A stretch of 64,000 nt of DNA. Source: Ramazzottius varieornatus (Eukaryota > Animalia > Tardigrada). The DNA is taken from the NCBI GenBank assembly GCA_001949185.1, contig BDGG01000002.1, forward strand, positions 6,066,448-6,130,447, in the 5' to 3' direction. Under the pieces are notes generated by a model, which was given only the letters and a program-made list of their open reading frames with translations, was not told where the DNA came from and did no database searches. The position numbers were made by a program, and so were the translations under genes. Shown in pieces: positions 1-64,000 of the stretch (within the stretch, counting starts at the first letter, position 1; the number at the start of each line of letters is the position of its first letter).

Positions 1-2611
1 CGGTCTGGTGTTTACTAAAGGAAGAAGATACTTGGCCAATCTTGTGGATGTTCATTATTGCTCATAAAAACAGAAAACAATAAAACCAAGCTTACCGCCC
101 CACGATCGGTTGCGACGAGGTATCACCTTACTGGCCATGTTGTTGCTGGAAGCGACGACCGGAGCGCTCGAGACAGACGAATCCGGTTCGACACGATCAG
201 GCTGGGCGGCAGCAGCGCCGGAAGTCCAGTTCCACACTTCAAAGTCTTCGCCGTTAATCTGCTGGAACTGACTGCCGATGCGCGATTCGTGTGCTTGAAT
301 GTAAGCGACCGCTTCGTCCCAGACCGGAAGCAGGCGTTTTCGATCAGGACCATGAGGCACCAGCATCTCGCGAATGTGGGACAGCGGAACAGCCTTTCCG
401 TTCTGCTCATGTTGATTACGAACGTGACCTGTACAATGTCATAATAAAGAACGAAATTACTCCAACTTCGTTTTTTAGTCAGTTTCGAAAGCAGTCTCGA
501 TGATAGACGATAATGCTATATCAGATTAGAACTTACCGATAATACTGTTGACCATTTGGTAAACCTGTTCCTGTCGTTTCGATCGACGTTGGAGGAAATA
601 GTAGAACCAGGCGCCTGCGGCGGATAGAGCGCCAATACCTGAAAGGATGCCAGTTATTCGACAGATTACTTCTATACTCAAATGGAATCCCAGACTCACC
701 CAATCCTAGCAAAGAGATCCTGAATAATGTAGTCTTCACCGCTTCTTTCAGGTTGCACAAGAAGCTCTTGGTGGCGAATCGCGATTCCAGAAATCGAACA
801 TCCTTCACAGTGCTGGCGTTCCTCCTCGTTTCAGTCAGAGCACTGTAGAAAAAACCCCAGCGGAAATCGTGGAGCGAGCCCGGTATAATTTACTATGGAA
901 TAAACACAGTGTCTTGTACTGAAATGTCTTACTCGATGCCCCAGTGAGGATTTGCAATAATGAGATTGACGGCTCTGCCAAAATCCCCGGCATCACTCAG
1001 ATGGACATTCTCCACTGCGTAATCTTGAGCGGCTCGGTAGCTCATCGATGTGGGCCCATGTCCTTCGCAGCTAGCATCGCCTAAACATTAACCACAATTA
1101 GCTATTGTCCAAAAGCCCGACCGTTTCTGTTCAAAGACATATGTGCAGCTTAGCGTACAGGTTACCTTTCATCGAAGCTAGCTTTTTAGCTAGATGAGCC
1201 ACCATGTCCATAGCGATTGTCACATCTTCGAAACTGTTGCACGTTCCATCGCCGACCACTTTACCATCTTCACACTGGAGCAACTTGTCAGCTAAAACAG
1301 AAACCAGAAACATCATAATGCCATAAGATTTTACAGGAATGAAGATCCTTACCCAAAGCAGGTCTTCCTAGTCGGAAGTGCATGATGCTGCTGTCAATGT
1401 CCGAAGAGTCCCATTTCATTCGCGCATAGTAGGCCAGAACACCAACCAGAAACATGAGGAACAGAGCTAACAGAAGGCGTGAAATGTTCCGACCAAACCA
1501 GCTACTCCAGCCTTCTTCTTCCTCTGTCCGGCTAGTACTACCGCTGCTGTTAAAGACCAGTGGTCGAGGGCGAGGCGGCTCATGCCGAGTGTAGTGTCGA
1601 TCTGTCTCTTCGCGGCTTGATGGCTGAGGAGTCAAGTGGATTGGATCAGCCAAAAGACGGCTGAAGAAACCTGAAAGTAAGCAAGAAGTTGAGACAAGAA
1701 CTGCTGAATGAAGTCGAAAACTGAGGAAGTATCTCGTACCTGGTCGTTTCTTCGCGGCAGGGAGATCAGTCTCGTCACTCTGACGAACCAAAGATGCCAG
1801 ACTTGGACGTCCAAGAGTCGATCGTCGGCCATCGTCGCGAATGGGTGTCATAGCGCCGAAGGAGTCGTGAAGAGAGCTGTGGGGTCGCTTCTCAGTTGGA
1901 GTACTGGTCTTAGGCTGTTGGCGGGCGAAGAAACGACTGAACCCATTGCCGCTCGAGGGTGAATCGGTCGAAGCCACGATTCTTGGCCTCTGGTTACGAG
2001 CACCCCATAGAGATCGTCCATTGAGAAAACCGACCAGAGGCGTCCCCGCTGTAACAAACATGGAAGATGAGTATACGACATTACACATTAGTCATTACTG
2101 ATCGAGTGTCAGTTGATTGGGAATTGATTGACAAACCAGTGGCATCTGCAGAGGTAGAAGAGCCAGAGGATCGCTGCAATCCGCCAACTCGACCAAGTTC
2201 CACGACATCATCATCTTCGTCCGAGCTAAAAGCTGCTGTAGATCGGGTAGCAGGTCTGCGAGTAGCAGAAACTGGCTTGACAGGTCGGGGAAGGGAATTC
2301 AGCTGAGGCGAGGGAGTTCGCTTGATTGTTTGAGTGGCTCCGGGTAATGGTGGCCCGACAAATCCTGCCGGTAGTCCACGGCGAGTGGGACTGGGCTGCC
2401 GGGAAGTGACCGTTTCCGTGGTGGTGACTACCGTTGTCTTCTTCTCGCTGGCGGAAGGAGTAGAGATCACTGGTTTCCCATCCAGTTTGAGGAGTCTGTT
2501 CTGGAGTGTTTTGCGTGTGCTTTCGGTGATCGGCGGCACGTTCACGCCGTGCGATCGGAGGCGATCCCGTAGCTGGTTGTCAGTTAAGGCAGCTATTTCC
2601 TGATCGGCCAT
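1..2611 (-). CDS. LEM-domain inner nuclear membrane protein (MAN1/LEMD2 family), multi-exon, 3' end outside window
   Basis: ATG at 2611 starts MADQEIAALTDNQLRDRLRSHGVNVPPITESTRKTLQNRLLKL (LEM motif). It is followed by a low-complexity Ser/Thr region, TM1 (ISRLLLALFLMFLVGVLAYY), a luminal Cys region, TM2 (LLGLGIGALSAAGAWFYYFL) and an MSC-like segment (VPLSHIREMLV...WDEAVAYIQAHESRI...INGEDFEVWNW). GT-AG introns join these in frame. There is a 5' UTR intron at ~2622-2718. Confidence 0.88.
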
Positions 2612-3349
2612 CTCTTGCTCCTGCAAAGTGGGAACAAAATTTTAAAGCTGCGGCCACAATAGCCGAACGGAAAGTAAATCCACAACAACGTACGTACACC
2701 AGATTCAACGCACTTACCTGTCGTTGTGAGTTGTCACGCTGTTACAGTGTTACTCCAGAGGTTAAGTATCACAAGACGATGTCCAAACAGCTTCGATGCA
2801 GTGAAGAGTACAATAGAAGATCGCGCAGTTAGGCTCAATTACAGGGTGGAAATCCAGAACCAGATCTAGAAGAGAAAGCTTTCAGTATCAGCCCTCATCA
2901 GGACATGGACGATAGTAGTTCCAGAATTCACAAGTTAACGGCAGTACTAGACTGCGTGCGCAAAATCAATCAGCAGCTCACGTTTGCCCTCTCACATTAC
3001 GACTCTCACATTTGATCCGGACCGACTCCACCCCGACTTCGGTATTGGGCGAAGGCCAAATGTGAGCCGTCAGCCGTTATGTGAGCAGCTGATGGCTCAC
3101 AAACTCGGCGATGAAATGTAAGAACGACGAACGGAAATTTCCACCCCGCACATGTTTTTGAATTTCCACTGACTCCGATCATTAGAACGGCAACATCGGG
3201 AATTAAGAAGTAACGGAAGTGCCGACGTTTTGATATGTAGTTTGATTCAAATACCGGTAAAACCAGCAAGAAGAAGGCTGCCTTTTAAATCCTTGATCTT
3301 TCGGTGCTTCTAGTGGAAAAAAGTCTGTGCTCGTGCGTTTTGGCCAGGA

Positions 3350-5130
3350 ATGGCGGACGATGGATGGAACGGACTCGATCTCCTGTGGGAAGCAGCGCTT
3401 TCCCGCGAGTCAGCTGATGTAGACTTATCCGATGTCGTCAGCTCCGAAACTACCTCCAGCACTCCAGCAGTAACGCTGCTCTCTTCACCAGGACAATTAT
3501 CTATGACTCTCCCGGTCAATCAGCCAAAAGGTTCCGGCATTAGCAGCAGGCCGTCTGTAACGTGCGGACATCCGGCGCAAGTGCATGACGCACCATCAGT
3601 TTCTCCCACATCAGCGTCGTCTTTAGCTGCTCCAGTTCACAGAGAGATCAACAACAGGAAAAGATTACACGGTTCCAAACCATGGACTTCGGACGCAGGT
3701 CGACAGCGACGTGACAGAGATTCCGAAGCCGAAAAGACGGTCGAGGAAAGAATGGACAGCGACACTACTGCGCCTCGTCCGAAGTTAACCCGCGAAAAGG
3801 AAACGTATGAGAGACTGCTGGCCGTGGATGATACCAATCCCTATCAGTATCCTCCCGGAAAAGAGTGTACTCTCGCGTGGAAGGTAGCTCTACGCCATTC
3901 CTTAAGAAACACTTATCAGCCTACAGAACCAGAACTCATGCTGAAAATGAGAAAGAAATCAAGGCACAGAAGAACAAGGACGCCGATGCTTCGCATAGTC
4001 TTCAGGTTCTTGTTGATCGAAAAGTGAAAGAATTCAATGGAGAAGCATCAAAAGCGCCAACGAGAATCTGGCGATGAGCAGGATCCTGTCAATATAGTCG
4101 ACCAAGTGATGCAGTCCCTTGCGGAGAAGAAAGATAATCAGCCTTCGGCTGTACCCAAGGCCGAGCAGAGAAGCCCCGGCGCAATCAGTGACGAAAGTCT
4201 GATTCGTGGGATGAGCACAGGCAACAAGGCTACAGCGCCGCTGTATTCTGTCGGCGACAAAGATACCTCAGATGGAGCCGAAGAACACGCTCAGGATGTC
4301 CGAGCAAATTTGGGTGAGTCTCTTCAACAACCCTGCGACAGTCGTCCACGCTTAACCGTTCTTTCTCCTTTCAGTGGAAGATTGATCTCAGCCCGTCAGA
4401 GAAAAAGGCTAAGTATTTACCGGAAGCCACAGGTAACCCTTTCCGCAAGTGAGCTACAGCACATATCTGCAACGGATGAAACAGAGCTGTGTCTGTTACA
4501 GAGACCAGCAAAGCAGCCAAAAAAGCTGCGATAGCCACAGCGTATCGGAAAGCTCTAACTAAAGACGGAACGGCAGAAGAACAACAGTTTCCCGAAGGTA
4601 GACCAGCGGAATTCACTCTATAGAATAATTTGATGAAAGCAGTTTCACCTCAACTAAGGGAAAATCTGTGTTTCCGAACGGATTCGATTTACCGCGATTC
4701 GTTCGAGACGATTGATGATACAGCATGATACAGCAAGATCGAGACAAACTTTCTAGTCCTTTTAAGCCTTTGTCTCAAGCGCGGACTTCCGGCGCAGCCC
4801 TTAGTGCGCTGCTTTGTTCTCGGCAAGATGTTCATCAAAGTGAATGACGCTGGTTCGTCAGGCCTTCCTTTGAGGACCACTCGCCGAATTCCCGCCGCGG
4901 ATCTCCTCCAAACATACAACACCGCTGCTAGCCAAATCGAGGCCATGCGTGACTCGGACAAAATCGAAAGACAGATCGATTTGGAAGAGCGCAAGAACAA
5001 TCGCGAATGGCAGAAAGAAGGTCGCGAAAGAACAGGAGCTCAAAGAAAAACATCTGAAAGTCGAGAAAAAATCCGATTGACCGAAGCTAAAGAACGTTGG
5101 GAAGTATTACGACTCTGCGAGACGTTCTAA
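3350..5130 (+). pseudogene. Transposon accessory ORF A (Myb/SANT-like motif plus C-terminal coiled coil), frameshifted
   Basis: The ORF fragments 3350-4027, 3865-4077, 4037-4534 and 4804-5130 are in different frames. LLAVDDTNPYQYPPGKECTLAWKVA resembles the DNA-binding ORFs of Harbinger-type elements, and the tail is E/R/K-rich. It lies inside the TIRs and converges on the transposase. Confidence 0.55.
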
Positions 5131-5134
5131 TCAA

Positions 5135-6101
5135 CTATGCTAAGAAATAATCCACGGTAGCCGAGAGACCAAGCTTAAATAAAGAAAAATGAAAAACGGT
5201 TGTTGTTTTTGCGAATACATGTCGATTTCTTACTGCCGGGAAACCAAGCTAATTTTCTTCTACAAAACCAAAGTATATTTCAAGAAGCGGAGGATCGACG
5301 CCAAATTTTTTCCGGACAAGAGGAAAGCCGTACATGTTGCTTTCTCCCAACATGAAACCGTCATGACGGCGACCTGCACAGGGACCATACATATTCGCGA
5401 TTATACCATCTGGAGTGTATATACTTGACGTGCTTCCGTGAGTGTCCACTGTACTGCTCCCTCTGATGTCTTTTGGGACAAAAAAACGCTCGGACAGTTC
5501 CGTCGATGAATCCCCAACAGTTATCTGTAATTAAAAAATGCTCTGAACTTCCGAGCTGTTCTTGGTATGAACAGACTGCCAAGGATTTACCATAATACCC
5601 ACAGGCCCCGATGTATGGCATTAGCATGGAGATCCACGCGTTCCCTCGTCAGCTATGATTGATCCATGTTTTCTAACAGGTGACTGTGTTTCCTGTGTAT
5701 AGCAGAATCTGTGGCGTTGAAGATGCGCGACTGCTGGGTTCTTTCTCGGCCTAGATGGTCCATGCAGTGGACCCATCTATTTGGAAAGGCCAGCTGCTTC
5801 AGTAGCACAGCTAAAGCGAGACTTCTAGAGACGACGACTCGGTTTCAACGATGACGACTTCCGGTAATTGTAAGGCATCGCGTAGTCTGCAGAAATCCTG
5901 ATAATTCTCCATCCGGAAGTGGTATCGTATCTTTTCATTCGGCATATTCACTAAATCGATCTCATGTCTCACGTAGTACCGTTCGTATTCGAGAGCAGCA
6001 TGACAATAAAGCAACATGTCCGTCTGCCATCGTAATAGTCGAATGATCTTCCGTTTGCGGCGAGCATAACGAATTCGGAGCGCTTGGATTTCCGCGCACA
6101 T
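5135..6101 (-). pseudogene. PIF/Harbinger-like (DDE_Tnp_4) transposase pseudogene
   Basis: Motifs present: IRYHFRM, LLKQLAFPNRW..LGR, NCWGFIDGTVR...QREQYSGHSRKH and TPDGIIANMYGPCAGRRHDGFML. They are broken by frameshifts and stops. The later catalytic segment (GD.AY...E) is not recognisable and appears deleted. Confidence 0.88.
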
Positions 6102-6752
6102 GTTATCCAAATCGATGAAAAAGCTAGGTGGATGTGGTCGGTGGACAGGACATATAACCGCTTTCAGCAGGAGGCACAACCATCTAGTTGTGGAAACTGA
6201 AGAACTCTGTAAATGGGGGAGCTTTCAGTTAGACGTAAAACGATATTGATTGGTTGAAACACCGGCAACCGGAAGTCGTAGAAAAGTCTCCGTTCTTTGA
6301 GAGGCTCATGCTGGTTTTTCTATTCCAAGTATTCTATTTATTTTTAGCTACGGAGGCCGAAGCATGTAGGTTCAATCGAACCCACCAACGGAATGACTTC
6401 AGCTGACTGCTAGAAAAAACAGAGTGCGGTCTTCTGCGAGCTCGAAAGATGAAGTTTCAGTAAAGGGCGTTAAAGGAAGCTTCGACAGGAGACCGTTCAG
6501 CGACAACTGCAGTCACCTCAAAGACGCCGTATTGAAGTAGAACGGGAAAAAGGACGAGATATGGTTTTCTACTGCGTGAGACCATCGAAAACTGACACGA
6601 AACTAAAAAAAAGTAAACGAAGCTCTTTGTATTATTCGACAAAGGCACAACCCTGCTTGTCCAAATGTGTCTGTGAAAAACCAGAAAACAGACTTCACGT
6701 CACGAAGACTGTAACGTGAATTATAGCTATCAGGCTGAGTGCCCTCACCATC

Positions 6753-7713
6753 TTAAGGATAGAATCGTTGCTGGAAGTCTCGGCGATACAGCGACTTCTC
6801 AGCTCGATCACTGGCCGCAGTTAACTTGTTCTCGCGATTACGCTCATCCTGCCGAACGCGGTCTTCCTTGAGGCGTCGAGCTGCCATGGCTTGGTCCTCC
6901 TTCGATCGATCGTTCATCACACGAGCTTCCTCAAGAGCGCGGTCTTCCGCGCGTCACTGGTCTTCTTGCTGGCGCTCTACACGCACGCGTGCATCTCTGA
7001 CTTCTTTGTCGGCCAAGAAAGCCAGAAAACCGTCACGTCGCGCAGCGTCTCGCGTAGGTGGACGGCGAGCTCGGAGTGGCTCAACACATATGCTCTGATG
7101 ATGACCTCACTTCAAACAGTTGAAGCAAAACGCGCTTTTACGGTACAGGTCGTCCTGCGTGAGTACAAAAAATACAGACTGTTCAGAATTTTGTTTACGG
7201 TTATCAGAAATTACGGTTCTGTGATCGGCAGTCAAGCTCGCAGAGCGAACGCTTACTTTGATTAGCTTTCTGAGCAGGAGGGCGGTATTCCGGCGCAGAA
7301 ATGGATGGGCTGTTGCCTTCGACATGTTCTGTAATCAATCAAATATTCAGGCTGGACGTCTCTTCATGATACTGCTAACAGATCCTGACGATACGTTGGT
7401 TATTCAAGTTTCCAGCGCGGTCTTCCGGCGCATTCTGTTCTCCGTTTAACGTATGTTCCACATCTATTTCAACAAGCATGGTCCCCACCTTCGTTAGCAG
7501 GAAGATCGAAATAAAGAAAGCGATACTTACGGTTAACTCGGCTGTCAAACCCGCGGAAGCGAGACATTCGTTCAGCTGAGCTGACAACCGACGAGCTATC
7601 GTCCCATTCTTCTGCCGCCGTCTTTCCGGTAACCATCTTGGTAGCGGTCGGGGTGAGTCCGCTTCCTATTATGGATGGAAGTTCTGCAGAGTCTGGATGT
7701 TGGAGGGTGGCAT
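6753..7713 (-). pseudogene. Transposon accessory ORF B remnant (charged coiled coil)
   Basis: The minus frame reads DGFLAFLADKEVRDARVRVERQQEDQ*RAEDRALEEARVMNDRSKEDQAMAARRLKEDRVRQDERNRENK...FYP*, with an in-frame TGA at 6954-6956. Upstream fragments (TIARRLSAQLNECL) are disrupted by stops. Confidence 0.5.
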
Positions 7714-8070
7714 AGGCTAGCAGAAGATCAGTTTACTAATCAGAAAACGGAAAACTGTGAGATGACGAAATGTGACGGATGTTCGCAGTTGCGCACGTGA
7801 AAAGCAAGACGCTCACGATTCCGTCACTAAAACCACAACAAAGGTCGATTTAGGGCGGAGTTGATTCGGTCAAATGTGAGAGATTATGTGAGAGTTCGAA
7901 ATGTGATCGGTTGATTGATTTTGCGCACAGTCCCTACTAAGTTACTTATCAAACATGGTGATGCGTCGCTTGGCCAGGGATGCTTCATACTTCAGTTTGT
8001 ATTGCAGAAATGACATGAACACGACCGCAGATGAATTGATCTTCTTTTGGGGGTGGCTGATTTGCGCACT

Positions 8071-10608
8071 AGAAAGATTGCGGAACTACTTGAAACAGAG
8101 CCTATCAGGGTCGCTGACAGGGTCGAAGTCACGCCTACAGACGGGCTTCCCTGATACTTTCAAATCAGGGTGCGTGAGATCGCAAAGTGTTTGTTGTCGT
8201 TTGCTAGCTTTGTCTTGCCGACGTTTCCGGCTGGGTTGAATTGCAGCCTCTGTCAACCCGTGAGATCTGCACCAGAACTTCTCATATCCGTTCGGCAGAA
8301 CCTAAAGACAAAGTGGAAGAAAACCTAGTACATGTGCCATGTAAACTGTAACACGGAACTAGTGCTGGGATAAATATGATGTATCGTATCTTATCGAAAT
8401 ACATCACATCACTGTGATTCGATATGACAAAAATATCATATCGTCATATCGATATGAACGGAGTATCGCTGAGTGGAATATGATAAACGAAAATATCATA
8501 TCGCGGTATATATTTCTCAGAAATATATCGATTAATCGCAAACCCGCACTTGAGAATCGGAACTTCGGAAGTCAATACTCCGGTTCGGTACCGCGCAGGC
8601 AGCGCAGCCTCACCCGTAATGTATCGCGCACATGCATCCAAGCTGACTTCGGAGAAGTGAACTGTCAGCGTACCTAGGTGCGTAACGACAGAGCTTGATA
8701 GATTGAGCAACGAACACACTCGCGTACACGAAGTCATTTGACTTTTGTTCTAACTCAAACGTAGTGAACGACAGCCGTTTGGTTTCTCTTTCCTGATTCC
8801 CATAGTTTTCAACATGGCACTGGCTTGATACATCGATATATCACTGCAATAAAATCCGATATATCAACAATAAAATATCAGGAACGTAACATATAGACCG
8901 CTTGAGTCATCGTAGAAAATTGTTCAGGCATTCTAAAGCCCTTAAATTGGGGCAAACTATGGCAAGCCTGAGCTTATAGCGGAAGATCAACGAGAAATTC
9001 CTTGTCACCGAAAGTGGAATCTACCATCAGTCATCCGTTGTACGTACAGGCATAGTGCATTATTATACCCTGTTGATCGTGCAGTGCCGTCAAGTAGGAC
9101 TATCAACAGGGTTATCAATAATATCAATCCGTATTAATTAATACGCCAACATCTTCGAATGTTTAGTACGGAATCGATTGATCAAATGCGAAACACAACT
9201 CATGACTCATCAAAAACTTGTAAAAATTCGTCAAAAAATAAGAAAAATCAGAAAAATCGGGCAATCATCCTAAGTAAAGGATTGTGCTGTCTGGAGCTCG
9301 GGCTTCCTCTGTTGAGTTTGCGATCCAGAGTCCCTTGGGTATTCTGCTTGGCGCTGCGTTCCTTGTCGTATTGCTGCGTTAGGCCGTCGCTCGTGCTTAC
9401 TGGCAAACGGAAGTAAGTCTCTGAAGTTTCGCAGATGCAGCACAAGGGACCCTGTTAGACGAAAGTCAGGAACGTTGAGTGTTGGTTGACAGCCAGTGTT
9501 ACTTCAATCATCATAATGGGCATTTTAATAATTAAAATCGTTCAAATTGTGCGGTGTGACGCTCGCTTGATTGATTGGTCTATAATAGAAAATCGAGTTT
9601 TAATTTAATAACTGAAATTCGTCAGCAATAATTGATTCTACTTGCAGTCAGCCGATCACGTAGACTAAGCATAAGAACGTGACTTTCAATAATTTTAATT
9701 GCATAGTAAAATAACAATGTTGACAGCATCGAGTGTGTAAAATACATTCGCGGGGGCGGCACCCTAACGGGTACTGTTGCCGCCGAGGGAGGCTAAAAGG
9801 GAAGAACTGGGATGATGGCAGCGCGTAACCCAAGTTCCCAACCATCGAATTACTCCTTGTGACTCAGAATACAATGCTATAGCCTCATTTCCTTCCTTTG
9901 TGACGTACTTTCGCTTCTCCTCAGTCACATTCCATTCACAAGCTTATCTTCACTAATGTTGTACTTTGCCCAGTGAAGGGCAGAGTTCAGCAGATGGGTT
10001 TAAACACAAAGTTACGAACAAAACCAGCTCCCCAACGACAGCTCGTGCCCAAAAATCCCATGTCAGACGACCTGAAGTGGTTTGACATCGGATAACAAGG
10101 GGTATCAAGTCGCATGCGAGGTTGTATTACGAAGCTCTGCGAGGTGCGAGCATCACGTGATAGCCTCACACTGTATCGGCGGCAATAAAAGTTGTGATGC
10201 TTCCGTCGTCGCGAACAGTCACGTTCGAGTTGGAGTGCCCAGGATAACGTGTCTTCTTCTTTCCTTCGACCGACACCAGAGATGACACTGATAAGTTGTC
10301 TGGAGCGAGGACAAGACGTTTCTGGCACAGGTGAGTCAGATGACGGAGAAATCGGGAACAGAAGTTATGAAAACACGCTGGACGCCATTGCGCGGGGTTG
10401 AAAATGATCAAAAGCCGTCACCCCAGGTGTCGTCAAGTGCGATCAGCCTTTAGGTCTCAAACCCTGATCAGTCCAGTCTCATCAGGGTCGGTGAAGATTC
10501 GTCAGACTTCGTTTCAACCAATCAGGGCCTCGTCCCTGTTTGTTTGTAAACCGAAACCCTGATCATGATTTCACCCTTGATCGCCCGGGGATGCCCCGCA
10601 ATCAGTCT
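8071..10608. mobile_element. Non-autonomous DNA transposon with 13-bp TIRs and subterminal ATCAGGG repeats
   Basis: Left end AGAAAGATTGCGG versus right end (reverse complement) AGACTGATTGCGG, 11/13 identical. ACT flanks both sides (8068-8070, 10609-10611). ATCAGGG/CCCTGAT motifs cluster at 8104-8170 and 10461-10565. No intact ORF. Confidence 0.62.
8361..8550. repeat. MITE-like element rich in GATA/TATC motifs
   Basis: Ends AGTGCTGGG ... CCCGCACT form an imperfect inverted pair. Interior repeats AAAATATCATATCG twice and has many ATATCG/CGATAT motifs. A similar fragment lies at ~8825-8880. No TSD found. Confidence 0.45.
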
Positions 10609-11064
10609 ACTAGGCAACAATCGCCCTCAGTACCGCACCGCATCGCACCGCACCGCTCAGGCTTCCCCGGGCTTGGGTCAGGGGCTATGAACCTATGACG
10701 CAGTGGCTGAAATTTGATTCAATCGAGTGCTACAACATACGTTTCCAAGCTTGCACAGCACTCGAGAATCGGAATTCGGAATTCTGAATTCTTGTATCCC
10801 GTATCCTGACAGGTGTTTTCTCTCAGATCTGGTGTTACTCGGCAGTGGAACCAGCTGGCGGATAGACGAAAGGCGGGAAATTCTCAGACTTGTCATCGAG
10901 CTGTTCCTTGTCTAAGACATGTGATCTGCGTGTCTCCTTCCACCACGGTTTTGCCACCTACGTGCAGCGGATGGGTCAAGTCAGTATTTTCAGAGCTGAA
11001 TGCTGTGGTTGTATATGGAAGCTGATAGATTGAGGTCTACTGTTGTAGGCAAGATACGAAAGGA

Positions 11065-13628
11065 ATGGCGAAGCCAGCACTGCCTCCCAAACCCAAGTTC
11101 GTCAAGTCAGTGGCAGCTCAACCTGTTGATCATCTCATTCATCTGGACAACAACCAGTGTGTGATCTCTTCCCTGGAGTTTACGGAATGTGTGAGGATAC
11201 CTTCTACGACGAACAAGTCTACGTCGTTTCGCAGTCATCGTTCAGACGAAGAAGAAAGGAGATCTGCACATCCAGGGAATGACTCAACAGCGTTTCAAAG
11301 TTTGTCAAAGGCACGCGTCACTAAATCAGACCTGACAGTGACGCACAAGAAAAGCATAAATAAACCACACACCTCATCAAGCACGATTATCTGTCCTCTG
11401 AATGTAAACCAGCGGGACGAAGCAGATTGTGAAGTTGTCCCTCCCGATATGAATGAACTCGATTACCATACAACCTCGTATCAGCGCAGCACTTTGAAGA
11501 ATACCAACGTGATAACCCATGCCAACCACACACAAGATTTATCGGATGGCACGGCCGAGATTCCACCAAATTCAGACGACGTGAATTCAGAAATCCCAGG
11601 TTATTATTCCATGAAAGAATTATATCACTTGGGACATCGGAAATGATTTAAACATGATCGTTTGCTTGGGTGGCGCACTTTTCCAGCCAATAACAACGGA
11701 ATCGTGCGCCACTCGAGACGACGAGCTTGTTCATTTCGTTTGATAAAATTTCTGGAGTCAATTCTTGTATTCAGCAGGGAGATATTCCCGGAATTCCACC
11801 GTCAGTACGGACACTAGTTCGTCGAACGAGAGCGCAAAAGCTGCTGGTCCTTCCTCAACCACAATGGCCCAGTCTCCGCCTGGCGACTCGATCTGGTCGC
11901 GGTTAGAGCCGAAAGCTCTGAAAGTGGCTTTTGAGATCGTCCAGACTGAGTATGACTACCTCCAAAGTTTAAATCTCTTGCTGACGGACTTCACGGAAGC
12001 TGTGCGCGGATCCGTGTCGGACGTTGAACTGAACCTCCTCCTCAAAGGTCTGCCCGAAATTAAAATGTTCTGCGAAGACCTGTACAGCGACCTCCGCAGC
12101 CACTTAGAGCAGTATCCCATCGACCAAAGAATAGCTCCAGTATTCCTAAAGAAAGGCAAAGTGTTGATTTTGTATGTGTCTTATGTGAAAGACTTCCAAA
12201 GACTCATCGATACTTACCAGAGCCTGCTCAAAAGATATCCTGCCTTCAGCGAAGCAGTTTCCCGGTTCGAGGTGAGCTCAGTTAACTTCCATCTTCAACC
12301 AGGATGGGTAAGAATATAAGAGTATGATTCGTAGGCTTCTCCGGTATGCAAGAAGATCCCTCTGCTTGAGTACTTCCACAAGCCCATACAAAGGCTACCA
12401 AGATACCCTTTGTTGCTGGGAAGTTACCTGCGTGCGCTGGAGGACGACCACCGCGACCGGGATAACGCAAAGCGTAAGTGAGGAGCAGGAAGTAGTTTGT
12501 CAGTTGATTACCTTTCTTTTCTGAGTCATGAACTGTGAACCTTTTTTCTGTTCCATAGAGGCACTGGATTTGGTTTCCGATGTGACTGCGAAGGCTAACA
12601 CCACTCTGGCTTCCCTAGATAAAGTGCACAGATTACTCTGGTACCAGTCTCGGACCATGGAGTACACCTTCCTGCGGCCTAATCGTGAGTTTGTTCGCGA
12701 TGGGGTCTTGAAGAAACTGTCGCGTAAAGCGCCGCAGGAACGGACTCTTATACTGGTAAGTCTTTCGAGTCTCCCTGCATATTTTATTCGGGACGTCAGC
12801 AAATGATTTCAACATGATCGTTTACACCAGTGGCGCATGGTTCCATTGTTACTGGCTGGAACATGTGCGCCATTTTGGACGACAATTATGTTCAAGCCAG
12901 TTGCCGACGTCTCATACAGCTGACCCGGAAATTGAATATTGACCGTCGAGGTCCTTTGCAGTGCTCGGATGCCCTGATATGCTTGGAAAGGGACATAACT
13001 ACCGGCAAGTTTGTGCTCAACGGAGAATATCCTCTGACAGAAATCAAGGTAAAAGTGTGCACGACAGAGGGAACCCACGCCAAAAAACTGAAGCTTCACA
13101 ACTGAACTGTCTGGCTTGCGATATGAGTTTAGCTTACCCTGATGTTGCAGGTAGATACCTCGATCGATAGCGACTACTTCGACCGCGATCTGGAGTTCGC
13201 TCTGTACTCACAGAGAAAGTCCTTCGTGTTCCAAGCGAACTTCATTGAGGAAAGGAACTCGTGGTTAACCGCCGTACGCCGAGCGATAATAGAACGGCAG
13301 AGAACTCTGTCGCACAAAGTTAGCGGAAGCGATTCCATCGATGGAACTGTAAGCAGCTCTACCTTTGCATCTTTTCAGATGTTTTGGCTATAGTTGGATC
13401 TGTGACTTGTTGTAGGGAACGCAGCGTTACGCGCCCATCTGGATCCCGGACTACCGCGTGCAAGCTTGTCAACTCTGTAAGAAGGCCTTTGGATTGTTCC
13501 GTCGGTACCACCATTGTAGGTTATGCGGGTATGCAGTCTGCGGCAGTTGTTCGCCCCACGAAATCAACATCGATTACAAGGACAATCGCTCCAAGCGAGT
13601 CTGTAGGTCTTGTTATGCTCAGCACTAA
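11065..13628 (+). CDS. FGD-like RhoGEF (DH-PH-FYVE), multi-exon
   Basis: N-terminal KPALPPKP. DH domain: KVAFEIVQTEYDYLQSL...FHKPIQRLPRYPLLL. PH domain: REFVRDGVLKKLSRK...EERNSWLTAVRRAI. Last exon (13416-13628): APIWIPDYRVQACQLCKKAFGLFRRYHHCRLCGYAVCGSCS...RVCRSCYAQH* (FYVE). Confidence 0.9.
11665..11717 (+). repeat. Intronic hairpin element, copy 1
   Basis: CTTGGGTGGCGCAC-ttttccagCCAATaacaacggaatc-GTGCGCCACTCGAG, in the first intron of the FGD-like gene. Confidence 0.8.
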
Positions 13629-14898
13629 CTGGTGGGCTTCTACTTGCATTCCGGTGCGCTCGGTGGTTTCTGTTACATGTGATTTTGCTCGTTACATGTG
13701 ATTGCATTTGCATGAGAGCAGCTTTCTTTCTGCACTGGTGCTGTGGTAGGTTTTCTCTTATTTCGTACCTTATACTTTTCTCCCAGTCAAGTGTCATAGG
13801 TATAAGGTACATAGGTGTAAGAGTACTATATCGCCATACCGGAATATTGTTTGGGCAAAATATGCACTGACACTTTTACTAACTTTGAATATCAATTAAC
13901 CACAATAATAACTTTCCAGAATATGACTTTGCACAATGATCGACCAACCATAATACTAACCGACCAATATATCGCTCCATGAAATATATCAAAACACTCA
14001 GCGGCTCTCGCTAACACCTTCCAATATCTTTGAAAATGAACTTCAGTGTCAAATTGCATTGTTCAAAAGCGTCACGGCTATACCAAAACGCATCAAAAGT
14101 AGAGGTATGACCCAATGACCAATCGACATTTTCCACCATCGGGGATGTGAGGCTGTGAGCCAAACGATATTTACATAGTACACCAGTTAGCCACATGGCT
14201 GGTTGATATGAAAGTCAGTTAACGTTTTGGTCACGCGATATTCATGAGCATTGTGGTTAAACGATATTTTGAGCAGTTACCAAATATAAGAGTTAAAGCG
14301 AAGTTAGGCTTGTCGAATCGGCGCTGGAAGGGAATTTTCGACGTGGAAGGGTAAGTATTTATCTGGTGAACTTGGCATGCTGGAAATGTTTCGGGGTTAA
14401 AAAGTCGGCTAAAAAGAAGAGAAACAGCGAAAAGTTGAATTGCGCAGCAATTAATAAAAAGGTCGAGCACAGCCCGCGCTCTTTCTATCACATTGATCAT
14501 TTTGTCGTCGTCGTCGTCGTCTCAGCAGACTTCACAGTCAAGGATAGAAACCATTCTGGCGGAAAACTGATAACTCAACGCGTACATACTATCAAAAGAA
14601 TAATCTCCAGCAATGTTCAAAACTACACAGTTTTGGAAGCACAGTGGTGAAGATAATGACTTTGTCAGAATTTCACAGATTCAATGCATGAGAGAAGGGA
14701 GAGGGAGGAAAGAAAGAAAGAAGGGGATGGTGTGCGGGAAGTGGAGTGCAGACAGTGCAAGAACAAAAAAGCAACAGTAAAGAGAAGCAATGAATAATAA
14801 TCATTTGGTGTCGCACCGAGGCGGACATTTTCTTCTGGTAGAGAAAGGGAAAGACAAGTAGCAATGTGTATAACTCTTTTTTAGTTTCGTAACATTTA

Positions 14899-15141
14899 AT
14901 CATCATCATCATCATCATTATCGTCGTCGGATTCGTCGCTGTCAAGACACCAACCACGTCCATCTTCCCGACGGTCCGTTCTGCATGGTGTGGACTGTTG
15001 AAGGTAGGTATCGCCTCTTGAGCACAGAGAAGGAAAGCGCTGGACTACAGAGACATGGGAAACACTTGGAAGCGCGGAAATGACTCTCGTAAAAACTGAA
15101 AGGTGGCTGTATGTCTGTGGGAGTGTGTGTGTGTGTGTGTG
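14899..15141. repeat. Microsatellites (ATC)n at 14899-14918 and (GT)n at ~15123-15141
   Basis: Directly visible simple repeats in the presumed ELL 3' UTR. Confidence 0.8.
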
Positions 15142-15266
15142 GGAGTCATAGCGCGCTGTAGCTATAGAGTCCATTAAAGCTTCTTTCCATATCACAAGAG
15201 GATGAACATTCACGAAATGTGTACCGAAGACCGAGTGCCACAGGAAAGGTACGAAGGAGCGACGTG

Positions 15267-18200
15267 CTATGCTTTGATGTGGCCTGCGTCGTAAACTTTG
15301 ATCTGGTGCTTGATGAGATGGAGCTTGTCCGTCAGCTCCTGCCACCTTGCGCGCTTGTCCGCGTAATCACGGTTACTCTTTAGCGCGTTGTACTTGTCCT
15401 TGATGGACTTGGCCACACGTTTATAGTCCGCCGAACCCTCCTTGACAGCCTTCAAGTCGTTCTCCAGACTGGAAAAGTCGTTGCTGATATCGGCCATTTC
15501 CTTGTGCAGCTTCTTGTACTCGTCGTACTCGTTGAAGAAATCCTTCTTGTACTGGCGCCTTTGGTCAGCCGTATTGATCGTTGCGTACCGTCTGTAAAAA
15601 CAATCAACACTGAGATACGGTGGAAAACATACAGTACCGAGAAAGGAATTCAAGGCAAGGTATATCCCCATCAGGTCGCATACCAGCTCACGAGTGCGCG
15701 ATTTCATCAGGGTGATACTGTTTCTGTTATTTCTGTTAATCAGCAAACTTTGCCTTTGATATTTGTCCGCAATAGCGCAGTTAAAATTGAAGCATGTAGC
15801 TGGAAATTCGTGACTATTAGGAAACACTTACGCTTCAAGTGAATTCTGAGTATCCTCTCGTTGGGGGAAGGCAGCTTGGTTTAGTATTTTCTCATTAGAT
15901 TTTGATTGCACTTGAGGCGCAAGTCTGTTGTTGTTCAGGTCGTCATTGGTCTTCTTGACATTTGCCGTCATATTCATATTCAAGACGCTCAAGTTGCCGC
16001 GGTTGTTCTCCTTCAGCTTATTCAGCGATACATCTGGTGGACTGGGTGTGGAGCAGGCGCTGATGCTACTGGGTGGCGGCGACAGGTCCGCTCCCGGGTT
16101 CAGAACTCGGGCTATCGGGTTGGAACTCTTCTTCTCCGGGTTATAGGTTGGAATGGCAGAAGAAGCCGAGGAAAGCGACCGAGGAAGCATCACAGACGAC
16201 GAGCTACTGTTAAGACTATCCACACGCTTCTTGGCCGTCAACTGATCAGCCGTACTGTACAATGGCCATTTCGTGTCGACGGTACCGAACAGCTCTGCTT
16301 TCAGCTCGTAACCACCATCGCTCCTACACGTCGCCACTTCACCGAGAAGAGCCTCCAACTGCCTCGACTCTTCGTCCTTGTAGCCGTACTTCCTCAACTT
16401 TTCAACCAGCTCGCTCTTCCTCATACCGCCTTTCAGCGCCAGAGTGTGCACCAGACGTTCTTGTAAGGGCCGGGAAGGTGGGTGAGCGATGGGAGACCGA
16501 GAAGAAGACCGGTTGTTGGGTTCAGGGACTGCCAGGTTCGACGTTCGAACAGCAGGCTGGCTTGTCGCCGAAGTAGTCGAACCGGCTTTACCTTGGGAAA
16601 GATGATTGGGAAGTAGCTTGGCAGAAACGTTGGTTGGCTTGTTGGAGAAGGGAGATCTTGAGGGAGAAGTGTCCAGTCGTGACTTTTTGTTGAGGGCGTT
16701 GGAGAGGTCGGAAGGTCGTTTGTTGGTTACCGTCAAGCCACGGTTCGAGCCAGCACTTCGGGCGGAAGTTTCAATTTCTTTGGCACTGCACAATCGAGAA
16801 AGTGACAACGAGTTATTATGCTCGGTGTGTGCAGATGGAAGAACGTAAGCAAACAAACGAACCATTGTTTCTTGATCTCTTTATCAGCGGCAGCCATTTT
16901 TTCTCGCGTATTACTGAAGGAGTCTTCCGTGGCGTGCACAGTCAACTTTTGCCTTATATCACCCAAGTGATCCAAATCTCCCGAACGCCGTGTAAACTGC
17001 ACACACTCACTAAAGTTGCCATCAGATTTTGGCCCGTCACCCAGTCCAAAGTTGATCACATCTCCCGAGGGAAGTTGTATAAACTGCAAGGAGGGAAAAA
17101 CAACAAAGCCGTTAGTCATCAATCATATCAAATGCCGTATCCTTTCTTGTGGGCAAAACTTCGGTGAAACACAACCATCCCAACCATCCCGTGCTTTGGG
17201 ACGTCGCCACGTCGGCAACTGAACTGGAACAGGTCGCTCTCCCAAGTGGCGCACGTTGCCGAATTTATTGGCTGAAAGAATGCGCCACTTGGAAAACCAA
17301 TCTAGTTCAAATCATTTGCCCACAGCGCAATTGAAACATTGAATATTCCCATATTCGTTTGTTTGAATATTGCTTTCCGTTTGTTTTCCAAACTATTAAT
17401 TGAGTTCCGGAGGTTTCGGACGAGATTTGTGATGGAAGGGCGTTCGAGCTCTAGATGAGCATGAAAGCAATGTGTCGAGTAGTACTGATAGGGCGAATGG
17501 CCCTGATGAGGACGATCACGAGCGCTGACGACGGTCGCCGAGTGTCTAGCGAAGACCAACGGTCATGCTGCTCCAATGTGTCATGTTCAATTTCAACCAT
17601 AGTCTGTCGCACTCGCTGGCTCGTCCACAAAGCACCGGTATAAACTAAGCTATCGATGATATCCTCTTCCTCAGCGCCAGCCAAACAGTCTCTCGCACTG
17701 ACCGTAACGTTCTAGGTCCATGCTTGAATCCAAGTCGAGGTCGAGCATTGTTGGCCGTCGATGTGAACGAGCGAGCAAGTCCTAACCAGCCCAGCGACAG
17801 CCAGCAGACGCCTTCAAACACGCTCACAGCTTTCACCTCTTGCTTAATACATTACAAAAGAATTCAAAAAACCATCGCCAAAACCGATGCTTCTTATCTG
17901 ATCTGTGTTCCCAACAAAAACAGAAACCAGGGAGGACCTCAAAGCTGCGCCAGTACGAGGTACCTTGGTTTCCATTTGCCCCTTTTCACTATTCGTACTT
18001 GTGAACAACATGCATGTGTTGTTCAATGGTGCTTCAAGGCGTTCTACATTTTCCGCTAGTTAAGTGAGCGTTCCATGGGCGAAATCAAGATCATTGTGAG
18101 CAACAAGTTATCGCGATCGCACAGTGCCTATGAAAAAGTTCATTGCGGTCGCCTGCACAGATGTTTTTCCTCGTCAGTCGGCCTAGCTCTTTTAGTCTCT

Positions 18201-21200
18201 CACAGCATGCACACATACAAAAAGTCACCTGCAGGAGATTTTGTTGTTGAGCAGAACAGACAGTCACATAACCTCCTTACGAACCAGCTCTTCTTGTCCG
18301 TTAATGACAGTCAAGCTGGTTCAAGGTAGGTCCTCGTGCGCCAAATAACTTTCACCAAAGCAATGCCCACTCTTTATTCCATAAAATTCCTTTATCGCTC
18401 TTTCTTACCCCATCTCTCTCGCCAAGTTGAATAGTTGCTTTGGTTCGTTCCTGCAACAGAAAGGAAATAATATTAGAGTCAAAGAGACATGTAGGTAACA
18501 TCCAGAACGGAATGCACCCATCTCCTAGCAACCTGCACACTGTGCATCGCATACTCGCTGCGTTAAGTGAGTATGCAGGTACGTGCAAGAGCTCACAATT
18601 GGGTTTTCTACACACGCCGCGAGACGCACTCTTGAAAGGAGGAAGTTATGTGGGTTATATTCCTCGAAAAGGAAAGTTATCTAAACCAGTCCATGTTTCT
18701 TTGTTGGATGGTCACACTCGAGTAACATACCGCTGCGTGAGCAATTGTTTACAGCGAAAGCATGGCTTGCTGTGCACCGCGCAGGTTACGTATTTGGAGC
18801 GTCATGGTCATTTCCTCCTCAATCCGACTAAACGATACGCACGTAATGTGGCTTTGTATTTCGGGGTATACAACTTGCTCTAGAAGGTCAACGTAGCGCA
18901 CGTAAAGCACCCTGTGGATCGGCGATCAAAATATCTGAACACAAACATGCGCGGAATTTCATAACTCCCTATCTTTACCGCCCGGAAGTGCTTTTTGTAC
19001 CTTTCGGAAATTCAGCCATTCCTCACAATGTCATGACCTTAGCTCGACCTACCATACACCAAAAGGTCGCCGCCTATATTTATACTAAATTTTTCTTTGA
19101 ACTTTTTTTCCGATAGAAATTCAGCTGATAGTTTTAAAACGTTTCTTCCTGGTGGAAGTTTGCGTTAGACTGGTTTGGTCCTTTCGCATTCTGTTGAAGG
19201 GCTGGTTTCGCCGACAAAAGGCTTACCTATATATTACATAACAAAAGGCTACAGTATTGCAGTCACACATTTCCGTGCTGCAAACTTCAGTCGGCACCCA
19301 AGCATGTCGCCAAAATAAGTCGCACTACCACCAGCGCCAAGTGTACTGGGCAAAAAAGCACAACACTAAAGATTTTGTTTATATTACTTGTATCGCCGAC
19401 TTAGGCATATGCCGCTGTCTTGTCGGAAACATTGTAACCGATATTGCCATAACGCAGCAGCTCCCCATTACACACTTCATCAAACATCAACAACAACACG
19501 TTTTAGAAAAAACACGGATACTTCACGTTTTTGCCCCGTCGGCAATTTCGCTACCGGAGAACCCCATCGAAGGCAGTACAAAACCCATCAACAATATCCG
19601 TCAGTATCTGCACTTGATTTTATTACGCTTTGATACCTCTGTCTCGGACTTCCTCGTTGCGCATTAAGTCAAGTGGACGCAAGATTCGCGAGAGAGCTCT
19701 TCCTCTTGCATACGACGATATCAGCCGATGACAGCTGACTCGATAAATCTCTGATAAAGTCTTATCTACCTAAATGATACATAACCGTCTGCTCTGGTAT
19801 GTTTTCACATGGAATTAGATCCATGGTTGGTCAAGCGTGGCTAACCTACGAGAAAGAATAAGCAAGATGGCCCGTTGGTCAATTTCCCAGACAAACGACC
19901 CAATCGACCCACTCAATTGAACAGCCACTAGCTCTGCACGGTACAGTCTCGCAGCAGACACAACGTTATAGCTAAGGTGTTTGCATGGCGACCCAGATCA
20001 CTCAACCGGACTGGTCTAATGGTCCCCTAGCTCGCAACTCAATTTATGATCTGTTGCAAGCTTGCAAGTCCAAAGACAAAGATCATTACTATTAATCCGC
20101 CAGACCAAACTCGTCAGTCATGGCTCGCGGCTCTGTCCAAACTCTTCACTCAACTGAGCCACGTTGCGAGGAAATCGGACCAGGAAGCCAACCGGAGAAC
20201 CCAGAACCTCCCAGCATCAACCCGCGCACGCCTGCGCCGCTTCCCCTTTCAGTTTACACTCGAGGATTTCTCGGGTTGCCTCCTAACACAACTTACAAAA
20301 CATTCCTCACTCCTCAAGCCAGCTGAAAGGTCCGTGAGCCACCAAAGATAGACCCTAATTAAACCATCTTCGCTTACCCTGTTTACATCAAACGGCAAAG
20401 TATGTACCTGGTCAAGGTCTAGGCTAGATTTAATAATCGGACACTGTGTTCGACGCATCGAGAGGAATTTTTGACGGGTTCTGAAATTAAGAGTCGTCAT
20501 GGCGGACTTTTACTGCGGAGATATTACCGCAGGTGTCTATTCATCCGTTATGATTGCCTTACAGGTTATTAGCAGAGGATGTCACGTCGGTGTGGTTACA
20601 TGAGCCCCCGTCTCATGTCGAGTCTGTCCCGCACCATTGTCTAACGCAACGCATTCGAGTTCGCAATTCAAATGCAAGCGGACGACTTTTACGAGTGGTT
20701 TCTGGCCCTCATCCACATCATCATGCCAAACTAGGCAACTTTCCACAGTTTTTGCCCTGTCGCTGCAAAAACACCCGAAGAACAATGTCAGACAGACAGG
20801 CCGCGCCAAAGTTAATCTACTGGTACAAACCTAATCCATTCAGTTTATTAACTCATTTTTTCCATACGTAATCAATACGGGTATACTATCCCTCATACGG
20901 TAGTTGCGCCTTTTGAATTTCGAATATACATTTGCCATTTTTGATGGTTGATGAGCGCGACGGGGACTTCTTGCCTGCGCGATTGTCGCTACGACGACCT
21001 GTCATCGGAAAGGTTGGCTCTGTCGTAGAGAATGACATTTCAAGCTACATAAAGACCATGTAGCATTCCCGGTATAAATATACACTTCACAGCCGGAAAG
21101 GCGGAAACATTGTGGCGACCACCTATGTATGTGTTTCTCACAAAGTAAACGTCGACCCATAAAGCATATAAATAAATATTATTACACTTTTAAATTTTTA

Positions 21201-24200
21201 CAGAGTGCCGACTTCCTCCTTCACCTGCAAGTTTTTCCATTGAATCGGATTCAAACCTTGGCCAAACCAAGAACTTACACACGTGTTCTCATTTTAGCCG
21301 TTCATAAAGTCAAGCGAACTGTAAAGCTATTCGGAAAACTGACCATAGAAAAGATTTCGTAAACACGCACGTACGGCCATCGATTCTAAAGTCACAAAGA
21401 CTCGATGAATGACGCATTAGCGGACCGCAGGTAGCACGAATTAGCACGAAACTTTCACACCTCACAAACTGCTTTGAATGAGATTATTTGACAATGAAAG
21501 AGACCAACTTTCACTCCCTTCGGATGAATTTCCGCCACTGTGTTTGAGATTTCAATGCTTAAAACTTCAGAATCGTCTGACGGAGGTTCAAAGGTCTTCA
21601 AGGCCCAAAAGCCAACCAAATAACCGGCGACCTCTGGCCGCAGACTTTATCAAAGAGTTTTAATGCCAGCTAGCTGCTAATCACGATGAACTAGGGGTTG
21701 CTTTGTGGTGCACATGCGGAAGACCAAACTGGATGGACACTATGGCGCGAGCTAATTCTGGCCATATCTGAACGGAACACACCAGACTACAGAACCACTA
21801 TCGATAACTTCACATGCGACTTTACAAGCGATAATCAAAGCTCTGCTCTACCATTCTGACCTGATGGATTTAAGAATCGTCTGGCGGACAATGGATGATA
21901 GTTAATTCAGCTGGCGTCAGGTGGGCCTTATCACAGAACCCGACCAGAGTCTCGTCCCGGTAATCAAACAGAAAATGACTGACGAGCGCGACTTATGTCC
22001 GATTGCTCGTGTGTTTCTGCTCGTCTTTTTCAAGGACACAGAGATCGAAATTTTTGAACGAAAAACTATTAACAGTATTAATCAAACCAGTTTTCACGGT
22101 TCAGAAAAGTGCTTCCTAAGAATATTCTGATCATACGAGACATAGGGCAAGCAACTTCGGCAAGGTGGTTTTTCCAAGCGGCGCTCGCTTTCGGTCAGTA
22201 ACACCGGAAACACGCGCCACTTGGGGGGAAAAATACTCTTAATTCCTGAGTCTGTTTGCCGTGCTCCCATGTACAAACTTTTTCTGTTCCCGTAAGCAAT
22301 AGTATATTTCTGGGGGAAATCTAGTTTCGACCAGTTGTTTTGCTAACAGGCCAATTGGGTGAAATCTAGCGAAAGAAGGAAGTGAGATGAAAGGTTGGTT
22401 GTTCGAGCAACTCAAGAACGGCGCCGCTGCCATCGACGACAGACACGGCAGGCCATATCGTAATATCGGCATAGCGTCGCAGCTCAAGTGCTTTGGCTAG
22501 TTGAGTTCGAGACCAAAGTTGACTCCATGCACGCTACAGTACACCGAGTCGAGTTCCTTCTATCTGTCAACCATTGACTTTTCAAAATGCAATTTGTCAC
22601 AACCGAGTCTTCAGCAGACAAGCCTTGTAATACTGTAAACTACTACCTCCTCAATTTCTTCAACAGCACGTTTTCCAAACGCCGGCGAAAAAAACCACAT
22701 CATTGCATTTTTCTGGAATATTTCGAGGTTCTTTCTGCAATTTGTCCTTTCTGTCATACACTTTTGTTCTCGTTAGGGCATGGATGGGTAAGAAACACCG
22801 AAACGAAACCAAGAACATTACGAAGAAAGGCGCGATATTTACAAAAGCGCAGAGTAGCATAATCAACCTTTGGGTCCGATTACGATAACTAGTTTTCAGC
22901 CGAGCTGGCGCAACAACTCGGTTCAGCGGAGAAAGGGTTCTCCGGACATCACGTCGATAAGGAAGCCCTCGGCGAACTTGAATACAGGCTAGGCTAGTGA
23001 TATTTTCACCTCGTTTTCCTCAGTTCCGATATACCGAATAGTGCTGCTTACTGTCAATGTTACGCGAAAAACTTGCAACAGCAGAAGCTGTGGCAAAAAG
23101 TGACAGTCAGCACTCATGAACCCGCTAACTCTGGACCTTATGAAACCGAACAATCGTCACAGTGCAACACAGCTGCTATATTTCGCTATCATCAGCATAA
23201 ATAACCGTCAGTGTGGCACCACAGAGTGGGTGCGCCAAGACGTTGTCTTCTTGGTGCGCACACGTATAGATAATTCGGTAATTTGATTGACGCCGCATGA
23301 CAGTGGCAAAGTCGCGGATCGATTGTCGATGGCGACCGGCCTAGCTCTACAGGTGTCCGTGCATGCTACCTGCGCACTAAAATAGGTTACTTTATACCCA
23401 CATCAACGAACTCGGAGATCTCTTCAGCACTTACAGTACGAGATTGCGAGCACAGACTAGCTAACCAGTTGGTTTCATGTCACCAAATCTCCAAACAATC
23501 CATTCGATAAGTTATGCCAACACAATCATCAAGCCCTAATTGCACCCAAACCTCTTTGCCAATTGTTACCCCATAAGCGAATGATCCCTGTATATTACCA
23601 CCCAATATCACGGCAGTAAAACTACCATAAACTAACAAAATTTGCCCTTCAGGAACATATTGAGTGAATTTCGATCAGTTCTTTCGATACGCCATTAAAT
23701 TCAAAAAAAAGTCAAAATGGCTTCTTGGGAAGTTTCCCTTTCGTTTTTTTACGATAGAGAGTGACGAAAGGGTGTCGAGAAGTGTGGAAGAAGGTCGGAC
23801 AGTAGACAGCTGGCCTTCTGTTGGTGTGCATTGTACGCCAAGAGAACACGAACGAACGCAGCCACAAGACCAGATAAGCTTCTGAACTCTTGGCCTTAAT
23901 CGTGGCGGAACTGTGAAAAAACGAGTTTTGTATTTGAGCAAAGTCAATTAACAAGCAAAGTCCATTCCGTCGACATGTAGTGCCCAAAGAGAAGGCTCGG
24001 GTCTTCTCCTACAAGGAAGGAATTCTGGAGAACCCGACTAAAAAAGACTTTGAATGATTCGCTGTACCGTGCAGCTAAGCTGAGACATTGTTCCGTGCGA
24101 TCCACCGATGGGTGAAGGAGAAACCTGCCTACACAAAGGAAAACTCAGCCAAGTATACATTACAGTGTCGAAGTGACGACGAAGGGATAAAACTTGGCGC

Positions 24201-24997
24201 ATCAGCAGAAATTTCCAGCACACTTCTCTCCCTGCGTAAGACAATCAAGGAGGGAAAGAACTCCGTCCAGCACAACCCTCAAACTTGCTCAACCTCGACG
24301 GCCACAACAAGAGAACCCTTCCCGGATTCACAACTGCCTTGGGGACTGTCAGATATACAAAGAAGTTAAAGCCGGATATTCAACCAAGAATGGAAAGACC
24401 AATACCTTTGGAGCCAAACTTGGACGAAGGCCAATATAAAGCCTCATGCCCTTTCTGACTCCTTCGTCTTATAGGGCTATTCGGAGAGACATGCGAAGCT
24501 GAAAGTCCCGGGGTTGGTTCGTCGGAGTGTGATTAGCAACCTGAAGATACACTGAGGAGAAGAGCGATTAAGGGATGAACATGAAGTCACGTCAGGCATG
24601 TCGATATATCACGATTCCGAAGCTTATAGCCGTCATAAGGCACATCGCACACACATATATCCCCACATAGCCTAGTAAGGAAGTTTTGGAAACATGTCCT
24701 ACAAAACCTAGATGAACGACCCATATCTTCATGTAAGGGATTCTGTCCAGTGAGGTTCACTGACTCGACGAAATCAACTGCGTTAATTACGTACATCAAG
24801 CTGGAGACTCCGAGTGCGTCTCGCGGCGGAAGTGAGCTGATTACGGAGTTACGACTTACCTTTCGCTGGTTAAGGTCCTCAAATGCTTTCAAGGCAGAAT
24901 CCGTTAATTTGACCAAAATGAGGCGCTTGGAAGAGACTTGTCCCGTATGGCTGGTTCCATTCTTCAGACGGTACGCTCCCGGGTCCAAGGAGGCCAT
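15267..24997 (-). CDS. ELL: RNA polymerase II elongation factor ELL
   Basis: Exons 24860-24997 (LILVKLTDSALKAFE), 18409-18450 (ERTKATIQLGERDG), 16863-17083 (ECVQ...LGDIRQKLTVHATEDSF), 15832-16785 (RPLQERLVHTLAL, WPLYS) and 15267-15591 (Occludin/ELL domain: QRRQYKKDFFNEYDEY...KLHLIKHQIKVYD). Splice phases are consistent. Confidence 0.93.
17240..17294 (-). repeat. Intronic hairpin element, copy 2
   Basis: TCCCAAGTGGCGCA...ttATTGGctgaaag...TGCGCCACTTGGAA, in an ELL intron. Confidence 0.85.
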
Positions 24998-26527
24998 GTC
25001 CAGCTGACAAGCTTGTCCAGGGCAGCAAGATGGTCGATGATCTCTAATCACTGGTCAAGCAATGACTATCAAGTCGGCGGAAAAACGGAAACAATTACAG
25101 TCTCCAAGGAACAGCTGTTGAGGATGTGCGTCGGGGGAAATACTGCTTATCGTTGCTCGCATATGGCAGTGGTGGAAGACCGTCGATGAAAGCGTTTGTT
25201 GCGCGCTTCGCCTGCTGGAAACACACACAACCAAGTTTGTTTAGCGTGATACGTACAGTACCAGCTCGACCATAAAGCACCATAGGGTTTGCCGTGCTAT
25301 TGCAGCTGGGCAGCGACAAATTACCCTACAGCTTGCCACAAGTCATCTTCCGTCCACGTGGCGACAAAATAGAAACTGGTAACAAGAGGGAAAATCTCGA
25401 GGGATCGTCGTCGTTAGTACTGTTACAAAATCTTTCCTTGTTTTCTAACGTGTTCTCGATGAAGGCGGGTAACCCCACAGCACGTCCGGACCAGATAGTT
25501 TGCCGGAGAAAGTGTTTATTTCGTACGGTCTACCGTGCCCGAATAACACGTCGTGCTCAAACCTAGACGACTGTACGAGTGCGTACGTACAGAGATGGGC
25601 ACTTCCTTGTGTTCATGAATTTCAAGTTGCCGTGCGTCACCTGATAAAGTTGTGACGTAAAAGCGGCAAGAGGTTCTCTCACAAAAGCCACGAACCCCAG
25701 TACAATCTGCGGAATGGCTCCATGACTAACGTCAGCTTGATCAGCATCGAAAACTCATTCAGTGAATTTATTTCCCGTTAGAGTTTCCGGAACATTTTGA
25801 CCGTTTATTACTGAAAGCGATATTACCAAACATCAGGTTTTCATGTTCAAACCACGCACAGCATACGCAATTTGACCCTGGGGAAACACAGTAGGAAGTA
25901 AACCGAAGACACCGATCAATAAGGTTTAAATGATTTTGGAAGAAGGCGCGTGCCACCATGGCCAGCGGACGTTCCGTACGTGCGAAGAGCCGCCACCAGA
26001 ACTTTGGATGAGTTCGAATTCCTGATTAGTTCGGATTTCGGAACCACGTCGGTTTCATCCACATCTAGCAAGCTCATGCCTATTGCACTTTGAGGAGTCC
26101 GTCCGTTTAACAGACGTAGGATACTACGCATGGGAATTAAAAATTGATTTTCGCTTATCGAGTGCTTTCGTCATCACCCACGTCCGCACAGGCATTCAAG
26201 ACTCGATTGGGATACGGCTTCGAGAGGCGTGTATAAATGAATCACCTTTATCGTTCCACCTAGCAAGCCAGAAAACGTGATCAACATGCTCTAAACCGAA
26301 GCGACACGAAAACGTCGCGGAAACAGTAGAGGTCTATTAATTAACGATTAATTATCCAGACGTGAAAACAGATCATGGATTCAGACCAATTCAAAAATCC
26401 ACCGACGAGCGATCGACATACAAAAGTAATAAAGGTTCCAATTTTGAAACAAAAAACTGCACGCTGCCCAACAGCCTAAAACTACGGGTTTGAACTGAAT
26501 ATTAAAAGTTAAAAATTTCCGCTAACC

Positions 26528-29105
26528 TTAGGAGGTTCGAAGATGGTTTGTCACCGAACCAAAGAAGCTCCGAAGCTTCGCTCCGATTTTCTGAAAAAAA
26601 ACCACATTCAGTTCGGTTCCGGCATTAAAAAAGAGATTTGTTCTACTTACCTCTGTTGGTGTCATGGTCTCCCCGCAGTTTGCTTCTTCCACAGCCTTCG
26701 AGTGAGCATCAAGAAACTTCTGGTACCTTAGCTTACAGGCAGCCTCGACAGCTTTGCACAGAGGTCCTCCAGAAGGATCGCAAGCAAAACAGTGGGCCAG
26801 AAAAGTATCTTCCGGCGTGTGCACAACAAACCCACAGGTTCTGAAACAGGAACCATAACATGTCTTTCAACAATAAGCAACAAATACTAAAACTCAACAC
26901 TGGTCTTTACCTGACGTCATTCTGACCAATTCCCAGAAACGTCAAGTACCTAACCCGGCACTCAGCTATGGTTTCCGGTTCGTCCTACAAGAAAAACGGC
27001 ACGCGTACGGTTAGCTCGAATCACCCACAGGACTCCGAGGAGACTAAAGTGGTGCTGCATTAGGGTAGACTTACTTCCTGCGTCATAAGAGTAATGGTGG
27101 AGGGAGATACTGCAACCGAAATGGGAAGCCACTCATCTTCAGGACATTCGGCTAGGAGTTGATCGATGACTTGGTGTAATATCTCAATCCCGATTCCTAT
27201 CTTGACTGGTCGACGGCCGATGTACATAACCTATATAACGAAGGCTGATTCTTCGGACTCTTAGCTACGAGTAATGCAACATTGAATGTCCTTACGTTGA
27301 ATATTTTCTTGGGCTCTTCGGTAGGAGTTGGGAAAACATTCCCGCTGGACAGCAGAGTACTCTGACGCTGTAGTCCCAACGGTAATGTATGCGGACGCTT
27401 CGACGCCGTCCCCGTTTTGCTTCGTCCGGATCTATGGGCATGTTTAGCGATGTAGTCTTGGCACAGCTCCTTCAGCGCTTGAGCAATACGTCTGGCTGGC
27501 AAATCACACCGCAGCACATGACATTTGTAAGTGTCGGACATCGCATCGTGGGTCACGAAGGCAAAGTCCCTAGTGTAAAAAACTCTGATAATAACCCTCC
27601 AGTTTTCGAGTTAATGTCATGTGGAAGCAAGAATTATTTCGACGCACAAGAAGGACAGTGTGCCGGCCCATAGCATCACACGGATAACACTACAACCACC
27701 CACATCTACAGGAAAGAGGACAAACACCATCACCGCACTATAGTTCTGATTTACCTCTGTCTGGAAAAGAAGCCCCGCGGAACAATAAAAAGCAGGCATT
27801 GGGAAGAAGCACGGAATATTTAGCAACAGTTTTGGATAAGGGTGGTGTATGTATCAAGAACATGGGATAGATAGAACATACCTTGAGTCATCCCGTCCTA
27901 CTCCCCAGACGCGAATTGTCTCCAGCGGTACGGACAGGATGGGCTGGTTTCGCGCACTGTCCCCGTCCATATCATCCACCAGACAAATCTTTTCAGCATA
28001 CATCTCCAGACACAGGTCCTTTCCCTGTAACAGAAACGCGACCTATTTCGTGTTGGACGTCATCAGGTAACTTCAAGAGTACAGCTGGCAGCACTTACGT
28101 CTCCCCAACGACCGACGCCGTCGAGGGTGTCGTTCTTTCCGACTGACAGGTCCAGGATACAGCGGTTCACAGCACGGCTGCTCTTTTCTGGTGTCAGGTT
28201 TTCCTTCTCAATCTCTTTCCATCCCAAAGATCGCACCACGAACTTCTTGGCCTACAAAAGCACGACGTAGAGTAGAACAGAAGATATATAGAAAACCCTA
28301 CCATGATAATGCGCTGTGAATCACAGTACAATTCACTACTTACTCCTTCCGCTCCATCTGAGGACACAACTGAGAACGAGCCCTCGTTTTCGCTGATGGA
28401 TCGCTCTGCTCTCGAAGCCTGACTTACCTGCAACAAAAGCATAACTATGTTAACGATACAAAGAAAGCTGAAGAATTACATCGGGTACCATACCTCGCTA
28501 TCACAATCGGGGACTTCAGGTGGTTCGCGCTGGATGGTTCCACTTTTGATATGCCAGTAATATGGACCAACTTCGTCTGTACAAGCAAAGCGTCATCATA
28601 ACACAGAATTGCACAGTTAAGGGTACCTTTACACAGCGGAATTCAAGTTTGCAGCTAACGTACCTTCATGCTTTTCCCACCCTAGAGGAAGACTTTCATC
28701 CCGATTACTGGAAAAGCTCGGCGACCCAAGGCTCAGGTCCGGTTCTAGGCCTCTTTTGAATCCCATGTCATCAATACTGATATCTGGGTAAGCATGTCTA
28801 GAGCGTCGGCGTTGGAGGTTGTCCGACTTGACATAGAATTCATCAAGTGCTTTGAAAATGCTTTCACTCTGCTCCTCTTCATCGTCTTGCGAATCAAACC
28901 CTTCGCCGGCGTCAATGTCCTTCGTCTGAAATGTTGGTGACGGTGAGAACAATGAAAGCTCTTTGTAGTGAGTATCGAGAAGCTGTTGATATTCATGCTC
29001 GTTCTCGTTGTCCAAGTGATCCCCGTGGTGATCGAACTGTCCATCGTAATCGGGATTGGCAAAGCTCATGATGTCGTCTGGAAGACAAGCAGGAACGTGC
29101 GCCAT
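26528..29105 (-). CDS. APBB: Fe65/APBB family adaptor (WW-PTB-PTB)
   Basis: WW: LPLGWEKHE|DEVGPYYWHIKSGTIQREPP. PTB1: FVVRSLGW...SSRAVNRCI...IRVWGVGRDDSRDFAFV...KCHVLRCD. PTB2: IAECRVRYLTFLGIG...HCFACDPSGGPLCKAVEAACKLRYQK. Joined by GT-AG introns. Confidence 0.93.
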
Positions 29106-30478
29106 GTTCGAAATGCTAGAAGGATGTTAGTACATGCAAGGGCAACCATTACTGTAAGACACAAACACCACTGTCACAGCACGGTCTGAGGAAACACGGG
29201 GTAATTAAGGTATGTAGGGATGCGGGTCGTACCTTCTTCATAATCTTGACCAGTATACTCATGCGCTTCCAGTCCTTTCTTACTCGGAGTCTCCATCGTA
29301 AGGACGCTCGGGGAACAATAATCCGTACGTCCGTAGACGAGATTTACACCGCATACAGAAATGAAAGATCACTTTCTGGCTACGAGAAGACGAAGTCGAT
29401 GGATCATGGATTTAATCGTCCATGTGTGATGGATCATCACTTCATCATCTACAAGGTCTCGCGAAATAAACATCAGGAAGGTCATTCGGCCTCATTCCCC
29501 TTGCGGGTGCGTGATACCCTCACACCCCTGCGGTCGTGTCGCTGCTTGCACCGATATAATATGAATTTCAATTTTCAACCTGCGCCTGTGGCAGCGAAAG
29601 TTAGCGTAATTCCTGGCTCGATATCCTGCTCGTCCTCCAACGGTCACTTTCGTAAACTATCTGAGAGACCTGTTCATGAGAGTGGCATACTTTGGTCTGG
29701 TTGGATTGTGTTTCTTTTTGATAATTTTGTTGCTGATTTCAGAGATACTGGAAGTCCGTTCTATCGATAGAGTTGCCGAGCAGATAATTGTGCATAAGGA
29801 TGTGCGAGCGAACCCATAGTAGCGAAAGAGCCCGTGTATCGAACAACAGTGCTTCACATCGCCAGATACCGTTTCTCGCATAGGCTTCTTAATACCTATC
29901 GACGTCGGGGATATCGAGAATTAGAGAGTAGCCAGAAAGTAAGTGAGGAGTACGAGGCTTCGAGCCCAGTCAGGATGCAAAGACTGCCTACAAACCTACC
30001 CCGCCGAATTCGCGCATTTCCGGTACGAGGTAAAGGTTGTAAACTTAGCCACCCTATACCGGGTTTGAAGTTAGCCACACCTGTAGCGTCTATCGCTTGA
30101 TTGACTATTTGATTGTGAGTCTTGGCTTTCTAACATGAGATTTCAACGTTCTTTTAATTGCGGATCTCTTGGATTCTCTGACCCCTCGTGTTGACCTAAT
30201 ACCTAATACCAATCGACAGCTCATTATTTTATCTATCGATCTATCCTTAAAAGTTTGGGATTGCGTAGTAGAGAACAGGCAAACTTAGACGGCTAACTTT
30301 ACAACCTGTCCCTCGTACCGTTTCCAGAATCAGCGGAAATTTTAACTTTCATCTCACTCACGCTCAGTTTGAGTTTATCAAGCTGAAATAAGTTTTATAT
30401 CAACTGTTTTCAACATACGCCGAATTTTGAGGCCAGTCGCGAGAAAGACTATTTTTTCTGCAGACTGTTTGATTGAAC

Positions 30479-33293
30479 ATGGATGACGACGAGGAACAGG
30501 AAGATGTGCCACCGCCTCCCATTATCTTTATCAATCGAGTAGACACGTATTTTGGGACCATCCTTGCGCAGCATCTGTCACAGTGCAAACCTTACGCGAC
30601 AGCAAACGATGAATCCCCCATCAAGCTCAAAGACTTTGGATTCCTTTCCGCACAACCTCACGCAGACAACTTCCAAGTTATTGGATCGTATCGAACTCCT
30701 GTGGTTAAGCAAGATCCCTTGATCCCTCCAAGTGCGCTTCAACTACCAAAAGTTTCGGGTGTCACGAAGCTTCTGTCGATTGAGGCGTTGAACCTCGACG
30801 ACATCAAGGAAGCCGATTTACTTATCTTCCATACGTGTGATGACGACGGGGAGATCCAGCTCTTCGCAGACACCAAGAAGGTGTTCGTTCTAGCAAAGAA
30901 ATTGCTTGAAGCAGACAAACGAAAGCGACGGCTTATCTTGGTGTCGAACTTGATGACCTGGTGTAATACGAAACGTAATAAACCACCGGCCACAGACAAG
31001 AGAGATGACGCAATGGAGGAAGAAGAGGAGGAACCGGAAGTCTTCACGGAAGAGGAATTCCGCAAACGAAGACCCCATCCTGATTACAAGGCGCATTTTG
31101 AGTTCGAAAAGGCCTTCCTGAAATTAGAGAAAGAAATGAAGAAGATCGTAAAGACGACTGTAATAGCAGCAGGAGTTCTTTTTGGGTGTGGCGAAGGAAT
31201 GTTGCATTCGTTGTTCAAGGACGCATGGCATAATGCTTCGTCATTACCAATATACGGAGAACTTAAAGGAAGGAATCAAGTACCCACGACACACGTTCGG
31301 GACCTCGCACAGGTCGTGCAAAATGCCTGTGACACGAGACCGGAAGTTCGATACATTCTTGCAGTAACAGGGTCGCAAACTCAACAAGAGCTGGCAGAAT
31401 GTATAAGCAAAAGTTTGACAAGCGGGAAGACCGAACAGGTTCCTCCAGGAAACACGACCGAGCATACCGATAATCAAACAGCCATCAAGATTCTCAGTTC
31501 TGATTTTCCGCATCTGGCCGGAAAGTACATAACGCAATCCATGAAAATTAAGTGGACAGCCGAAGAAGGTTTCGCGAAGGCTGTCGATAAAGTGATGAAT
31601 GAGTACAAAACCCTTCGGAACTTACTACCGATCAAGGTCGATATAGTCGGTCCGCCCTTTAGCGGCAAGGCAACATTGGCTAAGAAAATAGCTGAATTCT
31701 ACAAACTTCACCACATCGTGGTGGATGATGTGGTCTCCAAAGCATTAGAAGACTTGACATTGAAAGCAAATCCAACTCCGAAAGTGCAGACTGTGCCTCC
31801 GACAAAGCAGCCGCCGAACGAGGAAGGAGCAGAAGCAGCAGCTGTTGAGCTTATGCCACCAGAAGTGCCCGAAAGCCAGCCTGCCGAGATCAATGAAGAA
31901 GAGGAAGAAGCTGTAAAAAGCGCTAAGCAGCTACTGGCCGATATCGATACGGAAAAGGCGGTGAACAATGGAGTACTGCCGGTCCGGTTCGTCATCCGGT
32001 TCCTTCGTGAGAAGCTGTTGAGCAAACCCTGTCAGAACCAAGGTTGGGTCTTGGATGGGTTTCCGAACAGTTATGCGAGCGCCAAGGAGGTGTTTAGTAT
32101 GCCAGGAGAGGGAGAAGAGGCACACGAAGAAGACAATGAAGAGCCTGAAGAAGAGGAACAGAAGGAGGGCTCGGAAACCGAGGAAGTCATACCTGTTGAT
32201 AAACGAATATTCCCGGGTAGGAAAATTCCCACCCTCTACTGTCCCGCAGTGACGTCAGAGCGTTTATTTCAGACTACATATTTTACCTGGACACCAATAA
32301 AGACCTCCTGAAAAGGGTATGTACACAGCAGCTCTTGCTATCTGCATTAAGTTTTCTGATTGCTGTATTTGGAAGGTAGAATATAGTATCTGTTGACTAT
32401 TGGTGTATTGTTAGAAGTGGATGGATCGTCTGGAGGGTCCCGGTAAGGCGACCACGACCGAAGAAGAATTTAACGCAGCGTTTGCAAAGTACACCGCGGA
32501 TAACCCCGAAGAACAAAACGTTCTCTCATTCTTCGACGAAGCGGAGAACCATGCTCAGTGGGTCGACATGTCCAAGGATAAGTCCCCCGAAATGTTCGAA
32601 TCGACGATGACGCTCATCAGCAAGATCGGCCATCCCCATAACTACGAACTCACAGCAGAAGAGAAAGCAGACAGGGTGCTGGAGAAAGAGGCGGCATTTC
32701 TGCAGCAACCTCTCGAGAAAGACAACAATGAAACTTACGTCAACCAACAGCCATCAGCTCAGAATGTTGAACCAAGTGAATGGAACTCGAAACTGGAAGT
32801 CTTGCGGATAGAAGAATATGCGAGACGAGAACTCAAGGCCATGTCCCCACTGGCTTACCTTGTCAAGTACGTATTTCCCTCAGTCCAGGAAGCTCTACAG
32901 CAAACAGCCCGAGTGAAGCCGAACAACCCAGTGGATTACTTCGCGGAGCTCTTGATCAGCTCAACGCAGCCGCGAAACATCTCGGAGACGTCAGCCAGCA
33001 GGAGAAAACTGTTCGAGCGTAAAGAAGAAGGGTTTGGCGACGCGGAAGTGGCGCCCCCGGAAGACCCGAATAATACAACTGCCAACGATAAAACGCCAGT
33101 CGAAGGGAATAGTCAAGAACGTGCCAATATAAGGCCGGAACCTGAAGAAGACACTTTCTTCGTTGGTGGAACTGCCCACATGCTTCCGCGTCGCTCGACG
33201 ATCATTGAGCAGCTTGAACCTCGGCCATCAGAAGCAGGGCTCACTTCTGGAAGAGCGCACAGATGGTCTGACTTTGATTTGCAGCCGCAGTAA
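30479..33293 (+). CDS. AK7: Adenylate kinase 7-like (Rossmann-like N-terminus, AK core, Dpy-30 motif)
   Basis: IFINRVDTYFG, FTEEEFRKRRPHPDY, P-loop GPPFSGKAT, PCQNQGWVLDGFP and Dpy-30-like YLVKYVFPSVQEAL...KPNNPVDYFAELL. Three exons: 30479-32216, ~32272-32317, ~32415-33293. Confidence 0.92.
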
Positions 33294-33412
33294 ACCGCTC
33301 AATACTGTGTACTGGAAGCCATCTGTAAAATCTCAACAAACATACAGTACTGTACCGCAAACTCAGTCAACTGAAAGCAAAAGTGTACAGGAATTCTCAA
33401 ACAATACACTGT

Positions 33413-36707
<3,295 letters not shown>

Positions 36708-37692
36708 GCTGGTCGATTCTCCTCAATGGTTAAGTCCAGGCAACTGGAGTGGAGAATCTGGAGATAACGGGAACCTGGGGATGACTGGAGATGTTGATGT
36801 ATTGTCGGAACGAGCAGGACGCTTTCGACTGCTCCGATTCCTCCGGAGTCCGGACTGCTAGTCCAACTCACTGGACTGGTTGGTAGATTACCGGACCTCA
36901 CCAACAGAAGTGTTTGACCACGTCCTGGATCTTCTGCACAGATAACCTCCGTCGAGACTCGAGAATCCCAAAACGAAAACATCATTGTCAACACTCAGCA
37001 GAGAATCGGAGTCGCAAAATCTTCATTGAAATTAACGCCAATCAATGCTGTCACAATCAACCGTTCGCGTCTACGGATCACCTCTGTACATATTACGGCC
37101 AAAGTATAACATGTTATGTCATCTATATGCAGAAAATCCCATTGTTTTTGCAACTTCCGATAAATTTTATAGCCACTTTTAATAGTTCAGAACGCCGCCG
37201 TGCCCGCCGCGATTGCATGTACATGGTCCGTATCATACGAGTGCTGTACGACGGCGTACGTTTCTCTGCCAGCAAGCACAGCGCACAGACAACGTTGCCA
37301 ACAATTTAGGCAAGTTGCACTGAGAGGAGATGCCGGAAGAACTTGCCAGACTGCTGTGTTAGTCAGCAGTTTGTGGCAGTATGGGGAGCTTTTTCGGGCA
37401 CTAGTCCAAAGACTGAGAGCATGTATCAGTCAGAGCGATCAAACGATCGCATACGGGCCCTTGTGCGTCACCCTACACAGGCGTCGGGCGTGCTGATACG
37501 TCATGTTCTGAACAGCCAGTCAAAAAGTCAGTCTAATAAAACCGGCTATACCGATAATATTATACAGTACGTACGTAAGACTAATAGTCGGAAGTCGAGA
37601 GATTCCACTGCGCACAGAGCTTTATCGCCTTCTGTCTTCTGACAACAAGTTCGGACAACGATGGGGAATGCCCACCTAAGAACTGTATTAGA

Positions 37693-40600
37693 ATGGACGA
37701 ATCGTCCGAGACAGCACCCTTGTTGATCCCGCGATCACGACGGAATTCCAATGCAAGAGTCAGCTGGAATCAAAGTCCTTATATCGGGGTAAGAAGCTCA
37801 CTGCGGTTATGTCCAGCAGTCCAAGTAAGCTTACTTTTCCGTTGCAGGGGCAGCTGGAGATCTTGGAACGACGAGGAAGCGTAAGCGATAATTATGAAGT
37901 GAATAACTTGGGCAGACGAGACAGCAGCATTAATGGACCACACTTTGGACTCGACTTTGAAAGCGAGAATATTCCACTGTCCAGTGACAGGCGCGGGAGT
38001 ACCCAGTACAACGCAATCAATAGCTCCTCCAGGCCTAGGAGTCCGCTTGCAACCACCATCATAAATGCGCCGTTACGGGAAGCACGCTCCACGAGAGTAT
38101 TGTCGGACCGTTTCGAGGTACCATTGCTTATGTCGCATATATGTCAACTTGGGTATAGTTTGGATTTACATAGTGTTCTTGCAGAGTCTTGATTACGATC
38201 TGGTTGAAAACACACTACTGCTGAAGGAAGAAGCTCAGCAAACGTTTGTGCGAGTGAATCGCATACAGACACAAAAGTGGTTTGTGATGTTCCTTATCGG
38301 CGCCGTCGTTGCCCTCATAGCGGATATGGTCGTTATTGTTGTGGATGAAATATCAGAGTTTAAGTACGGCCGTCTTCGCGATTTGTTTGACCGATGTTCG
38401 ACCACAGTACGTTAGCGTTTGATTTTCTGTCGAACTAGAATGACGAATACCTAATAAATTCTTAAGTGCTTTTCCTATTTCAGTCGGGGGACTGTTTGGT
38501 ACAGCCTTTGGGACTATGGATCCTGATGAACATACTTCCGGTCCTGATAGGCAGTGTCATTGTGGTGTACATGAGCCCAGCTGCGAGCGGTAGTGGAGTT
38601 GCTCAGGTGAAATGCTTCCTGAACGGCGTAAAGATTCCACAGTTCCTTCGGGTTCAGGTGCGTTTGTTTCAAACTTACAGTCAGTTTGGATTAACATCCG
38701 GCGGCGAACTTGTTTTTTTTTATGAGAGCGTATTCTGACTGAGGTGCTCTTTGATAGACTTTGATCGCGAAGATTGTCGGAATGGTTGGATCGCTGACTG
38801 GTGGACTTGCGGTTGGTAAGGAGGGTCCCATGATCCACATTGGAGCTATTGTCGGAGCGGGAATCTCTCAAGGCCGTTTGGGACCATTCGACTTTCATGT
38901 ATTTGAAAATTTCCGAAGGTAAGGAAGGGGTAAGCGTTTGGAGTTTGGACAATGGTCGGTTTTCGCATACAATGGGCCATCAACTTTAATGTGCTGTTCA
39001 CGGTCGCTCATCCATGGTCATTGAGTTTTGGATCACAGTGACGCGGAGAAGCGCGACTTCGTATCAGCGGGCGTGGCAGCTGGGATAGCAGCAGCTTTTG
39101 GAGGTAGTTATAACGAAAGCATCTTCCGTTGTACAAAAGACTATTGTGAGCAATTATTGTACTATTGTGCAACTATTGTACTATTGTAAGCAACTATTGT
39201 ACTATTGTGAGCAAACGTAGACGGAAACTAACGAACCTTACGATTATTTTGTCGGTTATATCCAATCTCAGTCTTGGCGGATGAAGTCAGGCTGATCGGC
39301 TTTTGTTCTTTCTTTTAGCACCTGTCGGAGGAGTTCTTCTGATTCTCGAGGAAGGAGCCAGCTTCTGGAACCAGTCACTTACATGGAAAGTGGTGAGTAT
39401 TTGCTTGCGGTGCGGCCTGTTTTGGTTGATCGCGTAGAGGCTTACTTGCAGTTCCATTTTCTAAGTTCCATTTTTGATTCCTTGCAGTTCTTTTGCTCTT
39501 TGGTGTCTGTTTTCACTTACAACAGTATCATCGGCGTCTACCTGGATCGACCTGGAGACTTGTCCAATTCCGGCTTAGTTAATCTGGGAGTTATGGACAA
39601 TATGAGTTACCTGGTTTACGAGATACCAATATTCCTGCTCATGGCTACATTCGGAGGTCTACTTGGAGCAATCTTTGTTAGCCTGAATGTCTGGTTGACA
39701 GCATTTCGCCATAAGTAAGTCAGAACCTCCCGCTTCCGGATGTGGCGTTCGTTTCTTCATCCGTGTTATCTTTTCAGACACATTACGAGTAGAGTGGCTC
39801 GTGTACTGGAAGTAGTCCTGATAGCCGCGGTTTCGGCGACCGTCGGATTTCTGCTGATCTATTTCATCGACGATTGCCAAATGATGCGAGACGTCACTCC
39901 GCAGCGTACAGTACAGGTAAAGCGCAGATCTGTTTGGTACTGGGGGGGGGGGGATTTTATATCAGCGTCGCAGCGATCCCTTTCTTGACCAATGAATCAG
40001 CTGCTCGGCATTCAGACCTCCCCCCACAAAATTTAACATCTTCAAACATACTCTTTGGAGTGAAGTTTAGGACATTAAAAAGTATATTGTTTGGACATGT
40101 TTCATAAAAAAATGCAATGTACCGCGTCACGTGTAGGTGCATTCCTGTGTCTCTACCGTAGATGCTATGCAGCGATGGAGAATACAGCACAATGGCCACT
40201 ATGCTATTCCAGACTTCGGAGAAGAGTGTTAGGAACCTTCTACATGACGCGCCAGGTACTGTATTCCCACTTCCTTGTTGTTTTACTGATTGCGGCTATC
40301 TCATGACTGATTTCTCACGGGGGTGTTCGACAGGAACTTACAAGCCGATAACGCTTGGTGCATTCGTCATCGCATACTTCTTCCTCGCGTGCTGGACATG
40401 CGGGTCTTGGATCCCCAGCGGGCAGTTCATTCCCGGGCTTCTCATCGGTGCCGGCTGGGGCCGGTTAGTCGGTATCGGAGTAATGCGCTTGATGCCTGGT
40501 GTGTCTATCGATCCCGGAAGATATGCCTTGATTGGCGCGGCAGCTCAGCTTGGAGGAATAGTGCGGATGACCATCAGTCTTACCGTTATCCTTATCGAGT

Positions 40601-41805
40601 CCACCGGCAACATCACATTTGGCTTACCCATCATGATCACTTTGATCGTCGCGCAATGGATAGGCAACTGGTTCAACTCGGGTATGTCGTTTATTCCCGT
40701 ATCCATTTTGTCTTGATACGCATACGTGAATGATCCTGGTTTGTGTATCTGAAGGTCTGTTCGATGTTCATATCAAGCTGTTAAGAGTTCCTCTGTTGGA
40801 CTGGGAACCTCCGCCACTGTCGTCGCATCTGACCGCCAAAGACGTGATGAGCTATCCTGTGTACACTCTAAAAACTACGGAGAGCGTAGGAGCTATAGTT
40901 GACTTGCTGCATAAAGTCACCCATAATGGGTTCGCAGTTGTGGACGAGGGCGAGCTCCGAAATCCGGTAGGTGCTAGCTAAAGGACCGAAGAACAGCCTT
41001 TTGTGGATGTGAATTCAACTATGTCAGTGTTAGACATATGTAGGAAATTCAATGTTGGGTTTTTTTCTTTACAGCTTTCGGATGAACCCGACACGTTCGG
41101 TCAGATGCGCGGTCTCATTTTGAGGTCGCAGCTCATCACATTGTTACAAGCCAAAGTGTTTGACCAACGACTGGATATCGCGGCTGTTCGGAAGCGATTG
41201 AACATTCAGACGTTTCGGGATGCCTATCCTCGGTTCCCATCAATTAAGGTGTGTGTTACGCTTAACCAGTTGTTGGTTCGCTTGTTTCTCAAAACTGTTC
41301 GAAGACCTGACAAGTTTCATTGTAGAGTCTAAATGTTACCGAAGAAGAAAGACGGTACACTATGAACCTGACGCCGTATATGAACCACTCTCCCTACATC
41401 TGCTACCTGGTAAGCCCTTTTGATGAGTATGGGTGTCCTCCGATCATTTTGCGGTATCAGAGTAATCACGAAGTCTATCGAGCTGATAATTGATTTGGAA
41501 TTCTTTTAGACCACATCGTTTCCTCGGATATTTAAGCTGTTTCGAGCACTTGGTCTGCGCCACCTTGTGGTTGTCAACAATCGGAACCAGGTGAGACTTC
41601 CCCACAGCGGACAACCCATCCTCAATATTGCGCTGATAGAAAAGAAAAACTTCATTCACTCGGACTTTTGTAGGTTGTGGGGATGGTCACCAGGAAGGAC
41701 TTGGCCAAGTTTAGGGTGGAGATGCATCGTGGGAAGATAAAAGTGGAGGAGCTGCACATATCTAATGAACTTCGAGCTACCACTCTAACCAAGGGTTTCC
41801 CTTGA
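37693..41805 (+). CDS. CLCN7: ClC-7-like Cl-/H+ exchanger (CLC-6/7 family) with two CBS domains
   Basis: N-terminal dileucine motif [90 protein letters not shown]. Confidence 0.92.
39140..39214 (+). repeat. Intronic minisatellite of ACTATTGT units
   Basis: Seven (A)CTATTGT-like units with short spacers (period ~21 nt) in a ClC-7 intron. Confidence 0.75.
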
Positions 41806-42485
41806 GAACTTGCCTGCCTTCTGTCTGTATTGTAATTTTATCCCTTTGAAATGTTTTACCTTTTTTCGTGATTTTTCTTGACTGTGATAAATTGCATGGT
41901 GGGTTCTCCATGCCTCTTTATAAGTCCAACTCCGTTTTTCTTCCGTGCGGTAAACGAGGTTCTCTCTGACCGAAGAATTCGACAAAACTGAAATTAGCCT
42001 GGTCTAAATGGGGATCCTTAAGTTAATGTCGGAAAAGATTCGATTGATCGACTGTACAGTATGTGGGCACAAACCGTCGAATGGAAAAGGGGAAACTACC
42101 TGCAATCACAGTGCAGAGAAAGCATCTCTTCCGGTAGTCATGTGACATCGGCCAGTGGGATACCACTGACCAATGTCATATAAAGACCACGTAACCACAG
42201 GAAGGGGTGGATTCTCTGCACTGTACTAAGATGAAGACTCCCTCAGGAAGCTGCGTTCCTTCCTCCGTTTTCTGTTGTCCGACAAATCGCAATTGTAACT
42301 TGTGCTCACGGCCAGTCCTCCTGATAGAAGCAGAGCTGGTTTCTCTCACTCTTTGATGGTAGAAAGGTAGTGATGATCAAGGGTCGCTGACAAAAGCCCG
42401 TCTGGTTTGCGCGATAACCCGAAAAAAAATAGCGGACCGGAAAATTGCACTTCTGACCAATAAACCCTCGTCCCGATCGAGGCAA

Positions 42486-42570
42486 CCGATGATAGCTCAG
42501 TGGTAGAGCGGGTGACTGTAGTACCCCCATAGTGATCACCAGGTCCTGAGTTGAATTCTCAGTCATCGGA
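42486..42570 (+). tRNA. tRNA-Tyr(GTA) with 13-nt intron (42522-42534); atypical T-loop
   Basis: Acceptor stem CCGATGA/TCATCGG plus A73, D-arm GCTC/GAGC, anticodon stem GGTGA/TCACC, intron after position 37, T-stem CTGAG/CTCAG. The T-loop is TTGAATT rather than TTCRANY. Confidence 0.82.
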
Positions 42571-43738
42571 AATGTTTCCTGCCTTCTAGTGACTATAGGC
42601 GTGAAAACCGGAGCCTAACTCTAACTTTTTGGCCTGCTGTTTCGAAAGGTCACGGCATCCCCGAGTCCCTAGTTTTCAGTAGATTTAAAAGGGCTTCGCA
42701 CTGTGGCTCCTATAATAAAATTTGATGGCAGGACCTGGCTGTATTCCTGGAGGGGCGAATGAACCCATTATCCGTTTTATCTTCAGAGTCAAGTGTAGAC
42801 CTTGGAGGGGCGAGCGGTGGGTTTGGTGTCGATGACGGTGTGTCGGACTGTCACCGCAGTGATCGACCTGCACGTCGTCGAAGTTCCACATGGGTCGCCG
42901 ACAGCATATTCTACTAATTTTGTAATTCTTACCGAAGACTCCCTGCGATATTATAATGGGAAGTGTAGTGAAGACTAACAGTGTTGTTTTGGTTAGTAAA
43001 AGCAGAAGTAAAACTACCCCTCAAAACCGGCTTTATCGACATTACCACGCTAATTTAAATTAGCGGTTCCCGGAGCCGACTTTTACTGTTTTTTTAAAAA
43101 TTATTTGAAGTCGAACCAGCAGGCTGTAGTAAAAGAAAGAAAATAAAGGACATAGCACTGTACTTTTTCCAGGTAAAACAATTCTACTAAACAAATGATC
43201 GTTCGGATATCCAATTAGTAAAACCGTGACTTTATCCAGTTTATCGCACGTCTGTACATGATGTGCCGTGCGTCGGTTTCCAACCTCGTTTAAACAGACC
43301 CACTGTTTGAATCCTCGTCTACGGTATGCCCCAGACGCTCCCACCGGCACTGGCCTCTACAGCTGATCAGATCGACGCGTGCTCGCGAACACTGATTCTA
43401 GTGATAAGTGCGAAAACTATATTTCGTACTATGCGCCGGACATAATTTAATACCGAATATTCTCAAATATATAACGATTTAATTTACTGGCGCTTCGTGA
43501 TAATATTAACGATAAGAAACACATTCTTGAAAATGTGATCGATCTTTTCATCACCACAATGGGTACTTGGTGGAGACCCCGTGAGTAAGGCTCCGTGCAC
43601 AGGAAACGCCAGACGGTGAGTAAATCAGGTTCACAGAAATGCGCTGACGGTGGGTGGGGCTTTTACCGATTTGAGCGCGAACTCGCAGCGTTGAAAGGGT
43701 GGTCATTGGGCCACCATGAGAGCCGCCTCTAAAGGCAT

Positions 43739-43837
43739 CCAATCACAGTCCTTTGCACCATGTTCTCTGTCTGACGTCACAGTTCATCGTTATGGTAATG
43801 GTATAAAAGCGTCTGGTCGCTCGGATCAAACTTTAGT
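43739..43837 (+). promoter_or_regulatory. Putative ODC core promoter (CCAAT, CRE, TATA, Inr)
   Basis: CCAAT 43739-43743, TGACGTCA 43772-43779, TATAAAA 43802-43808 and Inr-like TTAGT 43833-43837. A strong splice donor follows at 43984 (aag|gtaaga). Confidence 0.7.
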
Positions 43838-43854
43838 TTCATTACACAGCCACC

Positions 43855-44859
43855 ACGTACTGGAAGCCATTAAATCTCTCCCCATATTTTAACGCCGAAC
43901 GGGCGTTCCATCAGGCCAGGAACATCTTGAAAATTTCGCGACAGGGACCCATCTATCGAGCGGAGGTTTTCTTCATCAAGAAGGTAAGAAAACCGAGGTT
44001 CAAACCGTATTTCGTACTATGACCAGATCAAAAATTCGCCGTTGATTGACCCAGTGACAGGTCGTTCACGCGAAGGTACCTCTTCGAGTTGGCCTCCTTT
44101 CCTCTATCCTAACAGTTTCCTCTTCCGGATGGGCGCATTACGATGTGCCCTGCTGAGGAGTGATGTTGTCTAGGTCGAGGGAAAGACGGGGAAAGCGGAA
44201 ACGGCGAGTTGCGAAACAAGTTGAATTTTCCTGTTGGCAGATTTAATTTTGAGCTGGGTTCGGACTTCGTAGAAACCATCATATGATGTCACTGCACCCG
44301 GTTTTTACCATGTAGCATAGGCTCGGTTTCTACTCTTCAGGCTAATTCACACGCTCTTCACGTGGAATACAAGGTTTAGACTTGTGCGACGACGTTGGGC
44401 TGGCAGGTTTAGTTTTAGCCTTGAGGATGTCTGCTTAGCAAAGTCGCCCATCGCCCGCTAATGAGCGATGGCGAAAGAAGACTGGCGAGGGCATAATTAC
44501 CCAGATAGAAAAGTCACGATAAGTGACTAGAGTCCAAATTTCGAGGTGACGAGTTGATACAAGGTTGTTTGTTTCTATGTATTGCAGGGCGGTGCCCGTC
44601 GAGTTCGCTACAACAGCGCCAGCGGATTCCAGAACATTCACAAGAATTACTCGGTCTGTCCGGAACCTCCGCCGTCCTGTGCCTAACTAAATAAAGAACA
44701 CAACGAAGAAAGGCCCCGTCCTGCCAGCGTACCACACACGTCGCCAACGTAAGCGCAACACGCGCACAAATATTTCCTCAGATAACATTCCCCTCTAAAA
44801 TTCCTATGTTGTAACTGCAGGTTAGCTCCACGTACCCTCCTGCTTCAGTGAAGACCTGA
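43855..44859 (+). other. Spliced non-AUG (ACG) upstream ORF in the ODC leader, 55 codons
   Basis: GCCACC-ACG at 43849-43857. The frame is open for 43 codons to the donor at 43983/43984 and continues in phase 0 from 44821 to TGA at 44857-44859. Confidence 0.6.
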
Positions 44860-44919
44860 TCCGTATTCCTTCTTTTCTGTAAACTACCCGTTTGGTCCGT
44901 TACTCAACGACCAAACGCG

Positions 44920-47210
44920 ATGCAACTGTATTCTTCGCTGTCCAACCAAGAGACTGTACTCGCCGGTGATTCCTCACTAACCATTTATAGCTTCGATACT
45001 TCGCAAAGTAGCGTCCAAGACTTTGTCAATGAACACATCAAACATTCGGACCTCCACGGTAAAGATGACGCCTTCTACATCGTCAACCTCGGAGATGTCG
45101 TCCGCAAGTTTCATCTGTGGCGCGAGAAGCTGCCGCGCGTCGAACCATTCTACGGTAAATTACTTCCGTCAAACTTTTACTATTCCGATCTGAGCAAGAG
45201 TTTCTCGCTGTTGTAGCGGTGAAGTGCAATGATGACTTGGGCGTCCTGCAAACTCTGGCCGCTCTGGGAACGGGCTTCGATTGTGCCAGCAAGGCCGAGA
45301 TTGCGAAGGTGATGAATTTGGGTGTGGGGCCTGAACGTATCATCTTTGCTCATCCCTGCAAGACGGCGTCCCATATCAACTATGCTGCCGAGCACAACGT
45401 CCAGATGACCACCTTCGACAACGAACCCGAACTCCACAAGATCAAACGACTCTTCCCTCAAGCTGAACTGGTGCTTCGAATTCGCGCTGACGACCCTTTG
45501 GCCGTTTGTAATCTCGGTAAGAACCTCCCTCTTCTGAATTTCATAGTTTCCTCTCATTCAGAGTTAGCTTTTTGAAACTCAGCACTCGGCAAGTTATTTC
45601 CCGAGTAGCGCACTTCCTCAATTTGATTGGTCGATAGCGTGCGCCACTTGGGGCAGCCTTATTGAGTTTGTTTGCCTACGTTCTTGTGGTGTACGTATTT
45701 GTCATGCAGATTTGAAGGTCGGTGGTTTTTGACAGGTATCAAGTTTGGTGCAAAGTTGCCGGAAGCCAAGCGATTGCTCGGAGTGGCAAAAGACCTGCAG
45801 CTGAACGTCATCGGAGTGAGCTTCCATGTGGGCAGCGGCTGTACCAACGCTTCGGCCTACGGTAAAGCCATCTCATGGGCCAAGGAAGTCTTCGAACACG
45901 CAGAGTCCATCGGAATGAATTTGAACATGCTGGATATTGGTGGGGGCTACCCTGGTCAACAGGGAGCACCCATTACTTTCCAAGAGGTACCGGGAAGACT
46001 TTGAACATCCGAACATTGAATACATACGAGTTCAGTTTCAGAACCTGGATTTACGTGTTTGCCGATCTTTGTAGATTGTGGATGAAGTCAGTCCGGCTTT
46101 GGACAAATACTTTCCGCAAGAGTCTGGCGTTCGCATCATCGCCGAACCTGGACGCTTTTTTGCGGCATCGGCCTTCACGCTTTGCGTTAACATCGTGGCA
46201 AAGCGTGTCATCGAAGCTGATCAGGTACAACATTATGATAACAATCGCAGCTGAAGTGTAAAACGGCAAAGGAACTCGACAAGACTGTTTTACAAAAGTA
46301 GCGCGCTTTCTCACTGTTGTCAGTTGAAAGCGTGCGCCACTTGGGATGAATATACTGTTGAGTTAGATTGTTTTCCCAAGTGGCGCACGTTGTTAGTATT
46401 GTTGACGGGAAGCGTGCGCCACTTGGAAAAGGAGTTTTGAATTTGTCCGCCTGCATTGCTTAGGTGCCATATAGCAAGCTGACTCGAACGTTCTTATTTC
46501 CCAGGTCTCCCAAGACGAAGATGGTCCCAAGTTCATGTACTACGTCAATGACGGGGTGTACGGTTCGTTCAACTGTCTGCTGTACGACCACGCCACTGTG
46601 GACGTTAAAGTGCCACCCATCTACGTTCCTTCCGAACTGCACCGCGCTTCTATCTGGGGACCAACCTGCGACGGCATCGACTGCATCTCGGCCAAGTGCT
46701 GGTTGCCGGAAATGGACAGTGGCCAGTGGCTCATCTTTGAAGATATGGGCGCCTACACTTGCGCCGCGTCGTCCACCTTCAATGGCTTCTCCCGACCGGG
46801 CATGTTCTACGTCGCCCCACAAGAAGCCTTCGAGCAAGTTCGACCAACCACTTGTGGCATGACACGAACCACCAGCGCTTCCACTGATGAAGGAGTTTCG
46901 TTGGAAGACCATTTGATGAAGGAAGAATCCGTTACTGATGGTAATTTTCGTTTAGTTCATATGTCGAAGCTCGGCAAATACTTGATGAGATTTCCCGAAG
47001 TGGTACACGCTTTCGGCCAATAACAATGACTGCGTGTGCCACCTGGGAAAGCAATATTATATTGATTTCTTTGTCGTACACTCTTTGCATCTGTTGGTCT
47101 GATGTGCTTATCTGGTAGGCGAAGAGGAAATGGTGATGAGCTGTGCAATGCAAGGAGACAGTTACGAAATGCCGTCTTTCCAAGAAGTGGAGTTCTTCGA
47201 CAGCGATTAG
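44920..47210 (+). CDS. ODC1: Ornithine decarboxylase
   Basis: PFYAVKCND (PLP lysine), [47 protein letters not shown] (catalytic Cys) and MGAYT. Six coding exons. The last exon, 47119-47210, ends [29 protein letters not shown]. Confidence 0.95.
45599..45653 (-). repeat. Intronic hairpin element, copy 3
   Basis: TCCCGAGTAGCGCAC...tgATTGGtcgatagc-GTGCGCCACTTGGGG, in an ODC intron. Confidence 0.8.
46296..46430 (-). repeat. Intronic hairpin elements, tandem copies 4 (46296-46346) and 5 (46371-46430)
   Basis: AAGTAGCGCGC...GTGCGCCACTTGGGA, then TTTTCCCAAGTGGCGCACG...CGTGCGCCACTTGGAAAA, both in one ODC intron. Confidence 0.82.
46991..47050 (+). repeat. Intronic hairpin element, copy 6
   Basis: TTTCCCGAAGTGGTACACGC-tttcggCCAATaacaatgact-GCGTGTGCCACCTGGGAAA, in the last ODC intron. 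Confidence 0.8.
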
Positions 47211-47935
47211 AAGAAACGACTGAACCGAGAAAGCAAGAATAAAGAAAATGGAATAAAAAGAGTTGTCTTCGAATGCGTTCCTTTTTGTGTCTATGTTGTA
47301 TCGTCTATTTTATTTCTGAATATAATTTAAGCGGGAGTAGTGCGTAGAAGCCGGGAAAAAGGGTACTCTGGAGCAAACGCTGGGCTGACGTTGCTGTGGT
47401 ACGCTGTTGATGGGTTCACTTTTGTGAGGGAGCAGAAGAATGGCTAGCTGGCAAGGAAGATGGACCATGTTTTTAAGGGGATGATGTGTGTTTTTTATAA
47501 ATGCTTATTGGCTCTTTGATACCGTCGTCCAGACATCCTTCCACTAGCTGTCCTTTTTGTATTACTCGCTGTGGGAATTGGCGTTATGGCTGTTTTTATG
47601 TACTGTATTGTATCCTGTTTGAGAGTATAAGCTTGTTATTGTAGCGATATGATGCTGTGAAAGGCGGATGCACTCGTTATGATAAAGACAGAAAACCCAA
47701 AGCAGCATTGCTTTTCGCAGTTGACAGCTGCTCGCGGCTTAAGAGTTTCCCGCAGGACGCAACCGGAGGTCGCAACCACCGGAAATCTCAGTGCTACTCT
47801 AATCAGTCGCCAAGTTCTCCACAGAAGCCATGCGAAGTTTAGGCGTTTCCTGGGGCCAGCCGGGGCGACGATTGTGCGGAACATGTCAGAAGAACCGATG
47901 GGGATCCATGGTACTTTACAGAACGATAACCGCAG

Positions 47936-48202
47936 TGACGTCACTGCGGCCTACTGTCACGCCGTCTGGGTAGAACGGTAGCCGCTGACGTCAGCTCTTA
48001 ATCTAGAGCAAACTTTGTTCTAAACGAAAGAGCGAGACGGGCAGGCTCAGGCTGGCATGGATGAGTCGGTAGGGGACATGGAATGGCCTGACAAACCGCA
48101 CTGCGGAGGAATAAATTTGGCAGGCCGATATAAAACACTCTACCGGTACAGCCTTGAGACAAGCCTTCTGACTCAGGCTCCGCCCTGCATCACACCCACG
48201 TG
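47936..48202 (+). promoter_or_regulatory. Putative KLF promoter with two full CRE sites
   Basis: TGACGTCA at 47936-47943 and 47986-47993, TATAAAA 48129-48135, GC-box-like 48178-48185 and CACGTG 48197-48202. A third TGACGTCA lies in the intron at 48885-48892. Confidence 0.55.
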
Positions 48203-48535
48203 AAGTGACGTATCAGAGCGTTGTCTGAGGCTCGTGAAAGCGGCGTGATCACCTCGTGTCCAGAGGATGTCAACACTGTCTTGTTCTTTGAGCGCGCTTT
48301 GCGTGTCCACGCTGACTTCGAATGGTATTTCGTGCAATCTAGTCGCAACTTTACAAGCTTTGCTCTCCGCAAAGAAGAAATCTTCTCGTTCGCTGAATAT
48401 TTTCGCAATCGACAAGGAACTCACCAATCTGGAAGCCTGAAAGCCTCGAACCTCCCTCAGGTAAGGCCATTGTTTACTTGTTATTTCCCTGGAATAGTCA
48501 GGGGATTTTCATACGCAAGATCTTCTGATTACAGA

Positions 48536-50557
48536 ATGCCTCAAAATTTGACAGCCCAGGAGTTGGGATACTATGCTCCTCGGACACCTGACTCAAGTTT
48601 CTCTGGATCGGAGAAGGATGTGGCCGAAACGTTGCTGTCCATGCGTCAGGGGCAGTTTTTCACCCCTAGAGATCCCTCGGAAACTGCATCTGTCCAGACT
48701 GTCCCTCGCGACGACATGACGGTCCCTCCTCGCAAGCGCATGATGATACGAGCTTCTGCCGAAACTTCCCTCACTACGGTACGCGAATTTACTCTATCGT
48801 GAAATCCTCTATCATATCGGGAGGAAATGAAGGCTAGGATCTGGGGGCAAAAGGGATACATGGCCTGCTCGCCAACTTGGCCCATGACGTCACGCGCGAA
48901 CTGATAGGGGGTCTAAGCTGAAACGGGTGTGGGTACTCCGCACCCTAAGCCGAAACACACGGCGAAGTTTATGGGCGGCCACCAATATAGATGTGGCGGT
49001 TCTGATGAGTTTCCGACTCGAAAAGGAACCAATGAAGTGGGTGCGTGATCGAGGCTGGGCTAGACTATCATAGTGAATCATGAGTGTCTCATTGGGGTAT
49101 CACGAGTGTATATGTTGTTGTACACAAGGACCAGGTTCATCTCAAATTCTCAATCCTACGTCACCGCGTGCTGAACGTACTTTGGGGATCGCACAAAGTA
49201 CGCTATCAGGCCGTCAATGGATGGCGATCACGATGTGTGCGAGTGCTTCAGCGCGACGCGTGACACCATCTCGATTATCGAGCCCTCTCAAAGTTTATTA
49301 TTGGCCGCAAACTCACGCATTACGCATTCACCCGCTTTGACATGCGTAAAGAACGTGAAACCATCGTGGCCGATGGCTGGGTTTCCCGACAAGGTTTCCC
49401 CCATCAGGCGAGTTCGTGGTCCGTTAAGCAGCTGGCTCTTTGGTTTCACCGAAGGGTTCGCCACATGGGAGAACTTTGAGTCGTGCATCGGGCTGGACCT
49501 TGCCCACATGGCGTACGAGTTTCTACCGTACCTCTTGCCAGCATGGCGGACGAAGTTCATCCAAATAAACGCAAACAGACAGGCGTATTCCAAAGATTAG
49601 GTCGTTCGGCAACCCCGTTGGTACTTCGAAAGGACAAACCTTACGCGGTGAAGGTTCATGGCGTGATAGCATTCTGACGTTTTTCGTTTGCAGATGTCAC
49701 CTTCGCCCTCTCCTCCTCCGATCTCCCCGGCAGCGTCTGCTACCTTCTCGGATAAGGAAAATGCCGAAGACGGACCTGCGCGCACAGGAAATCAGGACGA
49801 GCATCATCGGTCTGTTCCAGTTAACGCATCGTCTCCCATCGCATCCTACCTTCCCATCATGACATTTCTGCAACCAGTCCAGCTGGTAATGTCCGAGTCT
49901 GGTCAGTCATTCCAGGGGTTCAGACAAGTTGACCACAACGTACTGCAGTTCATCCAACAAAACCAAAACTACACACAGTCGCACAATGCGCCAGTTGGTC
50001 AGGGAAGTGACGCGCTGCAGCAAGCGCATACGATGCATAATGCGCCGGTCATTCACGGTGGTCACTCATCACAGTACGCGCAGGTCTTGCGCATTGGTAA
50101 CAGCGACCAGGGTTCGCAAGTCCTGGTACCACTGTCAGCCCTTCAGTTTCCCATCAGGCGGGAAGAAGCCGCAGTGGTGATTCGACAGAGGAACTTCAAG
50201 TGCGACTCCTGCGAGAAGACGTACTACAAGAGCTCCCACCTTAAGGCACATGTCCGGACACACACGGGTGAGAAGCCCTACGTCTGCAGTCAGCACGAGT
50301 GTGACAAGCGGTTCGCCAGGTCTGACGAGCTCTCGCGTCACAAGAAGACTCATACCAACGAAAGGAACTTTGCTTGCGAACAGTGCGACAAACGGTTCAT
50401 GAGGAGTGACCATCTGAGGAAGCACGTCAAACGACACAACAAGGCGTCGGTGGCTGTGGCTGGTTCTACACGACACATTCTGAGCAAAGCCCAACTTCCT
50501 CAAGTTCAACCCATCCATGCCTTCTCTTTCCCTGCGACATTGACTGCTTCTGCGTAG
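48536..50557 (+). CDS. Kruppel-like factor, KLF10/11/cabut-like
   Basis: Exon 48536-48778 has a Sin3-interaction-like motif DVAETLLSM and PPRKR. Exon 49694-50557 has three C2H2 fingers ([11 protein letters not shown]...TGEKPY...[10 protein letters not shown]...FMRSDHL). Confidence 0.92.
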
Positions 50558-51053
50558 CGGATAATTATCTCCAATTACTTACGCTTTCTCGGTAAAATCA
50601 TAAATCATACTTATTCGTTGTACAGTCCTTTTTTTACTTCGTTGGACGACGTTGTTCCTTTTCGCGGCAGAGTTGTTTTCTGATTTCGTTAGGTCGTGCG
50701 CTGCGGTTCGCCTTGCATATTTTGTTTTGTGATTTTTCTTGTTTCGGCAATACTGTGACTGATTGTTTTTTTATGGAAAGAAGATTTGGGTTGTGTATCT
50801 TACCGGTCAGAAGAATTTAACATAAAGCGAAAAAGTATGGAACTGCGAAGTTTGAGGAATAAGTATTTGCGCCAGTTCGTTCTCGCTCGAGTAGGTGGCT
50901 GCAAAACAGAACAATCGTCAATTACCTATTACTAGATGCGCCTGTGTAGAACTGCAGTGCTGAAAATGCATCCCTTCCGAAGTATTCTTCCAATAGGTCC
51001 TCGTTGGTACTCCCTAATAAATTTCCCAAGAAAACTTTCCTGATGAAAGAACT

Positions 51054-51585
51054 TTAATCAGACTTTACGAGAGAATTTTCAATCCACGACCCCAACACAG
51101 AACTAACTGATATGCACACGGACCCATGGCACACGGTCTCGTTCTCCTCTTGGTCCAGCCCTTGCAAGGGTCGACCTCTCCAGCTTGTTCTCTCTACCAT
51201 GCTCTGTCTTTGGCAGATGCGAATCCATGGCAAAACACGAGGCGATCCTAGCTCCAGCACGGGCGCAAAAGTCCAGGTCTGCGTTGCTTTGTCGACATGG
51301 ATTTTAGGTGGTTCTTCGAGACCGTACATGAGAGTGCCTGTGCCCGCACACGCACTCGCATGTGCAGGTGGAGTGTTTTGTGGTTTGCGTAATAGTCCGA
51401 GCTGCTTCCAGCAAGTGGCACTGCGTTTTTCATCTGGAGTCATCTCCTACATTATTGAAATGAATTCCAGAAACTGCGAGCCATGCATTACTGATCTTCC
51501 CCAAGTCATTAAGAGTCCTTACCGTAACAGCAAGAAGTAAGCAGACGGACTTGTAAACCCTACCGGGTATTTCTGAATTATCCAT
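51054..51585 (-). CDS. Candidate two-exon orphan ORF (~151 aa), function unknown
   Basis: aaccATGg at 51585, a 63-nt exon and a 76-nt GT-AG intron (51447-51522) splice in phase 0 onto the 51054-51446 open frame. No recognisable domain. Confidence 0.3.
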
Positions 51586-52260
51586 GGTTCTTATCCATTC
51601 GGCACAACGCAGCAGCTAAGTATTCCCGAACGATCCATTGATAACCCAACTGCTGGCTTTGTGCAGCACAATCAATAGTTTCGGACGGTGGGTCGCTGTA
51701 TTTTGGCGCTAACCAGCATGAGTACAATGAGTACATCCCGATGTTGACGGTTGGGGATTAACGACTATCGAGATACCAATTTCGCAAAGCCAGCCTCAAT
51801 TTTCATCCACCAGACCGACTTTTGACAGCTCCACTAGAATTTACAATGTGTATTTGTCGCGTGTTTGCTGGCTGCTGATATTCAACGATCGCAGGGCGAG
51901 TACGTTGAACAGGAGCCCGTTGAAAAATTTGCGCAGTACTTTTATCATTTTCGTAATGAGTTTCGTCAGAGCCAGACTCAACATTTTATCGAACGATGAG
52001 TGAAACGTTTGTTCCTCTCATTGAAAATAACCAATGACGTACATCGAGCACTGTAATCAAAAGTTGTTGGAGTGACCGTGCATATCTTTGCGTAAATAAA
52101 GAAGAAAATATTAGGATAAAAAAGTCAACAAATAAATTATCACACGGAGAAGCGCTGCTAAGCCAACCTGGAAATCCTTCCTTGGGGAACTGCAGTTCAA
52201 AGTTACAGTCGCCGGTAACTGCAGAGGTAATCATTACTGGGCCCGATGATCCAACTTGCC

Positions 52261-55200
52261 TTATAAATCCGCTGCCGAATGCGTTACTCGTTCCTGATCT
52301 GCAAACAACAGCGCAGGAAATAAGTTCACTATTGTAAGTCGGTCAACTGATTTATGAGTTCCATTTCGTCTACCTGTCGTTTCGGTCTCCGGTTGTTCCG
52401 TTGAGTTCGTCGTTGAATCCGTCGAAGCTACGAATATTCAGAGTTACCGAACAGTATGAGGCACGATGCAAAGTTTTTCTTACTTTCTGAATCGGCTTGG
52501 TCCCCGGTTACGGTATCGTCTACATGCAGGTTCTCCTGCGACATCTTCTCGTCCAGCGGAATAGTATACTCTTGTTCGAGATCTGGTTCTGCATCCGGGC
52601 TGCTAGCGCCTTCGGTCACGTTCTCGATAACAGTTTCCCTCTTCTTCCCAGCATCCTTCTTCGTGTCTTTCTTCTTGCTCTCAGGCTTTGGTTTGGGCTT
52701 CGCAAACTTGGCCTTGTTGAGAAGATACTTCACTTCGCGGTCCAAAGCCCGAATCTTCTCCACTATGTCCGCCACGCGAAATACTGGAGCAGCAGTCAAA
52801 GCGGCAGCGTTCTGTTGTTTCACGCTAGCCTCTTGCCAGGCCTGCAAGAAGGAACTGTCCTTATACCATTCCGATCTTGTTAGGTCTTATTTGATTATGG
52901 TGTTAACTTACCTCCGTCTCGTTGATGAGTTTATGAAGGACATCAATTTCGGCTTCTGTGTACAGACCCAAACTGTTATTCGAAGCAAGCTGTAAGAATG
53001 CTCGGGAGGTGTTCAAATGTTTCTTTAAGTCTTCCAGAACGCGGGGCCGTCTCTCCGATTCAGTCACACGATCCTGTAAGTCTTTCATCGCGTCTTCCAA
53101 AGTCTTCATCTTCTTCTTGTAAACCTACCAAGAATATGATTAACGACAGTAAGACTCGTTAGTCTAGTGGGTTCGCTCAATCTAGACTTACATCTGCAGC
53201 TTGAATACCCGATTCCTCCTCGAGCCATTCCGATGCTTCGCGGAACACCTTCAGGATGCTCTCACGCTCATTCTCGGTGGACGCTTTTTCGTACTTCGAT
53301 TCGTAAATGATGTTTTGGACATGAAAGACATACGATTCGATAGTATTCCTGGCCTTTTCTTTCTCTTGCTTTTCTCGGTCCTTGTCATCCATGGCATTCA
53401 ACCTACGCAGACAAAGATCAGATGAAATTCTAAACCGAGTCGAGATTACCGCTTACCTTTTCCTGCTTTCTAAGCGATCCTTGTCCGGATAGTCCGCGAG
53501 GTCCAGGCGCATCGTGCTGTCTTTCAGCTTTTCCTTCACCGTGACTGTCTTGTTCACTTTGGTTACCGTAAAGACTTTGCCTGCTGATTCTGTCGAGTTC
53601 TCCGTCACGTTCTCCTTGCCTTCTAGCCCAGTCGCTGCATTAATCTCCTGACTGGGAGCCTCTGCCTGCGTAGCATTGTCATCGGAAGTGTTTGTCAGAG
53701 ATCCCGAGAAGAAGTTGGTAATCGACTGACTGATTTCTGCAAAAGCCAACACATTTTAGTAGAAAATGTCAAGTTCTCCAATTCTTTCCCAGTAAAGTTA
53801 TAAATTACGTACTCTCAATGGTCGAAGGCACTTCTTCTTCCTTTTCATGTTCGAAGGTCGCTTCGGCGTGATCGAGTTCGAAGATACCGCTGCTGTCGAC
53901 TCGGAAATGTGCTTTCACTCCTTTCGGCCTCTTGTCCGTATGCTTCGCAAAGGCTTCGGAGACCCCTTGCAACGAGACCGTGAACCGTAGTCCCGAAGCG
54001 GCGTACGAGTGTTCGATAGCGGGTAAGAAGTCCAAGTCCCCATACTTGACGTCGAAGGAGAAATCAGCTGAATGCTTGGGGAAAGTCAGAACTTTTCGTT
54101 GAGGATATCCATTTGATCGCCCAAAGAGAACCCTCTTCACTATCTTGCTCGTAGCCTCCGAAGGAACTGCATGAATATCGCAGTTAGCCATATTCACTGA
54201 AACCACATGATAGGATATCACTTTAATACTACCCACCTTCAGTCTCCGTGTTGCTGCTGGCTCCTCGTTCGAACTCAACAATAATTGGGAAAACAGTGCC
54301 ATCGATGATATCTAATGGTTGAACACGGAAGCCTTTGCTCAGATGCGCAGCTTGGTACACTGCGCCCAGTGCCACAGCTTCATCACTGTTCAGGCTTTTG
54401 CCCAACTCTGTCCTAAAGCGCAAAGACGACATCCTTACTTAGTTACAGTTCCCGGATTACGGTGATACAGTCATGCAGAAAAGGACGAACATACCGCTTG
54501 ACAGCTGTCATGAGCTCGTCTTGGACCTTCGGTATTCTGGTGCCGCCTCCGACGACAATCACGTTGGGGATTTCGCCCAGACTCATATCCGCTGCGCTGA
54601 CAGCTTGCTCGACGACCTTGCCCACCCTTTCAAAGACATCTGCACACATGGACTCCAGTTCGGCCCGAGTAATTTTGGTCTTGAAGTCCACATCATCCAT
54701 GAGGCTTTCGACCTAGGAAGAAGCATTAAATTCAGTTAACCAATGATCGAAACACATTGTGTCGCAAAATATCAGTCTACCTGCGCATTGGTTTCCGTGT
54801 TGGCACTCAGGATTCTCTTAACACGCGTAGCCTCTTTCAGCAGCTTGACCAGAGCCTGGGGGTTCTTCCATGCATCTTTCTTGCTCTGTTCGCCGAACTT
54901 CTTGATAAAGTGTTCTCGCAGCCGGAGGTCGATTTCCAGTCCTCCCAAGGTTCGGTCAAAGCCGGTGCCCTTCACAACCAGCTGTGCGCTTTCGAAGGCC
55001 TTTCCGTCGGTATCTTTCAGTTTGGTCATGTGGTATCCCACTACGGTAGCTGTCGTACTCGAGGCACCCATATCGTACAGCATGATGTACTGCGTTGTGT
55101 TGCTCATCTCCTTCCGTCGGAACACCCCATAGTTAACCGCGGCTACACAGACACCACACATCAGAACCCTCACTTAAGCGTAGAGTACCTTCTTGGTGCA

Positions 55201-56324
55201 AAGACATACCGGCAGTGTTGTCGTTGAGCAGTTGCAACAAATTCAACCCAGCCAGCTTTGCAGCATAGCTAACGGCCAGCCGTTCGTTTTGCGTGAAGAA
55301 AGGAGGGACTGTTATCACAGCGTCTGAGATCAGGTTTTCTAAGAACATTACACGGCTAAGTGAGGTGGCAACCAGGAACATTTGCAAGAAACGGACTTAC
55401 CGGCATATTTCTCTGCCAGCAGTTTAGAGTACCGCAGTACCATTGCCAGTAGCTCTTCCGGTGCATATTGGGTTCCACTAAACAAATGAAACACGTTGTA
55501 TCATTAGTACAGACTGCAGATGACTCAATGTGACTAACGAAGAGTCCACTGGTCTATTAAGAGGGTCCCACTTACTCGTCAAGCTTATACACGACCCGCT
55601 TGGACACGGGATCGTCGACCAGGTCGTACTGAGGAAACCTTTGATGGTACAGTTGCACCAGCTCGTGGCTTGTGTTCTTGCCTAGAAGATCCAGGAAGTA
55701 TACAAAGCAGCTCTTTGGCGCTCTTCCACACTGGAAAACAATACATGTAAAGACGGCGACCGGAAGTGCCATCGTGATGGACGTTAGTTCGTGCGTGATC
55801 AAGATGAACTGCACTTACGGTACTCCATGCAGCTTCTCCGAAAAATCTTTCCCCATTTCGGAAGGCAAGTGCAAGGGGTGTTTTGCGCTGAGATTCTCTA
55901 TGGAGGACATGAAATTACTGCAGAAGCAGGCTTAATTACTAAACGTTAACTGGCGGTACGTACGTATTCAGGACGATTTCCATCGGAACTCCCGGCTACG
56001 AAATAAGGACCGGTCAAAGATACCTTCTGCTAATTGATGCGTGTTTATGCGAAAACGCTGAAGACATTCAGTATTTCAATATGATCGGTTTGAAGAAGTA
56101 CGGAATAGGTGCAGATGACGTACCTTCACGATAGCAATCTTGATGAATTCATTACTGAGATCCACGGACATTGTTGCCAGACCAGCTGCACCAAAAGTAA
56201 AGCGGTTTAACACAGTGTCGTTGTACGGTATATTACGCAAACATCAGAAAAAAGGATCCTAACCTGACGATGTCCACGTCACTGCGAACAGCAAGCACAG
56301 GAACAGCAAACGTCTCTCCTCCAT
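52261..56324 (-). CDS. HYOU1: Hypoxia up-regulated 1 / Grp170 (ER Hsp70-family nucleotide exchange factor)
   Basis: Signal peptide MEERRLLFLCLLFAVTWTSSA, MSVDL, KPGVPMEIVLN.ES.RKTP, DAVITVPPFF, GFDRTLGG, VGGGTRIPKVQ, NSDEAVALGAVY, LDREVKYLLNK. Multi-exon; C-terminus ...HSAADL*. Confidence 0.94.
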
Positions 56325-56649
56325 TTCCCGTTGGCAATCGTAATGGAGCTAATACAGCACTTCAAACCTCCACATATAACCAGCAGAAGCGCAACTCCCA
56401 GCGCGTAGTGGCTTCAATCAGTCCAGGTGTTTGACCAGTTCCAGATGGTTAACACAGCATGCTACGCTCAGTGTTCCACCGGCGGATTCGATCCAGTAAT
56501 GCTCGAGCAGCGGCGTCCTTCCGGCCAGGCGAAAAAGCAATCCGTTGCGCTGTCGAAACCAAGGAACAGTGGTGCCTCCGTATGAGCCAGCGGTTTGAAC
56601 TGACCGCTGAGGAGATGAGGCACGAACTATAGAGGTTTGGATGCGAGGA

Positions 56650-56674
56650 AGAAACTTCACGAGAATTCGCGAAG
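56650..56674. promoter_or_regulatory. Heat-shock element upstream of HYOU1
   Basis: Five alternating pentamers aGAAa cTTCa cGAGa aTTCg cGAAg, four perfect and one GAG variant. Confidence 0.6.
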
Positions 56675-56811
56675 GAGTCTAATCTAGATTGCTACGAAAC
56701 ACAAGTGGCTTGTGAATCCGTCATCGACCTGCAGAGCTGAACTGTTCGGATTTTGCGCGAAGCACGGTATGTACGTCGCTGCTCTCTAACCTGTGCCTGC
56801 GCATATTGTAC

Positions 56812-56830
56812 CGTGGCGCTTTTCGATTGG
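56812..56830 (-). promoter_or_regulatory. ER-stress response element (ERSE) upstream of HYOU1
   Basis: The minus strand reads CCAAT-cgaaaagcg-CCACG, an exact CCAAT-N9-CCACG. Confidence 0.7.
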
Positions 56831-56857
56831 CCAACGTGGTGCTGACTTTGAAAGCAA

Positions 56858-56895
56858 TGTGCGCAAAGCCACTGTGCGCAAAGCCACTGTGCGCA
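56858..56895 (+). repeat. 15-bp tandem repeat (TGTGCGCAAAGCCAC, 2.5 copies)
   Basis: Directly visible, next to the ERSE. Confidence 0.8.
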
Positions 56896-59800
56896 CATTT
56901 GTTGTCGTTTTTTTTGTCCCAGACTCCCAGTGACTTTTGTCTGTCTCAACTCTCGATTCTCGAATCCCAGTTTCTGGACATCCCGTCTTCGCGTCCTTGC
57001 TCGAAATTACAATGGAGCCATACACTTTAGCGGGAGCAGGGACAGGCGCCGTGAACGTCCCGGAGCCAGACGTCCTGAAGCCGGAGCTACAGTGCGCCAC
57101 GGGCAATGCTGGATGGAAGACCTAGCGGAAGCGCAAAAGGATCCCAACTACTTCGATACTCAAACCATGCTGCACACACGACGTGAAGAGCCTGGGAACC
57201 TATTGTAGCAGGTTTTTGACAGTGCCCCGGTTGAAATCGTACGATGGCCGCTATTTTGTGCGTCGAAGAGGCTGCTGCCCGTAACTTCACGCTCCGGATC
57301 CGGGATTTGCCAGGAAGCAAACACAGAACGCGGTGGTGAATCAGGTAAACAAGCAGCAGCGTTTTGATAATCTCGTAATGTGAAATTCCCACAATTATAA
57401 TTACTGCGATTTTCACATGACGCCTCTTGTTTTCAGGCCTCGGACAGTTCGGTTTAGGGGATGACGGATTCTGATCGACAATCAGCATGTCAGGAGATGG
57501 ACAAGCACAAGCTTTTTCTTCCGTATCGCTGACTTTCCCCAGCCTCTCTACTGACTCTCGACCGGAAGGAGAGAAAGGATCGCCAAGCGCCTCGGAGGAG
57601 CTAGAAAGGGTCAGTGCTTATTTCCTTGTGATAACAAACAACTCAGTGAACCGTAGATGGGGCTAGCGGTGAACTGTACAATTAGTACAAGTCAGCATCT
57701 GGACCGAGCCACGGAATATTTCGAGATGTATTTCCGGGCCTGTCCAGACTAGCTGTTGCTCATGCGTGCCACAAGGCATGCAGAAGATGAATGAGGAAGT
57801 AGCCGAGAAATGTCTATCTTATATCTACGGCGTCACTGCGCTGGATTTGGCGGAAATGACGAAATACCATTCGAGCTACATTAGATCAAAGGCGGCCCGA
57901 TTGAACTATGAATCTTTAAGATACACATTTCGAGCGCATTCTCTCGAAAATCGCAAACTACTGTAACCCTCTATCGGAACTTTGTAATAGTATCTGGGTT
58001 TCGGCAGCCCAATTTCCGGAACATTGACTACTAACACGATTTTTCAGGAAACGGTGCTGAAGTTTTGGCACCCCAGGGGCAATCTTCAACTGCTAATGCG
58101 ATCGAGTATAATAAACATCGAGCAACCAGATTCTGACATCCATTTGGCCGTCTGACCAATGGTCAGTTGGCTACGTCGGGAAAGTCTGAAGGGGTTCGAA
58201 TTTTTAACTGAAAAACTTTTGGCGTCATGTAGCATGAAAATGCACAGGTAGTCGTTCTGGCATCAAACCCCCTGGCGGGGATGTTTCAGTTATTAATTAC
58301 CCCTGAAATTTTCCAGAGTGTCTTCCCAAAAGGGCGAACAGTTTGTTGAGACTTTGAGCCACGGCAAGATACGGCAAAGCTAATACCGATGTCCCTGAAT
58401 ATTCTCTCAGACTTCATGTCAAAAAAGGGTTCTTTGGAGACAGAAAAATGGTCCGGAAATTGGGCCTCCGAAACCCATCTATAGACTAGCGCTGCTGAAT
58501 TATGCGAGGTGTACAGGGTTCCACGTTTACTGTGTACCTTCTTTATTTAGGGTGCTGGAAGTCTATGCTTTTGGGTGTTCGTCATGTAGCCTAAAGCCCA
58601 GGACGACCATTAGGTCCGGGAGGGTGACCAGTTGGTGCGTACCTCACCAAAGACCTCTCTTTCTTCGAGGTGAGAAGAACTAGAACATCAATCCCGTTCG
58701 CTGCGATGTACCGCATTGAATGGCCACGGCAATATTCAAAGATCTTCGAACGCCCTCATGCCATCTGGGTCGTCGGAAACTTCCGTAAGTTGCTCGAACC
58801 TCCACACGACATCTGTGTTTGGTTTTTAGTAAAATATGCGCGGGCCTAGAGAAATAACGCAGCGTTCGTGAGCTCCTCTTCCAGGTAGTTATCGTGATCT
58901 GCGACGGCCCAGATGGTGTTGAGTTTTCCAGGCTCCAAGAGCCCATCATAACGTCCATGGCGGTACGAGCAAACGTACGAGCGGTACGGTATTACGAGCT
59001 AACGCTTTCAGAGCGACGGCGTTTTCGGCAAGAGGAGGTCTGGTTTTGCTAGAACCAGTATGGAAGATGTGGAGCACTGTGTCGCCTCCCTTATTTTCGG
59101 AAGCTGTGAAAGCCGTAATTTGCTCAGTTATTGAAATTCGGTAATACGAGGAGCGTCACGCGAAAGTGTGGCAGAATCGCTTGCAGCAGATATCATGCGG
59201 CGTTCATACACGCATCGATGAGCCGTGAGTGTAGCCGCCCCACAGCCGAGCATAAGCCCACTTTTGCTCTTCTCGCATCTTTGTACGCAATGTCTGCAAG
59301 AGCAAGTTTAGAACGTGCTGATCCACTGTTGGATACAAGTGTCGCTTTAAGCGTGTCGAAGAATATTCGCTCATTGAATCGCGAAGGGGGAAGGAAGCAC
59401 GCTCAATTGAGTCGATCTCTCGCCCGACTTTGACTTGCGCTCTCCGAGTACAACTTGCTTGGTTTTTGTGCTTGATTATGTCTGTGCATGCGGCGTAACT
59501 GGAAGTGTGTTTTTGCTTTCGTCAATTGGCTGGTTTGACATGATGCTCAGCCGACAGAATTATCCTTCGATATGCTACACTTGCATGGCCGATATATCCT
59601 TGTACGCTTTACTGCACCGGCTGTGATCGACTTATATACACACGCCCGAAAAACTCTCGAGGGTCTTTGACGTAGTGTTACGCCAGTATAGCTCACACAG
59701 CTGGATGAACGGCCCGGTCAGATCTAATAAGCGTTCGAGCTCGACAAATCTTCATTTACTGACGCGCCGCCGCATGTGCTACCCACTGCGTAATTCTTGT

Positions 59801-62800
59801 CATACACGGATCGCGAATTCAATAAACTAATACGGAGCGACATGTCGGTGTTTTTTCGTTCGACTTGGATAGTATTTACACTCTGTGTCTGATTCCGGCA
59901 TTTCTTGATTTTGCAACACGGATTTATCAACGCGAAAATTATGCCGGCTTGGAGACCTTCATGTCTAAGGCCCGAAAATGACTGCTTACGTGAGTAGCTC
60001 ATCCGTTACCTTTAGACGACTCTTGATATACTGATTTGAATAATTATTATCACTGCCGCGGTTCGAGCTTCCTGTTGGCGAGGTTAACTAGCGAGATAAT
60101 GCAGTCTGTAGCAGTAGGTTTGTTTGTGCGTGAGCACTTACATCTAGGTACTTCGAACGTGCTTCTCCGATCGTCGTAAATAAGAAGTTTAGCATCAGGA
60201 TTTCGAGTGTTTTAGAGTAGCTGGTAGTAGCTGGCACTTGAGAAAATTTGCTTCTTGTTGAATGACGTCACTGAGTTCAACTACCACTTCCGCCTGTCTA
60301 GGGGGAGAAAATCTTGTGTTGTTTTTTCTACGGTGGAATCGATAAAATTGCCATATACGAAGAAGGGTTGCTTTGTTTTGACGGTATTATAGTGTATTTA
60401 GTGTCGGGACAATCTAACCCTCGGGTTTGCTTAGTACTGATTGCTCCATCCAGTTTCTTGCCCGGATGAAAAGCCGGGGCTATTTGTCGCAAAGACTTTT
60501 ATGGACGACGGAGTATATTTATGTCCGCGGCTGACCCACATATTCTATGAGCGGCTATATGGGGCCCGTCATATACTGTATATGTGGAGGCGTCTTGCGT
60601 GTGTGGAGGCACTTTAAGTCGTATATTGCCAAGGTTATATTGTGCAGTGAAGAAAAATGATTAAATTTCTATTTTGCGCTTTCCATTTGAGACGACATGT
60701 ATGGTCAAAGATTCGCCATGACGCAGTGTTTGTCCGTTAATCGAGCAGTGCGACGTCTCAATAGATGGGCATAAACGATCTTTTGTCCGGTGCAATTGGG
60801 CGCTGTTAGGTGGACAGTGGTTGCGGTGTCAGAATGGCTTATGCTGAGAACGCCATGGACATGATGATGATCAATCTGGTTGAACCCGTTTACCTCATTA
60901 ACCATTCCGTGGCCGCCAATTCATGTCGCAGCTGTATAGCCGTCAAAAGCTATAATTTCTTCTCATAAAAAGTCATTGCTCTCTCAGACGATGCTTAAAA
61001 TGGATTTTCTTCTCCTTTTCGGACGCCGAAATATTTTTCAGATGCTTGTCGGCGATAACAAACGGTGCACGAGCCACGAGGAATAACTTTCTTCACGAAA
61101 GCCGATGATAATCCGCCTGTTTTTCAAAGCTAATTTCTTTGTGTGCTACGAAGAAGTTCGAGAAAAAGACACTGTTGTCCGGTGTCGACAGCCGAGATTA
61201 TTGCCGAGAAAAAACTCTTCCGAAAACTTTATTCACGTGTACGGTGTGTAGGCGAAAAGGAAAATCGAATGGCTCGGTGAACAGAGATGGCTGGATGAAA
61301 CTCTCTTCCAGGTACTCTGACGTCACAGCCCCATACTTTCCTCATTGAAGATTTAGGTTAATTACTTTATTACACGCGTCAGGCGATCAATTTGGACTCC
61401 AAAAGTCGCTAGGAAATATGATTGATGCCCTTTTGTATATTTTCAATTATTCACGAGGAAGCTCGAATCTCTGTTGGCTTTTTTTGGACAGACGTAGTGA
61501 CGTAGGGAAACATCGCCCCGCTCGTAATGATGAACGACAGCTGCTGCCATGCTAAAGCTATCTAAACGGCACCTTGTGTCCTCTTTGCAGGCTGCAGCTG
61601 CATGGATGTAGTTTTTTAGAGAACGAACCGGCATGATTTCTCGTCTGCAGATTTTTTACCACATTGATTTCTCGGTCGAAGATGCTTTCCCACCCATCAA
61701 AGTCATAAACAAACTTCTTGTCCGGTGACTGCTTGCACGAACAGCGCGCCCTTTCCTTCAATGAACTATCTCTTTGCTCACGCATACCCCATTCAAAGCG
61801 CCAAGTCTCCCGAATTTCAATTTCATACGCGAAGGACCACGCCCATTTCATAATAGTCCATGCAAGACGCGCGACTGTTTGTTCACAAGATGCTTTCATT
61901 TCCGTTTAATGCCACCGAATTACTTCCTCTTCTCTATCATCACCGACACCTTCCTACTGACTTTTCGAGTATGGTAGAATGGTCTTTTTCTAGCTATCAT
62001 AACATCTGAAGATGCTGGGAAAATAAACACGGATCGACGGTCACAGTACCAACAAGAGCGTCTTTTGAGAAGAGTACACACGCATCCACACTCTATGGTG
62101 TTCAAATCTCTCGCCAAATGCCACTATAACTGTCAACAGTGCCATTTGTAATTTCCAAACAATCACAGTATACTAAATAAATGACCTTAACTTTCTCTCA
62201 CCTACTCTCCTGCTGCTCCGCTCCATCACCACTGAAATTCCACCGGCTAGTTTCCATTTCTCAAGCAGTAAGATCGTAAAGCTCGGCAGCTAAAAGTAAC
62301 AGCTGTTCGAGCAACAAGTCTAATCATAAGTTAGGGCAGCAGCAATTTCGTTGACCGTCTTTCGAATGCTCCATTAAAACACTTAAATGTATACTTCTTG
62401 TGGGCTTCACCTCTGAAATATCGATCGTAAAACTAAATTGTCGCAAATTTGGCACCCACTAACCGACATCAAGAACCGTAATGCTAACAATTTGACTGCC
62501 CATGAAACTCTGTAGCACCCGAGTATGAAGCCGGACCAGGTCTCTGGATTCTTTCGCATATACAATAGCCGCTCCTTATGAAGAACCCCCTACGAAAACT
62601 TTCTTTTGCGTTCATCTCCGGGTCGGCACGACCCATTTCCTTAAACACTGTTTGCTGTGCAAGTGTAAATCCTCATCATTTATGTGGAGCTATCGCTCTG
62701 CTACATACAATTAGATATAACGAAGTTATGTACACTGGACTGTGGCTCAACTTCCATGGACGTTTGACCCGGAAGTATAAGAAGTCACGTGGGGTTCTTC

Positions 62801-64000
62801 ATAACGAGCGACTACTCAGAAGTATCTTGGAAATCTCTATTCTGTTCAAACTGAACGAAAGTTCGAATTTTATCTGCTGACGGATCCGGATAGTTTTTTA
62901 TTGAAAAAGCATTTGCTCCAGTCTGCAGTATCAATAGTTTCACTTGTCAATACGGCATCGCACGTACACTGCAGCAGTGTCCAAAATTCCTAGATGGTCT
63001 TCTACTAATGCGTTTTTATGTTGCAGCCCGCTCAACAAAGGACGTTGATGGCGAGGAAAGACCTTTTCTGACCACAGGTAATTATTCGTTTGGCAAAAGG
63101 CGGTATGAGTAACTTCTTGGAATAGCTTCTGCTTATGCTTGTGGTTGTAGATATATCGGACGCGAGATGCGATACGGTGGTGATCGAGCTTTATCGACGC
63201 GATCCAGGCAGCGGCATCGGCGTCATCGTAACCGGCAAGTATTCCCTTTTCCATTTGCTTATGCCGGAAGGCAAAAGAAGCACCCGCTACGGTCCGACCC
63301 TCTTACTGTACGCTAGCCTTCAGATTTAACAAGATTACGTACACTTGCGTTTGGGCCGGGACAGGCAGTGTTTTTCCCATATGTCTCGACCTCAGCTAAC
63401 AAGCTTGCATTGAAAGGTTCCCGGTTGGGTCGCCGCAGCGTACCGCACACCACTTATGCCGCAGTTAAAAGTTAAGACAGGGCCTGGGAAACAGGGATTC
63501 TCGAAAATCTGTTGATTCCTCAGCTGGTGGGGAAGCCGATTTTCGATTTTTTTATGCTGTCAGTTCCCCTTGGTAATCCCACTTGCAAGTGTACGGTTGG
63601 AGTCTTGGTTCATAGCTCTGTCTCCCAGGCACTATTTTCTTAAATGGGATAAATTGGCTGCATTTGGGCAAACGATATATTGAGATTTCCGATCAAGCAG
63701 GCCCTTTTTTGCCATCATTATGATATGACATGAACAATCAAGAAAATATTTGCGTGGTTGTTGTAAGAGGTAGACGCGAGGTGTTTGCCATTATCACGCC
63801 TAATCGAGGTCGGTTCTTACGTCGTTCTGTAACGGACCTTCATTAGCCAGCCCCTGATTTAGCTTGTACTTATTTTGATGATGGAAGATATCAAGAAGAT
63901 GCCACAAGTGATATGCTTTTGCAGGTGGAGCTGATCGAAATGAGTATCCGCGAATTTCCCAGATCAAGCCCGGCAGTCTGGCCGACAGGTACAAAACGTT

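What the first reader, a model, noticed from the sequence alone, without database searches (positions are those of the whole stretch)
43849..44922. ACG-initiated spliced uORF in the ODC leader: candidate polyamine-sensing switch
Seen: the predicted leader has no AUG. About 20 nt from the Inr lies a perfect GCCACC followed by ACG, opening (M)YWKPLNLSPYFNAERAFHQARNILKISRQGPIYRAEVFFIKK|VSSTYPPASVKT*. It crosses an 837-nt intron in phase 0, and the other two frames of exon 1 contain stops. It ends 60 nt before the ODC AUG and has a diprolyl near its C-terminus. Known: AZIN1 and various ODC homologs carry ~50-codon near-cognate-initiated (usually AUU) uCCs, whose eIF5A-dependent proline pause queues ribosomes and represses the main ORF when polyamines are high. 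Inference: this is a divergent version with an ACG start and PPA rather than PPW/PS-stop, on a catalytically intact ODC. It is absent from the ORF track.
Basis: partly seen in the sequence, partly recalled or inferred. Interest (0 to 1): 0.78.

Follow-up and report, generated by a model that had tools for sequence, protein, structure and literature searches.

The report
Tardigrade polyproline uORF before ODC

Summary
Real element, wrong anatomy. The gene is the ornithine decarboxylase (ODC) of the tardigrade Ramazzottius varieornatus (spliced product identical to RvY_05468). The true frame ends E-P-P-P-S-C-A-stop at 44686, 161 nt before the ODC AUG: 75 codons from the ACG, 49 from an in-frame AUU (43933). 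Peptide similarity to Hypsibius starts at that AUU; a Hypsibius-like contig keeps the three prolines through synonymous changes and the stop position. An unrelated animal locus with the canonical PPW..PS-stop uCC shows the same layout: AUU, phase-0 donor site, 32-codon last exon. So this is very likely the known animal uCC of ODC homologues, in a variant that has swapped PPW and PS-stop for polyproline, with a possible second start at the ACG. Translation and polyamine response are inferred, not shown. The scan has noted this kind before in fungal ODC leaders.

The parts
43802..43808 (+). TATA box, 33 nt before the 5' end
   Evidence: sequence; function inferred from position
43833..43838 (+). 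Initiator-like TTAGTT; transcript 5' end at the A (43835)
   Evidence: contigs of X5 and X6 start at 43835 behind a 22-nt loose end that I recognise from memory as a template-switch adaptor; contigs are weak evidence for starts
43835..43983 (+). Exon 1 (149 nt), ends in phase 0 of the uORF frame
43849..43857 (+). GCCACC-ACG: candidate upstream start, in frame, 75 codons to the stop
   Evidence: the 26 codons it adds show no significant match to Hypsibius (329 of 1000 shuffles score as well); use as a start untested
43927..43935 (+). UUGAAA-AUU: in-frame AUU (43933) with A at -3, 49 codons to the stop; likely ancestral uCC start (an in-frame UUG lies 2 codons before it)
   Evidence: K-I-x-R-Q-G shared with H. 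exemplaris P0003; AUU 15 codons before a phase-0 donor site in L002; use as a start untested
43984..44587 (+). Intron 1, 604 nt, phase 0 in the uORF
   Evidence: GT..AG joint in 5 runs
44588..44748 (+).
   Evidence: 16 of 22 residues identical to P0003
44660..44686 (+). C-terminal P-E-P-P-P-S-C-A-stop: predicted eIF5A-sensitive pause motif, in the place of canonical E-P-P-W-x-P-S-stop
   Evidence: X24 contig reads P-P-P-P-A-C-stop at the same stop position
44684..44694 (+). Stops in all three frames directly at the uORF end
44749..44820 (+). Intron 2, 72 nt
44821..44859 (+).
44889..44917 (+). Predicted 12-bp hairpin ending 2 nt before the ODC AUG
   Evidence: z -4.3 on a hand-picked 38-mer, -1.7 on the 105-nt exon part; conservation not shown
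44920..47210 (+). ODC coding region, 487 aa, six coding exons, active-site residues intact
   Evidence: (identical to P0123, RvY_05468)

Best explanation
The ODC leader holds a spliced, AUG-less reading frame (43855/43933-43983 plus 44588-44686) whose peptide is conserved between two tardigrades and which is likely the tardigrade form of the animal uCC, predicted to repress ODC translation when polyamines are high. Shown: splice form, AUG-free leader, open frame, peptide conservation from the AUU on, triple proline kept through synonymous changes, layout shared with a canonical uCC locus. Inferred from AZIN1: at low polyamines most 40S subunits scan past the weak ACG and AUU and start at the ODC AUG; at high polyamines eIF5A is inhibited, ribosomes that did start on the uORF pause at the prolines (codons 44-46 from the AUU, 129 nt downstream), a queue forms back over the AUU, raises initiation there and shuts off ODC. 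The AUU is the likely ancestral start; the ACG 78 nt upstream may add a second entry point in Ramazzottius.
For: Splicing in 5 runs from 5 studies. True frame vs the N-terminal extension of the H. exemplaris ODC model P0003: score 103, best of 1000 shuffles 52; from the AUU alone 95 vs 44; exon-2 part 16/22 identical, E 3e-9 pairwise. X24 contig: listed differences give P-P-P-P-A-C-stop, two prolines by synonymous change, same stop, no net indel in the frame, while the 34 nt after the stop carry 12 substitutions and 3 single-base gaps; its 30-nt loose end, read by eye, shows three more synonymous changes (Y, A, G) and three amino-acid changes in 10 codons. L002, a non-tardigrade animal ODC locus, has GCCACA-AUU 15 codons before a phase-0 donor site, then an exon of exactly 32 codons starting with Gly and ending FNAEPPWDPS-stop; the window has 17 + 32 codons, E-P-P in the same columns, ungapped score reached by 0.7% of 100,000 shuffles. 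The family definition and AZIN1 mechanism from PMC2811004 section 6, PMC9082881, PMC8705083, PMC4458265, PMC11550727 passages; AZIN1 PPW is at uCC residues 47-49 (10.1101/710061 passage), close to 44-46 here.
Against: No ribosome profiling or reporter: translation, start codon and polyamine response are untested. The two motifs tied to regulation in AZIN1 are altered: PPW is PPP, and the terminal PS-stop is PSCA-stop or PAC-stop. Conservation rests on two tardigrade lineages (one partial contig read through difference tables, one mis-spliced gene model) and one outgroup locus whose exons were read from splice-site motifs, not from RNA; searches for further uCC peptides found none. The K-I-x-R-Q-G match on its own is modest (131 of 5000 shuffles). 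L001, another animal ODC transcript, has a K-I-F-P-R-Q-G leader frame but no diproline, so the N-terminal motif can persist without the pause motif.
Confidence: 0.7

Rival explanations
1. The frame is a true uCC descendant and is translated, but after loss of PPW and PS-stop it is a constitutive damper of ODC (or responds to eIF5A or general elongation stress) rather than a polyamine sensor.
For: PPW and PS-stop, the motifs named as critical in AZIN1, are both changed in two tardigrades; tardigrade-specific conservation is strongest 10-25 codons upstream of the prolines.
Against: The review says the only near-universal uCC feature is adjacent prolines near the end, which is kept and extended; polyproline is the classical eIF5A-dependent motif; the weak non-AUG start is only useful in a feedback design.
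Confidence: 0.14
2. The ACG at 43855, not the AUU, is the dominant start, giving a 75-codon uORF; the AUU region is conserved as peptide only.
For: Perfect GCCACC context, unique in the window; first near-cognate codon in that frame; ACG starts are reported among putative uCC starts; an in-frame Ile with a purine-leading codon three bases upstream sits 27 codons before the matching Ile in P0003 (back-translation only).
Against: The added 26 codons are not conserved; if the X24 contig is colinear with P0003 the two leaders differ by 13 nt between 5' end and AUU (111 vs 98 nt), not a multiple of three; AUU-to-proline spacing (129 nt) matches L002 (123 nt), ACG spacing (207 nt) does not. Compatible with the best explanation as a second start.
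Confidence: 0.2
3. The reader's isoform exists as a minor or condition-dependent exon-2-skipped mRNA, swapping the polyproline ending for the T-Y-P-P-A ending of exon 3 (and, in Hypsibius, fusing the uORF start to ODC).
For: Exon 1 ends and exon 3 begins in the same phase; the exon 2/3 junction region is conserved in P0003 (14 of 19 residues in that frame); L002 exon C also starts in phase 0 with T-H-P-P-G before a stop (524 of 20,000 shuffles as good).
Against: No such joint in any of the 5 runs that show the spliced leader, although a variant 3' joint at about 1% of the main depth is listed in three of them. Contigs drop rare forms, so absence is not proven. DNA-level likeness to L002 is not significant (476 of 5000 shuffles).
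Confidence: 0.07
4. The region is conserved as an RNA element and is not translated.
For: No direct evidence of translation; the leader has conserved nucleotides outside the frame too (exon 2/3 junction).
Against: Synonymous-biased changes and a fixed stop position; no stable fold in exon 1 or exon 2 (z +0.7 each); no Rfam family over the leader; third-position GC 0.65 like the ODC coding region (0.62) and unlike the post-stop leader (0.47).
Confidence: 0.04

Closest known systems
Animal uCC of ODC homologues / vertebrate AZIN1 uCC (Ivanov, Loughran, Atkins 2008; Ivanov et al. 2018; primary papers not held, seen only through review passages)
   Same: 5' leader of an ODC homologue; no AUG; in-frame AUU with purine at -3; about 50 codons from the AUU; adjacent prolines 3-6 codons before the stop; E-P-P in register with the canonical sequence in L002, same intron phase and last-exon length.
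   Different: P-P-P instead of P-P-W; ends S-C-A-stop (or P-A-C-stop) instead of P-S-stop; an extra in-frame ACG in perfect context 26 codons upstream; no AUG uORFs beside it (vertebrate AZIN1 has two or three); sits on a catalytically intact ODC, as reported for invertebrate and fungal cases.
Fungal ODC uCCs (Pezizomycotina, Basidiomycota, Zygomycota; review PMC2811004 section 6)
   Same: Non-AUG start (ACG and UUG are named among putative starts), proline-rich end, intact ODC downstream.
   Different: Described as independent origins with no peptide homology to the animal uCC; the tardigrade frame shares exon layout with the animal type.
Yeast HOL1 uORF (PS-stop; review PMC11550727 passage)
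   Same: Polyamine and eIF5A dependent ribosome stall on a uORF represses the main ORF.
   Different: Stall at termination on PS-stop, before a transporter; here PS is followed by two more codons and is not conserved in the second tardigrade.

Membership tests
uCC of ODC homologues (broad class) | Lies in the 5' leader of an ODC homologue mRNA | tested here: met
uCC of ODC homologues (broad class) | No in-frame AUG; in-frame near-cognate codon in good Kozak context | tested here: met
   ACG 43855 (GCCACC), AUU 43933 (A at -3); no AUG in 409 nt
uCC of ODC homologues (broad class) | Peptide conserved between species | tested here: met
   two tardigrade lineages only
uCC of ODC homologues (broad class) | Two adjacent prolines near the C-terminus | tested here: met
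   three prolines in the window, four in X24
uCC of ODC homologues (broad class) | The near-cognate start codon itself is conserved | tested here: inconclusive
   Ile conserved in P0003 at the AUU position but its codon was not seen; AUU at the matching place in L002; ACG not testable in a second species
uCC of ODC homologues (broad class) | Translated, and represses the main ORF in a polyamine-dependent way | not testable with these tools
   needs ribosome profiling and reporters
Canonical animal / AZIN1-type uCC | About 50 codons from an AUU | tested here: met
   49 codons from 43933; 47 in L002
Canonical animal / AZIN1-type uCC | PPW pause motif | tested here: not met
   PPP in the window and in X24
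Canonical animal / AZIN1-type uCC | Ends in Pro-Ser-stop | tested here: not met
   P-S-C-A-stop in the window, P-A-C-stop in X24
Catalytically active ODC (not an antizyme inhibitor) | PLP lysine, catalytic cysteine and other active-site residues | tested here: met
   13 of 13 positions checked equal rodent ODC P0051, including K69, H197, E274, C360, D361, Y389 equivalents (their roles are recalled); activity not assayed

The most novel reading that the evidence does not exclude
Tardigrades have rebuilt the animal polyamine sensor: PPW and PS-stop are replaced by a polyproline pause, and Ramazzottius adds a second, cap-proximal ACG start so that short ribosome queues engage the AUU and long ones the ACG, giving a graded switch that sets ODC output without new transcription during drying and rehydration; skipping of exon 2 could further swap the pause module for the conserved exon-3 T-Y-P-P ending.
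Probability: 0.12. Interest if true: 0.62.

Novelty: new variant of a known kind. Interest (0 to 1): 0.36.

Why it matters
It extends the animal uCC to tardigrade ODC (no paper among the 25 listed of 146 hits, or the 7, joins tardigrades, ODC and a uORF; the two primary uCC papers and their supplements were not held and may already list a tardigrade sequence). It offers a natural test of whether PPW and PS-stop are required or whether polyproline suffices for polyamine sensing. Polyamine synthesis genes are needed for desiccation survival in C. elegans dauers without a change in their mRNA levels (PMC3853187 passages), so a translational switch on tardigrade ODC is a concrete candidate for that control. 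It also explains an annotation error: the 174-residue N-terminal extension of the H. exemplaris ODC model (OQV13176.1) is largely leader, including this uORF.

Tried and rejected
Whole-genome search: no genome held. Sequencing-run search listed no holder on record as RNA; the runs used are 'RNA?' but their contigs skip seven GT..AG introns. X21 gave no laid contig and X15 was unspliced over the leader. Metagenome scan with a tardigrade ODC alignment found no locus; a degenerate ODC pattern gave two non-tardigrade animal loci, L001 and L002. Searches for further uCC peptides: none in the word-indexed protein set with the tardigrade alignment or the L002 exon, none in the 50% representatives, no DNA pattern match in prokaryote genomes or viral contigs; one viral match to the canonical motif (L003) has no ODC nearby and is 43 codons from a stop, taken as chance. 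These blanks are expected for short AUG-less frames and say nothing on distribution. Alignment A3 misplaced the exon-1 piece and was dropped for A4. No Pfam family for the uORF pieces beyond one match at E 0.19; no Rfam family over the leader; no stable fold downstream of the ACG. Primary papers of 2008 and 2018 not held; search returned only irrelevant papers; PMC13578949 passages added only that C. elegans polyamine genes were scored by uCC/uORF ribosome occupancy. No earlier scan notes on this genome or look-alike stretches. Rejected: the 837-nt intron and PPA ending; the idea that open-frame length alone is significant; an antizyme-inhibitor identity for the main gene.

Full report
Identity of the gene. 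The main ORF (AUG 44920, stop 47208-47210, six coding exons) gives a 487-residue protein that is identical to P0123, annotated RvY_05468, ornithine decarboxylase of Ramazzottius varieornatus. It carries both ODC Pfam domains and matches rodent ODC at all 13 active-site positions I checked (the roles of these residues are recalled). The nearest named relatives are the ODCs of Hypsibius exemplaris (P0003) and Paramacrobiotus (P0008).

Checking the observation. The local features are as described: TATAAAA at 43802, GCCACC-ACG at 43849-43857, stops in the other two frames of exon 1, a phase-0 donor at 43984. Contigs of runs X5 and X6 begin at 43835, the A of TTAGTT, behind a 22-nt loose end that I recognise from memory as a template-switch adaptor, so the ACG is at +21. 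The splice model is wrong. Of 8 runs laid, five (X1, X5, X6, X11; X3; five studies) show the leader spliced, and all five join 43983 to 44588 and 44748 to 44821. None lists a 43983>44821 joint, although a variant 3' joint at about 1% of the main depth is listed in three; contigs can still drop rare forms. X15 was unspliced over the leader, X21 gave nothing, X24 is a diverged homologue.

The true uORF. In the mature 409-nt leader, which has no AUG (0.19% of 20,000 simulated leaders), the ACG frame runs 75 codons (P0121 from exon 1, P0122 from exon 2) and ends E-P-P-P-S-C-A-stop at 44686, followed at once by stops in the other two frames, 161 nt before the ODC AUG. An in-frame AUU at 43933 with A at -3 gives 49 codons. 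Length alone is not persuasive (22% of simulated leaders have a 75-codon open stretch in some frame).

Conservation in a second tardigrade. The H. exemplaris ODC model P0003 has a 174-residue N-terminal extension that contains a homologue of this frame: 16 of 22 identical residues in the exon-2 part, overall score 103 against a best of 52 in 1000 shuffles; the part from the AUU scores 95, the 26 codons between ACG and AUU score 23, reached by 329 of 1000 shuffles. The exon-1 piece alone found no BLAST match, and its K-I-x-R-Q-G match is modest (131 of 5000 shuffles). The model leaves the frame before the prolines, but the X24 contig, whose loose ends translate to P0003 sequence, covers them: the listed differences give P-P-P-P-A-C-stop at the same stop position, with synonymous changes in two prolines and no net indel, while the 34 nt after the stop hold 12 substitutions and 3 single-base gaps. 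The difference table omits places within about 32 nt of the piece's ends. The 30-nt loose end, compared by eye, shows three synonymous and three non-synonymous codon changes in ten codons. This is the pattern of a coding frame under selection. Third-position GC (0.65) resembles the ODC coding region (0.62), and neither leader exon folds better than shuffles.

Homology to the canonical animal uCC. A degenerate ODC pattern brought two non-tardigrade animal loci. L002 has, upstream of its ODC, GCCACA-AUU 15 codons before a phase-0 donor site, then an exon of 32 codons that starts with Gly and ends FNAEPPWDPS-stop (its exons are read from splice-site motifs, not RNA). The window has 17 codons, a phase-0 intron, and 32 codons starting with Gly, with E-P-P in the same columns; P0003 has 15 codons before the matching Gly-Gly. 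The ungapped similarity is reached by 0.7% of 100,000 shuffles. The first proline of the motif is 129 nt from the AUU here and 123 nt in L002, but 207 nt from the ACG. L001 has a K-I-F-P-R-Q-G leader frame without a diproline, a reminder that the element can decay. One outgroup locus is thin, but the shared layout makes common descent with the animal uCC the simplest reading and points to the AUU as the ancestral start.

Mechanism. From review passages (PMC2811004 section 6 read whole; passages of PMC9082881, PMC8705083, PMC4458265, PMC11550727 and bioRxiv 710061): the AZIN1 uCC starts at an AUU, is about 50 codons long, pauses ribosomes at PPW when polyamines inhibit eIF5A, and the queue raises initiation at the AUU and represses the main ORF; uCCs occur before ODC homologues in six animal phyla and several fungal groups, nearly all with adjacent prolines near the end, and ACG is among the putative starts. 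I infer the same feedback here (0.7), acting directly on an intact ODC. No step of translation or regulation was tested. The two motifs tied to regulation in AZIN1, PPW and PS-stop, are both altered, so the element fails membership of the canonical subtype while meeting the tested criteria of the broad class; hence 'new variant of a known kind'.

Rivals. A constitutive or polyamine-blind damper (0.14) cannot be excluded without a reporter. The ACG may be the dominant start (0.2, partly compatible with the main model): its context is perfect and unique in the window, but the codons it adds are not conserved, and if the X24 contig is colinear with P0003 the distance from 5' end to the conserved Ile differs by 13 nt between species. 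In the mature mRNA that stretch has only a poorly placed ACG (44830) before it.

Prior knowledge. The class dates from 2008. None of the 25 listed of 146 papers, nor the 7, deals with a tardigrade ODC uORF by title or abstract start; the primary papers and their supplements were not held and may list one. The scan has followed up at least eight fungal ODC leaders of this kind (unchecked notes), none on this genome or look-alike DNA.

Verdict. Interest 0.36.

Noticed in passing
window 44728-44748 and 44821-44859: The exon 2/3 junction region, outside the uORF, is conserved in H. exemplaris P0003 (14 of 19 residues in the ODC frame); closed by a stop here, apparently open into ODC in the Hypsibius model. 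Reason unknown: RNA element, splicing signals, second uORF or skipped-exon ending.
   Followed up: partly
window 44889-44917: Predicted 12-bp hairpin ending 2 nt before the ODC AUG; not seen in L002.
   Followed up: partly
window 45596-45651, 46289-46430, 46995-47029: A short inverted-repeat element (core GTGCGCCACTT) in ODC introns 4, 6 and 7; many unrelated contigs lay on it, so it is a dispersed repeat, MITE-like.
   Followed up: partly
P0003 (H. exemplaris OQV13176.1), residues 1-174: N-terminal extension of the annotated ODC is likely mis-annotated 5' leader, including the uORF homologue.
   Followed up: yes
P0010 (RvY_06207) and P0009: A second, divergent Ramazzottius ODC paralogue that keeps the active-site residues checked; its leader was not seen.
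   Followed up: partly
L002:5791-5747, 4824-4691 (minus strand): Canonical AUU-initiated 47-codon uCC ending FNAEPPWDPS-stop before an ODC of an unidentified animal; a second AUU with G at -3 after its stop opens a frame into the next exon.
   Followed up: partly
L001:2188-1958 (minus strand): Leader of another animal ODC transcript with a K-I-F-P-R-Q-G frame but no diproline: perhaps a decayed or differently ending uCC.
   Followed up: partly
window 46938>47113: Minor variant joint in the last ODC intron at about 1% depth in three runs.
   Followed up: no
window 49670-50557: Downstream gene with three C2H2 zinc fingers (KLF/Sp-like by recalled motifs), with a probable upstream exon near 48535-48760.
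   Followed up: no
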